From: Hydrolagus affinis
Lineage: Eukaryota
NCBI GenBank assembly: GCA_012026655.1
Contig: JAAILG010001282.1
Coordinates: forward strand, 1-64,000
Direction of reading: 5' to 3'
Length of the DNA: 64,000 nucleotides
A program made the position numbers and the translations under genes. Shown piece after piece: positions 1 through 64,000 of this stretch (position 1 is its first letter; each line of letters begins with the position of its first letter). The notes below the pieces were generated by a model that saw nothing but the letters and a program-made list of their open reading frames with translations, was not told the DNA's origin and made no database searches.

Positions 1-88
1 CAGTACGAAAAAATCTATATTTCGGTATATCTCGATATGAGCCCATCGATATATTTAATCGGGAAAATTTCCATATCGACGGACCCTA
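1..88. mobile_element. Probable terminus of a hAT(Ac)-type non-autonomous DNA transposon, cut by the window edge
   Basis: CpG-rich segment with repeated ATCG/CGATA subterminal motifs ending TATCGACGGACCCTA (reverse complement TAGGGTCCGTCGATA), which resembles TAGGG-starting hAT TIRs. The other end is not visible. Confidence 0.45.
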
Positions 89-1278
89 ATACCAAGGATA
101 TTATTTTCTATTCACTGTAGATTGGGTTTAAACGGAACTACAGTACTATATTTGCCGTTGGATGGTCATTATGGTGAAAAATTCCCAAAGAGGTTTGAAG
201 TCTAACAAACACATTTGTGGTTGTGTTGTTAAGATTTATTCACGTGATATCTGTGTTTACAAAAGAGATCACATGCCAAAGCATGTAGGACCTGCACTGA
301 AATAGGTCAGGTATTTAAATATACCTGTCTATAATCCATTTTGATGCTCACAAAATGAAAAAGCTTTCTTCTGATCCATGAGAATTTCTTAACACGGAGA
401 CAATTTTCTTAATGTGCTTCTCCTTTCATGTTGCATCAATGAACTCACTGCTTTCATACTTCTAAATTGCACCCATCAGCAAATCAATACAATTTTTTAT
501 CCTGCTTCCTCTTTTTCTGTCACAGAGACAGCATTAAGGTCACGCCACGACATAGTTCCACCAAATGGTGCCACTAAATTTGGTCACAATAAATCACTAA
601 ACCAGCATTATCAGCTTCATTTTTCTTTGCATCAGCAGTTTTCATTGTATTCCAGTTTTTTATCATCAATGCTCTGAATTACCCGTTCTAGTTTGGCACT
701 TAGCTATCTTGCGTTTTATTCACAGTACATTCTTTGAGTCCTATAGAAACACTGATTTGAGAATGTTTCAGGGAACCAATGCCTCAAAATTTCCTGAATT
801 GTGTTTGCAGTTGATCAAATTGCAGCCAAATTATTAAGAGCTTCCACTCTGATACGGAAATTGTATGTCTTATATTGATTGAACAGTTCACGTTAATAAA
901 GGTGACCTTTTAAGCCACTCCAGTGGTTTGAGTTGAAAGAATCTACTTATCGTTGATGCAAAAACAACAACAACAAAATTACATTTGTATACCGCCTTTC
1001 ACGTCAGGAGGACAAAGAAAGAGAAGAAATTAACTGGTTTATAAAAATATTTTCATTAGTTGTTATATTCTTAAAAACAGAACCATAATATTAATCCATG
1101 CACTTCATATAGCACCTTATGTTATTGACACATCTCAAAGTGCTTCACAGAATGTATTGTAAGTGAACTGACTGTATGTTTTGGCTTATTAAACGATTTT
1201 GGATAAGATTGCTGCATACATTTTGTATAAAACATAACCAATGCAAAAAAATCTAATTCTGAATTTTAAAATACAATA

Positions 1279-1492
1279 CAGTTGTCCCTCGCCGAATGTG
1301 GGGGTTACGTTCCTGGAAAACTAAAATCGCGTTCGGTAAGCTGGCAGCGTCCTCCCAAGTGCGCATGCACTCGGGGCCAGCCAGTGCATATGCTCAAATT
1401 TTACTTGCAATCCGCAAAAATGTACCGCATTTATTTCTTCGTGTATAGTCGAATTCGCACTCGAGAAAGTCGCGTTCGGCAAGGGTTGACTG
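1279..1492. mobile_element. Tc1/mariner-pogo (Tigger-like) MITE, 214 bp
   Basis: TA at 1277-1278 and 1493-1494; imperfect TIRs CAGTTGTCCCTCGCCGAATGTG / CAGTCAACCCTTGCCGAACGCG (rc); CpG-rich against an AT-rich background. Confidence 0.85.
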
Positions 1493-2180
1493 TATATGTA
1501 TATATTTTGCACACAAAATAAACAATCTAGCTACTTACCAATATATTCTATGAAGCACTTTGAGATGTCTTAACGATGCAGTAAAGTGCTACATCAAACA
1601 CAAGCATTATTATCAATAAACAGAAAAATGCCATTTTTGGTTACATTGGAATGGGTGATGCCCAGAAATCAGAAAATATTTTCCTTAAAAAAGAGGATTT
1701 CCATTTTGAAGAAACCCTGTACCATCATCAACAGATAAATGGAAAATATGTTTTTTTTAAAAAACTAAGTAAAAATGTGAAGTGGCATCTAGTTTGGGAA
1801 CACTTTGCAAAACGTGAATGATAAAACTCACATAATCATTGCTTGTACATGTGGAAAATTATCCAGGTATCTTACATTAGTCTTTTTAAATTGAATTACA
1901 TGTTATTCTCTGTTACTGCTGAACAGTTTATTCCTCTCCATATCTGTGACCAGTAGAACAACAATTTGCATTTATGTAGAATAACTCAGTGCGCTTCACG
2001 GCTACTGTGTCAGATGCCAAATAATACTAATCATGTATTTATATAATAATACTTGCATTTGATATAATAATAATCTTTGCATTTGATATACTACAAGAAC
2101 TAATTTCGATAATACAGGTACTTGCACTTGATATAGGGTCTTGCTCTATAAATGTAATTTTCTTGTTGTTTTGATGTTGT

Positions 2181-2517
2181 TATTACGTCTTCGAGACATC
2201 TCAAAGCGCTACACTGTAAAGTGAATTGGTGGTATATTTTGTGGGCGAAACACGGCAGTCAATTGCGTACAGCAGTTTCCCACAAACAATTGTGGATTGA
2301 GTGACCAAATTATTATTATTATTATTATTTTCTGAAGCAATTATTACATCTGGAAAAGCAATGCACCAATCGACTAACCAACCAGGTTCCTACTTACTAC
2401 TCGGTAAACAGAGGCATGTGGAGTAAGGAAACTTGCCCAACGTTTAGCCCTGACGGGAATCAAACCCAGTTTCTCGATTGCAAGGCGAGTGCTCTAACCA
2501 CTGAGCTACAGGACTTC
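2181..2517 (-). mobile_element. tRNA-headed Deu-type SINE, long form (with ~60-bp internal module)
   Basis: The rc begins AAGTCCTGTAGCTCAGTGGTTAGAGCACTCGCC (A box) and GGGTTTGATTCCC (B box), then GGGCAAGTTTCCTTACTCCAC, the CTGTTTACCGAGTAGTAAGTAGGAACCTGG module and the shared 3' body. Confidence 0.9.
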
Positions 2518-3014
2518 ACAGTGTCTTATCGTATTGTTGAGAAGTCTCAAAGCATTGCACAGAATATATTGAAAGTGGATTGATGGGGTATTTTGTGAGC
2601 ACTGGGTGTCAGCTCAGATTGTAAGTTCAAAGTCCTGACTTATAGTCAGGAGCTAAAGCTTTTGGGTGTAATCTTGATACTCAGCCTGGAATTCAACTCA
2701 ATGGCAGATTTGATATAATCCCGATAATCCTCCCATTTGATCTGGCCCCTATCGTGGTGGTATCAAAGTTTTCCGTGTCTCAGTGATACACATGTATGGT
2801 GGCCAGGACCTTCTTCCCTCCTTCCTTTCTTTTACTCAGCGAGCTGTTTAGGTCTGGATCTAGTCACAAGCTACCTTACAAGCATAGTCAAGAGATACCC
2901 ATCTTCTTTCTGAAAACTCTATTACCAATTAACTGCATTTCTTAAAGCAGTAAACAAAAACAGATTTCCATAGAAAAACGCTGGCAAACCGAGTCACTGA
3001 TTTAAAATTGCTCT

Positions 3015-3150
3015 GTGCAATTAGCTGCTGCGTTTCACCCAGAAAATATACAGTCAATTTGCTTTACAGTATATTCTGTGAAATGTCTTGAGACGTCTCG
3101 GAAGACCTGATAAGGTGCTGCATCAAATGCAAGGATTATTATGATTACTA
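3015..3150 (+). mobile_element. 3' half of the same SINE family
   Basis: GCAATTAGCTGCTGCGTTTCACCCAG...CAAATGCAAGGATTATTAT. Confidence 0.85.
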
Positions 3151-3869
3151 ACAGCTCTGACAGTAAACCCAAGACTCCCACCACCGTAGATTTATTTATT
3201 ATTACGACGGAGGGAGAGTGGGAAAGGTCACCCTGATCCCACAGGGAGCTGTTCAAACATAGTCTCTCGGATGAGTTATTCTGCCTTTCACACTCTTGAG
3301 ATGATCCGGAGACTCGTCTGTACTCTGTAGGATATCCTGTATTTATCGTCTTTTTTTGTGTGTGTGGTCCACTCTGTTAAACACTATTAACGTGTTACCA
3401 TTCTAAACGATTTGCATTGGTTAATGTGCCTGCAATGCTGTTCTGAGAACCAAGTAAAAACTTTCCTGTCAAGTACGCCTTAAAAGTGGTGGCATTGTCC
3501 TTTGGGTTTGTGTTATGTACTAACATTATTAAGAATGTACCCAGGCTGCCTTTTAGATCTCCCCATAGGGGCCACTAGTTAGTTAGTTATTCCCTGGTGT
3601 TTGCTTTTATTTCCAGGCAGTTATCTTTTTCAAGCTACACTGCACTTTTGCAGTTTGCTTTCAGTGAGCACTTGGATTTGGGTGAGATGTGCAATCATGT
3701 GCACGTGTTCAAGTTTAACACCGTGAATGTTAACCCTTTCTCCCCTCCTTCCGAGTTGTTGGGATCTGGAACACATTGCCTGCAGTTCCACTGGAAGCCG
3801 ATTCGATAGCAACTTTTAAGAGAGAAGTAGATAATTATTTGGGGAGGACACGTTTGCAGGTCTCTGGAG

Positions 3870-3976
3870 AGAGTGGGGGAGTAGGATTGATTTGCACAAC
3901 TCTTTTTAAAGAGCCTACACAGACACGATGAACCAAATGGCCTCCTTCTGTGTAGTTCAATTCTATGATTCTATGA
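3870..3976 (+). mobile_element. CR1 LINE 3' end
   Basis: AATGGCCTCCTTCTGTG followed by the (ATTCTATG)n octamer tail typical of CR1. Confidence 0.8.
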
Positions 3977-3977
3977 A

Positions 3978-4598
3978 CCCTACCTCTGCAACCTCCTAAC
4001 CCCCTACCAACCTGTCCACTCCCTCTGCTTAGTGGGCTCTGGCCTGGCACCTCCCCTTCTCCACCATTGGCAGGTGGGCCTTCAGGCACTCTGCTCCCCA
4101 TCCTCTGCCTCATCTCATCCCTTAACAACAACAACAAAATTACATCTGTAGAGCGCCTTTCTCGTTGAGAGTACATCCCAAGGTCAGGTCAGAACCCGAG
4201 CAAGGGAGAGGGGTAGGGTAGGGGGGAGGGGCGGGAGAGAGTTAGAAGGGGAGAGAGTTGGGAGAGCAGCAGAAGAGGAGGGTCTTGAGATGGCCTTGAA
4301 GGAGGTGAGGGAGGAAGCAAGGCGAAGGGACTGTGTGATGGAGTTCCAGAGTGTAGACCCTCCGTTTGACCATACTTTAGATCTACCTCTTTCCCCCCTC
4401 CCACTACCCTCCCCTCTCCTCGATCCCTACACCTAGCTCAAGTCAGAGCCTTGGAACGTCCTCCCGATGTGAAAGGCACTCTATAAATGTAATCTTTGTT
4501 GTTGTTGTTGAGTCTGAAATACTGCCTGTCCAGCGCCTTGGGACGTCCTCCCGATGTGAAAGATGCTGCATAGTAAAAATGTAATTTTGTTGTTGTTT
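3978..4598. mobile_element. Cluster of L2 3' fragments: + 3978-4120, - 4123-4350, + 4385-4510, + 4512-4598
   Basis: Repeated GCGCCTTGGGACGTCCTCCCGAYGTGAAAGGC...AAATGTAATTTTGTTGTTG tail in both orientations, plus C-rich L2 3' sequence matching the longer copies at 13.3 and 34.5 kb. Confidence 0.85.
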
Positions 4599-4669
4599 TA
4601 GATTACAGAATGGAAGTCACAGATGTGAGTGATACAGGTATGAGACAACATGTGTATTAGATTTTCCAC

Positions 4670-5110
4670 TATAGCAGAAGAGATTGAGAGGTAATGTGAT
4701 AGAGGTGTTTGAGGTCCTGCAGCGACAATGCATTATAAATAGGGAAAACCTATTTATTTATTTTGCCCACAAATATACAGTCAATTCACTTTACAGTATA
4801 TCTTGTGAAGCGCTTTGAGGCGTCTTGAAGATGGGATAAGGCGCTATATCAAATGCAGGGATTATTATTATTATTAACACCTATTTCCTTTAGTTGGGGA
4901 ATAATTGATGATGTGGACATCGTCTAAGGATAGTTAGCAGAAAAAAGGGGGGCGGAAACGAAGGAATTTTATCTCACAGACAGTTGTTAGTTAGTTTTTG
5001 AAATTCATTACTGCAATTGGCTAATGAAGCTGGAGCAATGACATTTTTCAAAAGGGCTCAGCACTTGAGCATTGAAAGCATTAAGGCCGATGGTGAGAGA
5101 GGAGGAGACT
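4670..5110 (+). mobile_element. Decayed CR1 ORF2 C-terminal region interrupted by a SINE 3' fragment (4756-4878)
   Basis: AGAAGAGATTGAGAGGTAATGTGATAGAGGTGTTT resembles the CR1 'RRLRGDLIEVFK' region; the SINE piece is flanked by ACCTATTT at 4748-4755 and 4879-4886. Confidence 0.7.
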
Positions 5111-5522
5111 GGAATGCTGGCCCTGAGTGACACCAGCTAAAGCTGAGCAGATAACGATAGAACCTGTGACCTTCTGGATTTGTCTAACAACCAATTAATA
5201 GCATGTGTAAGGAAACTTGCCCCAAACGGTGCAATCCAATTAGGAGTTTTACTTAAGTCGTCCAGCTAACTTGATCCCTGTCATGCTGTCCCTGTCTCAC
5301 CTCCCAAACAAATCTCAACATTGTGCAATTATACATCTCAACAATAATTAAAAGAGGGAGTCAGGCAACAGGCCAGAAATAGCTTCAGGTTTAGAGAACT
5401 TGAGGTTGATTGTGAGGGCGAAATGATGTGCTTTCACATTGTATATTGGTTTTAACTCTGTGTTATCATTCCCTCATAAGAAGGCAACTTTTGCTGCCAG
5501 CAAGAAGTGCAATGTGTAACCG

Positions 5523-5585
5523 TCAACAACAACAACAAATTACACTTATAGAGCGCCTTTCACGTCGGGAGGACGTCCCAAACCG
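5523..5585 (-). mobile_element. Solo L2 3' tail
   Basis: CAACAACAACAACAAATTACACTTATAGAGCGCCTTTCACGTCGGGAGGACGTCCCA. Similar solo tails occur near 961, 9437, 13739, 20323, 22675, 24438, 32620, 36482, 44982, 52668, 53160, 62440 and 63700. Confidence 0.85.
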
Positions 5586-5653
5586 TCAAGTGCTTATTGA
5601 ACTAAAAACAACTGCTTCTTCCTTTTTTTAAAAAAAAATCAGTCTGCTTGCAA

Positions 5654-5993
5654 AATAATAATCCTTGCATTCGATATAGCGCCTGATCACATTGTTGACA
5701 CATCTCAATTCGCTTCACGGAATATATGGTCAAGTGGATTGACTGTATTTTGTGGTGAAATTCAGCAGCCAACAGTTGTGGATTGTGTGACCCAATTGTT
5801 TTTGCAGGATTATTACCTAATGAAAAAGATCCACCAATTGACTAACAACCAGGTGCATATGTACTGCTAGGTAGATTATACTGCATGTAGATTCAGGAAA
5901 TTTGCCTAAGATTTCGCCCCGCTCAGGAATTGAACCCAGGTCGTCTCACTTAATTGTGATGCAAGTGCGCTAACCACTATGCAATGGGATGCC
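5654..5993 (-). mobile_element. tRNA-headed Deu-type SINE, long form
   Basis: AATAATAATCCTTGCATT tail through the internal module (GACTAACAACCAGG) to the head (GGAATTGAACCCAGG...TAACCACT). Confidence 0.85.
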
Positions 5994-6759
5994 CACAGGG
6001 CTCTTCATTAGAACAATTGATGTCCTAACAATCTGACAATCTTTAATCAGAATACATTTGGTTAACATCTTGTAAGGATGTTCTTGCTTCCCATCTTTCT
6101 GTGGCCACATTGGGTGTCAGGATCAATGATTTCAACATTTATTTTTCAAATGTGATTTTCAAATAAAATCCACATCTTGCCCTGCTGGGAGCTGGGAGAT
6201 TTAGCAGTGTGTCCAAATTTGGAGGTTCGTACAATGCTATTAACTACCAGGCTAGAGAACGTGCCTTTGAGGTTGTAGTTTGAAATTCAGCTTTGGGTCA
6301 ATCAAATTGCATTGAAGCCAAACTCACCTTATGGGTTCCTGGATCGGATCAGACGTTCAAAGCAAAACTGAGACCCTGAGGAACCAAAAGCCTGCTGTGA
6401 ATGGTCAAAGACCCAAACATAGTGCCCCAAGCAGAGCCAAGCTTCAGTGCTTTATGAGTGCGAGACTCTGAGATTACGTTACAGCCTTGAACTCACCTGC
6501 TGGTACCTATTATATAATATATACCATATGATTTTCTTTACAGTCACAAGATTGCTCCTATTTTCAGCGCAGTTTCTTTTTCCAGACCAGTAACCAAATG
6601 ACGTTCAGGGAACGGAGTGGAGTTAGCTATTCCCGTAGATTTTCACGAAAACCCTTTGTCTTCTCTTCTATGGAGTTCACTGCCTTCATTTTTAGGTTGA
6701 TAGCTGACAAAACAACTTAGTCTAACATCTTTCATGTAGGGAATGGAGTGGGAATATAA

Positions 6760-6945
6760 TCTGGGTGGAGCGAGGTAAAGGAAAGGTGGTTTAAAGTACA
6801 ACAAAAGCTAGGTCTGCAGACAGGTTTTGAAAGCAGAGAGAGAGGGGCGAGGTGAGGTATTACAGAAGAGAATTGCAGAGAGTGTTGGTAACATGTCTAA
6901 AGGCCCATCCGTTAAGGGTTGGACAGAGCGCGCAAGGGCCATGGA
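6760..6945 (-). mobile_element. Decayed L2 3' fragment
   Basis: Purine-rich strand similar to the rc of the L2 3' region (GGTTTTGAAAGCAGAGAG...GAATTGCAGAGAGTG). Confidence 0.5.
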
Positions 6946-7364
6946 GCTGGTCATAGTTGGTGGAATCAAATGACTCCTTCAGTGCTATAAACTTTCTACA
7001 ATTTCTTGAGTGTAAAGTGCAGCATTGTGACATGATGGTTGTCATTTATCAGACCTGACTCCACCAAACCACCAAAATGCTGGTGTGTTTAACATATTGT
7101 AGCGTGCCCGCCCCTGGTGAGGCAGATACGGAAACAAAACGCCATTTACACAAGGTCACACAGCAACACATCAACTGTGCAGGCACCTTGGCTCATGGCC
7201 AATGCCTGTCACCCCACTTACAACTTTGTGCACTCAATACCCCTTTCCCCTCTCGAACCATAACCAAGGTGTAGTGAGGGCTTTATTCACTGCCCCTTCC
7301 TCTTTCTCATTTTGCACGTAATTCTGCTGTTGTTGTTACATGCTGCCTCTCAGTAATGTCACCT

Positions 7365-7765
7365 GCAGACATGGGGTCAACTTGTACATATATGCAGATG
7401 ATACTCAAATGTTCTTTACCTCCTCTAGCTGTGATCCCAGCTGACATGGGTCTGCTTGACGTCCCTGGTCGCTTCACCATTGGCGGACATGCCTTCAGTC
7501 ATAATTTGCATAATATCTGTAACTCCTTTCCTTAATCCCTCCATCTTGTCCCCTCTTTGCCCATCTTCAAATCGCACCTGATGAGTTTCCTCTTCGATTG
7601 TGCCTTTTGGAGGCTTCTCCTTCAGCCTCCACACCCCAGAGCTCTGTCCGTGGCCCTCTACTTTTTAACATGTATATGTTCCACCTTGGTGAAGTCATCC
7701 CCAGACATGGGGTCAATTTCAACATGTAGGCGGATGACACCGCAACTCTAACTCTCTGCTTCCAC
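7365..7765 (+). mobile_element. Rearranged L2 RT fragments
   Basis: Two copies of the GACATGGGGTCAA...GCAGATGATACTCAA / GCGGATGACAC segment ([13 protein letters not shown]-like) and a CTCTGTCCGTGGCCCTCTAC (SVLGPLL-like) piece. Confidence 0.7.
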
Positions 7766-8164
7766 TCACAACTATTTGTTTCTAATGTCAATGGAGCTTG
7801 AGTGCAATGCAGGTGCAGTTCGAATTGATGTTTGCGATAATCCATCAAAATATTTGCAGCCTTGATAAGACAGTGACAGCTCAGGAAAGTGAGGGAGGGA
7901 GAGACCTGGGATAAAAGGCTGTGGGTGTCTATCACCAGTCACTAACACTTGTAGTTTTCCACAGGATAGTGAGACAACACAGTTAACTCGCGCAGAGAGC
8001 TGTCACATGCAAGATGAGTCAAAATGGCTTCTTGTGTGCTGAACATTCTACTATTCTAAACTTGCAATAAGAAGATTACTAAAGCGTGATGGAGCATGAT
8101 GTCTTTTAGAACTGTTGAGACGATGCTCTAAGATATTATTCTATATTAAGTGAAAGTGACAAAC

Positions 8165-8480
8165 CCTACCTACCCACCTGCACTCTGAGCTCAACAGGCA
8201 CCATCCTGTTTCATGTAGCCACCACCGGAGGTAGGACTTTCAGTGAATCTGCCCCAATCTCTGGGACACCACCCCAGACTCCATTCCCCATCCCTCGCCT
8301 CCTTCAAATTCCTTCCTCTTTTCCTGCACTTTCAGGTGTCATTTCCCCGCTCCACTCACACCCCACCACCAGCTTAATATAAACCCTGGACTGTTCAATG
8401 CCTTGGAATGTTCTCGCCACATGAAAGTCAGTGTATAAATAACAGTGTAAAATTGTATTGTATAAATGCAAGTTGTTTTA
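8165..8480 (+). mobile_element. L2 3' end, old copy
   Basis: C-rich L2 3' region ending GACTGTTCAATGCCTTGGAATGTTCTCGCCACATGAAAG...TAAAT. Confidence 0.65.
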
Positions 8481-8654
8481 GAGCTCTGCGGTGGAGAGTG
8501 ACATTGGGAGAGGGTATAGGCTAGGTGCCAGGCAACAGATGTCAGGAAAATCCACAGCTAACAACAGTTGTCAGTAAAGCAGAGCCTGTGACATGCTGAC
8601 CTATGCGGTTAACACTAGTTGAGGCTAACACCTGCTTGTGGGAAATCTGCAGCA

Positions 8655-8722
8655 GCACTGCAGCGAGACTGCCATGTGACTATACTGTGACTGCAGTGTG
8701 ACTGCATTGAGACTGCGATGTA
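8655..8722. repeat. 11-bp minisatellite, about 6 units (consensus GTGACTGCAGT)
   Basis: GAGACTGCCAT GTGACTATACT GTGACTGCAGT GTGACTGCATT GAGACTGCGAT. Confidence 0.8.
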
Positions 8723-9040
8723 ACAATAATAATAATGATAATAATCCATGCTTTTGATATATCGCCTTATCACGTCTTCTAGACGTCTCAAAGCGCTTCA
8801 CGGAATATACTGTAAAGTGAATTGACTGTATATTTGTGGGCGAAACGCAGCAGTCAATTGCACACAGCAGTGTCCCACAAACAGTTGTGGATTGAAATGA
8901 GCAATTTATTATTGTTTTTTTTGAGGGATTATTATTAGCCACGTGGAGTAAGGAAACTTGCCCAATGTTTCGCCCTGACCTGCCTGGAATCAAACCCAGG
9001 TCTCTCGCTTGTGAGGCTACTGCTCTGACCACTGAGCTCC
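8723..9040 (-). mobile_element. tRNA-headed Deu-type SINE, short form, near full length
   Basis: Reverse complement aligns along its length with 11408-11723. Confidence 0.92.
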
Positions 9041-9537
9041 AGTTTACTGTAGTAAGTGATGCCTTTAATGAAGAAAAATGTTATTAAAGTATTATTATAA
9101 TAATAATCCTTGCATTTGATATAGCGCTCAAAACTGCACGGCTGGCACTGTAGCCTGACTGCAAGGTTGAATGGGGCTCAACCTGGGCAATACCATTGCC
9201 CTCAGCTTTGCTGCCACGGCATCTTTCAGCACCAGTGATTCCAGAGATGCCTCTCACAGTATGACAATGGTTAGTTTGCTTGGTGCAGGTATAGCACATA
9301 AGATTGGCAGTGTTTGGAAATAAATTGCCTCAGACAGAAGGCTTCAGTGCCAGCCATATCTTTTATTCATCTATTTTCTGGTATCACGGGCAGTGCTGTT
9401 GTGTGAAGTGCAATATTTTATTTGCGTTTTATATAATAACAACAACAACACAATGACATTTATAAAGCACCTTTCACGTCGGGGGGACGTCCCAAGGCGT
9501 TGAACTGTTCACAATTCCATCGTGTAGTATTTTAAAG

Positions 9538-9850
9538 CATCAGCTTGGCTCAGTTGGTTGCGCTCTCAACTCTGAGTCAGGAGGTTGTGGGTTCAAACCA
9601 TATATCGGGTGGGCTGACACTTAAATACCATGTTGGGTGTGCTCTGCGTTTGTTCATGTTAAAGATCTAATGTCACTATACGGAAAAAATAGAAGGGAGT
9701 TTCTCCTGGTATCCTTGCTACAACCCCTAAAAAAAATTGGTCATTCATTCATGGCTGTTTGTAGGATATTTCTGTGCGCATATTAGCTGCCGATTTTGCC
9801 TACAAAACGCAGTCACGTCAATTTTTCTGCAATTATTTGTCAAATAATTA
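9538..9850 (+). mobile_element. SacSINE1/AmnSINE1-like Deu-SINE
   Basis: TCAGCTTGGCTCAGTTGGTTGCGCTCTCAACTCTGAGTCAGGAGGTTGTGGGTTCAAACC head; GTTAAAGATCTAATGTCACTA...GGAGTTTCTCCTGG...GGCTGTTTGTAGGA Deu core, matching the recalled consensus. Confidence 0.75.
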
Positions 9851-11407
9851 TTACTTATTATCATTTTATTAGTAGTATTATTCATAAAAATAAAATGATT
9901 CACACATAAATGTGATTCACCTTTCATTTTCTGCTGTCTGCAATGTGCCTTATCATGTGTAATCATTCATCTACTCAGAAAGTAAACACCAATACCTTTG
10001 ATTGAACTACATATGCTTTCCAACATAAGCGGTTCACATATGCAGAACAATGCACTGTCAGTCTCTTCTGGAATATAGATAAAATGTTTAATTAACTGTG
10101 CACAATCGGCTGCAGCATTTCGCCCACGAAATACACAATATGTTCTGTAAAGCGCTTTGAGACATCTCAACAACGTGCCAGGATTATTCTCATTGTAATT
10201 AATCCCAATCGTTTTTAATTTTGTGTTTTAAATTCCATTTATCGACATGCCTGCTCTCAGAGACATTTTGGCTCTCAAGTCAGTCAGCCTGTGAGTACGG
10301 AAATCCCTGGCTGGTTCATCCTGAACCTCTGATATGGTCCATAAACTGACACTTAGATTGTTGGGAAAAGGTGCTGCTGCATTAATGCAAATTGAAACTC
10401 TTTTCTTTTCCCTATTTGAAGTGCATCCTTTGGAATAAATAGTCTCCAAGTGACAGTGACATACATGAAATGTTTCAAATTTGATCAGTTTAGCTGAATT
10501 TGTTGAAGATAGTGTGTTCTTAGACATTAATACACAGAGGGACAGAATGGCTACATAAGCTCACATCATATCTCTTGAAGTGCATATTTGCCACAAACCT
10601 GTCGGAAAAGTCATCAGAACTCTGTTTCCTATTTCCTGCTTGATCACACAGATCCTGCCTACCATGGCCTCAGCGCTATGTATTCAGAGATAAGTCTAGA
10701 TGGGCTTGTAATCCTCTTCTCACCTCCTGCTTGACTTCTGCAGTTGTCAGACACAATACAGAAACCATTACTATATCCTGTTCTCAGGCTCAAAACATGA
10801 GGTTCCATTACAGATAAATTGGGTACAGCAGAAGACTTTAACAATCGGCTTAAAATCAAGGCAGCAATCTGTAGTGACCTTTCTGAGCTGGTGTAACAAA
10901 CCATTTTGCTGTTAGTTTAACCCTTGTGAGGGATCAGTGTTCTTTATATCTTGTAAACTTAGGATTGTATATTCAAATGCAATTTGTTATTATATGTAAC
11001 ATATCCAGAGAATATTCTTTAAACTCACTGAAATTTTTACCCCACTAAAGTGCCATTTTACCAAAAGTCAAAATGTTTCCCTATTGATTTTCTATTAAAG
11101 TGTGTGTCTGTTAACATGACCCCCAAACATACCTTTAACTCTCAAGAAGATAAATTCTAGTTGATATTAACCATTAAAGGTATTAGCACTGTAACTGTTC
11201 AGTATAAACAACACTAACAGTGGAATTTTATCTATCTATATACAGTACAACAATAGCTAGAACTCAGTTTGAAATATATGTGTGTAACTCATCTCATCTC
11301 AGTAATGCAACTGGAATCCTATTCAATGTCTCTTTCAGATCCAAGGCGATGGGTTCATCAAAAAGGTAATTAGACCCATGGATTCATCGGAGTCCCATGG
11401 AGCCACA

Positions 11408-11723
11408 GAGTCCTGTAGCTCAGTGGTTAGAGCACTTGCCTTACAAGTGTGAGACCTGTGTTTCGAATCCAAGCAGGCCAGGGCAAAACCTTGGGCAATT
11501 TTCCTTACTTCACACACCTAACAATAATCCCTCCAAAAAAACACAATAATAAAATTGGTCATTTCAATCCATGACTGTTTGTGGGACACTGCTGTACGCA
11601 ATTGGTTGCTGCGTTTCGCCCACAAATATACACTCAATTCACTTTGCAGTATATTCTGTGAAGCGATTCGAGACGTCTAGGAGACGTGAAAAGCGCTATA
11701 TCAAATGCAAGGATTATTATTAT
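11408..11723 (+). mobile_element. tRNA-headed Deu-type SINE, short form, full length (reference copy)
   Basis: A box TAGCTCAGTGG, B box GTTTCGAATCC, body CCTTGGGCAATTTTCCTTAC...CTGTTTGTGGGACACTGCTG, 3' stem-loop and (ATT)n tail. Confidence 0.93.
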
Positions 11724-12317
11724 ATTATATCAAAAGGTAACTATTGTCAATGGCAAACAGTAGATTTCCAAATGTTTATGTGCAGCTCCGCTTGCTATTG
11801 TGCACACTTAACTGATATGTAGACATGTAGTAAATGGGCTGCATCATATTGAATACACCACATTGTATCATTAACTGAATATTAAAAACAATAAACTCAA
11901 CTTCGTTAATTGTATTCCTTAAATAAATTCAAATATTCTAATGTTCTTTATTGCAATGAACTCAGTTACATGACCCTTCACATTAACTCAAAGCTCAATA
12001 CTTCCCAAATTGTCATCACTTTCAGGGTATAGCAAGGCTCCTTCTCAACTCATTGTCCTGCCATCGTATGATTTCCTTGGAGCATATTAACCTACAGCAA
12101 GCAAAATTTGGGCCTTTTAAAATCCAATGATCGAACAGGTTCGATTGAACTACTATAATGGTAACCCATTAAAACTACTGTACTTCAAACATCTTTCACA
12201 AGCTGTGAATGGAGGCATCCAGAAATAGAGCTGCTTTCATTTTGATTTAGAGGGAGGAGTAAAATGTGCAATATACTAAAACGTGCTTAATTCCTTGTTT
12301 AAGGAACGCTTTTAGGA

Positions 12318-12336
12318 GCACCAGCAGATGGTGCCC
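12318..12336 (+). promoter_or_regulatory. Candidate CTCF site
   Basis: GCACCAGCAGATGGTGCCC resembles the CTCF core CCASYAGRKGGCRC with one mismatch. Motif match only. Confidence 0.35.
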
Positions 12337-12669
12337 TTGTCCAGGTAGGTTCTCTGCTCCAGTCAGGCCCTTGGTGCCGCCATTGTTGTTTTTACCCCAA
12401 GATGATGTTTTTCTGTTTTTTTTATATCCTAGGCATTATACTGGGAGGCATGTTTTATGCTTAATGTTCCTTTACTAGGGTTTTTCTGCTGTGGAAATCT
12501 GAAAGCCAACCTCTCCAAGGCCTCAAAATGAACGCTTTGCTACCAGTTCAGAGGCTTGCGCCACCAGCTCCATATCTGTCCACCATCACCATGTGCACTT
12601 GTCAGCAGTTCAGAGGCCTCAAATTCACCCGCTCTTAGCCTCTAAAACCATTTAGTCGTATAGTTGACG

Positions 12670-13675
12670 AAACCTCCATTCACAGTCTTGTGCGGTGTTC
12701 CTCAGGGCTCTGTCCTTGGTCCCCTCCTCTTTAGCTTGTACATGCTCCCTCTTGATGACATCATCCACAAACATGGTGTCAACTTCCACATGTATGTGGA
12801 TGATACCCAATTCTATCCTCAATTCCAGGACCACTGCTGTCCTGACAGATTGCGTGTCAGACATCAAATCCAGGAGAGAGCTAACTTTCTACAGTTGAAC
12901 AAGACCTAGGCCCTCCTAGATTGGCTCCCGTCCAAACCTCACTGAGAGCATCACCATCCAAAGATGCAAACTCCATCGCACTGAGCCAGTCTGGAACCTT
13001 GGATTCTTGTTTTATCCTCAACTATCCTTTCTACTTCTCATTCACGTCATGTCCCACTCTCCCTTCCCCCACCTCCACCTCTGCCTCTGCCTTACGCCTC
13101 AGGCCACCAAAATCCTCATCCACGCTTTGATCACATCTAGGATCAACTGTGCCAACTCCCTGCTTGTCGACCTTCCAAACTCTTCCCTCCACAAGCTGCA
13201 GATCGTGTCCTCTTCTGCACCAACCTCTGTGCCCTTCCAGAACACCAACCTCACCTGGCTCCACTGGCTCCCCATTCCCTAAAGAGTAGAGTTCAAAATC
13301 CTTGTCCTTGCTTGCAAGGCCTTCCAAGGTCTCACTCCTACCTACCTTTATGACCTGCTAACCCCAATCAACCTGTCCACTCCCTCTGCACAACAGGCTG
13401 TGGCCTGCTCCACATCCCCACCAGGCTCGCCCCACCATAGGTGGTCTGGCATTCAGCCTCTCTGGCCCCACCATTTGGAATCATATCCCACATTCCCTTT
13501 GCCTCCCTCCCTTGCCTCCTTCAAGGCATGTCTCCTCTTCAACCGCACCTTCGGCCACCCTCCTACTCTCCTTGATACCAAACACCTGCTCAAATCCAAA
13601 TCCTTGACTGTACAACGCCTTGGGACATCTTCCTGATAGCAAAGGCACTATAAAAATGTAATTTTGTATTGTATT
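12670..13675 (+). mobile_element. 5'-truncated L2 LINE (RT C-terminal part, 3' UTR and tail), frameshifted
   Basis: ORF track gives [20 protein letters not shown]...[15 protein letters not shown] and LIHALITSRINCANSLL...LHWLPI; ends in the L2 stem-loop tail. Confidence 0.92.
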
Positions 13676-16496
13676 ATGCAGTAATGTATGATGAGGTTAA
13701 TTCACTGGTTAGCATGGAGTTAATTCACCGAAACACTGATTGTCCAGCACTTTGAGACGTCCTCCCGATATGAAAGATCCTATACACATGTAATTTTGTT
13801 ATCGTTGTTGGTCACACAGTCTGATGTGGTTAAGGGCTGGTCGGGGTTCTAATGAGACCTGTTGTAAGGTTTGTGATATTTTTCTCTAATGCGCACTAAT
13901 AGAGAAGTAATGCTAGCATCGTTCCTTTATTTACAGCATTCAATAGCAATGTAAATATCAATGAGTTGCTTGACTGGCCCAATTGTTAGAAATTACAGCA
14001 TGGAGAAAGCCATTTGAACCATCCAGTCTAAACTATCGCTAACTTCTCCAATATCATATCCTTGCTCATTTCCCTTAGCACGTTACATTCTTCTTCAGTT
14101 ACTATTAAATAAATGCACAAATAAATCCACACATTTCCGCATAAACCTGTTTAATTTACTGCAATGTACTTGATATTAACTCTTGGTGAGTCTATCCAAG
14201 AGGGGACAGGATCCAAGTTGCATTTAATAATGTATTGCGGTGATCAGTACTATACAAAAGCAAGCCTGACGATTCAGCTCATTTACGCGGTAGAAATTTA
14301 TTTCAAAAAGTACGTTCTAAAAGTTATCATAACGTGTTTAAAAAGGTTGCCTCAACACACTAAGTAGTAAATTACATCGATGCAAGAACAGCTTTGTCAA
14401 TTTTAATGGAAGTTGCAGGTCAGTAATGAAATAAGCTGGTGATTTATTTATACATTCAGAAACCCAATGGACAAACTACATTCTGACCTGCTGTAAGGTA
14501 TAAGAGAGCACTTGCAATTCCAAAGTGTCTTCCCGGATTTCAGATTCCACTGATGGCTTTTCCTGTATATGACAAGCCAAATACCACTCGGATCCTATGA
14601 GCTGATTTACTCCCCCCCTCTTCTTTCCTTTAACTTTTCAGTCACAAATCATTCTGAGGCATCCCTTAAGTGCATTTGTATTGTTAAGTGCACTGGTTTG
14701 ATTTGGTGTTAATTCAATTGGAGTGCCCTTAATATCTTGTGGATTGATGCGATGTACAGGCAAGCGGTACCTTGAATAGCAGGTTCCAGGTCAGGCTGAA
14801 AGTGGGTACCTTCCCTTCAGTAATACTGTAAGTTGCTGATAAAATTTTCATGATGAAGCCTTTCAGCTTCACCCTATTGTGTTAACCTACCATTCAAATT
14901 CAGGGAATTGGGACTTTGTTTTAGTGACAATAGAGCATCTGTTCCCTGTGCAGGTCAAGGTGGGTGAGTGACATTCTTAGCATCTGTCGCTCTATTATTG
15001 TGTCCCATAGCCAGGCGTAAACTTTTATTATCAATAATAATCATCATGAAATGTTACTGTAATAAAAATTATTGAATTTGTAACACCAAACTAGAAAATG
15101 CCATTCAGTTTGTGCAAAATACAATACAATTCACAGCTACAAGCCGTCCACAAGATCATGTTACCCTTTTTTAGATTCCCGCCACCCACCCCACACACTC
15201 GGTGCACTGACCAACAACTGAAACATGTGGAAGAGTGATGACAATTGTATTAGAAGTACTGTTTTTAATATATGCGTTTAACTGTATTCAGATGTCTAGA
15301 AGATTGGTGTGAACAACATCATATTCATGGCAGATAATGATCCGTCACCATGTTCACTGCAACATTTTATAATAATAATCTTTCCATTTGATATAGTGCT
15401 TTTCATGTCTTCTGGACGTTTCAAAACTCTTCACAGAATATACTGTAAAGTGAATTGACTGTATGTATGTTGGTGAAGCGCGGCAGCCAATTGGAGTGAC
15501 AAGGTGAAATGCATCTTTGACAGCTTGTTTCAGCTCCTCCTTAGTCTCATATCATTTCATGTCATGTTTTGCAATAGAGGGTAACAGGACTTTGTGGACA
15601 ACCTGTACATAGCATCTTTTATACTGGGAGGACATCTAAAAGCCCATAAATGTGAATAAGCAAATGGTTTTATGAAATCACCACCATTGGCACCAAAGAA
15701 ATGTTGGTATTTAACTTGATATTTAGAATTAATTTCATACCACAGTCATTTTAGGAAGAACAGGTAAGTGTAGCAACAGACCTATAGTTTAGCCCCCCAC
15801 CCCTCACATCACCTCACCTCTATGGTAGAATATCTAAACAAATATTATTATAATAATAACACTTCCATTTGATATAATGCCTTCATATCAAGATGCTATC
15901 GCAAAAATGGCTTCACAGGATTCATTGTAAAGTACAGTGACTGTATTTTGTGGGCAAATGCAGCAGCCAAATTGTAGCACAGCAATTTTCTACAAACAGT
16001 GATGTTGTGAACAGCAATGGGATATTATTAACATTAAAAAAACGAATCAGGAAATCTTAGACAATGAAAGATGATTGCTAATATTGTAATATTGTAAATG
16101 AAGATGGAAAGCACCAGTGAAAAGCAAGTGACTGAAAGGCAGGCCTGTCCTTTACAGAAATGGGCTTGAGCCCTTGCTCTTAAATGCAGCTGTAGAAATT
16201 CTTCACATCCACCTTTCACATGTCCCAGAGAACAGGTGATAAAGAAATTGCTCATCTGTGAGGGAATATTTCTGTAGCAGATAGGCAGACATGGTTGTTA
16301 CCTTGATTGTAAATGGGAAAATACAATTCTGAGAGAGAGAGAGAGAGAATCTTTCAGAACAGATGTGCAGGAACTAAAGCATTAGCACAAAAAGCTATGG
16401 CTGCTGACATACCTGTAACTGTTTGCTTTATGGTCAGGACATTTCACATCTGCTTGCCTAGGTGTGAAAAGGTCTAAGTGCAAGATACTACATATC

Positions 16497-16805
16497 ATAA
16501 TAATAATACTCCTTGCATTTGATATAGCGCTTCTCACGTCTTCTAGACGTCTCAAAGCTTTTCACAGAATATACGGTAAAGGGATTTGACTGGATATTTG
16601 TAGGCGAAATGTAGCAGCCAATCATGCACAAGTGTCCTACAAACAGTCGTGGATTGAAATGACCAATTTATTATTGCTTTTTTTGAGGGATTATTATTAG
16701 GCATGTGGAGTAAGAAAAGTTGCCCAAGGTTTTGCCCTGTTTGGAATTGAACCCAGATCTCTCGCTTGTAAGCAAAGTGCTCTAACCACTGAGTTGCAGT
16801 ACTCC
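16497..16805 (-). mobile_element. tRNA-headed Deu-type SINE, short form, full length
   Basis: Reverse complement matches 11408-11723. Confidence 0.92.
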
Positions 16806-16811
16806 ATAATA

Positions 16812-16949
16812 ATACTGCTGTGTGCAATTGGCTGCTATTTTCCACCCAAAATTATACAATCAATTAACTTTACAGTATATTCTGTGAAGTGCTTTGAGAC
16901 GTCTAAGCGAAGTGATGAGATACCAAATCAAATGCAAGGATTATTATTT
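16812..16949 (+). mobile_element. 3' half of the SINE, head-to-head with the preceding copy
   Basis: ACTGCTGTGTGCAATTGGCTGC...CAAATGCAAGGATTATTATT. Confidence 0.88.
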
Positions 16950-18058
16950 AATATGTCTGCCTATTAGTTTCTATTAAATGGTTTTGTTTTAGCCTAGGAA
17001 ATAATCTAACATCAGAATTTAATTATTATAATGAAAACAACAAAATGTTCTGTAAAAATAAATTAACTGTTTGACGTTTTGAAATTCTCCACTGATCTGA
17101 TCCTGATTGCAATATTACATGATTATATGAGTGTAAGTGGGTTTTAATAATCAACATTGAACAGTTCAAACTGCACTTTATAAATTTTGTAATGCACTTT
17201 TAAAATTAAAAGTCAAAACACTTGCCCAGTAAAAGTCATGTTTGCAATTCAATATGTTTCTGTTGCTTTTGATTTGTTTTTGATATCTAACAATACTTAT
17301 AAATAGCATTGCCATTGTTCCCTTGGTACTAGGTCCTGTATAACTCAGAACTAGGGTCAGGGGATCAGTGTGGTGCGTAAACATTGCATGCTGGTGAGAT
17401 CTGGGTCTTGTGTAGAAAGACTCAAATTGTCTCTGGAGCAAATTGCATTACAAACACAGTTCATGCCAAGCTAAGTGCAGCGTATTAATTCGTAGCTTCA
17501 AAACTGCAAAAACTAGCTCATTTGGTCATTGTAACTTGAACCTTGTCATATTAATTATTCCGGATGTCTGAAAGTACAAGATCATTGCTTTTATGTCTAA
17601 ACAAGCTAACACAATAACTCTGCACTTCCTACTGAACTCACTTCACTCTTTCAGCTGAAAAGCTTAATTATTATTTAACCCCATCCTGCCTAAGATGTGA
17701 TTGATGTCCATATAGAGGCCTGCGAGAGCATGCAGCTGAGGATATTAGTGCTTGCAGAGTTGTAAAATAACTGCACACCTTCATCCTAATTTCCATCTGA
17801 ATAAAATTGTGGCAACTGAGTACAGTAGTTTGCCAGAACCAGATAGTGATACTGTTTTATATAGGTTACATGGTTTCTAGACTGACACTGCAGTCCAGTG
17901 TTGGGGCATGTCTCCTGGTGTCCAGGCTAACAATCCTCCAGGGATAAATTGGTCATTCACCTACTGTTTGCCATTGCTGAGACAAATTGGTTGCCGTGTT
18001 TGTCTACGAGTACATACACAGTAATTATTGTAAGGGCGTTTTGAATTTATAAGCCCTA

Positions 18059-18564
18059 TCTATATATAGAAAAAGCCTTAGGTATGTTTCCGCAATTGTG
18101 TCCTCCTGACGCGGATGGCGCTGTATCAAATCTGATGATACAGCGGGGAGAGGAGCTGAGCTGCCTGTGTGTTTGTTTGTGTATGTGTGTGAGAGAGAGA
18201 TACACAGTGAGACACAGCGACAATTCACTTGCCTGGTTAGAGTTGGAATAATGTAGTAATAATAATAATAATCATTGCCTATATACAGCGCCTAATCGTG
18301 TCATTGAGACATCTCAAAGCGCTTCGCAGAATCTATGTATATAAAAGCCTTAGGTATGTTTCCGCAATTGTAACAATGAACTTCTAAAAGGAAAACCAAA
18401 ACCAATACGCTTAAAAACAAACAAAAAACAACAAAGAAAAACAACCCAGTGATTAAAGCTCAGCCTTTTTTTTGTAAACAACAAATTTTTAAAAAGTTTC
18501 GAAATACATGAATAAATGTGTTCAAAAACACTAGGCCTCATATGTCACGCGGGGGTGTAGCTAG
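18059..18564 (+). mobile_element. Probable non-autonomous Helitron with a duplicated 5' end
   Basis: A|TCTATATATAGAAAAAGCCTTAGGTATGTTTCCGCAATTGT at 18059 and A|TCTATGTATATAAAAGCCTTAGGTATGTTTCCGCAATTGT at 18332; 3' end CACGCGGGGGTGTAGCTAG|T at 18564; 5'-TC...CTAG-3' between A and T, no TSD. Confidence 0.65.
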
Positions 18565-18571
18565 TTTAATT

Positions 18572-18740
18572 TATAATAATAACAATATCATTGCATTGGA
18601 TATAGGGCCTTATCACTTAGTTGGGATGTCTTAAAGCACTTCACAGAATATACTGTAAAGTGAATTGACTGTGTATTTGGTGAGGGAAACGCGACAGCTA
18701 ATTGCCCACATGGGTATCCCACAACCAGGCGTGCATTGAG
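18572..18740 (-). mobile_element. 3' half of the SINE
   Basis: ATAATAAT...TTGCATTGGATATAG...CACAGAATATACTGTAAAGTGAATTGACTG. Confidence 0.85.
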
Positions 18741-19669
18741 CGAATACAGTATATATGAGCATTAGTTGTTTCTTAAGGTTTATCCTATTTATTAGACTTT
18801 TAGCTTGAGGACATTTGTACACCTCTGAGTCTCGATGAGTGAGGCAGTCATCAATCGTGCCTCTGATCCACTGATCTTGTTCTTAACACTGACTTCTCAG
18901 AGAAGAGTTATAATGCAGACTGATTATAACTGATTTTGTACAGGAACAACAGTAAATTTGGGAGGGTGGGGTTTGGATGGTGGGTGGAGAGAAGGTGTAT
19001 TTCACACAGTGACCCTTCACTGTAACATCTTTTTATGCACCGTGACCTCTGATTTAACCTGCAGTTTCATGGTTCATTCATTGACATGGAAGCCATTAAA
19101 AGTAGTCAGTTGGCAGCATGTATCCTTTCAGCCTGGCTATCAAGAATAGCATTAATACACTCCATGCTGTGGAATCTTTTTCAATCTAGAGTGACACTAA
19201 TAAACAACAAAGTAATTACATTTTACTCCATGTCACAATATATTAAAGGGTACTCGAAGAAGTAATTCATATAATTACTAGTCACAAATCCTGTGTTTAG
19301 TCATTGCGTGCCATGTTATGAAATAGAAATGAGCTGCGATTCATTGAGATGTATGATTTAAAACAGTTGTTGCCCTGGTTTAGGTGAATGTGACGCTGAC
19401 ATTTACCACATGCACGCGACTTCAATATAGTCTTAAATATTTACTATGATATATTGCGGAAGATCTCAGCGTATAAAGCTATGTCCTCTTGGAGGAAGAT
19501 GCAATATTTCAGATGTATTTTATATTTCTACAGTACATTTGAAATAAAGGGGAATTGAACAAACAAGGAAATGGGAAAAAGAATAAAACATAGGGATTAG
19601 ACTAACTTGTTCCTTTGGATGAGCTAACACTAGTTTAAGGTTGATGGTTTCCTTCAAAGCTGTCATTTT

Positions 19670-20010
19670 TGTCAGCCTCACTCAGTTGTTAGAACTCTTG
19701 CCTCCAAATCAGAAGTGTGTGTACTCAAGCCTACGTCACGACATCAGCTCACACAGTCTAGTTCGAGGCTGACATTCCAATGCAGTGCTGGGGTGCGCTG
19801 CGGTGTTGGAGGTGCCTGTTTGTTCAAAAAGAAAAGGGAGTTTCTCCCAGTGTCCTGGCCAACATTCCTCCAGATAATATTGATTATTCACTTCATGGCA
19901 GTTCGTGGGACATAAACAAATTGGCTATCACTTTGTCTCCAAAATACATCATTATTACACATTACCAAAATATCCCATGAAGGTTTAGACATCTCCTCCC
20001 AATGTGAAGG
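19670..20010 (+). mobile_element. SacSINE1-like Deu-SINE
   Basis: GTCAGCCTCACTCAGTTGTTAGAACTCTTGCCTC head; GGCTGACATTCCAATGCAGTGCTG; GGGAGTTTCTCCCAGTGTCCTGGCCAACATT. Confidence 0.75.
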
Positions 20011-20995
20011 AATTTTTAATTATGTCAATAATTCTGCAGGCAGTGCAGTGACTTTTATGTAAACATCTGACACACCTTTGTAGCAGTGCGGTACTGATGC
20101 AGAAGATTCAGCAGGTTTTGCTGAAGAACACATAAAGATGTTTTTGGTACAACTTTGCTATCTTTCAGTGATCTTGGAAATTATAATATTTTTTCAGCCA
20201 TAAAACTGAAGGTCTCACTAGTAGTGACAAAAAGGAGAATTAGAAAATCCATAACCTCAATAAAAGATGGAATGGGATCTGATGATAATGATAATAATTC
20301 TCCATTTGACACAGCACTTTTCACAACAACAACAAATTTTATTTGTGTAGTGCCCATCACGTCGGAAAGACATCTCAGGGTCCAGGACAATCAGGTTTTT
20401 GACCTGAGATGGGAGATAGGATCAGGAGGGATGGAGGGCGGAGAGGGTGGGGGTAGTAGGGTGGCTTAAGCGGAGGTTAATCTGAGTCAAACAAACCAAT
20501 CAGAGCTTTTACAAGCACTTCAAATCCCCATCGTAACATAATTCAAAATAACTCCAGACGCAAACATTTCTTACCCACTTCACCCTCCTGAGGATGACTT
20601 ATGACTGCATGATCCTCTAATGATAGTCTCTGTAGGCTCTGAACGCAACGGACACGCTCAGCACTCGCAACGATGCTCCAGGCTTCCCTTGACAGATGCT
20701 GAAAGTACCTGAATCAACATTTCTTATTTACTTTCTAGGAGCCAGGATTCAAGGTCCAGCATTTGCTAATGGACGCTTCAGGCCCTGAGCAACAGTGGCT
20801 GATTCCCCTGACAAGTGCTCCAGCCCTGGACCACACTGGCCTGGTTCCATGTTCAACGGCAGTAGCTGAAGCTCCACAGTGAAGCTAATGGCATCCTGCT
20901 GTATACAGATATTCATTTATTGATGTGTTCAGTCTCCTATCCGCTCCACCTTTCCTCTGCTGCGTATCTGGCAGGGCTCAAACAGCAGGCAAACG

Positions 20996-21120
20996 CACCT
21001 GACATATTTGGCAGAGTGCGAGCAATTGTCACAGCTGATAGTGAGGAGAAGGGCACAGCTGTCATTGATGGCACAGATGGTACAGCTGGTACTCTGTACT
21101 TAGCACAGATGGATCATGTG
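20996..21120. promoter_or_regulatory. Dense E-box cluster, candidate bHLH enhancer
   Basis: Eight CANNTG in 125 bp: CACCTG, CAATTG, CAGCTG x3, CAGATG x2, CATGTG. Confidence 0.45.
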
Positions 21121-22783
21121 TCACACGGCACAGAGAGCACGGGACTACAACACCATGCCAGCGTCAATTCAACCTTTAGAAATTCCTTTCATAAATGTAA
21201 AGGAGCCAATATTGTTTCTGCTATATTACCTTCAACATGATTTGAGATTATTGTACATCATACTATTGAATGCTTCAGTGCATCATCCCACATCCAGGCT
21301 GTTTGAAGACTTTCATATTCTTTGTGCAACCTGTAAAGGCTTCTTATTAATGTGTCTTGTCACCTTTCCATGTGTCGTTGGCATTATTGTAGGTCTCTGT
21401 GCAGTTCTGGAGCCAAGTACATGATCCAAAGATAATTCTTAACCAGCCATACGATTGCTGCCCAACAAACCGTGGAAAGGAGGAGGGAAGGGTTACTGTT
21501 CACTGTCGTTGATCCGGGTAATTGCTTATTCTCTTCTATTTGGTAACTTAAAATGTTTTCCCTGTGAGCTTATAAATCACTCCAGTGCATTTTTGGTGTG
21601 ACTTATTGTTTTATTTGAAAAGAGAAGGGAGTTTCTCACAGTGTCCTGACCAACAATCCCCCAGGTAAAATAAATTAGTCATTTACTTTGTGGCTGTTTG
21701 TGGGACATTGCCATGCACAAATTGGCTGCCACTTTCACCTATAATAATACAATCACTTCATTTCATTTCACAGTAAATCATGTAAACTTCTTCTTTAAAT
21801 ATCATGCCGATGTGAAAGCCTCAGTATTATTATTGCTACTACTATTATTATCATAATGGTGTCAAGTTTCTGCAACGATATCTTGGCTAGTAATATCAGG
21901 ACTTGCTGGCTTTGCTCCAGGTCTGATCTGGTAATGACACAATGGTGTCTAAACATGGCTTTTCTGGGGCCATGCGACTGCCATGTTGCTAGAGGCAGTC
22001 TAGCTCTCTCCAGGGAATCCTTGTCAGAACACAATGGCATGAAAATCAGCTTGGACCTGATTCTCCAGAAGTGCAGCAGTTGCAAACTGGGATGTGCCTG
22101 GCTATATAGGGTGTCAGGAAATTTCCCGAATGCCTCCATGAATGGCTCCCGATGCTCACCACTCCATTGCTGTCTATTTAGGAACTTTCAAGTTTGTTTT
22201 TCAACACAAAGCTATTTTATACTTTTGGCTCCCTCCCCCCACAAATTGGTACTTCTCCATAAATGTCCCTACCCCCCCACGCCACATGACTCCACACCAT
22301 GAATTTACGCTCTCGATGAAATATAGCCTCTATTATATGTAACAATTATGAGCCCTTTTGGGGGCCAGTCCGCCACTGAGTGACATTGCAGTGTTTATTA
22401 GACTTCAGTGTAAACCACCTCTGCCGAGCACTGGTCACATCGCTCACAGACACTGTTAACTGAGTCCTTTATGTCACAAAGCTCATTTAATATGTGGCTA
22501 AATATGGCACAGCTCAGGATGTCATAGAGCAACAGTAACTCAACGTCAATGTGGAGCTATAGGATCTGCTGTTCTACTGTGTGACCAGACAATTTTTGTG
22601 TGCGAAAGATGCTTTAAAGATTCTTCTCCATGAATGTTCATCTGTTTTCTGAGGCATTTTTTGAGTAATGACAATAACAGCAAAAACAAAGTACATTTGT
22701 TATCGTGCCTTTCATGTGGGAAGGACATCTCAAGGTGCTGGACGGGTAAGTAAGGGAGCTGGAAGTTGAAATAAAGAGGATCA

Positions 22784-22823
22784 GTGGGTGGGTGGGTGGG
22801 TGGGGGTGAGTGGGTGGGTGGGT
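22784..22823 (+). repeat. (GGGT)n microsatellite, G-quadruplex-prone
   Basis: GTGGGTGGGTGGGTGGTGGGGGTGAGTGGGTGGGTGGGT. Confidence 0.85.
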
Positions 22824-23532
22824 GAGAATACGACGCCTTACAAAACAGGCATTTTGTGCCTGTCCATGGTTCCATATCCACTCTGTCATATCTAGTTCAG
22901 TGAAGTCACTGGGAACTTCTTTGTATTTTTTTGGTGTTGAATTTTCAAGTTTTTCACTTTGATAAGGGACAAAGTTCACAATGTTTTGGCAACAGTGTCA
23001 CGCTGGCTCCGTGAAAGGGTTCAGCCTTATCAGGTAAAATGGAGGGATGGAGTGGGGGTTGGGGAAGGTGGGGGTGGTGCAATTCTCCAGGACCCTGATT
23101 CGGCATAAAACCTCTGCGTGTTTATCGGGGCTCAAACAGGGAAGGCAGGATTCAGCTGTCACAGCTGTCCCTCTTCAGGAGGCACAGGTTCTGAGCAATG
23201 ATTGATTGGTTTGAGCTGTCAGTCACCCAGATGTCAGGCTTTGGAGTGGTCAGTATTGGAATGCAATCACTCTGGAAATGTCCAGATTTTCTTATTGCCT
23301 GACAGCCCCTGGTTGGCAAGCCCTTGTTACATTACTCACATTACCGCTAGGATCATTTTTAAGATTTGAACTGAGTTTGCCTGTCATTGGCATTGTGTAC
23401 ATTTTCAATACATTCTGTAATGAAATAGGTGAGGATTGGTGAGCAATGTGGCAAGAATCAGTGATCCTCACACTCATTGTTTACTTTTGGTTCTTTGGAG
23501 GTCAAATTCCTAGTTGACCACCAGTTAACATA

Positions 23533-23870
23533 TAATAATCCTTACATTTGGCATAATACCTTTCACATCAGGTGGTGTGTTGCAAAGCACTTCACAGGAT
23601 ATACTATAAAGTGCAATAAATACGTGTTTTGTGGATGAACACAGCAGCCAATTTGCATACAGCAAGATTTGCCCCATAAACAGCCATGAAATGAATGACC
23701 AAATTTATCTGGGAGATCGTTGGCCTGACACCAGGAGAAATTCCTTTTTCTTTTCGAATAGGGCTAAGGGATCTTTAACATCCATTTGAACTGGCAGAAG
23801 GGACCTCAGTTTAATGTCTCACTTGAAGACAGCATCTCCAAAAATGCATCCCTACCCCATCATTACTTTA
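23533..23870 (-). mobile_element. SacSINE1-like Deu-SINE
   Basis: CACCAGGAGAAATTCC...GGGATCTTTAACATCCATTTGA...CCTCAGTTTAATGTCTCA...GACAGCATCTCC is the rc of the Deu core. Confidence 0.75.
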
Positions 23871-23959
23871 TATTGTCAAACTTAGATGAGGCAAATTCAA
23901 ACGCCGAATCAGAGATGAGGTTGGTACCAAATGAATCGGACCCCCATGTATTGGTAATA

Positions 23960-24185
23960 AAAAAAGTCGCTGGGACCACACAGCAGGTCATGCAGTGTCC
24001 ATGGAGAAAGGAAAATCAGCTAATGTTTCAGATTAGTAACCTTTCGACAGAACCTTTTAGGTAATTGATCTGAAATGTTAACTCACTTTCTTCTCTCCAT
24101 AGATGCTGCCTGACCTGGTGCATGTTCCCAACAACTTCACTTTTTATTTCAGATTTCCAGCATCTGCAGCATGTTGCCTTTTGCC
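23960..24185. mobile_element. Penelope-derived foldback (inverted-repeat) element of cartilaginous fishes
   Basis: Left arm CAGCAGGTCATGCAGTGTCCATGGAGAAAG...TAATGTTTCAGATT is the inverse of the right arm GATCTGAAATGTTAAC...TCTCCATAGATGCTGCCTGACCTGGTG, followed by TTTCAGATTTCCAGCATCTGCAG; matches a recalled shark Penelope-type terminal repeat. Confidence 0.7.
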
Positions 24186-26098
24186 GCATATGAGTGTAAA
24201 GTGTTGTGTTCTCCAAAGCTGACAGTTTCAATCCCTCAATGATTCTGACATTAGTAGTGAGCACGTTAACAAGGGCTTACTACAAGATTCTGAATTTGTT
24301 TCAGATACACCAAGGCCAGAAGACTAGAGGTCATGGGATCAGGTTGCAAGCTGTTGTTATGGATTAATTCGAGAAACTACTTGATGCTTTATTTTGATCA
24401 GACGGGTATGTGACACGTGTTATAATACTCGTCATGATAACAACAACAACAAAATTACACGAGAATAGCACCTTTCACGTCAGGAGGACATCACAAGGCG
24501 CTGGTGATAAGCCAGAATGAGAGAGTTTCATAGATGCCACCTACACATGGAAATTCCCCAGTGTCTCGAATGGGACTCATCTGGTTTACATAAATCTGGG
24601 TAGTAATAGATGCAGGTTGGCAAGAGCCAAAGCTTGGGGAAGCTGCAGCATACGTTGGGGGTACTGCTGGAGTCTAATCAGTTAAATCAATGTAACTTAC
24701 TATTCAAAATACTGTCTGGCAAGTTTTCCTGCTGCTTATCCAGCTAGGACCACCCTATCCATTAGGGCTTTGGCTTGCAGGCTTAACAAGAGCTGAGTAG
24801 GAAACATCCCTGCTGATTTACTGTCACAGAAGGAGGTGAACGTGAAACATATTCTGGAAGCAGGAAGCAGATATTCTAGAAGGATGAAATCAAGTTGGGC
24901 AATATTGCTTTTGATTCTCTTTCACTTAAACCTATCTTATGAACCTCTCAATCCTTTCATTTTGCCTTCACCAACAGTGGAACATGCTCCTTGTTTAGCT
25001 ATGTATAGTGAACGGAGTAGAAACTGTCACAAAAGGACTATGCGTCGTTACATTTTAAAAAAAATCTTTATTCTAAACAAAATGTTCAGGACAACGTTCA
25101 GTTAAATCCGGTTACAAATGTGCCTTTAGCTTCTTGCACTCTTGTATTCACACTGTAACACTGTTGAGATAAACGCAACGCAATATTGTCTCAGTGCGAC
25201 ACGGAGTGACTGAAACAGTGATTGAGTAACAAATGAAGGGCAGTCTTGTCCTTCAACCCAGCTGCCAATCCAGAGATTCCAGGGTATCCAGAGGGGTAAC
25301 CTTTACTCTGTAATATCCATCAAAATGTAAGAGGCCATTGTCTTTCCAGTTCTCTTGGTTTACTTTGAGCAGCAGGTCAGTGGAAAAGGTTATCTTTTGC
25401 AACTATCTATATTATATATATTATATATTTTTCTGGTCTAATTTGAAGGACAGCATCTCCAACAAAGCCAGAAACAAATACATTAGTGCTTTATTTAGGT
25501 TAATACATTTCTGGTTGGGAATTTACAGCTAATTCTAGACTTTTTTTTATATAGCATTTGAAGGTGTGCAGAATTTAATAAATACTTAAATTCAGTCTTA
25601 ATTTTGAAACTATTTCTTTTGTAGATTCTTTTAAGATCTCAAAACTAAACCCGAAATTAAGCAAAGTTCTGCACCCTTTAAAATGCTAAGAAAATGGTAT
25701 AAATCTAGACCTAGGTAGAATTTTTCCCCACTGAAGGAGATTAGAACCAGTAAGGATCAAGGAATTGATTGTAATTTAAAGCACTTTGCTTGACCAGAAT
25801 TGTGAACTTATTGGGAAATTGTTCTGTTCTATGTTGGGATTTAAGTTTCCATTTTTAAAACAATGTGGTTAGTCAATTGTCTGACACAGTGTAAACCCAA
25901 TACAGTACCATGTTTTACAGTACAGTATTCAAACCAAACTGAGACGTTATTTAAACAATGATTAATAACAATATTAATCATCACTGCATTTTCTATAGTG
26001 TTTTATCATGTCACCAAGATGTCTCAATATACTTTATGAGATGTACTGTAAAGTGGTTTGACTGTGCATTTTGCAGGCAAACACGATTGCCGATGACT

Positions 26099-26423
26099 TA
26101 ATAATAATAATAATAATCGTTGCATTTGATATGCCGCTTTCACATCTTATCAATGTCTCAAAGCACCTCACAGAATATACTGTAAAGTGAATTGACTGTA
26201 TATGTGTGGGCGAAACACAGCAGCCAATTGTGCACAGCAGTGTTCCATAAACAGTTGTGGATTGAAATGACCAATTTTATTATTGTGTTTTTTTTGGACG
26301 GATTATTATTAGGCGTGTGGAGTAAGGAAACCTGCCCAAAGTTTCACCCTGACCTGTCTGGATTCAAACACAGGTCTCACGCTAGTAAGGCGAGTGCTCT
26401 AACCAATGAGCTACAGGAACTTC
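26099..26423 (-). mobile_element. tRNA-headed Deu-type SINE, short form, full length
   Basis: Reverse complement matches 11408-11723, including the GTCAGGGTGAAAC segment. Confidence 0.92.
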
Positions 26424-27607
26424 ACTAGGGCAGGCGTTGTAGAGCTGGACCCTTCAAGGAATCTATGTAACAATGGTATTTTGTACCATTATTATAGAAG
26501 GTACGGTATCGATGCTTTAGCATCATCTACACACCTTAATTGAGCTTTGTTCTCAGTAACTCTTTGCATATCTCATCAGGTTCTCAACATGATGTCAAAA
26601 ACGATAACCGGAAATGAGCTAACAAAATAAAAGGATGTTGGCAATCATTATAAATCTTTGCAGTTGTTTTATTTATTTTTAAAAAGGCTGTGTGCCATCC
26701 ATTCTTAAGATAGAGTTTAACAAGGAAACTCTGCTGTAATTCAAAACTGCTACAACCCAGAGCATTTTGTCCATGGCTTTTCCTGAAACATACAAATCCT
26801 GAAACATTTTACTGCTGGAAGACAGTGCAACATAACAGTATTTTAGCCTTTACGCATTAGTGCTGACCACTGTTGGAACTACAATTATTATGACAGGTTA
26901 AATTGCTGGGAAAAGGTCATAGCTTGCATCCATACAAAGAAAACCTTACTCAGGTCTGCATTATTTATTGAGAGAAAATATATTATATTGATTTTAGATA
27001 AGAAAAGTATATGTGATACTGTTAAGGAACTGACAACATCATACATAAACTTTAAAGCACATAATGTCAGGCCATAATATTTTGCAGACATAACTAAAAT
27101 TCAAACCATTATTGAATTGCCTATTATGCTTGCAGCAACCAATTAAGAGACTAGTAATCTTGCACAGCTATAATCGAGATGATGTAAATACCAAGACAGC
27201 AGGTTCTAAAATATTGGAATTGATTTCCGGTCACTAGCCATTCATTAATAATCACATGCTTAGTCATTCAGTCACATCGAAATGCTTCACCAAAAATCCT
27301 ACTGGCTTTTCAACTTGTTGTGCAAGATTCAATTAGATAATTTATGACCTAGTAAAACCAGTTAGAGGAACGCGTTTGTGCATTAGATCTTCTTAGATTG
27401 GATTCAAATATTAAATAGATCCAGACTAAGTTAAGTTAGTTGCTCCATGGTGATAATATAGGGATTTGATTAGAAAAATCTGGGATGCACAGTGTGAAGG
27501 AATGGAATTGCTTGAATTGTTTGTTGTTTTGGGGTCTTTTGTGTTACTTAAGGTAAAGGATGTTAGTGTTGTAAATTGGAAAATTTTCACTTGATAGATG
27601 TTGTTTT

Positions 27608-27970
27608 GTGCAGCTTAGTGATTAAAGCACTCACCTCGCAAGTAAGAGGAACTGGTTTGATTCCCGGACAGGGCGAAACCTTAGGCAACTTTCCTTATTC
27701 CACGTACTTCCGGTGACCTAGCAGTAAGTGAAAACCCGGTTGTTAGTCAATTGATAGATCACTTTCTGAGGATAATAATCCTTTCAAAGTAAAACAATAA
27801 TTTGGGCACTCAATCCAGGACTGTTTGCATGACAATGCTGTGCGCAATTGATTGCTGCGTTTTGCCAACAAAATATACAGTCAATTCACTGTACAATAAA
27901 TTCTTTGAAACAATTTCAGAATTCTAAATGATATGATACTGTATCAAATACAAGGATTATTATTGTTATT
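27608..27970 (+). mobile_element. tRNA-headed Deu-type SINE, long form
   Basis: GCAGCTTAGTGATTAAAGCAC head, GACCTAGCAGTAAGTGAAAACCCGGTTGTTAGTC module, shared 3' body and tail. Confidence 0.88.
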
Positions 27971-28407
27971 ATTGTTATTGCTGTCATTATTACTATTATT
28001 ATATGACAGATGTCTGGTCTTAACTGTCATAATTAATTGCAGTGCAACTGCCCTTTCTTTTCTTTAAACAAAATGTTAGACCTTCATGGTTCGCTAGGTT
28101 AGATTATGTCTTGGTTCTGTCCAGGAGAGCTAATATAGATAATAGTGTCGAGTAACCTACTCTAGGTTATATGCAGGAGAGCTAATAGAGGTGTTATTTA
28201 TATGTGGAACAGCAGAAGCTAGGTTTTAGCTTTGTGGCATGGCATGGCAACAATTCCCCAAATAAAATTGGTCACTCACTCTGTGACTTTTGTGGGAAGT
28301 TGTTGTCGCATTTCCCCCAAAAAATTCAGTCAATCACTTTACAGTATATCCTGTGATTTGAGACATCTCAATGGTGTGATAAGGCACCATGTCAAATGAG
28401 CATTATT

Positions 28408-28712
28408 ATTAATAATAATAATCCTTGCATTCGATACATAGTGCCTTTCACATCTTTTAGACATCTCAAAGCGCTTCACAGAATATACTGTAAAGTTTAG
28501 TGACTGTATAATTGTAGGTGAAATTCGGCAGCCAATTGCTCATAGCAGTGCCCACAAACAGTTATAAAGTGACCAATTTATTATTTTTTTCTTGAAAGAT
28601 TATTATCAGGCATTTGTGTGAAGTAAGGAAACTTGCCCAAGGTTTTGCTTGCCCTGCTGGGAATTGAACTAGGTCCCTTGATTGTGAGGCGAGTGTTCTA
28701 ACAGCTGAGCTC
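28408..28712 (-). mobile_element. tRNA-headed Deu-type SINE, short form, tail-to-tail with a + strand SINE 3' part (28250-28408)
   Basis: AATAATAATCCTTGCATT...AAGGAAACTTGCCCAAGG...GGAATTGAAC...CTGAGCT. Confidence 0.88.
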
Positions 28713-29804
28713 CACTGAAGCTCAGTGTAGCTTAGTTCATAACATTGTTAATGTCCACACCAGCACACTGTATATTATAATAATTATAAGAATGAAACCT
28801 GACTCTTGCGGGCAATGACTTTCCGGGCAATGAGTACTGGACAATGTCATTAACACAACTTACCTTGTGCTCAAATGTAGTTTCTTCTTCTATGGAATAC
28901 AACCAACGTAGTTTACAACACAAATGTACAAGAGTTGACACTGAGGTGCACTCTAGGAAGCGTTGAACAGTTTCTGCTCAGAAGGTTACAGATACTTGCT
29001 CCCACTGGAACATTTTTGAATTTAAGACAGCTGGAGATACATTTCAAAGCATTTTAGAATCATTTGTAGATGTGGCACATTTCCCCTAAATGGAACTCTC
29101 AGGGCTTAAAAGGACTTTTGGCAAGTATTTTATGAGAGAATTGTCCCCTGTACCAATGGTCTCATAGATATAGGGAAATCTAGGCCCCTAGATTTCAGTG
29201 GAGTGGATTAAACAGTGTTCATATATGTCAGTTCGTAAACCACAGTTACTGCATCGATTGTGGCCAGTTGAGATATTTATATTTGAAGAACATCACAACA
29301 CATAAAAATGAGACTGCTTCATTCATTAGCAGCTAGAACTGATTTTTTAATTGATTCACTGATGTTTAGATTGTCGCACTGGGAATATAATTTTCACACT
29401 CTCTTCACCACTAGCCATTTAAATCAGCATTATGGCATTAAAATACATCATTACATTAAAAATAAAGGAAATCTGAAAAATAAAGATCAAAAACAGATGG
29501 TCCTTGGATGAAAACAGACTTCTTTTAATACTGAGAAAGACAACTGAGATTGAACAGCATCGCATCTCATCAATCCTGGCATTCAGCCAATATGTGTTCA
29601 ATGAAGGTTATATTACATTGTGTAGAAGACTCTCCTTAAACAGTATGATTCTTCCAGCTATGTTTTTATGTGAGGAAATAAAACCTCTTGGGGGTTATTT
29701 TTGGGGAAAGAGGAAGAGAAGAGGAATACCTATCCAAAAACAGAAACAAGAATATAAGTGCATTTTTTATTTCCTGGAACAATTTTAGGAATATTTAAAT
29801 TGTT

Positions 29805-30113
29805 TCCTGAGTGAGGTGAAACCTTGGGAAAGTTTCCTTTCTCCACACGCTTATGTTTACCAATCAGTAAGCAGGAACCCGGTTGTTAGTCAATCAGCAG
29901 ATCACTTTTTGGATGATAATAATGGCTTGAAAAAATAATACTGCAGTAATTTGGTCACTTGATGCACAACTATTTGTAGGACACTACTGTGTGCATTTGG
30001 CTGCCATAATTCAACCACAAAATATACAGTTAATTCACTTTACAGTATATATTATGTGAAGCGTTTTGAGACTGTGACAAGGCACTATATCAAATCTAAA
30101 GATTATTATTATT
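29805..30113 (+). mobile_element. 5'-truncated long-form SINE
   Basis: GAAACCTTGGGAAAGTTTCCTTTCTCCACACGC plus the GGAACCCGGTTGTTAGTCAATC module and tail. Confidence 0.85.
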
Positions 30114-30594
30114 GTTGCATTGTTTGGGGAATGAGTAGCATGCATAATAGTTGCCCAGCACTGCAGTGGATGCTGATGTTTATATCGCCAGGAAACTTGA
30201 TTTTAGAAGATACCATAAGTGGTTAAATTGGTTACACCATTTGTGGTCAGGAGTGATATTAAAATTACAAAGGCAATTTTGTTCTATATGATGATTTAAA
30301 AAAAAGCTTTATGTTTTTGTTCCTACATTCTGAATTGTAAGTGGCAGGGTCAAGTGACTGAGCTCATCTGCAGCATTTTTTGCGTCAGTTTTCAGATGCT
30401 TTGTAAATCGACAAATACCGTAGCCAACGGAGAGAATTCTGTGTGCAGGGATCTGAGAAGGAAGGTGGCTTGGAGAGAATCCACTGCTGAGAGAAAGAAG
30501 GAAAGAGAGCGATAGAGAGAGAGAGATTAACTGCTGGAGTAACTTGTGGGTGAGATGTTGGAGTGCTTGAGGATTTCTTCAGGACTTTGAACAA

Positions 30595-30940
30595 ATGCTC
30601 CAGGGCAATGCTGGGGTAGTGATGCTTTGTCAGAGTTGCTGTTCTTCAAATTGGACCTTAAAGCAGGTCCTGTCTGCCAGTTCAGGTGGATGAGAAAGAT
30701 CCCAAAGCACTATTGAGAAAGAGAAAGGAATTTCTCAGAGTCTTGGCCAACAATGCCCCAAATACAATTTGCCATTCACTTCATGGCTGGTTGTGGGACA
30801 TGGCTGTGTCCAACTTGGCTGAATGTGTTGATCTACAAAAAGTACAGTCAATACACTTTACAGTATATCATGTGAAGCAATTGGAGCCATTCTCTCATTG
30901 TGAAAGACACTATATCAAGTACTGTGTCAAGATTATTATT
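30595..30940 (+). mobile_element. SacSINE1-like Deu-SINE, headless
   Basis: CAGGTGGATGAGAAAGATCCCAAAGCACTATT...TCTTGGCCAACAAT...TGTGGGACATGGCTGTG. Confidence 0.7.
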
Positions 30941-31696
30941 TTCTATTGTAGCTTCCCTGTCGCTCTTCGTACCTGTGGTATTCCACCGTAAATCCTGTGT
31001 AAATTGTCGCGTATCTACATGAATGGAATTATTCCCAATGACCGGTGAGAAGAAATCATTGAGACACACAAGGCCATGATGTTTTACATCTAAATAATAC
31101 CCTGTCTTCAAATTCACACAGTTAGCTAGCATGACACATTCACAGTAACTATTACTCTAGTTGTTGAAGGACAGTTTGACTTTTTGGCTGGTCATAAATA
31201 ATAATAACCCTTGCATTTGATATAGTGACAGTAATGCTGTTTAGATGACTCGAAGTGCTTCACAGAATGTCCTATCAAGTGGATTTATTGTATATTATTG
31301 TTGTGGGCCAAACTGCTTCCTCATACTTAGCACAATTGGCAATTGTGCACAGGAGTGTCCCACAAACAGTTGTGGATATGATAATTAGCACCAGTACTAA
31401 ATATGATATTTTATGTAATAATTAGTACTGATATTAATTAATCATATTGTGTGATTTTTCTATTGCTGGTGTTCTCCCAATCCATAACAGCCACAGGCTT
31501 AGGGAATATGGTTGGGTCCAACGCTGCTTGTGACAGCCAATGAGCCAAACCATGACACCTTTGACCCTGTTATCCCTCAGCATTTCACAACCGGTTCACG
31601 GAACGTCAACTTAACTCAGCTTTACACATTTCATAAAAATCTCATGCCTGAGGAGGCAGACTTTCTTTGTTGGTTGCAGGTTTGCAGTTCCCCTGC

Positions 31697-31992
31697 AGCC
31701 AAGTGGCCACTATTCATGGAAGAACCTAGGCAGTGAGTGTCAGCAAGTGATTCACCTCTGGGAGCAATGTAGCTGAGCACAATCCTGATCTCACCCAATG
31801 TCTTCACATGCATACTTTCCGGTAGGGATCACTAGATCCCAAACAACAGTGGGAATGCTGATATTTCCTCCTCTGCCTAGCCCAGGGAGGTTGAGGCCAA
31901 TTGTGGCTCCTCAATTGTTGCCCTGGCTACAGTCAGCTAACTCAGCGCAGAGTACTGGGATTTGAACCCACAACTTGGTCTGCACGACACCA
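31697..31992 (-). mobile_element. AmnSINE2-like ancient SINE
   Basis: The rc contains GGTTCAAATCCC, GCTGAGTTAGCTGA, ACAATTGGCCTCA, CCCTGGGCTAGG, GGTGAGATCAGGAT, GACACTCACTG and GTGGCCACTTGG, in the order of the AmnSINE2 consensus as recalled. Confidence 0.7.
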
Positions 31993-33044
31993 CTGGAGGA
32001 GCCAGACGTAACACTTGCAACACTTAATGAGTATGCCCAGTGTTTATAAAGGAGAAACAAGCAGCAAGCTGTCACACTGGATCTTATTGTCTCACCACAA
32101 TGGCACTCTGGCTATAAAATACATGAGATGATATTACGTACAGTAACAAATTACCCTATGATCACAGTTCACACAGATTCTTATGTGTCTGCCTCCACTC
32201 AGTCCAATCTGGCACTGATTTATGTAGCTATCATATGTACATGGATTAGTAGCAAATGGGCACCGGTTTAGTTGTGGTGTCCCAAGCAGATGATGACGGG
32301 TTTGACACTCAGGTCTGCCTTTCCCCCGGAGGAGCTCTCTGCTTCCTCATGCTTAGCACAGCTTTAGTCATGTGCAGCTTGTGAAGGCAAGACAGAGGTC
32401 ATCTGAATATCCTGGTATTCAGCAAGCTAGAGCTGTAAGAACTGATGTAGTCATTGATTTAAAAGTCAACTTAAAATCTAAATATTTGTTTTCACAAAAA
32501 AGTGCGGATACATGTTGGCAGAAATTGATCCAGTTAGAGCAAGGTCAACTATTTTTATTATTATTAATAATAATCTTTACATTTGGTATAGAGGCCTTCA
32601 CGTCACAGGATTTAATTTAAACAACAACAAAATTACATTTATAGAGCGCTTTTCATGCCGATTGGACGTCCCAAAGCGCTGTCCCAAGGAGTAAGGACCT
32701 GAGCAAGAGGGAGGAGGAGAGGAAGGAGGGAGAGAGCTGGCAGGGTCGGCATGATCGAACAATGCGGATACTATCCTGCGCAAAAGGTGCTATATAAATG
32801 CAAGTTGTTGCTGTTGTTGGTTTGTGGAACTGATTATTGTACCTACAAATATCAGTGACTACATGTCTCAGTGAAATTTCTGTGAAGCACTTTGAGATGT
32901 TTTGATAATATTAGGTGCTATATCAAATGCAAGGATTAGTGTTGCTATTACATTACACAGTACAGTATATACATCTACATTATGTATTATCTTCCTGTTA
33001 TATATGAGGATTGGTTTGTCAGTCAGGTGAAATCTTTATACTTT

Positions 33045-34205
33045 GACTACCCTATCCTCCTCTGCCGCTTCTCGTCCCACCTCAACCTTCATGATTCTAT
33101 CCTTGAATGCTACAGATCCTACCGCTCACACTATCTCCACAAACTGTTTCTCTCACCCTGCACCAACCCATGCAGCGGTCCTCAGGGCTCTGTCCTTGGT
33201 CCCCTCCTTTTCAATATCTATATGCTCCTGCTTTGACATCATCCGCAGACATGGGGTCAACTTCCACATGTATATGGATGACACCCAATTCTATCTATCT
33301 GCCTCCACCTTTGATTTCAGGACTGCTACTGTCCTTACAGAATGTCTGTCAGGCATGAAGTCCTGGATGAGAGCAAACTTTCAACAGCTGAATGTCAACA
33401 AGACCGAGCCCCTCCTAATTGGCTCTGGTCAGCGCCTTCACACCTCAGGCAGTGACGGCATCACCATCCAAGGATGCATACTCCAACTCACCGAGCCAGT
33501 CCAGAAACTAGGCATCTTGTTTGATCCTCCACTGTCCTTTCGATCATGCCATGACCTGCTCTGCCTTTCCCCACCTCTACAACATTGCCCGACTCCACCA
33601 CTGTCTCACAGCACAGGCCACCGAGACATCATACACGCATTCATTAACATTTAGGCTCAACTACTCAAACTCCCGTTGAAGGCTTGTCGACCTCTCCAAC
33701 TTCTCCCTCCATAGGTTACAGATCATCTAGACCTCTACAGACCATGTCCTCTCCTGCACCACGCTCCTTGACCCTATCAACCCCATCCTGGCCCGAGTCC
33801 ACTGGTTTCCCATCACAGAGGATACAGTAGCAAGATCTTGGTCCTCACTTTTAAAGTCCCCCCTTACCTCTGCGACCCCCTAATCCCCATGTCAATCTGC
33901 CAGCTCCGTGTGCTCAGTGGACTCTGGCTTGCTTCAAATCCCCGCCTTGCCCACCCCATTGACAGGTGGGCCTTTAACCACTCTGCCTCCACCCTCTGGA
34001 AGGTGATTTTTCAGTCCCTTCATTTTCCCCCAACCTTGCCTCCTTCAATATCCATCTCAAAACCCTCCTCTTCAACCATGCCTTCAGTTACCCTCCTTCC
34101 CCCACCTCCCCTGTCCTCCACCCTTCCAGATCCCGAATCCCAGCTTGGATCTGAAATACTGTTTGTTCAGCACCTTTAGACGTTCTCCTGATATGAAAGG
34201 CCTTA
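33045..34205 (+). mobile_element. 5'-truncated L2 LINE (RT to tail), frameshifted
   Basis: Peptides [16 protein letters not shown] and [22 protein letters not shown]...WMRANFQQLNVNKTE...LGILFD; L2 tail at the end. Confidence 0.92.
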
Positions 34206-34229
34206 GTCAAATATAATGAGTTGTTGTTG

Positions 34230-34845
34230 CATTCTCTTTGGCCTCTCTCATTAATGCCTTCATTACATCACTCGATTGTGCCAACGCCTTGCTTGTTGGC
34301 CTTCCCAACTCCTCCTTCCATCGGCTGCAGATCATCCAGAACTCTGCAGCCTGTGTCCTCTATCACTCTAAGCTCTGTGACCCCAACTCTTCCATTCTCT
34401 CCTGACTCCATTGGCTCCCCATCACTCAGTGGATTCAATTCAAGATCCTGGTCCTCACCTTCAAATTCCTCCACGGCCTTGCCCCATCCTATCTCTGAGA
34501 CCTCCTAACCCCCTACCAACCTGCCCATTCCATCCACTCAGCAAGCTCCAGTCTGCTCCATGTCCCCCGACTCACCTGATCCATGATTGGCAGATGAGCC
34601 TTCAGCCATTCTACCCCTAACCTCTGGAATTCCATCCCACAGTCCCTCCGCCTCGCCCCCTCCCTAGCCTCCTTTGAGTCCCGCCTCAAGATCCTCCTCT
34701 TTGATGGTCCCATTGGTCACCCTAAATACCCCACTTTCCCTCCAAAGCTGGGGTCCAAAATATTGACTGTCCAACGTCTTGGGATGTCCTCTCAATGTGA
34801 AAGGTGCTACTACATTTGAATACAAATGTAATTTTGTTGTTATTG
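34230..34845 (+). mobile_element. Second L2 3' fragment in tandem
   Basis: ATTAATGCCTTCATTACATCAC...CTCCATTGGCTCCCC...TTCAAGATCCTGGTCCTCACCTTC, ending GTGAAAGGTGCT...AAATGTAATTTTGTTGTT. Confidence 0.9.
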
Positions 34846-35619
34846 TTCGTTTTATAGCATGTAACAGGGATTTGGGAATGAACGGTTACATGTACCAATG
34901 CATGAAATATGCTACAAAAAGATGCTATTGCTCATTACTCTCTAAGAATGTTGTTCCTAATTTCATGCCCCAGGACATACGATGTTACCCAATTTTATTC
35001 AATGAAGTGAACTGTTGTTTTGTGCTGCTGAATTGAGAGCGAATGATCTGATTAGAATGCGTTTCCACTGCATTTCGACTTCACAACGTGTCAAGCAGGA
35101 AATTACTTCACACAACACATTAAAAATATGGACCCTTGGAGATACAATGAGGCAGCACATTGGAGCACTGGAGGTGGACACCAGGGAATGCAGGATGGAG
35201 GTTCAAATGCTCAGTTCCTTAGTTCCAATGTGGCCTCTGCACATAGGATGCAAAAAGAAGCACATGTATCTCAGATTGGCACTGACATCAGCAGTAGTTC
35301 CGTACCTTCATACTGCCCTGCATACGTAAGAGTAAAGGCTACCGCTGAGTGCAATGAGCCCACAGGAGCTGATTGCATTTACATAGCCCCGAGCATTATT
35401 CCTTCCACTGGGAGAGTGCCAGATGCGACAAAGATACAACCAGCACAGAGACATTTGAAAAGAGAGGGTAAATATGGTAGCAAACCATACTGAACACACA
35501 GTAATAACACCACTTAACAAATTGCGTACACTTTAGCTTGCACTCTGTTATTCTTTAGTAGTCATTGTCTCGTAATATCATAATTTAGTGAATACCCTAA
35601 TTTTTACCCCAGTAGGAAA

Positions 35620-35835
35620 ATAATAATAATGTGCCTTGCATTTGATATAGTGCCTCATCACATTGTCATAACATCACAGGATAGCGCTTCACTGTAAAGT
35701 ATTGGAGCTCTGTATATTTTGTGGGCAAATGCAAAAGCCAATTTGCACACGGAAATGTCCGATGGAGGGAGTGATCAATTTTATTTGGGGGTTTGTTGGC
35801 CAGGATACTGAGGGAAACTCCTTTCTCTTTTCAGA
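35620..35835 (-). mobile_element. Deu-SINE 3' part
   Basis: (AAT)n tail to TGTTGGCCAGGATACTGAGGGAAACTCC (rc of the Deu core). Confidence 0.7.
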
Positions 35836-35916
35836 TAGGAGCATCAGATTTTCAGAGGATGCTTGTGGGGAGGTGTCCATAAGCATGGTCGAAGAGGAAC
35901 CCATAACCATCACCCA

Positions 35917-36125
35917 TCAACAACAACAAGAACAAAATTACATCTATAGAGTGCCTTTCACGTCGGGAGGACGTCCCAAGGTGCAGAACAGTCAGGTCGG
36001 GACCCGAGTTAAGAGGATTCAAACCAAGCTGAGATTTCCATACACCCCACCTACTCAGCGCCTTGGGACATCCTCCCGACATGAAAGGCGCACTATAAAT
36101 GTAATTTTGTTGTTGTTGTTGTTGT
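35917..36125. repeat. Head-to-head inverted pair of L2 tails (about 70-bp arms, about 65-bp spacer)
   Basis: (CAA)n AAAATTACATCTATAGAGTGCCTTTCACGTCGGGAGGACGTCCCAAGG ... CCTTGGGACATCCTCCCGACATGAAAGGCGCACTATAAATGTAATTTT(GTT)n. Confidence 0.9.
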
Positions 36126-36959
36126 ACACATGGGAATTCCAGAGATAGATTGTAGGAATTAAATGCACACTCTCTCCCAGAAGAGACACATCCTGCTTAC
36201 CTAATTCCGGAAAGTATTAGGCACAGGTTTGCAAGGCTTGGGGACTCCAGAGAATTACAGTACAGTATACAATAACATTGTTTTGATAGTCAAAATGCAA
36301 CATATTGAGAATGATGTGTTTTACTTGCATGACTTATCGCTCATTGGGATACACTGAAATTTCCTAAATGTTACGATTCTTTGGTTAACAATTTTGTTTG
36401 CAGATGATCAGGAGAAAAATGAACATAAAGTGAAGAACCCGGTGTAAAATGGAGTTGCTTTTGTGTGGTCAGTTGGATATTTAACAACAACAACAACAAC
36501 AGCAAAATTACATATAGCGCCTTTCAAGTCGGGAGGACATGACATGTGGAAACCTAAAGCCATGCTTAAAGGGTATCCAAACCAGATTGAGAGGTCCACA
36601 TTCTGGAGGTGGTGAGTGTAAGGATTGGTTATATCACAGATGAACAGGACCACATTTCTGTTGTATTTGGCAGGATGATCAGTGAAAGGGGGCGTGGGTT
36701 GTGTGGAGAAGAACAGGAGGAGAAAGTCATTTTTTAAATGGGAACTTTAAAGGGGAAATCAATTGACTGCAATTAATTTGAGCTGTGTTTCACCTAATTA
36801 TTCTAGCGATTTTCTGACAATCGCTCCAAGTTAGCAGAAATCTCCTTGAATATGCTTTAGTGGCTGATTCCATAGCATGTTGGCAAGGAGCCCAGGACCA
36901 GTGGTGCTGCCCTCTCTCCGAGGCGTGTACATGATGGGGGACACTTGGGAAGAATGCCA

Positions 36960-37215
36960 GGCTTACAAGCCTGACTCCGAGCAGAGGGGAGGTACAATCG
37001 AAGAGGAAAGTTTTCAGGTGGGACTTGAAAGAGAGAGGCGGCAAGGCAGAAGGATTAATTAAGAGTATTTCAGAGTTTGAGATGTAATGGCTGAAAATGT
37101 GACCTCTGATAGTGGGGCAGGGGTGCGAGTCGAGCAGAGGCACTGGGTGGTGGATTGGGGAGTGAGGGGGTCAGAGAGGTAGATACCAGAGAGTGAATGG
37201 ATTGCACCAGTGTTT
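36960..37215 (-). mobile_element. L2 3' fragment
   Basis: CAATCGAAGAGGAAAGTTTTCAGGTGGGACTTGAAAG...GGGGGTCAGAGAGGTAGAT is the rc of the L2 3' region. Confidence 0.65.
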
Positions 37216-37287
37216 ATATATCACATGAACCTCCACCTCTCCTAATTCTTTCTCCCATATCTGTCTATTCCCTTTTCTATCTTGTAT

Positions 37288-37597
37288 TGTTAGAGCACTC
37301 GCCTTACAAGCGTGAGACCTATGTTTGAATCCAGGCAGATCAGGGTGAAACCTTGGGCAAGTTTCCTTACTCCACATGCCTAATAATAATCTGTCCAAAA
37401 AAACCACAGTAATAAAAAAAATTGGTCATTTCAATCCACAACTGTATGTGGGACACTGCTGTACGCAATTGGCTGCAGCATTTCGCCCACAAATATAGTC
37501 AATTCATTTTACAGTATATTCTGTGAAGCACTTTGAGACTTCGATAAGATGTGAAAAGTGCTATATAAAATGCAAGGATTATTATTCTTATTATTAT
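37288..37597 (+). mobile_element. tRNA-headed Deu-type SINE, short form, slightly 5'-truncated
   Basis: GTTAGAGCACTCGCCTTACAAGCGTGAGACC...AAATGCAAGGATTATTATT. Confidence 0.92.
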
Positions 37598-39029
37598 CAA
37601 TTTGATTCTTCGTAAAGAAATCGATTTTCTCAAATTCTGTCTTTGGAAAAGGTTGAAGTGCCAATTGAAGGGAAATTACAGGAAGAGCACAAGATAATTT
37701 GTCAGCAAACTATGGACAACTATTCGCTTTATTTCCCTCATTCACAAACATAATGATATATTTAATTAAGTTTGTAAATGTAATGCTTGAATCATTAAAT
37801 GGGAAGTTACAACAGCTGTTTTCCAGCTAATGTCCTGGATGATACTGAAGCTTACTGATCATTTTAACAGAGATTTTCAGTGTGGGAGGTTGCAAGTAAG
37901 ATCTTTCAGCTATACAATTGAGACCATGAATCTTGTAGGAATCAACCGACAACATGCATATAGTGGAGTTGATAGTTTGATTTCTGTCCAATAAGTTTCC
38001 ATTTATCCCTTTTTGGCTCCTTGCCTTTCACCCAAGGGAGTATTTGGAAGTGGCGTGGATGAAAGGATCCATCAGTTTGACAGTCAAAATGTGCAAGCTG
38101 AGCAGTCCAGGAATTCATTGCCCAGTTTCCAGTCACAATACAGTGGGCTCGACGGGAAAACAGGGACAGGACTTGAGATGTGTGGGGAACTTGGTTGACA
38201 AGATTGCACCAAACTGGAGGAAGCTAAGAACCCAGAAGAAAGTATCCAGTGATCACTGACCTACCATCCCTACAGCAGTAAAATCATATGCTACAACACA
38301 CAGTCTTCAAAGAGCCACTCCATACTTTGACCCAGCAGCACACTGGTGAAAACAAATATTGCTTTCAACGCTCTCTCTCTCTCCCTCCCTTGCTCTCTCT
38401 CTCTCCCACTCTCGTTGGGACTTAAGGGCCTATTAACTTACTGTTAATTATGTTTTAGTGGATTTGAAAGAAAAATCATAGAGATCAGTGGAGAAATAAA
38501 AGAAACCCACTCCACCACGAGAAAAACTAATGATGGTTTTATCAGGAACAATATAAAGATTGCTTTTTCCTTCTATCAGTCCCACTAGGTTCTGTTGGAA
38601 GATATTTCTGTATTTGGCCCTGGGTTCCACAGAGCTTTAACATAATCAAATCAATATTGTGATGATTCAGCCTCTGGCAACAAGTTACCAGTGAGGATTT
38701 GGCAGCCAAGGCACAAAAGTTATAATCTGAAAGAAATTGATTTTTTTTTAGTTCTAGTGGATTTTCTTAAAAGTACAATGAACGTTGCATCACTGAAGTG
38801 ATCACTTTTGCACAACTTTTGAGGGGTTGCAAACCGCCGTAGACATGATGATTTCTTTCTCTCTCATCTACTGCTGATCACATGTGAATGAATGTACAGT
38901 ACTAATAATTGCTACATTTTCTACCTCTCTGTGAGCTTGAAGACCATGGTGTTTTAACTATTTATTGTGTGACTGGTAGCCAGGCACTCAATAGAAATTG
39001 TTCTAAGAATTCAACTACATATATTTAAG

Positions 39030-39200
39030 GGTGTCAGCTTGGCTCGGTTGGTATCACACTTGCCTCTGAGTCAAAAGATTGTGGACTTTATCCCCCAATT
39101 GGGGCTTTGAGCTCATAGTCTAGTTTGAGATTCAAATGCAATGTAGCTCTGTTTTGTTGGAGATGCTGTCCCTTGGATGAGACATTAAATTGAGATGCCC
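39030..39200 (+). mobile_element. 5' half of a SacSINE1-like Deu-SINE
   Basis: GTCAGCTTGGCTCGGTTGGTATCACACTTGCCTCTGAGTCAAAAGATTGTGG...GGATGAGACATTAAATTGAG. Confidence 0.72.
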
Positions 39201-39584
39201 TGACGCGCAGCTATTGTAAGGCAGCTACACTATTAAATTGCCTTCAGTCTGCCCAACAATGTGCCTCAAGTCACAGCTTCAGAAGGATGTTTCACCAGAG
39301 TCAGACTGGGACTTATATGCACATCATGTACCAAATTATCGGTAATTTTTTACTGCCAGCTACTGGGAACTGGATTGAGACAGAGCAAACTGATTTTATA
39401 TAGTATCCAGATACCCAAGGGAGAAAAGAGGCTTTCGTCCCATCAATGATTGCCTACGAAGCTGGCCTATTGTGAGCTACAGGTGTTTTAGTGCCCTGAC
39501 CTTACTGCCTATTGGGGAAGGGCCAAAGAGATAGCACATTTTAGATAAGTTAAGGGGACCATAGAGGCCCAAGTTGGGCCCAGC

Positions 39585-39660
39585 AGAACATAGGAAAGGA
39601 GTCGGCCATTCAGCCTCTTTTGCCTGTTCCGCCATTCTATTAGATCATGGCTGATCTGTG
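39585..39660 (-). mobile_element. CR1 3' end
   Basis: AGAACATAGGAAAGGAGTCGGCCATTCAGCC...AGATCATGGCTGATCT, same family as 41612-42137. Confidence 0.8.
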
Positions 39661-39747
39661 TCTCAGCTACAATTACTTGGAAGTGGTGAATGAACTAGGA
39701 TGGGTGAGAGCTGGAAGGTGTGACTGACTGGTGGCAACCAAAGACAT

Positions 39748-39779
39748 TGCACATGCGCAAAAGCCGTTGCTATGGGAAC
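39748..39779. promoter_or_regulatory. Adjacent NRF1-like site and RFX X-box
   Basis: TGCACATGCGCA (39748-39759) and GTTGCTATGGGAAC (39766-39779). Motif match only. Confidence 0.4.
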
Positions 39780-39986
39780 AAGGTAGCTTGGTTCGGCAAA
39801 TTCATAGATTGTTTCAGCTGTCAAAAAGCCTCCATAGTCACTTTGTTTCAACAATATTGGAGCTCCATCAAATGCAAGGATCATACTAAGATAACTCCGT
39901 TATAAGGTATTCTAGTTTATCATTGATCTATTTATAGTGTGGGTGATTTTTTTCACAAAATAGATATATTTATTTGTTGATATATA

Positions 39987-40588
39987 CAGGTATCCCTCCC
40001 CAACCGGGGGGGATACATTCCTGAAAACCTCCGTGGTTAGTAAAACCGTGGTTTGAAAATGCAGGGCCCTATGGGAAACATGGGGTAAGTTTGCTTGTCC
40101 TTGAACTAAACACAAAAAAATTCATGTTATTTACCTAAATCCTAATGATGATGGGGGAGGTGGTGTTGCATGCTGTTACATGGAAGAGGGGCCCTGCGCA
40201 CCCTCTTCCTCTGCCTCCTCCTCCAGATCATAAATCACCGACGAGTGCGAGGTGGGGGGATGTAGAGAAGATGGTGTGGTGGGTGACACCGAGGGGGTGG
40301 ATGTGGAGAAGGTGGTGTGGTGGGTGACACCAAGGTGGTGGATGCAGAGAAGCGACATCGTGGCTGGTTGATTGCGACATCGCAACTGGATCCTAGTGCC
40401 AAACGCTAGCACAAAAACAATATCGTGGCTGGTTGATGCAACTGGGCGCTAGCACCAAATGCTAGTGTTAGTGTTAAAACCCGTGGATACGCAAAATTCA
40501 CTGCCGCGGTTGACAAAGGTTGTCGCAGAGAGGCAACCGCGGATACGTGATAGAAAAAAATGTGGTTGGGGGGGGTGTACCCGCACTG
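39987..40588. mobile_element. Tigger/MER2-like MITE nested in the Tx1 3' UTR
   Basis: TA at 39985-39986 and 40589-40590; ends CAGGTATCCCTCCCCAACC / CAGTGCGGGTACACCCCCCCCAACC (rc); GGGGGATACATTCC and CCGYGGATAC subterminal motifs. Removing it restores colinearity with 42850-42968. Confidence 0.82.
40256..40352. repeat. About 41-bp tandem repeat (about 2.3 units) inside the MITE
   Basis: GGATGTAGAGAAGATGGTGTGGTGGGTGACACCGAGGGGGT repeated with few changes. Confidence 0.85.
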
Positions 40589-41611
40589 TATTTAGGTTTA
40601 TCTCAGACAGTATAAAACACACAAAAAAACTACACAACATCTTGTTATCCTGGTGCAGGACACAACAGATCCGGTCACTTTGCGGGGCCCAGGTACAAGG
40701 TGGGTTTTGTACCCACTCCCTATACCATCCTCATACATTTTTGGGACACTCTTTGTTACATCTTGAGCATCCTTCTATACATTTTTTTGGGACACTCACT
40801 CTAAGACAGTCAGGAATCACCCTTGTGTGCACTACAATCATGTTCGCGCCCGCGCACACCCTGACAATGCGCTCATGCCACTTTCGGATGGTGTCCCTGT
40901 GTGCACTGTACACACACATGTTTATCCAAACACACACCAGGAAACCTCGCAAACACAAATGCGGTGGGCTAGTCCCTTTTCTGCCTTTCTCCTTTCACAG
41001 GACGGTGAGCCTTTACCACACTGGGATGGCAGGCAGACATATATGCATTTTAGGGCTGCTCTTTCTTACACCTTGAGCATCCCTCTGCATATTTTTGTGG
41101 TTACACACATGTTTATTCACAGTTTTGGATGAGCTAGTGGGATACCCAGTGAGCGTGCCCTGGTGTTTCTCTATCACTGGTAGGGACCTTGGCTCATGGG
41201 GATGTGGCGCCAATGTGAAGCATGGCTAGCTCAGTGGAGCTGGCTGGGATCAGGCCCCATCTGGCTTTTGCTGCAATTGAGCTTAGCTTCATTGTGACCC
41301 TCAGTAAGTAATCCCTAAGCCTAACGTGTGCGAACCTGATGGAGGACTTCCCCATCGCCTCGTTCCGCTGGAAGAACGCTAAGTTTCAGGAGCCACGGGG
41401 CCTCCTTCACAGAGTTGATGGATTTTTCTGAGCAACTCAATGTGGGTCGATTCCCGGGAAGAGACCATACAGCACTGAGAGCCGTGACAGCGGGTCTCCA
41501 AGGATGAACCACGAAAGCAGCCATTCTATCAATTTCCTTTGCATGACAACACTCCAGGAAGAAATGATCCACGGTCTCCAATGATGGCTGGACAAGTCTC
41601 CAACTGTGCAT

Positions 41612-42137
41612 AAGAACATAAGAATAAGGAGCAGGAATAGGCTATTCGGCCCCTCGAGCCTTCCCCGCCATTCAATAAGATCATGGCTGATCTTCTAATC
41701 TAACTCCATCTGCCTGCCTTATCCCCATATCCCTTAATCCCTTTATCAATAAAAAATCTATCAATTTCAGTCTTGAATATGTTCAAGGACTGAGCATTTA
41801 CAACTTTTTTGGGTAGAGAATTCCATAGATTCATACCCTCTGTGTGAAGAAGTGTTTCCTCAACTCTGTGCAAAAAGGCTGACCCTTAATCGTAAAACAG
41901 TGACCCCTAGTTATAGTTCCGCCAACCAGAGGAAACAGTCTCTCACTGTCTACTCTGTCATGTCCCTTAATAATCTTATAGTTTCTATAAGATCACCTCT
42001 AATTCTTCTATATTCTAGAGATTATAGGCCTAGTTTACTCAACCCATCCTCACAGTTCAACCCCCTCATCCCAGGAACCAACGGAGTGAAGGTACACTGC
42101 ACCCCCTCTAAGACGAGTACGTCCTTTCTCAAATAAG
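41612..42137 (-). mobile_element. CR1 3' fragment nested in Tx1 ORF2
   Basis: (CATAAGAA)n tail, GGAGCAGGAATAGGCTATTCGGCCCCTCGAGCC, GGTAGAGAATTCCATAGATTCA and ATAAGATCACCTCT (rc: RGDL); GCAT at both junctions (41608-41611, 42138-42141). Confidence 0.9.
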
Positions 42138-42841
42138 GCATGAAAGCCCTGGGGGAGAAGACCCTTTTCATTGCCACCCTTATCCTGATGGTTGTTGGAG
42201 GTGTTGATAGTGTTGTGCCAGATGTGGGTGGCGGTCACCACAGGGTACCTCCCAATCGGGTCTGCTGTCTCCCGTTTTCTAACCGTTTCAACTGCTTGCT
42301 GCACGGACCACTCAGTGATTGTGCCGTTGTATGCGATGATGCTCTTCAGAAATTTCCCTAGATAGAACAGATGTTTCGTCTCCAACTGTGTGGACGTTTA
42401 AACTCAGTTCAGCCAGACCCATAGTTCTCAGCTCCAGGTACAGGTAGAAGCCCGGCACATAGCGGCATTTGTTGCTGGCATAGCGGGGCTCCAGGCACAG
42501 CTGTAGGCAGCAGCACACAAAGGTGGCCATGAGGATCTTCTCTGGGGTGTTGTGCATCGTGTTTCTATGGACACAGTCCATCTTGAACCCGCAGATCAGG
42601 TGGAAAACTGCTCTGGTGACTGCAACAACGTTATTCCTCGTCAAAGGCCAGACTTGGCCACCTACAGTAACACAGCGAGCACCTCACACTTTATCACCAG
42701 GTTTTTCCCGGTGATGGACAGCGAGCGCTGGTGCCACGTCCCCAGTTTCTTCCTCATTACATGAAGATATTCCTCACAGCTTTTTTGGCATGCCTCGGCA
42801 GCCCCGAACCAGATGCCGAGAACGTTTTTATAGTGCGGGAG

Positions 42842-42969
42842 TTTATTTAAAAACAAAATATATATGTTTATTTGTTGATATATATTTACAGTATCAGTAG
42901 CAAACCCATTACAGAAAAAAAAGACCCAGCATGTTATTATCCCGTTGCAGAATGCAACAGATCTGGCCT
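42842..42969 (-). mobile_element. Second, very short (about 130 bp) Tx1 3' end
   Basis: ACAAAATATATATGTTTATTTGTTGATATATA and TTATCCCGTTGCAGAATGCAACAGATCTGG align with 39955-39986 plus 40591-40674; flanked by the 15-mers at 42827-42841 and 42970-42984. Confidence 0.8.
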
Positions 42970-43123
42970 TTTATAGTGCTGGTGTACTGTGGACCCCGGC
43001 AATACCAGAAACCTGGTACAATGTGTTCCTGACCTACAAAATGTCCCACCGCTGGGTTGTGAGTTCACAGCTGACTTCATGAGTATTGCGTCTCTTGCAT
43101 GTTTACATATGGAGGGAACATCT

Positions 43124-43192
43124 CTGACATCACTTCCTGCACGGCATACAGGAACCAGCGCTGATGCTGGTTCAGGCAGGAAGCGATGTCAG
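43124..43192. repeat. Nested inverted repeat / hairpin
   Basis: CTGACATCACTTCCTGC pairs with GCAGGAAGCGATGTCAG (16/17); inner GAACCAGC/GCTGGTTC is a perfect 8-bp stem. Confidence 0.8.
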
Positions 43193-43714
43193 TATGACGC
43201 TCACAGGAAGTGACGTGAGGAATGCTGTGCTGACTCACATGGCAGATTATTTGTGGGGTTTCATTTTAACACTGGGGATCTGTGTTAGAGTTGTCAAGTA
43301 TTAAGTAATTTTTTAAGCCATTGTGAAGCGCTCTGAGATGCCGCCCGGCTGCATTAATGCAAGTTGTTACTGTTATTATCGTAAATAAATAATCTTAACA
43401 TTTGATATCGACAGGACGTGCCAAAGTGCTTCACAGGATATACTATAAAGTGTATTGATTGTGTGTTTTGTAGACGAATACTTTACAAAATACTTACACC
43501 AGCTCCATCCTAATGGATAAAGCTATTATTATTATCACATCATTATTGTAACATTTGTCTTAGAAGCCTAACGTTAGAGTTAAACCTGTGCTATTATCTC
43601 TTGTGGGCATAGCCACAGTTATTCACTCGGTAAACACTTCCACTGCTGTAACAGGACAATTCCCCTGCCTTGCTTTATGATGACTCAGGGACATTTGATG
43701 GCTCTAACCCTAGG

Positions 43715-44345
43715 CCATCACCTTATGTAATTGATTCTATTCATTGGCAGCAGAAAATTGTAAACTTTGCTCCGCATTGCTCCAACTCTTCCACAGATCA
43801 TTTGCTGCAGCGTTGATTCTTTAAATCCTGCTCTTTCTTCTCGCCTCTCATGTTTTTTTTGTTCTTTTTGCGCAGCAGGGCTAGTGCAGGAGGTCTTGAC
43901 TATCCATTTCTCCCTCTGCAGCCCAGCGGAATATCCTCTGTCAATCAAAGAGGCAGGATTTGCGTGTTGCATAGCGACACGTCGATACGGTCCATTTGGT
44001 GGACTGAACATGAACCTAATAATCAGATCCTGCTTAAGCATGCGCTTCCTCTGTAATTGACTCCCGCGTATTGATTGAGATGTTGATGTGTCCCTGTATT
44101 GCTGTTGGTAATGCAGTTAAGAATGGGCCCTTTATCAATGGCTCTTTGTGAAACCTGCACTCCCGTCACCAGCTCCATCCTAATGGATAAAGCTGTCATT
44201 TTAAAGCTAGAGTGTCTCCCAGGCCCAAAGACAAAATTAGTGCCTCAATAATTTATGCACTGGAAAACTTACCCAGCCACTTTAATTGACTGGTGCAGTG
44301 CCTTGACTGCATTTGTCTGTTTTGCATAAGATTCACTTAAATTAA
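43715..44345. promoter_or_regulatory. Candidate conserved non-coding element / developmental enhancer
   Basis: Repeat-free block with the PBX-MEIS decamer TGATTGACAG (rc, 43938-43947), overlapping TCF/LEF ATCAAAG (43944-43950), X-box-like GTTGCATAGCGAC (43966-43978) and several TAATTG/TAATGG homeodomain cores. Confidence 0.5.
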
Positions 44346-45301
44346 GCCACCTATTTTGCACACAGCTGATTGGGCTCCCACACAAAAATAAAATAACAAA
44401 CCAAACAACGCAATGTTATTTGGTTGGTTATTTTACTGTGGATCTGCACAATAAGAAGCTCGGTCACTGTTGTGACATGCCGTGTGTCACCAAATGGCGT
44501 CCAGTGAAATGATTCTTAAATACGGCTGACAATTGCTTCAAAGCATCTTTTGTGTTTGCACTTGCATGTTCTGACTGCACCACACGTGTTTGCATCCTGT
44601 GAACGGTGCTAATAAATATTTCACTTAATAAGGTCAGGCACGCTGTCTCCTGGGTTTCAACTGGACAGAACCTTCCCCTGAACTGAAAATTAATAACTTA
44701 TTTGATGTCCTGATGTAAAGTACTGTTGTATTTAATTATGAAGTGTTAACTAAGGCAACCAGAAATCCTGTTCGTGGTATCAGAGCCCATAATAAGTGAT
44801 TCGTGTTACACTTCAAACCTTTGTTAATGAATCAGGGGAAGCGATAAAATTGATTTTACCTCGGGTTCATTTCCATAGTGCAATTCAGTCTTGCAGGAAT
44901 CTTTTAACCGTGCTATTGCTTTGGGTCTATTTCTCGCATCTTTCCTTCAGTGTCAAAAGTTTCCTGCAGTCCCCAACTTTGATTGTTCAGCGCCTTGGGA
45001 CGTCCTCCCGAACGTGAAAGGCACTCTATAAATGTAATTTTGTTGTTGTGTTTGTTGTTGGTGTTGTCCTCTGTGGTCAATCGATCCGTCAGACTTGCAG
45101 ATGCGTGACACAAATTTTGAGTTTAAAATTTTGCGACATCTCATATCGGATTAGATATGATAATTGTCGTGTAGAATTGGCCTATGAAACGGAGGAACAT
45201 GAGTTGATAATTATCAACCGGTTTCAGGTCTGAACAAGACCAGGGGTTTAACAAAATGGTAGATCCGTGGAGATTTTCTTTAAAACATTTTGGCCACCAG
45301 T

Positions 45302-45676
45302 CAATAATTATAATAATAATAAGAAGAAGAAGAATAATAAGAATCCATGTATTTAATGTAGCTCCTTATCACGTCATTAATTCATCTCTATGCACTTCAC
45401 ACAATCTACAGTACTTTAAAGTGAATTGACTGTATGTTTTGTGACCGATATGTGGCTGACAATTGTACACAACAATGTTACATAACCAGTTGTGGATTGA
45501 ATGATCAAATTATTATTTTTTTTTGAAGGGATTATTATTCCCGGAAAACCAACTAACAACCAGGGTGTGTGGAGTAAGGAAACTTGCCCAATGTTTTACC
45601 CTGCTTGGGAATTGTACCTGGGTCAAGGTGAGTGTCGGCCAAGCGAGTGCTCTAAACAATAAGCTACAGGACTCCA
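45302..45676 (-). mobile_element. tRNA-headed SINE, intermediate form (internal module partly deleted)
   Basis: Retains only AACTAACAACCAGGG between ATTATTCCCGGAAAACC and TGTGTGGAGTAAGGAAACTTGCCC. Confidence 0.82.
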
Positions 45677-45904
45677 CAGGGACAGAGCCCCTGTCCTTAA
45701 TATAATTTTTGTTTACTGGCTCCAAGGCAATATCTAAGTGCTGGGGCAGTGAAGATCTCTGCTCTCCCGATTGTGGAGAAAGATAGATTATAAAACAATG
45801 GAATATTGGCTTAACCCGGACAATGTTGTCTTGCTTCTAAATTGATGATATATATTGTCCGGTTGCCTCACAAAATGATCTTGGCTGAAGGGTAGTAAAC
45901 CCGC

Positions 45905-46295
45905 CTTTGAGTCAAAAAGTTGTGGGTTCAAATCCCACGTCAGGACTTGAACTCAAGTAGTCTAAGATGACACTCCAATGCAATGCTGAGGGTGTGTTGC
46001 ATTTTGGAGGTTTAAACAAACTGAGGTCCCATCTGCCTGTTGAGGTAGATGTTAAAGATCCCATGGCACTATTCAAAAAGAAAAGGGATTTCTCCAGGGG
46101 TCCTGGCCAATAATTTTCCCTAAAATCACATTGGTCATTCACTGTTTGTGGCAGATTGCGGTGAGCAAATTGTGCTGTTGCATTTGCCCACAAAATATGC
46201 CCACAAAAATTCACTTTACAGTATATTCTGTGATGTGCTTTCAGACGTCCTTTCAATGTGATAAGGCACAATATCAAATGCAAGGATTATTATTA
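45905..46295 (+). mobile_element. SacSINE1-like head and Deu core with the local SINE family's 3' end
   Basis: TGAGTCAAAAAGTTGTGGGTTCAAATCCC...GTTAAAGATCCCATGGCACTATTC...ATTCACTTTACAGTATATTCTGTG...CAAATGCAAGGATTATTATTAT. Confidence 0.82.
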
Positions 46296-46726
46296 TCATT
46301 ATAAAACAAAGAAGCTGTCAAAAAATGTCCCATGATTTACCCACTTCCACCTGAGAGTGGGAAAGTGAAATGTAAGGAAACATGACAAACAAGGACAAAT
46401 GTCGGAGGCGATTGAGATGGATTGCGGCACCACAGAGCACATCAAGGCTTAATAGGAGAACTCTTATACCAGTTCTTCACTGCCTGCATTATTACGTACA
46501 GGACAGGCAGCTTTCACATGCTCAGTGCGCGCCTCTCATTGTGGCCTGACATACTCAACATCAGAGTTGTTTTTGCAGACTTGCCATCAGAAAAAATAAT
46601 CTTTCATTTCAGTTGTTTTGTTTCTTACAAATTAAAAACTTAAAAACCTTCCATCCTCAAGGGGGTTTCAGGCATCTTTAATCTTTAATTCAGAAGGACA
46701 TTCCGTGGCGAGCTTTTTTTTTTTTT

Positions 46727-46760
46727 GTGTGTGTGTGTGTGTGTGTGGATGTGTGTGTAT
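46727..46760. repeat. (TG)n microsatellite preceded by oligo-T
   Basis: Direct reading. Confidence 0.9.
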
Positions 46761-48518
46761 GCATGCGAGGCTGCTACTGCAACGCGATAAGATTTGCAAA
46801 GGTTTTACTCTGTGTGACCATCCTCCCCTTGGTTGTCCAGCGTATTATGGAAATGCAGTTGCTCTACTGCGGGGGCTCGGGGGAACGGATTGTTAGGATG
46901 GGATAAAAGATTGTTAAGATGCGCTGGGACCTTTCAGACATACTTAGAAGAAATGGAAGGAAGGCATCACTAGACTGCATGTTCAGTCCGTTCCACAGAA
47001 GCCTTTAGCAGCTAATTTAAAGGGGCAGTGCTGTCCAGTGAAGTGGACACAATCACTTCCACATAGCATTGTATTTCATTGTGCCTTGAGAGATTTGTAC
47101 ACTTGACTTGTGAATTACTGGCAAAGACAAAATACTTTGAACGCATTTGAGCATGAAGCATCTTTATACAGTAAATCTCACTTAAGTTGTATCAGTTGGG
47201 ACCACACATTTAAAATGATTTTTGCAAAGTACAAGATTGTCCTTTCACCAGAAAGACATAAGTTTGAATCCCGCCCAAACATGGAATAAAGCACCCTTCC
47301 TCTTGTATAAAGGCACTGTAAGAAATGGCTTTGAGAAGTCTATCAGTTTAGTTCTTGAAAGGTACAGATAGGCAGAACTGTCCAACTGCACAGAGTGGTT
47401 AGCAAAATGTGGTGTTCACTTGCACCAGTAAATGTTTTGTAACAATGCGTTATTATGTGTTTAGACAAGAGGAAGAGTTTTCACTAAATCAGATGACTGC
47501 AGTAAAGTGTACACTGATGTGAGAGACTCAGCACAGAGCACAATTACTTCATGAAATATTCCAGAACAATACACATGCAGAGAATCGCAAATTCTGGGAT
47601 GAGATGAAGTGACATGGATTGCTGTAAATCCTGAAACTTAAGAAGTCACGTTAACCCTGTTTCTGTACCAACAGGACAAAAAGCAGCTTTAGAGAGTCTT
47701 TTTTCAAAAAAAACAATATGTTTTATTTTCAGAAAGGAATGAGGGGCTGGCTGTACACTGTGAATTGGGCTTGATGTCTGCTCGTTTTTCTCCGTTTGGA
47801 TAGTTGTCAAATGTTAATAGGATTCCTCCCCCGCCCCCACCTCCACACAAACATACGTGTTCTCAATCTGCAATGAAAAATTAATGCTTTGAGAAACTAT
47901 CCTTTGTGAAGGCCATTATATAAAGACAAGTTTTATTAAACACAACATAACTGTATTTTTTGTGTTGGAGCCTCTTTGAAGTGCAATGTTAATATTAAAC
48001 TTTCGTTGTATTCCCTATCTATCTTTGGCTTTGTATTTCAACCTAGCGGTGGGTGGCGTAGTGGGGTGGAGGGGATGAAGACATAGAGTTGCAATAAATG
48101 TGACATCTGTCAAGGTGCTTCATCAGGTGGCCTCATTTACACTGACTCCTAATACAGTACTCTAATTACAGATTTACAAAAATTCTGATAGCGTGGAAGT
48201 GGTTAGCTGGAGTGACTCAGACTGTACATCTGCTTGGTGGGTTTCAGAGGGAGCCCATAACAACCTGGGAAGACTGGTGTCAAACCAAATACACCCACTG
48301 ACTAAACTCTCCAGCTGATTGGTTCTTTCAGCACCTCTGTTGTGGCGCAGAGAGAGCTAGAGGACTCAGGGAACACTCAGTAAATAAAGCTGGGGAAATA
48401 ATTTTACTGCATTAACATATCTCCATGAGACATCTATAAGACGTGAAAAGCACTATATCAAATGCAAGTGTTACTATTCTTCTTATTATTATTTTATTAT
48501 TATCAGGGGTACCTCATG

Positions 48519-48702
48519 GGATAATAATAATAATAATCCTGCATTTAATATAGCGCTTTTCACATCTTATCGTCTCAAATGCTTCACAGAATATACTGTA
48601 AATTGAATTGACTGTATATTTGTGGGCAAAATGTAGCAGCCAATTGCACAGAGTAGTATTCCACAGTAACAGCCGTGGATTGAAAATGACCAATTTTATT
48701 AT
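48519..48702 (-). mobile_element. 3' two-thirds of a short-form SINE
   Basis: (ATA)n ATCCTGCATTTAATATAGCGC...TGACCAATTTTATTATT. Confidence 0.88.
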
Positions 48703-51184
48703 TGTGGAATGCGCACACTGCGCAGTTAGCAATCGCCCTGGGTGTTAAATAAAGTGAACCGGTGAGCGAGCGGAGTGTACGTGAGCAGGAACATCTGGGC
48801 TCGTTCTACGATTGGGAGTTGGGTGACTGTACATGTTTAAAGTGCAGGATTAATATTGTGGAGGGGAGCGATATGCTGTTTGGTTCTGCTGACTGAAATG
48901 TAACCCACTCGTCAGTGTCCTGCTCCCCAATTGTTTTGTTTAGCATTTTTTTCTGGCCCGTGTTCTACTCACAATGAGCTAGAATTACATTTTGAGTTAC
49001 AAAGTTGTAAATATCAAATTAAATTATTGGTTGAAACATGTGATGTTTCACTATAGATTCATGGTAATAATTACATCATCAAGAGTGTTAGGACTATAGT
49101 ATTTTTTTATCCCATAAAATATAAAAAATTGCTGAAGGTTATATGCAAATAACAAGCTCCCTAAACTTTGGTGAGCCAGTAGAATAACTCAATGCAATTA
49201 AAGGACATAGAGTACACAACAGGCCCTCTGCATTTAGTACTATCCATATATGTTTATGCTGCTAGAGATGAGAGATGTGCACTAAGAAGCCCAAGTTATT
49301 TCTTGTTGCAAAGCACATGATTGCATCGATTGTTGTTGGAAAACATTGTCTGATTTTGAATTTCTGTGATGCACAAAACTCAGGGTGTCATCCAGGATGA
49401 CAACATTTGCTGGTGTTTTTTCTAATGTGATTAAAGAGATTGCTGTACTCTCTTAATGTGGACGCTCAAAGCAGCTTTTTCAAACATTAAGAGAATAGTT
49501 CCTTGGAAGCCCTAAGGCTTTCCAATGTTCCTCTCAAGAGCTATCAATGGACTGTCGGAGCTGGTATCAATTTGTTGCTCAAAGTCCTCTCAGGAGTGGG
49601 ACTCGAGTGTGATTCGCATTATTAATACTGTACATTTTGAGGTGAATAAACTGTATTTCTTTTGTGGCAAACTGTACAGGAAAAATACATCACTACTTCA
49701 ATTCCCTTCAAGAGGAAGTCCCCAACCGGCCCTAATACAATTGCCATCATTGCTATGATTTGACATTCTCAATTGAGCAAGGACTCACAGTATCTTAACA
49801 CGTTGTTAGCAAGTTCAAGGAGCTGTGGGTCCCAATCACCCAGATGCACGACAGCTGACAAAAGCAAATTCCTCTCCGCACTTTCAGCACCAGTTCTGAT
49901 AAGAAAGCACTTGTGTGCCTGACCCAGGCTGTGGAACGTACTTTAATGGCACCTGGGATTGCACAGCAAACAAAAGGTGTTCACAATGGTTAGCGGCCGT
50001 TCAGTTCATGTCGGGTGTGTGTGTGTGTGCTGGAGCAAAGCTGCCAGCAAATTCCAGACAAACACATTGAGTATTCAATGGTTTTAATGTGGAAGTCTCA
50101 CCATCTGTACCTTGATGTATCAATTAGACTGGTACAAAAGAACAATGAATTTTGTTCTTGTCCATCCAATTCAGTTTTCTCCCCTTCTCTACTGAAAACA
50201 CTAACTTTTTTCAGGGATTCATTATTATAAACATATATTTAAATATATATTTATAAATGTAGATAAATATAAGAAGCCCACTTATACAGTCAATTCACTT
50301 TACAGTATATTCCGTGAAGTGCTTTGAGACGTCTAGATGACATGAAAAGTACAATATCAAAGTGCAATATAATATATTATTATAGACTTTCTCCCATACT
50401 GAGGGGTATGAGCTCGGAGAATGAGGATTGGTCTAACTGTGGGGGACCACAACACTGATCCTCTTCCAACCAAAATGAACCAGATCTGATGGATGGAATG
50501 CAGCTAAAAACATTCTTATTTTGAGCAAAGTTGATAGGGAAAGGGGGCAAATGAGCTTGGAGTTTTGTCACATACATTTTAATTCAAAACTCTAACACAT
50601 GTAACTAATAAACATAACTATTCAACTAAAGATGTAATCCATTTTCTTATTTTTTTTGGTGGGGGGTGTCCCTAGAAAATGGATTTTCCAACATGTGGAA
50701 ATTGAGCAAACTGAATGGTTAAATTAGGTGAATTAATTCCCATGAGGTTTTCTTCTAAGAGACCTGCACTGAACCCAAAATTGTGGGGAATTAAGAGCAA
50801 CAGGAACGAGAATGAGTGTCCTGAGTTGTTGATGAGGTGATTCTTCTTGTGGTCTTAGCCCTAACATTATTGCCATCAATTTGAAGATTTTGGAACATTC
50901 TTAAATTGGTAGCCGTTTTTCGACAGTTCTTTGGAAGAACTTGCATTATTTCTCACTTTAACCCTGAAATACTGTGATGCCTGTTCATTACTGACCCATT
51001 GCTTGGGGCAGATATTCCAAACATGCGATGATTATCACCTGGGATAATCTTTACATAAATCACTCCACCGTTTGGCAACCTATAGATTCCAATCATCGGT
51101 TCTGACTTCTTGAATAACAGATGTTAGTCTTCCACTGGATAACACTGATGTCAATGGTAAACTATGAGGTTTTAGCTCCACTCC

Positions 51185-51545
51185 TCTGCAACCCCATACC
51201 TCTCAAACCTCTTCTCTCCTCACAGCATTACTCACTGCCTCCGCTACTGGGTCCAGCCTCCTCCATATCCCCCAATTCCTCTGCTCCACGATCGGCAGTA
51301 GTGCTTTTAGCCACTATGTCCTGAAACTTTGAAACTCTCTCCCTCAATCCCTTTGCCTTGCCCCCTCCTTTTCCATCTTCAGGTTGCGCTTGAAGACCTT
51401 TCTCTTTGATCATGATTATGGTCACCTTCCCCCAGGCTCAGCCTTGGGCTCCGCCATTGTGAAGCGCTCTGAGATACTACATAAATGCAAGTTGTTGTTG
51501 TTGTTGATGATGATGATGCTGTTGTAGTTGTTGTTGTTGTAGTAG
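51185..51545 (+). mobile_element. L2-type 3' end (second subfamily, AAATGCAAGTTGTTG tail)
   Basis: GGTCCAGCCTCCTCC...GAAACTCTCTCCCTCAATCCC...GAAGACCTTTCTCTT...GTGAAGCGCTCTGAG...ATAAATGCAAG(TTG)n; related copy at 61295-61815. Confidence 0.72.
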
Positions 51546-52369
51546 ACTCCAGCAGTACCCCAATTCACACTCTGGAATCCCCAAGCCGTGGTTGTTGCCA
51601 ACCTGCGCCTAATACTTCCTAGAGTTATGTAAGCAGGATGTGTCCCTCCTTGCATGCCATTCTCAGCTTGGTTTGGATACTCTTCAACACGGTGATGGGT
51701 TTCCATATGTGTCACACGCACTCTGACCAAAACAAAAAAACAATGAACAGTCATTGTGCAAAGTGGTCCAAATAGTCTAAACCTCCTGGAAGCTGGATTC
51801 CACCTTCACCTTCCTGTTGAAAAACAACAGACATTCTGCTGTAGAGATATAATCTTCTGTACTCTCCCCCTCCCCCCTCCCATTATCAAATGCTGATACC
51901 CATTTAAATTGCTGTAAAGACCGGAACTCAACTGCAATGGAAGTTTGTGTGTTGAATTGTTTAATTTCATAGATAAAATGTTAACGAGCTGCTGAGTTTT
52001 AAAGCATGTTAAAACTAATTTAAGATGGATAAACTGTAATGTCGAACTAATATCCATACAAAGTTGTAAATTGGACCTTTAGCTGTTAAGCATGAGTGGA
52101 AATTACACCCAGGGAGAAACACATAGTTTCAAAGCTTCGCACACAATTACAACAGTGCAAATATTGACTTTAGTGCTGCTGAGTCAATTTGGCTTTATCT
52201 TAAATTGTGGCTTCAGGCACTTTTACACAAGTAGATTAATATATCCATGATGAATTTTAATATCGTTTACATGGATATAGAATACAATCCTCACACAATC
52301 TGCTTGCCCACTACTCTCTGACTTTGTTTTGCCTTCCTGCAGAATGCATTATGGGCCAGCCACAACCTC

Positions 52370-52558
52370 ATAATAATAATCCTTACATTTGATATGGTGG
52401 CTTATCATGTAGTTGAGACATCGCAAAGCGCTTCACAGAATATAATATAAAGTTAATTGCTTGTGTATTTTTAATAGAGGGATTATTATTCCCAGAAAGA
52501 ATTCTACCAATTAACTAACGACCGGTTGCCACTTACTGCCACGTAAACAGGGATGTGT
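52370..52558 (-). mobile_element. Internally deleted long-form SINE
   Basis: Tail plus AACTAACGACCGGTTGCCACTTACTGC module. Confidence 0.72.
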
Positions 52559-55154
52559 CGAGTCTTGCCGTACTCCTCTTCACTGTGCTTCCAGTCACCT
52601 TCCTTCCCCTACCTTCCCTGCCCTCCACCCCTCCTGATCCTAACCACCAGCTTGGGTATGGATCCCTGACTGTCTAGGGCCTGGGACATCCTCTTGACGT
52701 GAAATGCGCTGTACAAATGTTATTTGTTGTTGTTGCCTAAGGTTTTCCACCACCTGGAAATCAAACCCACTTATGAGGCAATCGCTTTTACCATTACACA
52801 ATGGGACTCCACAATTATACCCTTCATGACACATTCCAGAACAATGCACAGGAATAGAGTTGCAAATTCTGGGATGAGAAGAAGTGGCACAGTCTCCCGA
52901 TGACACACCATGGCATCAGTGTTCGATCTCTGCTGTGACGTAATATTAAAAAAGGATAGGGAGAAATTGGGGTAGTGGGATTCTCTGTAAAGCCAATGTA
53001 CTGGTTGTAAAACCTTATTGGAACATAAAGAGTGCCAGTAATGTTGCAAATGCTACTTTTATCAATAGGAAATTGGCAATCAAAGCAGAGGGCCCTTTTT
53101 TTGTAATGCATCAGAAAGGTTATGTGGCTTTTAAACAAAGGGAGGTTGGACGACATCTGCTAACAACAACAATTTAAACTTATAAAGCGCTTTCACATCG
53201 GGAGGACATCCCAAGGCGCTGCACAGGAGGCGTGTGACCCGCGCTGGGAGGGGAGTGTTCGGGAAGGGGTGAAACACGTAGGGGAGGTCGAAAAGTTTGG
53301 GGGGGAACAAAAGGCACAGTCGATCTCTGTACTATCTCTGTACCACCCCTGAATGTGCTGAATGGGAATCATTTCCAAGTGTGACCTGAAGTAACTAACG
53401 GATTTTGTGATGAATGTTGAAGAACGAAAGTAGTTCCGGCAGCCGGGTTGATAATTTGTCTGTTTGTTTCTGGAATTCCCACATTCGTTACAAGTGTAAC
53501 CCTTCTATATAGTGTTGAGGAGAAACAATCTTAAGAATAAAATAACATTTTTTAGATGATGGCAGTTTTTAGATCATTGTTGCCTTCTCAGAAAAAAGAA
53601 TCTCCAAATGACAAATTTTTCACTCCGCTTTTTTAAAACTTTATTTTAATTGGATTAAATGTGAGGTATGATGGTCATGGCATGAAACTGATAGGAAAAT
53701 CTTTCCTTTCCACAATATTTTCCCCGTGTAACTTTAATGCATCCCTTGTGAAGCACGAAATGTCAGCAGTGCAATCGTGTCATGTATCGTTGCGTTTCTT
53801 GCTTGATTTTTCCAGAATATCCCACTTTATTTCGACTCATCAACCATATTAAGAGGGTATCAAGTTCAGGCCCTCTTCCTTGCTCTGAAACAGATATGGG
53901 AATCGATAGGGCTTCACTTTGCTGTGACTACCTCAGGTCTGCAGAATTCAGTGACAAATGTTTGTGCTATGTTTCTCCAGCAACATCTAACAGTAGCATT
54001 AACCTTCTGTGACTCATGATTCATGTCTGAGCAAGGTTAGAAATATATTGACACACTATGGGAATATTAGCAAAATGAAAGTGATATTCATGAAAATCTA
54101 GTGGATTGGTTGAGAATTGTCTAAACCCACACCATAAGTACACAAATTTCCTGATCCGTAGCTTTTCCTAAGCTTTACACTTAGTTAATACCTCAGCCTG
54201 GGGTTGCCCTGATTTCTCATGTCCTGCAGTGTAAATGGGAATTAAATGGTAATTTACTTGGGAATGTTAAGGTCAACCTGCTTCATAAATGTTGGTTACA
54301 ACAACAACAACGACTTGCTTTCATATAGCGCCCCTCAAGACATTACAAGGTTGGGGTCTCAGATTGTTTAATATTGAGCACAATACAAAATTGTAAAGAG
54401 GAATAAAACACCATAATATTTCAGGCAGGATCGCATTTGACAGAATAGAAACACCCTGCAACATTGTAGTTACCTGTCTTTCACTTTCAGATGCTGCTCG
54501 AGTGAATGCCCATTTGAGGCATTTGGACTTTCTCTTATTTCTTTTCCCCAATGGCCAGATTTAGGATACCCTTCACTGTCCAGTACCTCCCTCATGAAAG
54601 ATGCAAAATAAATGCAATTTGTTATTGTCATATTGGATTTGTGTAAGATTCATATCTAGGACAGCCAGACTTTAAAATGGTATTGTCAGTGTGAGGAGCT
54701 TGGGAAGTCTCATTTGGTTCATAAGAGGCAGGAGATCATATTATTTTTATCCAATAGGCGGTAGAGGCCAGCAAGTCAACTTCAGTAAAGAAACAGTTTG
54801 ATCCTGCGATGGGAGGGTAGTAGAGTGTATGTTTTGGAGGGATGAGATTAAATGGCCTGAAGGGCCTTATTCATATAAGTCTCCCTTGTGATATGTTCTA
54901 TCCTGAATCCTGAGCTCCCTCCGATTCACCTCCTCACCATCCGTATTTAGCATCTTTGACCATGCTTACGGTCATCTTTTCTCAATCAACCCTCTTTGTC
55001 TGCCACCCTGTGCTCGAATGCCCAACCAGCAGTATGAAGTGCGTTGAGACCTTCTGATGTGAAAGTTACTGTACAACTGTAACTGTATTGATATTGTGTG
55101 TGTAGTATCAATTTTAATTAATTTCAGGAGGTGTTCAATGCTAGTAGAACCAAT

Positions 55155-55352
55155 GTTTCTTGCCCATCCCTGGTTGCCCTGGAGAAGGAAGATGATAGTG
55201 CTGGGGCTTCTCTTGTTACTGCTGCAGTCCTGGTAGCAATGGTACTGAATAGGGAGTCCCAGAAGTTTGATCAGTCACAGTAAAGGAATAGCGATGTATG
55301 TCTCAAATCAGGATGATGGGTGATTTTAAGGAGAACCTGGATGTGATAATGT
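55155..55352 (-). mobile_element. Old CR1-group LINE 3' region typical of cartilaginous fishes
   Basis: TGCCCATCCCTGGTTGCCCTGGAGAAGG...CTGCTGCAGTCC...CAGTAAAGGAATAGCGAT...TCAGGATG matches a recalled shark LINE end. Confidence 0.55.
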
Positions 55353-55667
55353 TAATAATAATAGGGAAATGTTTGCAAATTATGTTTTATTATATGATTA
55401 CATAAAGTATTTAGAAAATTAAAGCACAGAAAAAAGACTGTTTGGCCTAACTAATCTGTACTGATGGTGTACACTCCACGCAAGCTTCCATTTTGTTGCA
55501 TGAGTCTGTTTAGTGCTTTTTGTTCTGGTTTACAACAAGAAATAAAAAACAAATTATGTTTGTAGAGCACCTTTCAAATTGGGATGAGGTTTAGGTGTGA
55601 AAGTTGCATCAGCCATTGATAATATTGCCACATTGATGATATGTGTCAGTCTTCCAGTTTTTTTTGT

Positions 55668-55944
55668 GGAGTCTGTAGCTCAGTGCCTTGCAAATGAGAG
55701 ATCTGGGTTCAATTCCAGGCAGTGTGAAACCTTGGGCAAGTTTCCTTACTCTACACGCCTAATAATAATCCCTCAAAAACAATAATAAATTGTAAATTTC
55801 AATGCACAACTGTTTGTGGAATACTGCTGTGCGCAATTGGCTGCTGCGTTTTGCCCACCAATATGCCGTCAATTCACTTTACAGTATATTCTGTGAAGCA
55901 CTTTGAGACCTCTAAAAACATCAAATGCAAGGATTATTATTATT
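55668..55944 (+). mobile_element. tRNA-headed SINE, short form, with small deletions
   Basis: GGAGTCTGTAGCTCAGTG...GGGTTCAATTCC...CAAATGCAAGGATTATTATT. Confidence 0.9.
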
Positions 55945-58699
55945 TATCGGTCCCCATTGGCTGCAGAAACCAGCACATAAAGCCCATTTTCAGTGGATAA
56001 AGAAGGCATTAAAATAAAAATTGGGAAATGGATGGCAGGAACTGGAAGTAAGAAGAAACGTAAACTACAGGTTTTAAAGTTACAAACAGATACAAGTATC
56101 GAATAAGTATCTAGGAGATCACACAGGTAAAGTTATAAAGTTACCAGTTAAAAAAGGACAGACATAATGGGGAAAAGCACATAGTTGGGAAATTGGTGAC
56201 AGGATGAGTACAGGTAATGTTTCTTAAGAACATATTTTATTGTTATTTTAAAATGTATTCACATGTTTGTGCTAATGATATTATTTAAGTAATAAATCCA
56301 TCCTGATATTTGAGTATGCTGGTAATATTAGTATAATAATAATCCTTGCCTTTAATATAGCATTTTATCACATCTTTGAGATGTGTCAAAACTTTTCACA
56401 GAATATACTATAAAGTGAATTGATTGTAAATTTTGTGGACCAAACTATGTTTGAAACAGAAGCTGTAAGTGGGCAGCTGGCACCCGAGTCTCTGTGGAGC
56501 TGCCAGCACCCTAAGGGTTAATATATTTTACACAGCAGATGCCACTCAAGCCCACAGATACCCCTTCAACCAAGGGATGCTAGGGGATTATCTGAGTCAT
56601 GGATGTTTGTGTGACCTCTCTTGATACCACTCTGTAACTGTCTGACAGAAGGTGTGATTCAAGTAAAGGGAATCTCACCTGCAGTGTATTCAAAGTACTG
56701 TACATCTTTTGCTTCTATTTAATTCAGGCCATGCTAATATCTATCTCCCGCACAATAAGGTTTAGCAGCCATGTTGCAGTCTGTAAAATACAACTGCCCA
56801 TCTAACAAGTACGGGGTAATTGTGCAAAATGTCTGCAGCTAAGCCATCACCACTTTAGCACAGTCAAATATTGAGATCGGCAGAGAAAGGAAAGAGCAAA
56901 AGTGTCAACTGCACAACAGTCTGTCAGACCCCTGGCTGGTTATCACACCAATTCCTTTATGGTGTAAAAAGAACCTGGTGAAGACTGATTAACAGGAGCC
57001 TCCCAAATCAACATCTGAGAAAAGCTTAAGACAGGCATGTCAACCTAGTTTCGTTAAAACTCTCACTGTACTTCTTTCCACAGAAAGTCTTCCGAATTTA
57101 CCACATTCAAAGAATGTTTTATTTCAGTGATACATCTCATTTGTGGCTCAGTTATACTACAAGCAATGAATCAAACCCATGCTTGCTGTTGTGCTGTTGT
57201 CGAATGTTGAAGTTATGCTGCCAAATCCACGTTACTCTCTTGATGAACAAAGTACAAGTAAACTGGATTTCAGTGTATAAACCAGGGTCTGAGTACCGGT
57301 TAATTTATAAATGGAGGAATGCAAGCTTTTTCACTAACATTAGAAATTTACACTAAGCTTACGAAGTGGCTCAAATGACAAACTACAGCTTTGTATGAAG
57401 CTGAGCCTGGCAAGTCCAGGGCTTGATCCCTTAAGTGTTAGCTTCACTGAGATTCTGGGCTGAGAGTGGGGAAGATGTACTCTTGGATCCTGCTCATGAT
57501 TGTCATCCATTGACACCCCCCACCCCACCCCCCACCCCGATTTAGTTCATGTGTGTGACCATCACAAGATCAAGCTCCTCATATTTCCCTCTTGATTGCA
57601 AAAGCTGCCGCATTGGAACAGAGTGTGGGATGAGGTGGAAGTTTGGAAGCAGATGGAAGAGTTGGCACTGAAATATCAGTTTGGATTACACCATGTATAT
57701 GTGCGCATGTGTGTGTGACCGGCTGTCTGTATGGTGTATATGTATGTATTACTAACTGCACATAGCTAAGATTGCATTTCCATTAGAATCCATGCCGTAG
57801 CAGCAACAGCAATTGAGAGAATCGGGTACATTATAACACATCTGCAAACTCCTAATCTAGAGATTGTAATTCTCACACTAATTCCCAGGTTTTGTACAAA
57901 ATTCATAGCATATTGTAAACTACATCTTGCACTGAAATAGCAAAGTCTATTGTCATGCACCAATTCAGGACCTGCAACAGTTTAACTCTGGCAATCTGGC
58001 ATTATTACCTGTAATTGATGTTCTTTGGGATATTACTTTGGAAAGGGTAATTCTATGCCTTAGATTTATGCACTAACAGCATTTAAACTCCAGCCAGGAA
58101 CTCGCTGGGGCATTGCAAGTTAGAATTTTGAGTGAGTTCATCTTAACCAAAACATTGGTTGAAATTAGAGAGGAAATTCAGGCAGGTTACCCACCACATA
58201 GGCTAGAAATTCCAATTAATCTTAACCTTGAAGACCAATATTTAAGATTGCACAGAATTGTGAAACATTCTTAGATTCAGCCTTAAAATGCAAGGTTTAT
58301 TATTTTTATTACTTGGAAGCCAGTTTTCTGTTGTACTTAAAATAAAAAGTGAAAAGCACTGTATCAAATGCATGGGTTATTATTATTTATTATTATATTA
58401 TTTTCTATCTGAAATCTAATTTGTTCTTGAATCAAACAACAGGTTCGGTTTTTAGCATCTCCTGAGAGAGGCTGTACCATCAGTTTTCTGGTCTTTCACT
58501 AAAGTAGTGTTTCAGCAGAATTGTTCTGAATTTACCCCCTTCAATGGCAGGCCACGTCATCTGCTTCTACTGTTCAACATAAAACAACTTATCATGGTCT
58601 ACATTATCTATTCACTTCAGAAACTTAAAGACCTCAATTATATCAACCTCAAAACCTTATTTTCTCCAGCGTGAACATATCCTGTTTATCTAAACAGCG

Positions 58700-58890
58700 G
58701 AGGATACAGGGGACGAGGAGGAAGCTGTACCCAGTAAAGTGATACAGTGAGTAATGCTGTGAGGACTGAGGAGGTTAGAGAGGTAGGGGAGTGCAGAGGA
58801 GTGGAGGGATTTAAACACAAGAGTGAGGATCTTGAAGTCGATCTGCTCTGTGACAGGGAGCCAATGCAGTTTTGCAAGGACTGGGGTAAT
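58700..58890 (-). mobile_element. L2 ORF2 C-terminal fragment
   Basis: GGATTTAAACACAAGAGTGAGGATCTTGAAGT...GGGAGCCAATGCAGTTTTGCAAGGACTGGGGTAAT (rc: ITPVLAKLHWLP...FKILTLVFK). Confidence 0.8.
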
Positions 58891-60072
58891 TAGGGTACAT
58901 CGGGGTCCAAATGTTTGTTTCAGGCACCATTGATTTCAGTGTATCTGAAAATGTATCATTAGATCATCACAGGGTTCTGGAGGTCTGATGTCTGGTCAGT
59001 GAGCTTGCTTCCACCAGAAGGTGATTCCTGCCATGACTTTGTATTGGATTGTATTTGAACATAAAAGCATAGTCTTCTATGGGACTTCCTCTCAATGTGA
59101 AAGGCACTATACCAAATGTAAGGAATATTATTATTTATTGCGTAATGATCTGATGCTCAGTAGAACCTCACTTATACTGATTGCCTGGGCCTTTGATCTA
59201 CTGTCCATTGTTCTATGGCCCTTGATCTACTGCCGTATTCTGTCCTTGTGAAGAATCAGGAAGCGACTGGGATGAATGGAAAATTCTGGATCTCATTTGT
59301 ATGTGTCCTCTCTCTCCAAAACCTATGCAAGAATTAATGGGTGAGGAGAAACGGGGCCTCACCAAGCCATCTCACTCACCAGTGAAGTGGGATGATGTTT
59401 CACACTGGCACTGATACTATCTGATGTGTTGGGTTGAACAATGAAAGGCACAATCTTCCACAATGTTCCAGGCATCTCTGAGGTGATGAGGTCACTTTTT
59501 TGCAAGCAGTGTGTTTATGGCAGGTTTGTCTGGAGATTTGATGCGCTCCACACACCAGCTTCAACAATTAGCTAACCAGTGGGATAAGGTTTGTGGCCCC
59601 AAATGCAGTGTTGTGGATAAGGAACAAAACAATACACTTCAGACGTGGCAAACAGAAAAATCTGCTTCTGTTAGCAAACAAAAACTGGAACTGAAAACAC
59701 TTAAGCACCCTGCGTGTGTCGGACTCCTCAAATCAACTTAAATGTTGTGTTGTTCATTATTCTTGTGATTTCCCGAAATGGGTTAAAATCGATTTGGTAA
59801 AGAATTGTGTAAAGGTTATCATTCTTTTACCGTGTGGTGCTTCACTCATTGGCTCAGCTTGTTGATTTGTCATCTAATGTTTTGCTGTGTGGTAAAAGCA
59901 AGTGAGATCTGGTTTCGATCACTTCAAGGATCTGATTTTTTTATTGAGAGAAGTGTTTTCATGCGAGACAAACTTTGCAAAGGTATTGCCCTTCACAAAG
60001 ATACAGAGCAGGAGAGAACTGCTGTTGAAAGTAAATGGAAACCTATGCCGCAGGGCAAAGTGAACCATCAGA

Positions 60073-60386
60073 TGTAGCACAACAAACTTGGCACGCTTGC
60101 CTCGCAATTGAGAGGATCCGGGTTTGGTTCCCAGGTGGGGCGAAACCTTAGGCAAGTTTCCTTAATGCCTCTTGTTATCTAGCATTGTGTAGGAACCCGG
60201 TTGTTAGTGGATTGGCATATTGCTTTCTGGGGATATTGATCCCTCAAAGAAAATTGGTCACTCACTCCACGACTGCTTGTGGGACACTTGTATGAAATTG
60301 GCTGCTGCGTTTTGCCAACAAAATACATAATCAATTCACTTTACAATTTGTGAAGTGAAACGCTTTGGGATGTCTCAACAACGTGA
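60073..60386 (+). mobile_element. Long-form SINE, followed by an inverted SINE tail (60387-60482, - strand)
   Basis: GGCGAAACCTTAGGCAAGTTTCC, GGAACCCGGTTGTTAG module, GTCTCAACAACGTG, then AATAATTCTTGCATTTGATATAG. Confidence 0.82.
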
Positions 60387-61294
60387 TAATAATAATAATT
60401 CTTGCATTTGATATAGCTCCATGTCACATCTTCGAGACATCACAAAGAGGGTCACAGAATATGCTGTAAAGTGAATTGAGTCTATACTGATCTGGTGCTA
60501 TATCAAATGCATGAATTATTATTATATATTGTAAATTTTGCTCGATAAAGCAAAAGCAAAGGGAAAGAGATGGATGCTGCTCATTCAGCTACTACATTTC
60601 TTTCCCCAGAGGGGAGATCGGATTCAGAATGTACAGATATTATTGATAGCCATATATCAGTCATCACATTTAACTATTTTATAATTATTTGTTTCAATTG
60701 TATATTTTGGTGTTTTTCTAACCCTGAAGCCTTTTAAACTGTGGCACACTATCCAGTGGAATGAGAGAGGACTGTACTTGGGACCTAGGCTTGATTCCAG
60801 CCTGCTTTGATCAATACAGATTTTATTTTTCTCCTCTCTTACCCCAGTCTCTAGATTGTAAAGACCTCAATTATGACACTTGAGCTAAAGTGAAAAGGTT
60901 TTTCTATTTGCTAGATAGGCAACAACATCATTTGGAAATGAACAATATTTAGAACTCAGAACTCTTCGTGTGTGTTTAATTATCTTCTTGCATAAGTTGT
61001 TGGAGTCCAGTTGTATAAAGGGATGATTTGAGTCCATCTTCATAGCTGTTGTGACTCTCCTCTGGCTTCCTTAAAGTCTAATTCTCTCCACCAATAATGT
61101 CAGCGAAACAACATGAAGTCATTCTAATAATAACCTTTACAATCAGTATGGCACCTTTTATGTCAAGCACCCATCTCAAACCACTTCACAGGATTGGCAG
61201 CCATTTAGCGCATTGCAATGTCCCACAAACAGGCATGAAATCAATGTTCAATTTTATTGGTGGATTGTTGGTCAGGATATACAACTAGTCAGGG

Positions 61295-61815
61295 CAGGAC
61301 TTCTGTAACCCCCTCCTCGCCAGTCTCCCCTCCTCCACTATTCACAAAATTCAGCTGATCCAAAACTCACCGCCCGCATTTTCACCTGCACCAAACTTTG
61401 TATCTTGATTACCCCAGTCCTTGCAAAACCCTACAGGCTCCTTATCACCGAGCGGACCAACTTCAAAATCCTCACTCTTGTGTTTAAATCCCTGCACTAA
61501 TTTGCAACCCCCTACCTCTATAACCTCCTCTCTCCTCAAGGCAGTACCTGCTGCTTCCACTCTACAGGGTCCGGCCTCTTCCTTGTCCCCGATTCCTGCC
61601 ATCACTATCAGTGGCTGTGCTTTCAACCACTGCACCCCAGTAGCCACTCCCTCAAGCCCTCCGCCTCATTCCCTCCTTCCCCATCTTCAGGACATGCCTG
61701 AAGACCTTTCTCTTCGACCGCTCACTTACAGTCACCTTCTACCTCACCCTGGCTCGGCCTTGTTCTGAGGCCAACCAGCGTGGAGGGTGCTACACCAATA
61801 CAATTTGTTGTTGTT
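61295..61815 (+). mobile_element. L2 ORF2 end and 3' UTR
   Basis: CAGCTGATCCAAAACTC...ATTACCCCAGTCCTTGCAAAA...TTCAAAATCCTCACTCTTGTGTTTAAATCC (QLIQN...ITPVLAK...FKILTLVFKS) and (TTG)n tail. Confidence 0.82.
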
Positions 61816-62932
61816 GATTACTATGAAATCTTTGAGCCCCTTACTTGAGATCTTACTTGAGCCCAAGCAGATTTCAGAACCATGCACATCAAAAAGCTAA
61901 AGCAACTGAAAGTGAGTAGGTCAACAGTTTCAAAAAGTAGATCGACAACTGACAGTTTGGTGATTGGATCAACGTTACATGGATAGGTGTCAACTGAGAG
62001 AAATAAATACATACTTCATATCTTTTGGAGAGAGAAGTACACATTTTGTGTTAGAGAAGTACACATCTCTGAATTGGAAAGTGGTACTTTTGGGTTATTA
62101 AACTGATGCCTTCAATGACGGTCACTAATCTTGATAAAAGGCAGCACTTAACTGGGGTTACCTGTAAAAGAGGTCCCCTGTATTAGGACATTGATTGATC
62201 TCCTCTCAGTCACATCCTAAACCGTTACCACCAGCCAAACACACTAAACCTGAATGACCTGGATTCAGCGTCTCTGGCAGATTGCACACTCACAGCAGAT
62301 CATGAATTTGTTTTTTATTTTAATGAGTTTTGCTCCAGGGTTGCCTGATAGTGCTCTAGGTTGCTCACCATGTGTTCAGTCTAAGCAAAGATGGCCAGTG
62401 TGGTGAGCGAAGTGAACCAGTCCCTGTATCTGAAACATTGACTGTCCAGCGCCTTGGGACGACCTCCTGATGTGAAAGGCGCTATACAACTGTAATTTTT
62501 TTGTTGTTGTTGTTGTAATGTGCAAGTAAGTAGATCTTGTGTGAGGGACAGAAACAGTCTTGACTGTAATGTGCTTTGGATGGTCCCCTCGAAGTGAAAG
62601 GCACTGTACAAGTGTAATTTGTTGTTGTGGTTAATGCCATACGTGGAAACCACTATTAGAAGGGGAGGGTTAAGGTTAGGGATATACAACAACAACAGCA
62701 AAATTATACCTGTACACTATATCACTTTACAAACAAAAACTATTTTTACCCTCCTGTTCATTTGCCTCTAAATTTTGGCCTCCTCTTCTTCTGAAATCAT
62801 TTGATTCCCCTTTCATTGTAATGGAGAATGATTCCAGCAGAGTTGGCATTCCTCTGCAGCTTGATCAAGTGGCTACCATTCATGTATGAGGCTTGAGAGT
62901 GTTAGCAGATTATTCTATTATGATTCAGATTA

Positions 62933-63231
62933 TGTAGCTCAGTGGGATCGCCTTGCAAGCAAGAGACCTGGGTTCGATTCCAGGCGAGGCAAAACCTTGC
63001 GCAAGTTTCCTTTCTCCACATGCCTGATAATAATCCCTTAAAAAAAACAATAATCAATTGGTCATTTCAATCCACGACTGTTTGTGGGACACTGTTGTGC
63101 TCATTTGGCTGCAGTGTTTTGCCCATAAAATATCCAGTCAATTCACATTACATTATTTTCTGTGAAGGGCTTTGAGACGTCATGAAGACTTGAGAAGCGC
63201 TATATCATACGCAGGGATTATTATTATTATT
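62933..63231 (+). mobile_element. tRNA-headed SINE, short form
   Basis: TGTAGCTCAGTGG...GGGTTCGATTCC...GGATTATTATTATTATT. Confidence 0.9.
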
Positions 63232-63437
63232 CAACTGGGGAGGCATCACAGTTGAGTCGATTTCTGTGCCTCACACAAGGTCTACATACTTGCACCTTCC
63301 AGCAGAGGTCTCTGGGTAGCTATCGGGAGCGAAAATACTGTCTAATTTTCTTTCCCTAACTCAGGGGTGTTGAGGCCAATTTTAACACCCCCAACTGCTG
63401 CTTCAGCTGACAACAGCTTTAGCACAGGCTGGGATTC
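63232..63437 (-). mobile_element. Second AmnSINE2-like copy
   Basis: GGCATCACAG...TTCCAGCAGAGGTC...TGAGGCCAATT...AGCACAGGCTGGGA aligns with 31765-31965. Confidence 0.65.
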
Positions 63438-63439
63438 CA

Positions 63440-63655
63440 ACAACAACAGCATAAAACTTTACACAGGGCAGTGTCGTAGAGCACCTGTGGAGCCTGACGC
63501 CGAGCGGGGGTGGTCGGGGCGGGGTTTGAAGAGGAAGGTCTTCAGTTGTAATCTAAAAGAGCGGACGAAGAGGGCAAGGCGGAGGGATTGAGGGGGACAG
63601 TTCTAAAGCTCTGGGATGTGGCTGAAAGTGCAGCTGCCAATGATGAACCAGAGGG
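63440..63655 (-). mobile_element. L2 3' fragment
   Basis: (CAA)n tail and GAAGAGGAAGGTCTTCAG...GGGATTGAGGGGG...GTGGCTGAAAG (rc of the 51185/61295 type). Confidence 0.65.
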
Positions 63656-64000
63656 GCCCACAACCTGCAACCTTTGGTTTATATAGAAGTGCCTTTATAC
63701 AATAACAACTACAACAAATTTATACTGCGCTTTTCACGTCGGGAGAACCAGACCATCAAAGGAGCTAATTCAATACATTTTTTTAAATAAAAAAGGCAAT
63801 ACTTTATTATGGTTTATGCTGAATTTTGCAAAGGCTTGCATTCCAGTAAAATTACTTACTGCATTGTATACCAGTTATGGTTTGTTCCCAAACTGTAAAT
63901 TTTTAAAAAAAAGTTTTGAAAAAAGGTCCATCTTTTTTCTGAATATGTGCCTCACCTTTCCTTGTTTGTTGGGCGTTTTGCCCTGGATAAGACCCTCGGA

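Follow-up and report, generated by a model that had tools for sequence, protein, structure and literature searches.

Two 3' ends of one type of retrotransposon, lying in the same orientation and bracketed by three near-identical 15-mers, occupy positions 39931-42984 of a 64,000-nt stretch of Hydrolagus affinis DNA (the window; assembly GCA_012026655.1, contig JAAILG010001282.1, positions 1 to 64,000). Does such an array record an element that recognizes a particular sequence and struck it twice, or can it be explained by one event, or by later rearrangement, of a copy without site specificity? The original prediction took the first course and proposed two independent Tx1 insertions by a candidate sequence-specific family. 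The array itself is a real, old and dead stack with a known layout, and we weighed the relationship of its two copies, the flanks of their relatives elsewhere and the routes by which it may have been built.

Layout and decay of the array

The three 15-mers (T1, T2 and T3) are found where they had been described, at 39931-39945, 42827-42841 and 42970-42984, each with a single mismatch to the inferred consensus, TTTATAGTGCGGGTG, and with differences at 2 of 15 positions in every pairwise comparison. At position 42980 the window has T and the orthologous contigs of runs X12 and X7 have G, making T3 exactly TTTATAGTGCGGGTG in those runs; the T1 junction as read in X7 (loose end at 42853) carries one further change. 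Within the window only three of ~128,000 places reach 14/15 to the consensus, and none stands at 13/15. With up to three mismatches allowed, seven matches are found against 1.37 expected, a number reached in 0 of 100 shuffles, and the chance that two unrelated junctions match at 13/15 or better is ~3e-10.

Both elements have - strand orientation, and their tails read as T-rich runs at 39946 and 42842. The order along that strand is T3, a 128-bp stub with its A tail, T2, a long copy with its A tail, and T1; both copies thus point the same way, with a target copy separating them and a further one flanking the array on either side. The marks of TPRT by a non-LTR retrotransposon are present, namely 3' A-rich tails, 5' truncation and 15-bp repeats at all junctions. 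The reading of the 15-mers as TSDs and the target-element-target-element-target layout thus hold, and the 15-mer does not belong to the 3' terminus of the element itself, since other copies end without it. The features of the locus, with the evidence for each, are:

39839..39896, + strand: left flank, decayed 3' end of the window's abundant SINE-like repeat (matches within the window)
39931..39945, - strand: target copy T1, 3' TSD of the long copy (sequence comparison; junction also read in run X7)
39946..39986, - strand: long copy, short A tail and last 3' UTR bases (36/42 identical to the stub end)
39987..40588, no strand: later MITE insertion, CAG...CTG, with TA duplication (boundaries from sequence; imperfect terminal inverted repeat)
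40589..41600, - strand: long copy, 3' UTR and broken C-terminal end of ORF2 (stub match, six-frame translation)
41605..42138, - strand, approximate ends: later CR1-like 3' fragment splitting ORF2 (tail match, frames)
42139..42826, - strand: long copy, broken ORF2 segment, 5'-truncated (relatives align to 42820)
42827..42841, - strand: target copy T2, between long copy and stub (sequence comparison)
42842..42969, - strand: 128-bp 3' stub with short A tail, same family as the long copy (98/120 aligned bases identical)
42970..42984, - strand: target copy T3, 5' TSD (sequence comparison; equal to the consensus in runs X12 and X7)
42985..43120, no strand: right flank, single-copy at 80% or more (contig coverage)

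The long copy had been described as 2.9 kb, which is correct for its span (39946-42826, 2881 bp); only ~1.75 kb of this belongs to the element, the rest being the MITE and the CR1-like piece. The MITE, which we take to be of the Tc1/mariner/pogo-like class, has a terminal inverted repeat equalled in 1 of 500 shuffles, and both the stub and the relatives run uninterrupted where it sits in the long copy. The second insertion, presumably CR1-like, matches another copy at 39597-39657 with its tail (79%), and no TSD was found around its approximate ends, 41605 and 42138. Beyond the MITE, the long copy matches the stub again at 40619-40674 (77% over 56 bases), and its terminus at 39946-39986 is common to 21 contigs from other loci. 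At the other end, relatives align up to 42820 and then continue, in loose ends behind this position, into upstream ORF2 that is absent from the window. Two minor repeats were also noted, a 58-bp direct repeat (79%) at 40733-40790 and 41043-41100, 310 bp apart inside the 3' UTR of the long copy, and a 41-bp tandem repeat of 2.5 copies within the MITE at 40248-40352.

The element is probably a member of the Tx1 clade, a label that derives from motifs in the six-frame translation. The broken frame in the long copy carries what we take to be motifs of the C-terminal half of an L1/Tx1-type ORF2, namely LGIWF...W..R.LSI.GK.LVI and a C-terminal Cys/His knuckle. The RT core has been lost from these copies through 5' truncation, and the APE-type endonuclease region at the ORF2 N-terminus is likewise absent. 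The ORF2 peptides, as short, decayed queries against mostly prokaryotic libraries, gave no meaningful match in a homologue search or in Pfam, NCBIfam, PDB and Atlas, the Atlas matches being to unnamed hypothetical clusters only. Protein scans were negative in viral contigs and yielded, in bacterial genomes, no more than three matches of 20 residues that are due to chance, and DNA patterns of the family end had no match in metagenome or viral contigs.

The stretch is present, whole or in part, in 12 of the 14 public runs listed (three organisms and a fish gut metagenome). An orthologous contig from X12 covers 42640-43120 in one piece with 12 differences from the window, and contigs from X7 and X6 are near-identical to the window across T2, X7 also containing the T1 junction. 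No empty or one-copy allele was seen among the public-run contigs compared; run X11 (share 0.18) has no contig on the right flank and is thus uninformative on this point.

Both 5' junctions lie where the element resembles the target. The ORF2 of a relative (X12 record 5) aligns without gaps over 42803-42838 (30/36), passing through 12 bases of T2, and continues in frame into upstream ORF2 past 42838; these 12 bases are in register with the P-D-Y-I/K codons that the element itself has at the truncation point of the long copy. Compared by hand, T2 agrees with T1 and T3 at 13/15 positions and with the ORF2 consensuses of the family's loose ends at 6-7/15. T2, being closer to T1 and T3 than to family ORF2, is thus a target copy, and its likeness to ORF2 is microhomology. 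Similarly, the 5' end of the stub falls where the 3' UTR of the long copy resembles the target, with a 4-base gap. Microhomology at 5'-truncated junctions has been described for R1, R2 and L1, usually of 1-5 nt in R1 and R2 (PMC2718515, PMC2912911).

Relationship of the two copies and the flanks of their relatives

The 3' UTRs of the two copies had been called clearly diverged, and diverged they are: the stub and the end of the long copy are identical at 98 of 120 bases (82%), with a further 21 gap columns. This does not show two families. In ORF2, other copies differ from the long copy by 16-22 of 117 bases (eight X7 and X12 records spanning 42640-42756), so that an identity of 82% is about that of any two old copies and is no evidence for separate origins. 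In addition, the stub (42947) and the long copy (40655) share a G where 13 of 14 other contigs have A (X12 6/7, X7 3/3, X11 2/2 and X5 2/2, with denominators from depth sums). Judged on these sequence comparisons, the stub and the long copy are probably not from independent families.

The shared G, thin evidence since it is a single site, can be read in two ways. On the one hand it is what one source RNA or a duplication would leave; on the other, it implies that the sampled relatives may belong to another subfamily, which weakens any negative result from their flanks. Toward the terminus, from 42850-42851 on, the last bases of the stub depart from the long copy and agree with other genomic copies, and this resemblance lends slight weight against the stub having been copied from the long copy. 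The tails are similar in length (7-8 bases) and differ in their last bases. Independent insertions, as claimed earlier, would account for two copies that are 5'-truncated at different points and that both have a tail and a target copy to themselves, but the shared rare base weighs against them and no one-copy allele was seen.

If the family were specific for the 15-mer, other copies should carry it directly after the oligo-A. In place of a genome-wide BLASTN census we used the assembled contigs of five public runs in all, and for the flank test aligned those of four runs to 42803-42888 at 80% likeness. This yielded 26 contigs: three from this locus across T2, one from its T1 junction, one from the ORF2 of the relative described above, and 21 representing 3' ends from other loci, among which a locus may be represented in more than one run. 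The alignments of all 21 stop short of crossing the T2 15-mer, a single one reaching its last five bases. We dropped alignment depth as a measure of specificity, because the X7 contig of the T1 junction also broke at the tail, so that only the letters of the loose ends count. In that same contig, which serves as a positive control, the loose-end letters show the 15-mer plainly.

Among the loose ends listed, eight single-contig rows of 3' flank represent seven distinct other loci. The 15-mer is present in 0 of these 7 readable flanks, which are also unlike each other, and the predicted enrichment after the oligo-A is accordingly not seen. For this sample from the loose ends listed, the 95% upper bound is 35%, and the chance of 0/7 would be 0.008 if half of the copies were on target. 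Four X12 rows in the same listed set, each merging two contigs, agree at only 0.63-0.73, as unrelated flanks would; in three of these four pairs one member is also a single-contig row, and the partner, deduced by hand, misfits the 15-mer (the letters of the fourth pair are not readable). Strict specificity, of the kind known from Tx1L, Keno and R1, is thus excluded for the sampled relatives, and a preference of up to ~35% is compatible with them. In PMC4494074 a family counts as target-preferring when one sequence type makes up >20% of flanks, a level that lies within the 35% bound from the loose ends listed. The proposal of a sequence-specific family is therefore not supported and, with 0 of 7 other loci carrying the 15-mer among the loose ends listed, partly contradicted.

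A small target-specific subfamily may have been missed by the sample, because the shared base suggests that the relatives sampled are of another subfamily; we regard it as improbable, though far from negligible. The other flanks do offer a weak hint of a shared short motif, chosen post hoc: among the loose ends listed, 5-6 of 11 flanks (seven read, one by alignment only and three deduced by hand) contain GG in the five bases that precede the tail, against a background of 0.20 (p 0.01-0.05).

Formation of the array

We consider it about an even call that two 5'-truncated copies from one small L1/Tx1-type subfamily entered at the same nick, the second into the target regenerated by the first. 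The endonuclease would nick the + strand after ...GGGTG, and the resulting end would prime reverse transcription on the A tail; a cut in the second strand 15 nt away would produce the 15-bp duplication. In keeping with the resemblances observed, each 5' end may then have been joined where the element resembles the target, at the ORF2 P-D-Y codons in the long copy and at the 3' UTR stretch in the stub, after which the rebuilt target would be struck again. As the sampled relatives lack the 15-mer, the preference for the site would have to be short and degenerate, or else a property of a minor subfamily. About half of the weight that we place on two insertions goes to the strict version in a minor subfamily, and the remainder to a short, degenerate preference for which this site is a good match. 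The difficulty is that a double hit demands a strong preference. With assumed genome size and copy number (300-1000 copies), a preference of 8 bits gives 0.001-0.02 expected double sites, and ~16 bits are needed for 0.4-4; the sampled flanks carry far less information than ~16 bits. The G shared by 42947 and 40655 also counts against two insertions, as a single event or a duplication explains it just as well. So do the 0 of 7 other flanks with the 15-mer among the loose ends listed, and the failure to find a multicopy host for the target or an empty allele in the contigs compared.

The array could instead stem from one event with re-priming, which we think doubtful. The cDNA of the long copy would join the target overhang and copy 15 nt, so that its 3' end becomes the original primer end again; the RT would restart on an A tail, either that of the same RNA or that of a sister molecule, make 128 nt, and join and copy the target once more. 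Such a course requires no site specificity and predicts unrelated flanks elsewhere. It also predicts the same nick, the same 15-bp duplication and a stub on the 5' side, as well as a common source, in line with the shared G, and equal age, in line with the 82% identity. R2 proteins have been described as jumping from one RNA template to further ones and as giving head-to-tail products (PMC11371274). However, template jumping as such does not place a target copy between units, the additional steps of re-priming are our inference, and no description of a target copy between template-jump units was found in the literature searched. The two tails, moreover, differ in their last bases, and the shared-base evidence is one site. 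A somewhat fuller version, in which a non-specific L1/Tx1-type LINE built a single-event stack by re-priming and target-like stretches of 10-12 nt steered the 5' joins, strikes us as a shade more doubtful.

A rearrangement at the DNA level, after one insertion and before that of the MITE, is unlikely. A template switch between the 15-bp TSDs during repair or replication might have copied the target and 128 bp of the long-copy end, or the whole unit might have been duplicated and then mostly deleted. Either route accommodates the rare base shared by both copies, the similar tails of 7-8 bases, a stub 5' junction on target-like sequence in the long copy, and a divergence that fits decay from one sequence. 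Yet the duplication needs two precise switches on short homologies, the last bases of the stub are nearer to other genomic copies than to the long copy, and the source is 2.9 kb away, making simple slippage insufficient. Least credible of all, and largely refuted already, is that the middle 15-mer is the element's own ORF2 and the array a chance or nested one: the in-frame alignment of the relative through 12/15 bases of T2 speaks for it, but T2 is far closer to T1 and T3 than to family ORF2, there is no ORF2 beyond T3, no family contig covers 42980-43120, and T1 stays unexplained.

TSD-separated stacks are already known in print for R1, SINEU-3 and loosely specific elements. In crocodilians, tandems of SINEU-3, which accompanies Tx1-Mar, sandwich a 16-bp TSD, and Mariner-N4_AMi is the one host in the flanks of 313 of the 347 SINEU-3 copies (PMC4494074). 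The present locus resembles the Tx1-Mar/SINEU-3 system in being vertebrate and probably Tx1-type, in having a TSD close to ~16 bp and tandems around one TSD, and in consisting of old, decayed copies; unlike SINEU-3, with its single host, 0 of 7 other loci share the target among the loose ends listed here and a host repeat was not found. In Drosophila, R1 tandems have a 14-bp TSD between their units and arise by insertion into the 5' TSD (PMC2718515). As with R1, the copies here are TSD-separated and have microhomology at truncated 5' junctions, whereas R1 is specific to 28S rDNA with microhomologies of 1-5 nt, and the site studied here is single-copy with an imperfect target-like stretch of ~12 nt.

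A double insertion needs only site preference and a TSD, with dimers at the best-matching sites, according to bioRxiv 10.1101/158386. The jockey and P dimers described there share with our array a TSD inside the junction, differing 5' truncations and no strict specificity. In that account, jockey and P are young, high-activity families; the family here is old and apparently of low copy number, which makes chance double hits harder than for jockey and P. Xenopus laevis Tx1L is probably of the same clade as our element and likewise has a nick that is not at an L1-type TTTT/AA site, but its cuts are almost all made at a single site in the DNA transposon Tx1D (PMC1950540), a stringency not seen here. 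In a literature search that lay outside Repbase and subscription journals, no title on shark Tx1 targets was found, and the 15-mer was absent from the retrotransposon literature covered, its core appearing only in two unrelated papers.

At present the array stands as one old, dead locus with a known layout. If a small subfamily truly recognizes the 15-mer, it would be a new target for the Tx1 clade, whose endonucleases are studied as natural site-specific nickases. If the array stems from a single event or a local duplication, arrays often read as specificity would need a flank census first; and if single-event re-priming is true, target-element-target-element-target arrays are no proof of site specificity.

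Flanking DNA and the search for a host repeat

The window consists of eukaryotic DNA rich in repeats, among them SINE-like ones derived from tRNA. The left flank at 39839-39896 matches three other copies of the SINE-like repeat in the window at 79-85% over 27-39 bases. The right flank (42985-43120) has no other match within the window and is covered solely by the orthologous contig in X12, X7 and X5, and by none in X11. No multicopy host for the target was found in Rfam, the window or the run contigs, among which a host older than 80% identity would escape. There is no Rfam match within 39-44 kb, and we rejected an RNA gene as host, no RNA gene being near the site. An LTR with a TATA box, suggested by TATAAAT on the - strand at T1, found no support, as TG..CA ends with a TSD occur at chance (2 seen, 1.4 expected). 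Nor is there support for the right flank being the end of a DNA transposon, which 381 of 500 shuffles equal, or for a sister ORF2 as host, there being no ORF2 beyond T3 or T1.

Some minor features of the surroundings were recorded. ARAGORN and Rfam identify a tRNA-Ala(TGC)-like head of the SINE-like repeat at 2445-2515 (- strand), and four weaker tRNA-like heads lie elsewhere in the window. One relative, seen in an X6 loose end before 42855, seems to have landed in the reverse-strand tail of the SINE-like repeat that is abundant in the window; a SINE-like tail is likewise near the site studied here, at a distance of 35-45 bp. At its right end, TA included (40578-40592, - strand), the MITE agrees with the 15-mer at 11/15 positions and with its 12-base core at 11/12, the only match to this core in the window besides the three target copies; the likeness may be due to chance, or the target may be related to the terminus of this MITE family. 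Finally, 135-240 bp from the site, positions 43119-43224 contain nested inverted repeats (21 nt at 81% and 17 nt at 94%) and words that we take to be ETS/CRE-like; this segment may represent the palindromic core of a MITE, or else an enhancer.
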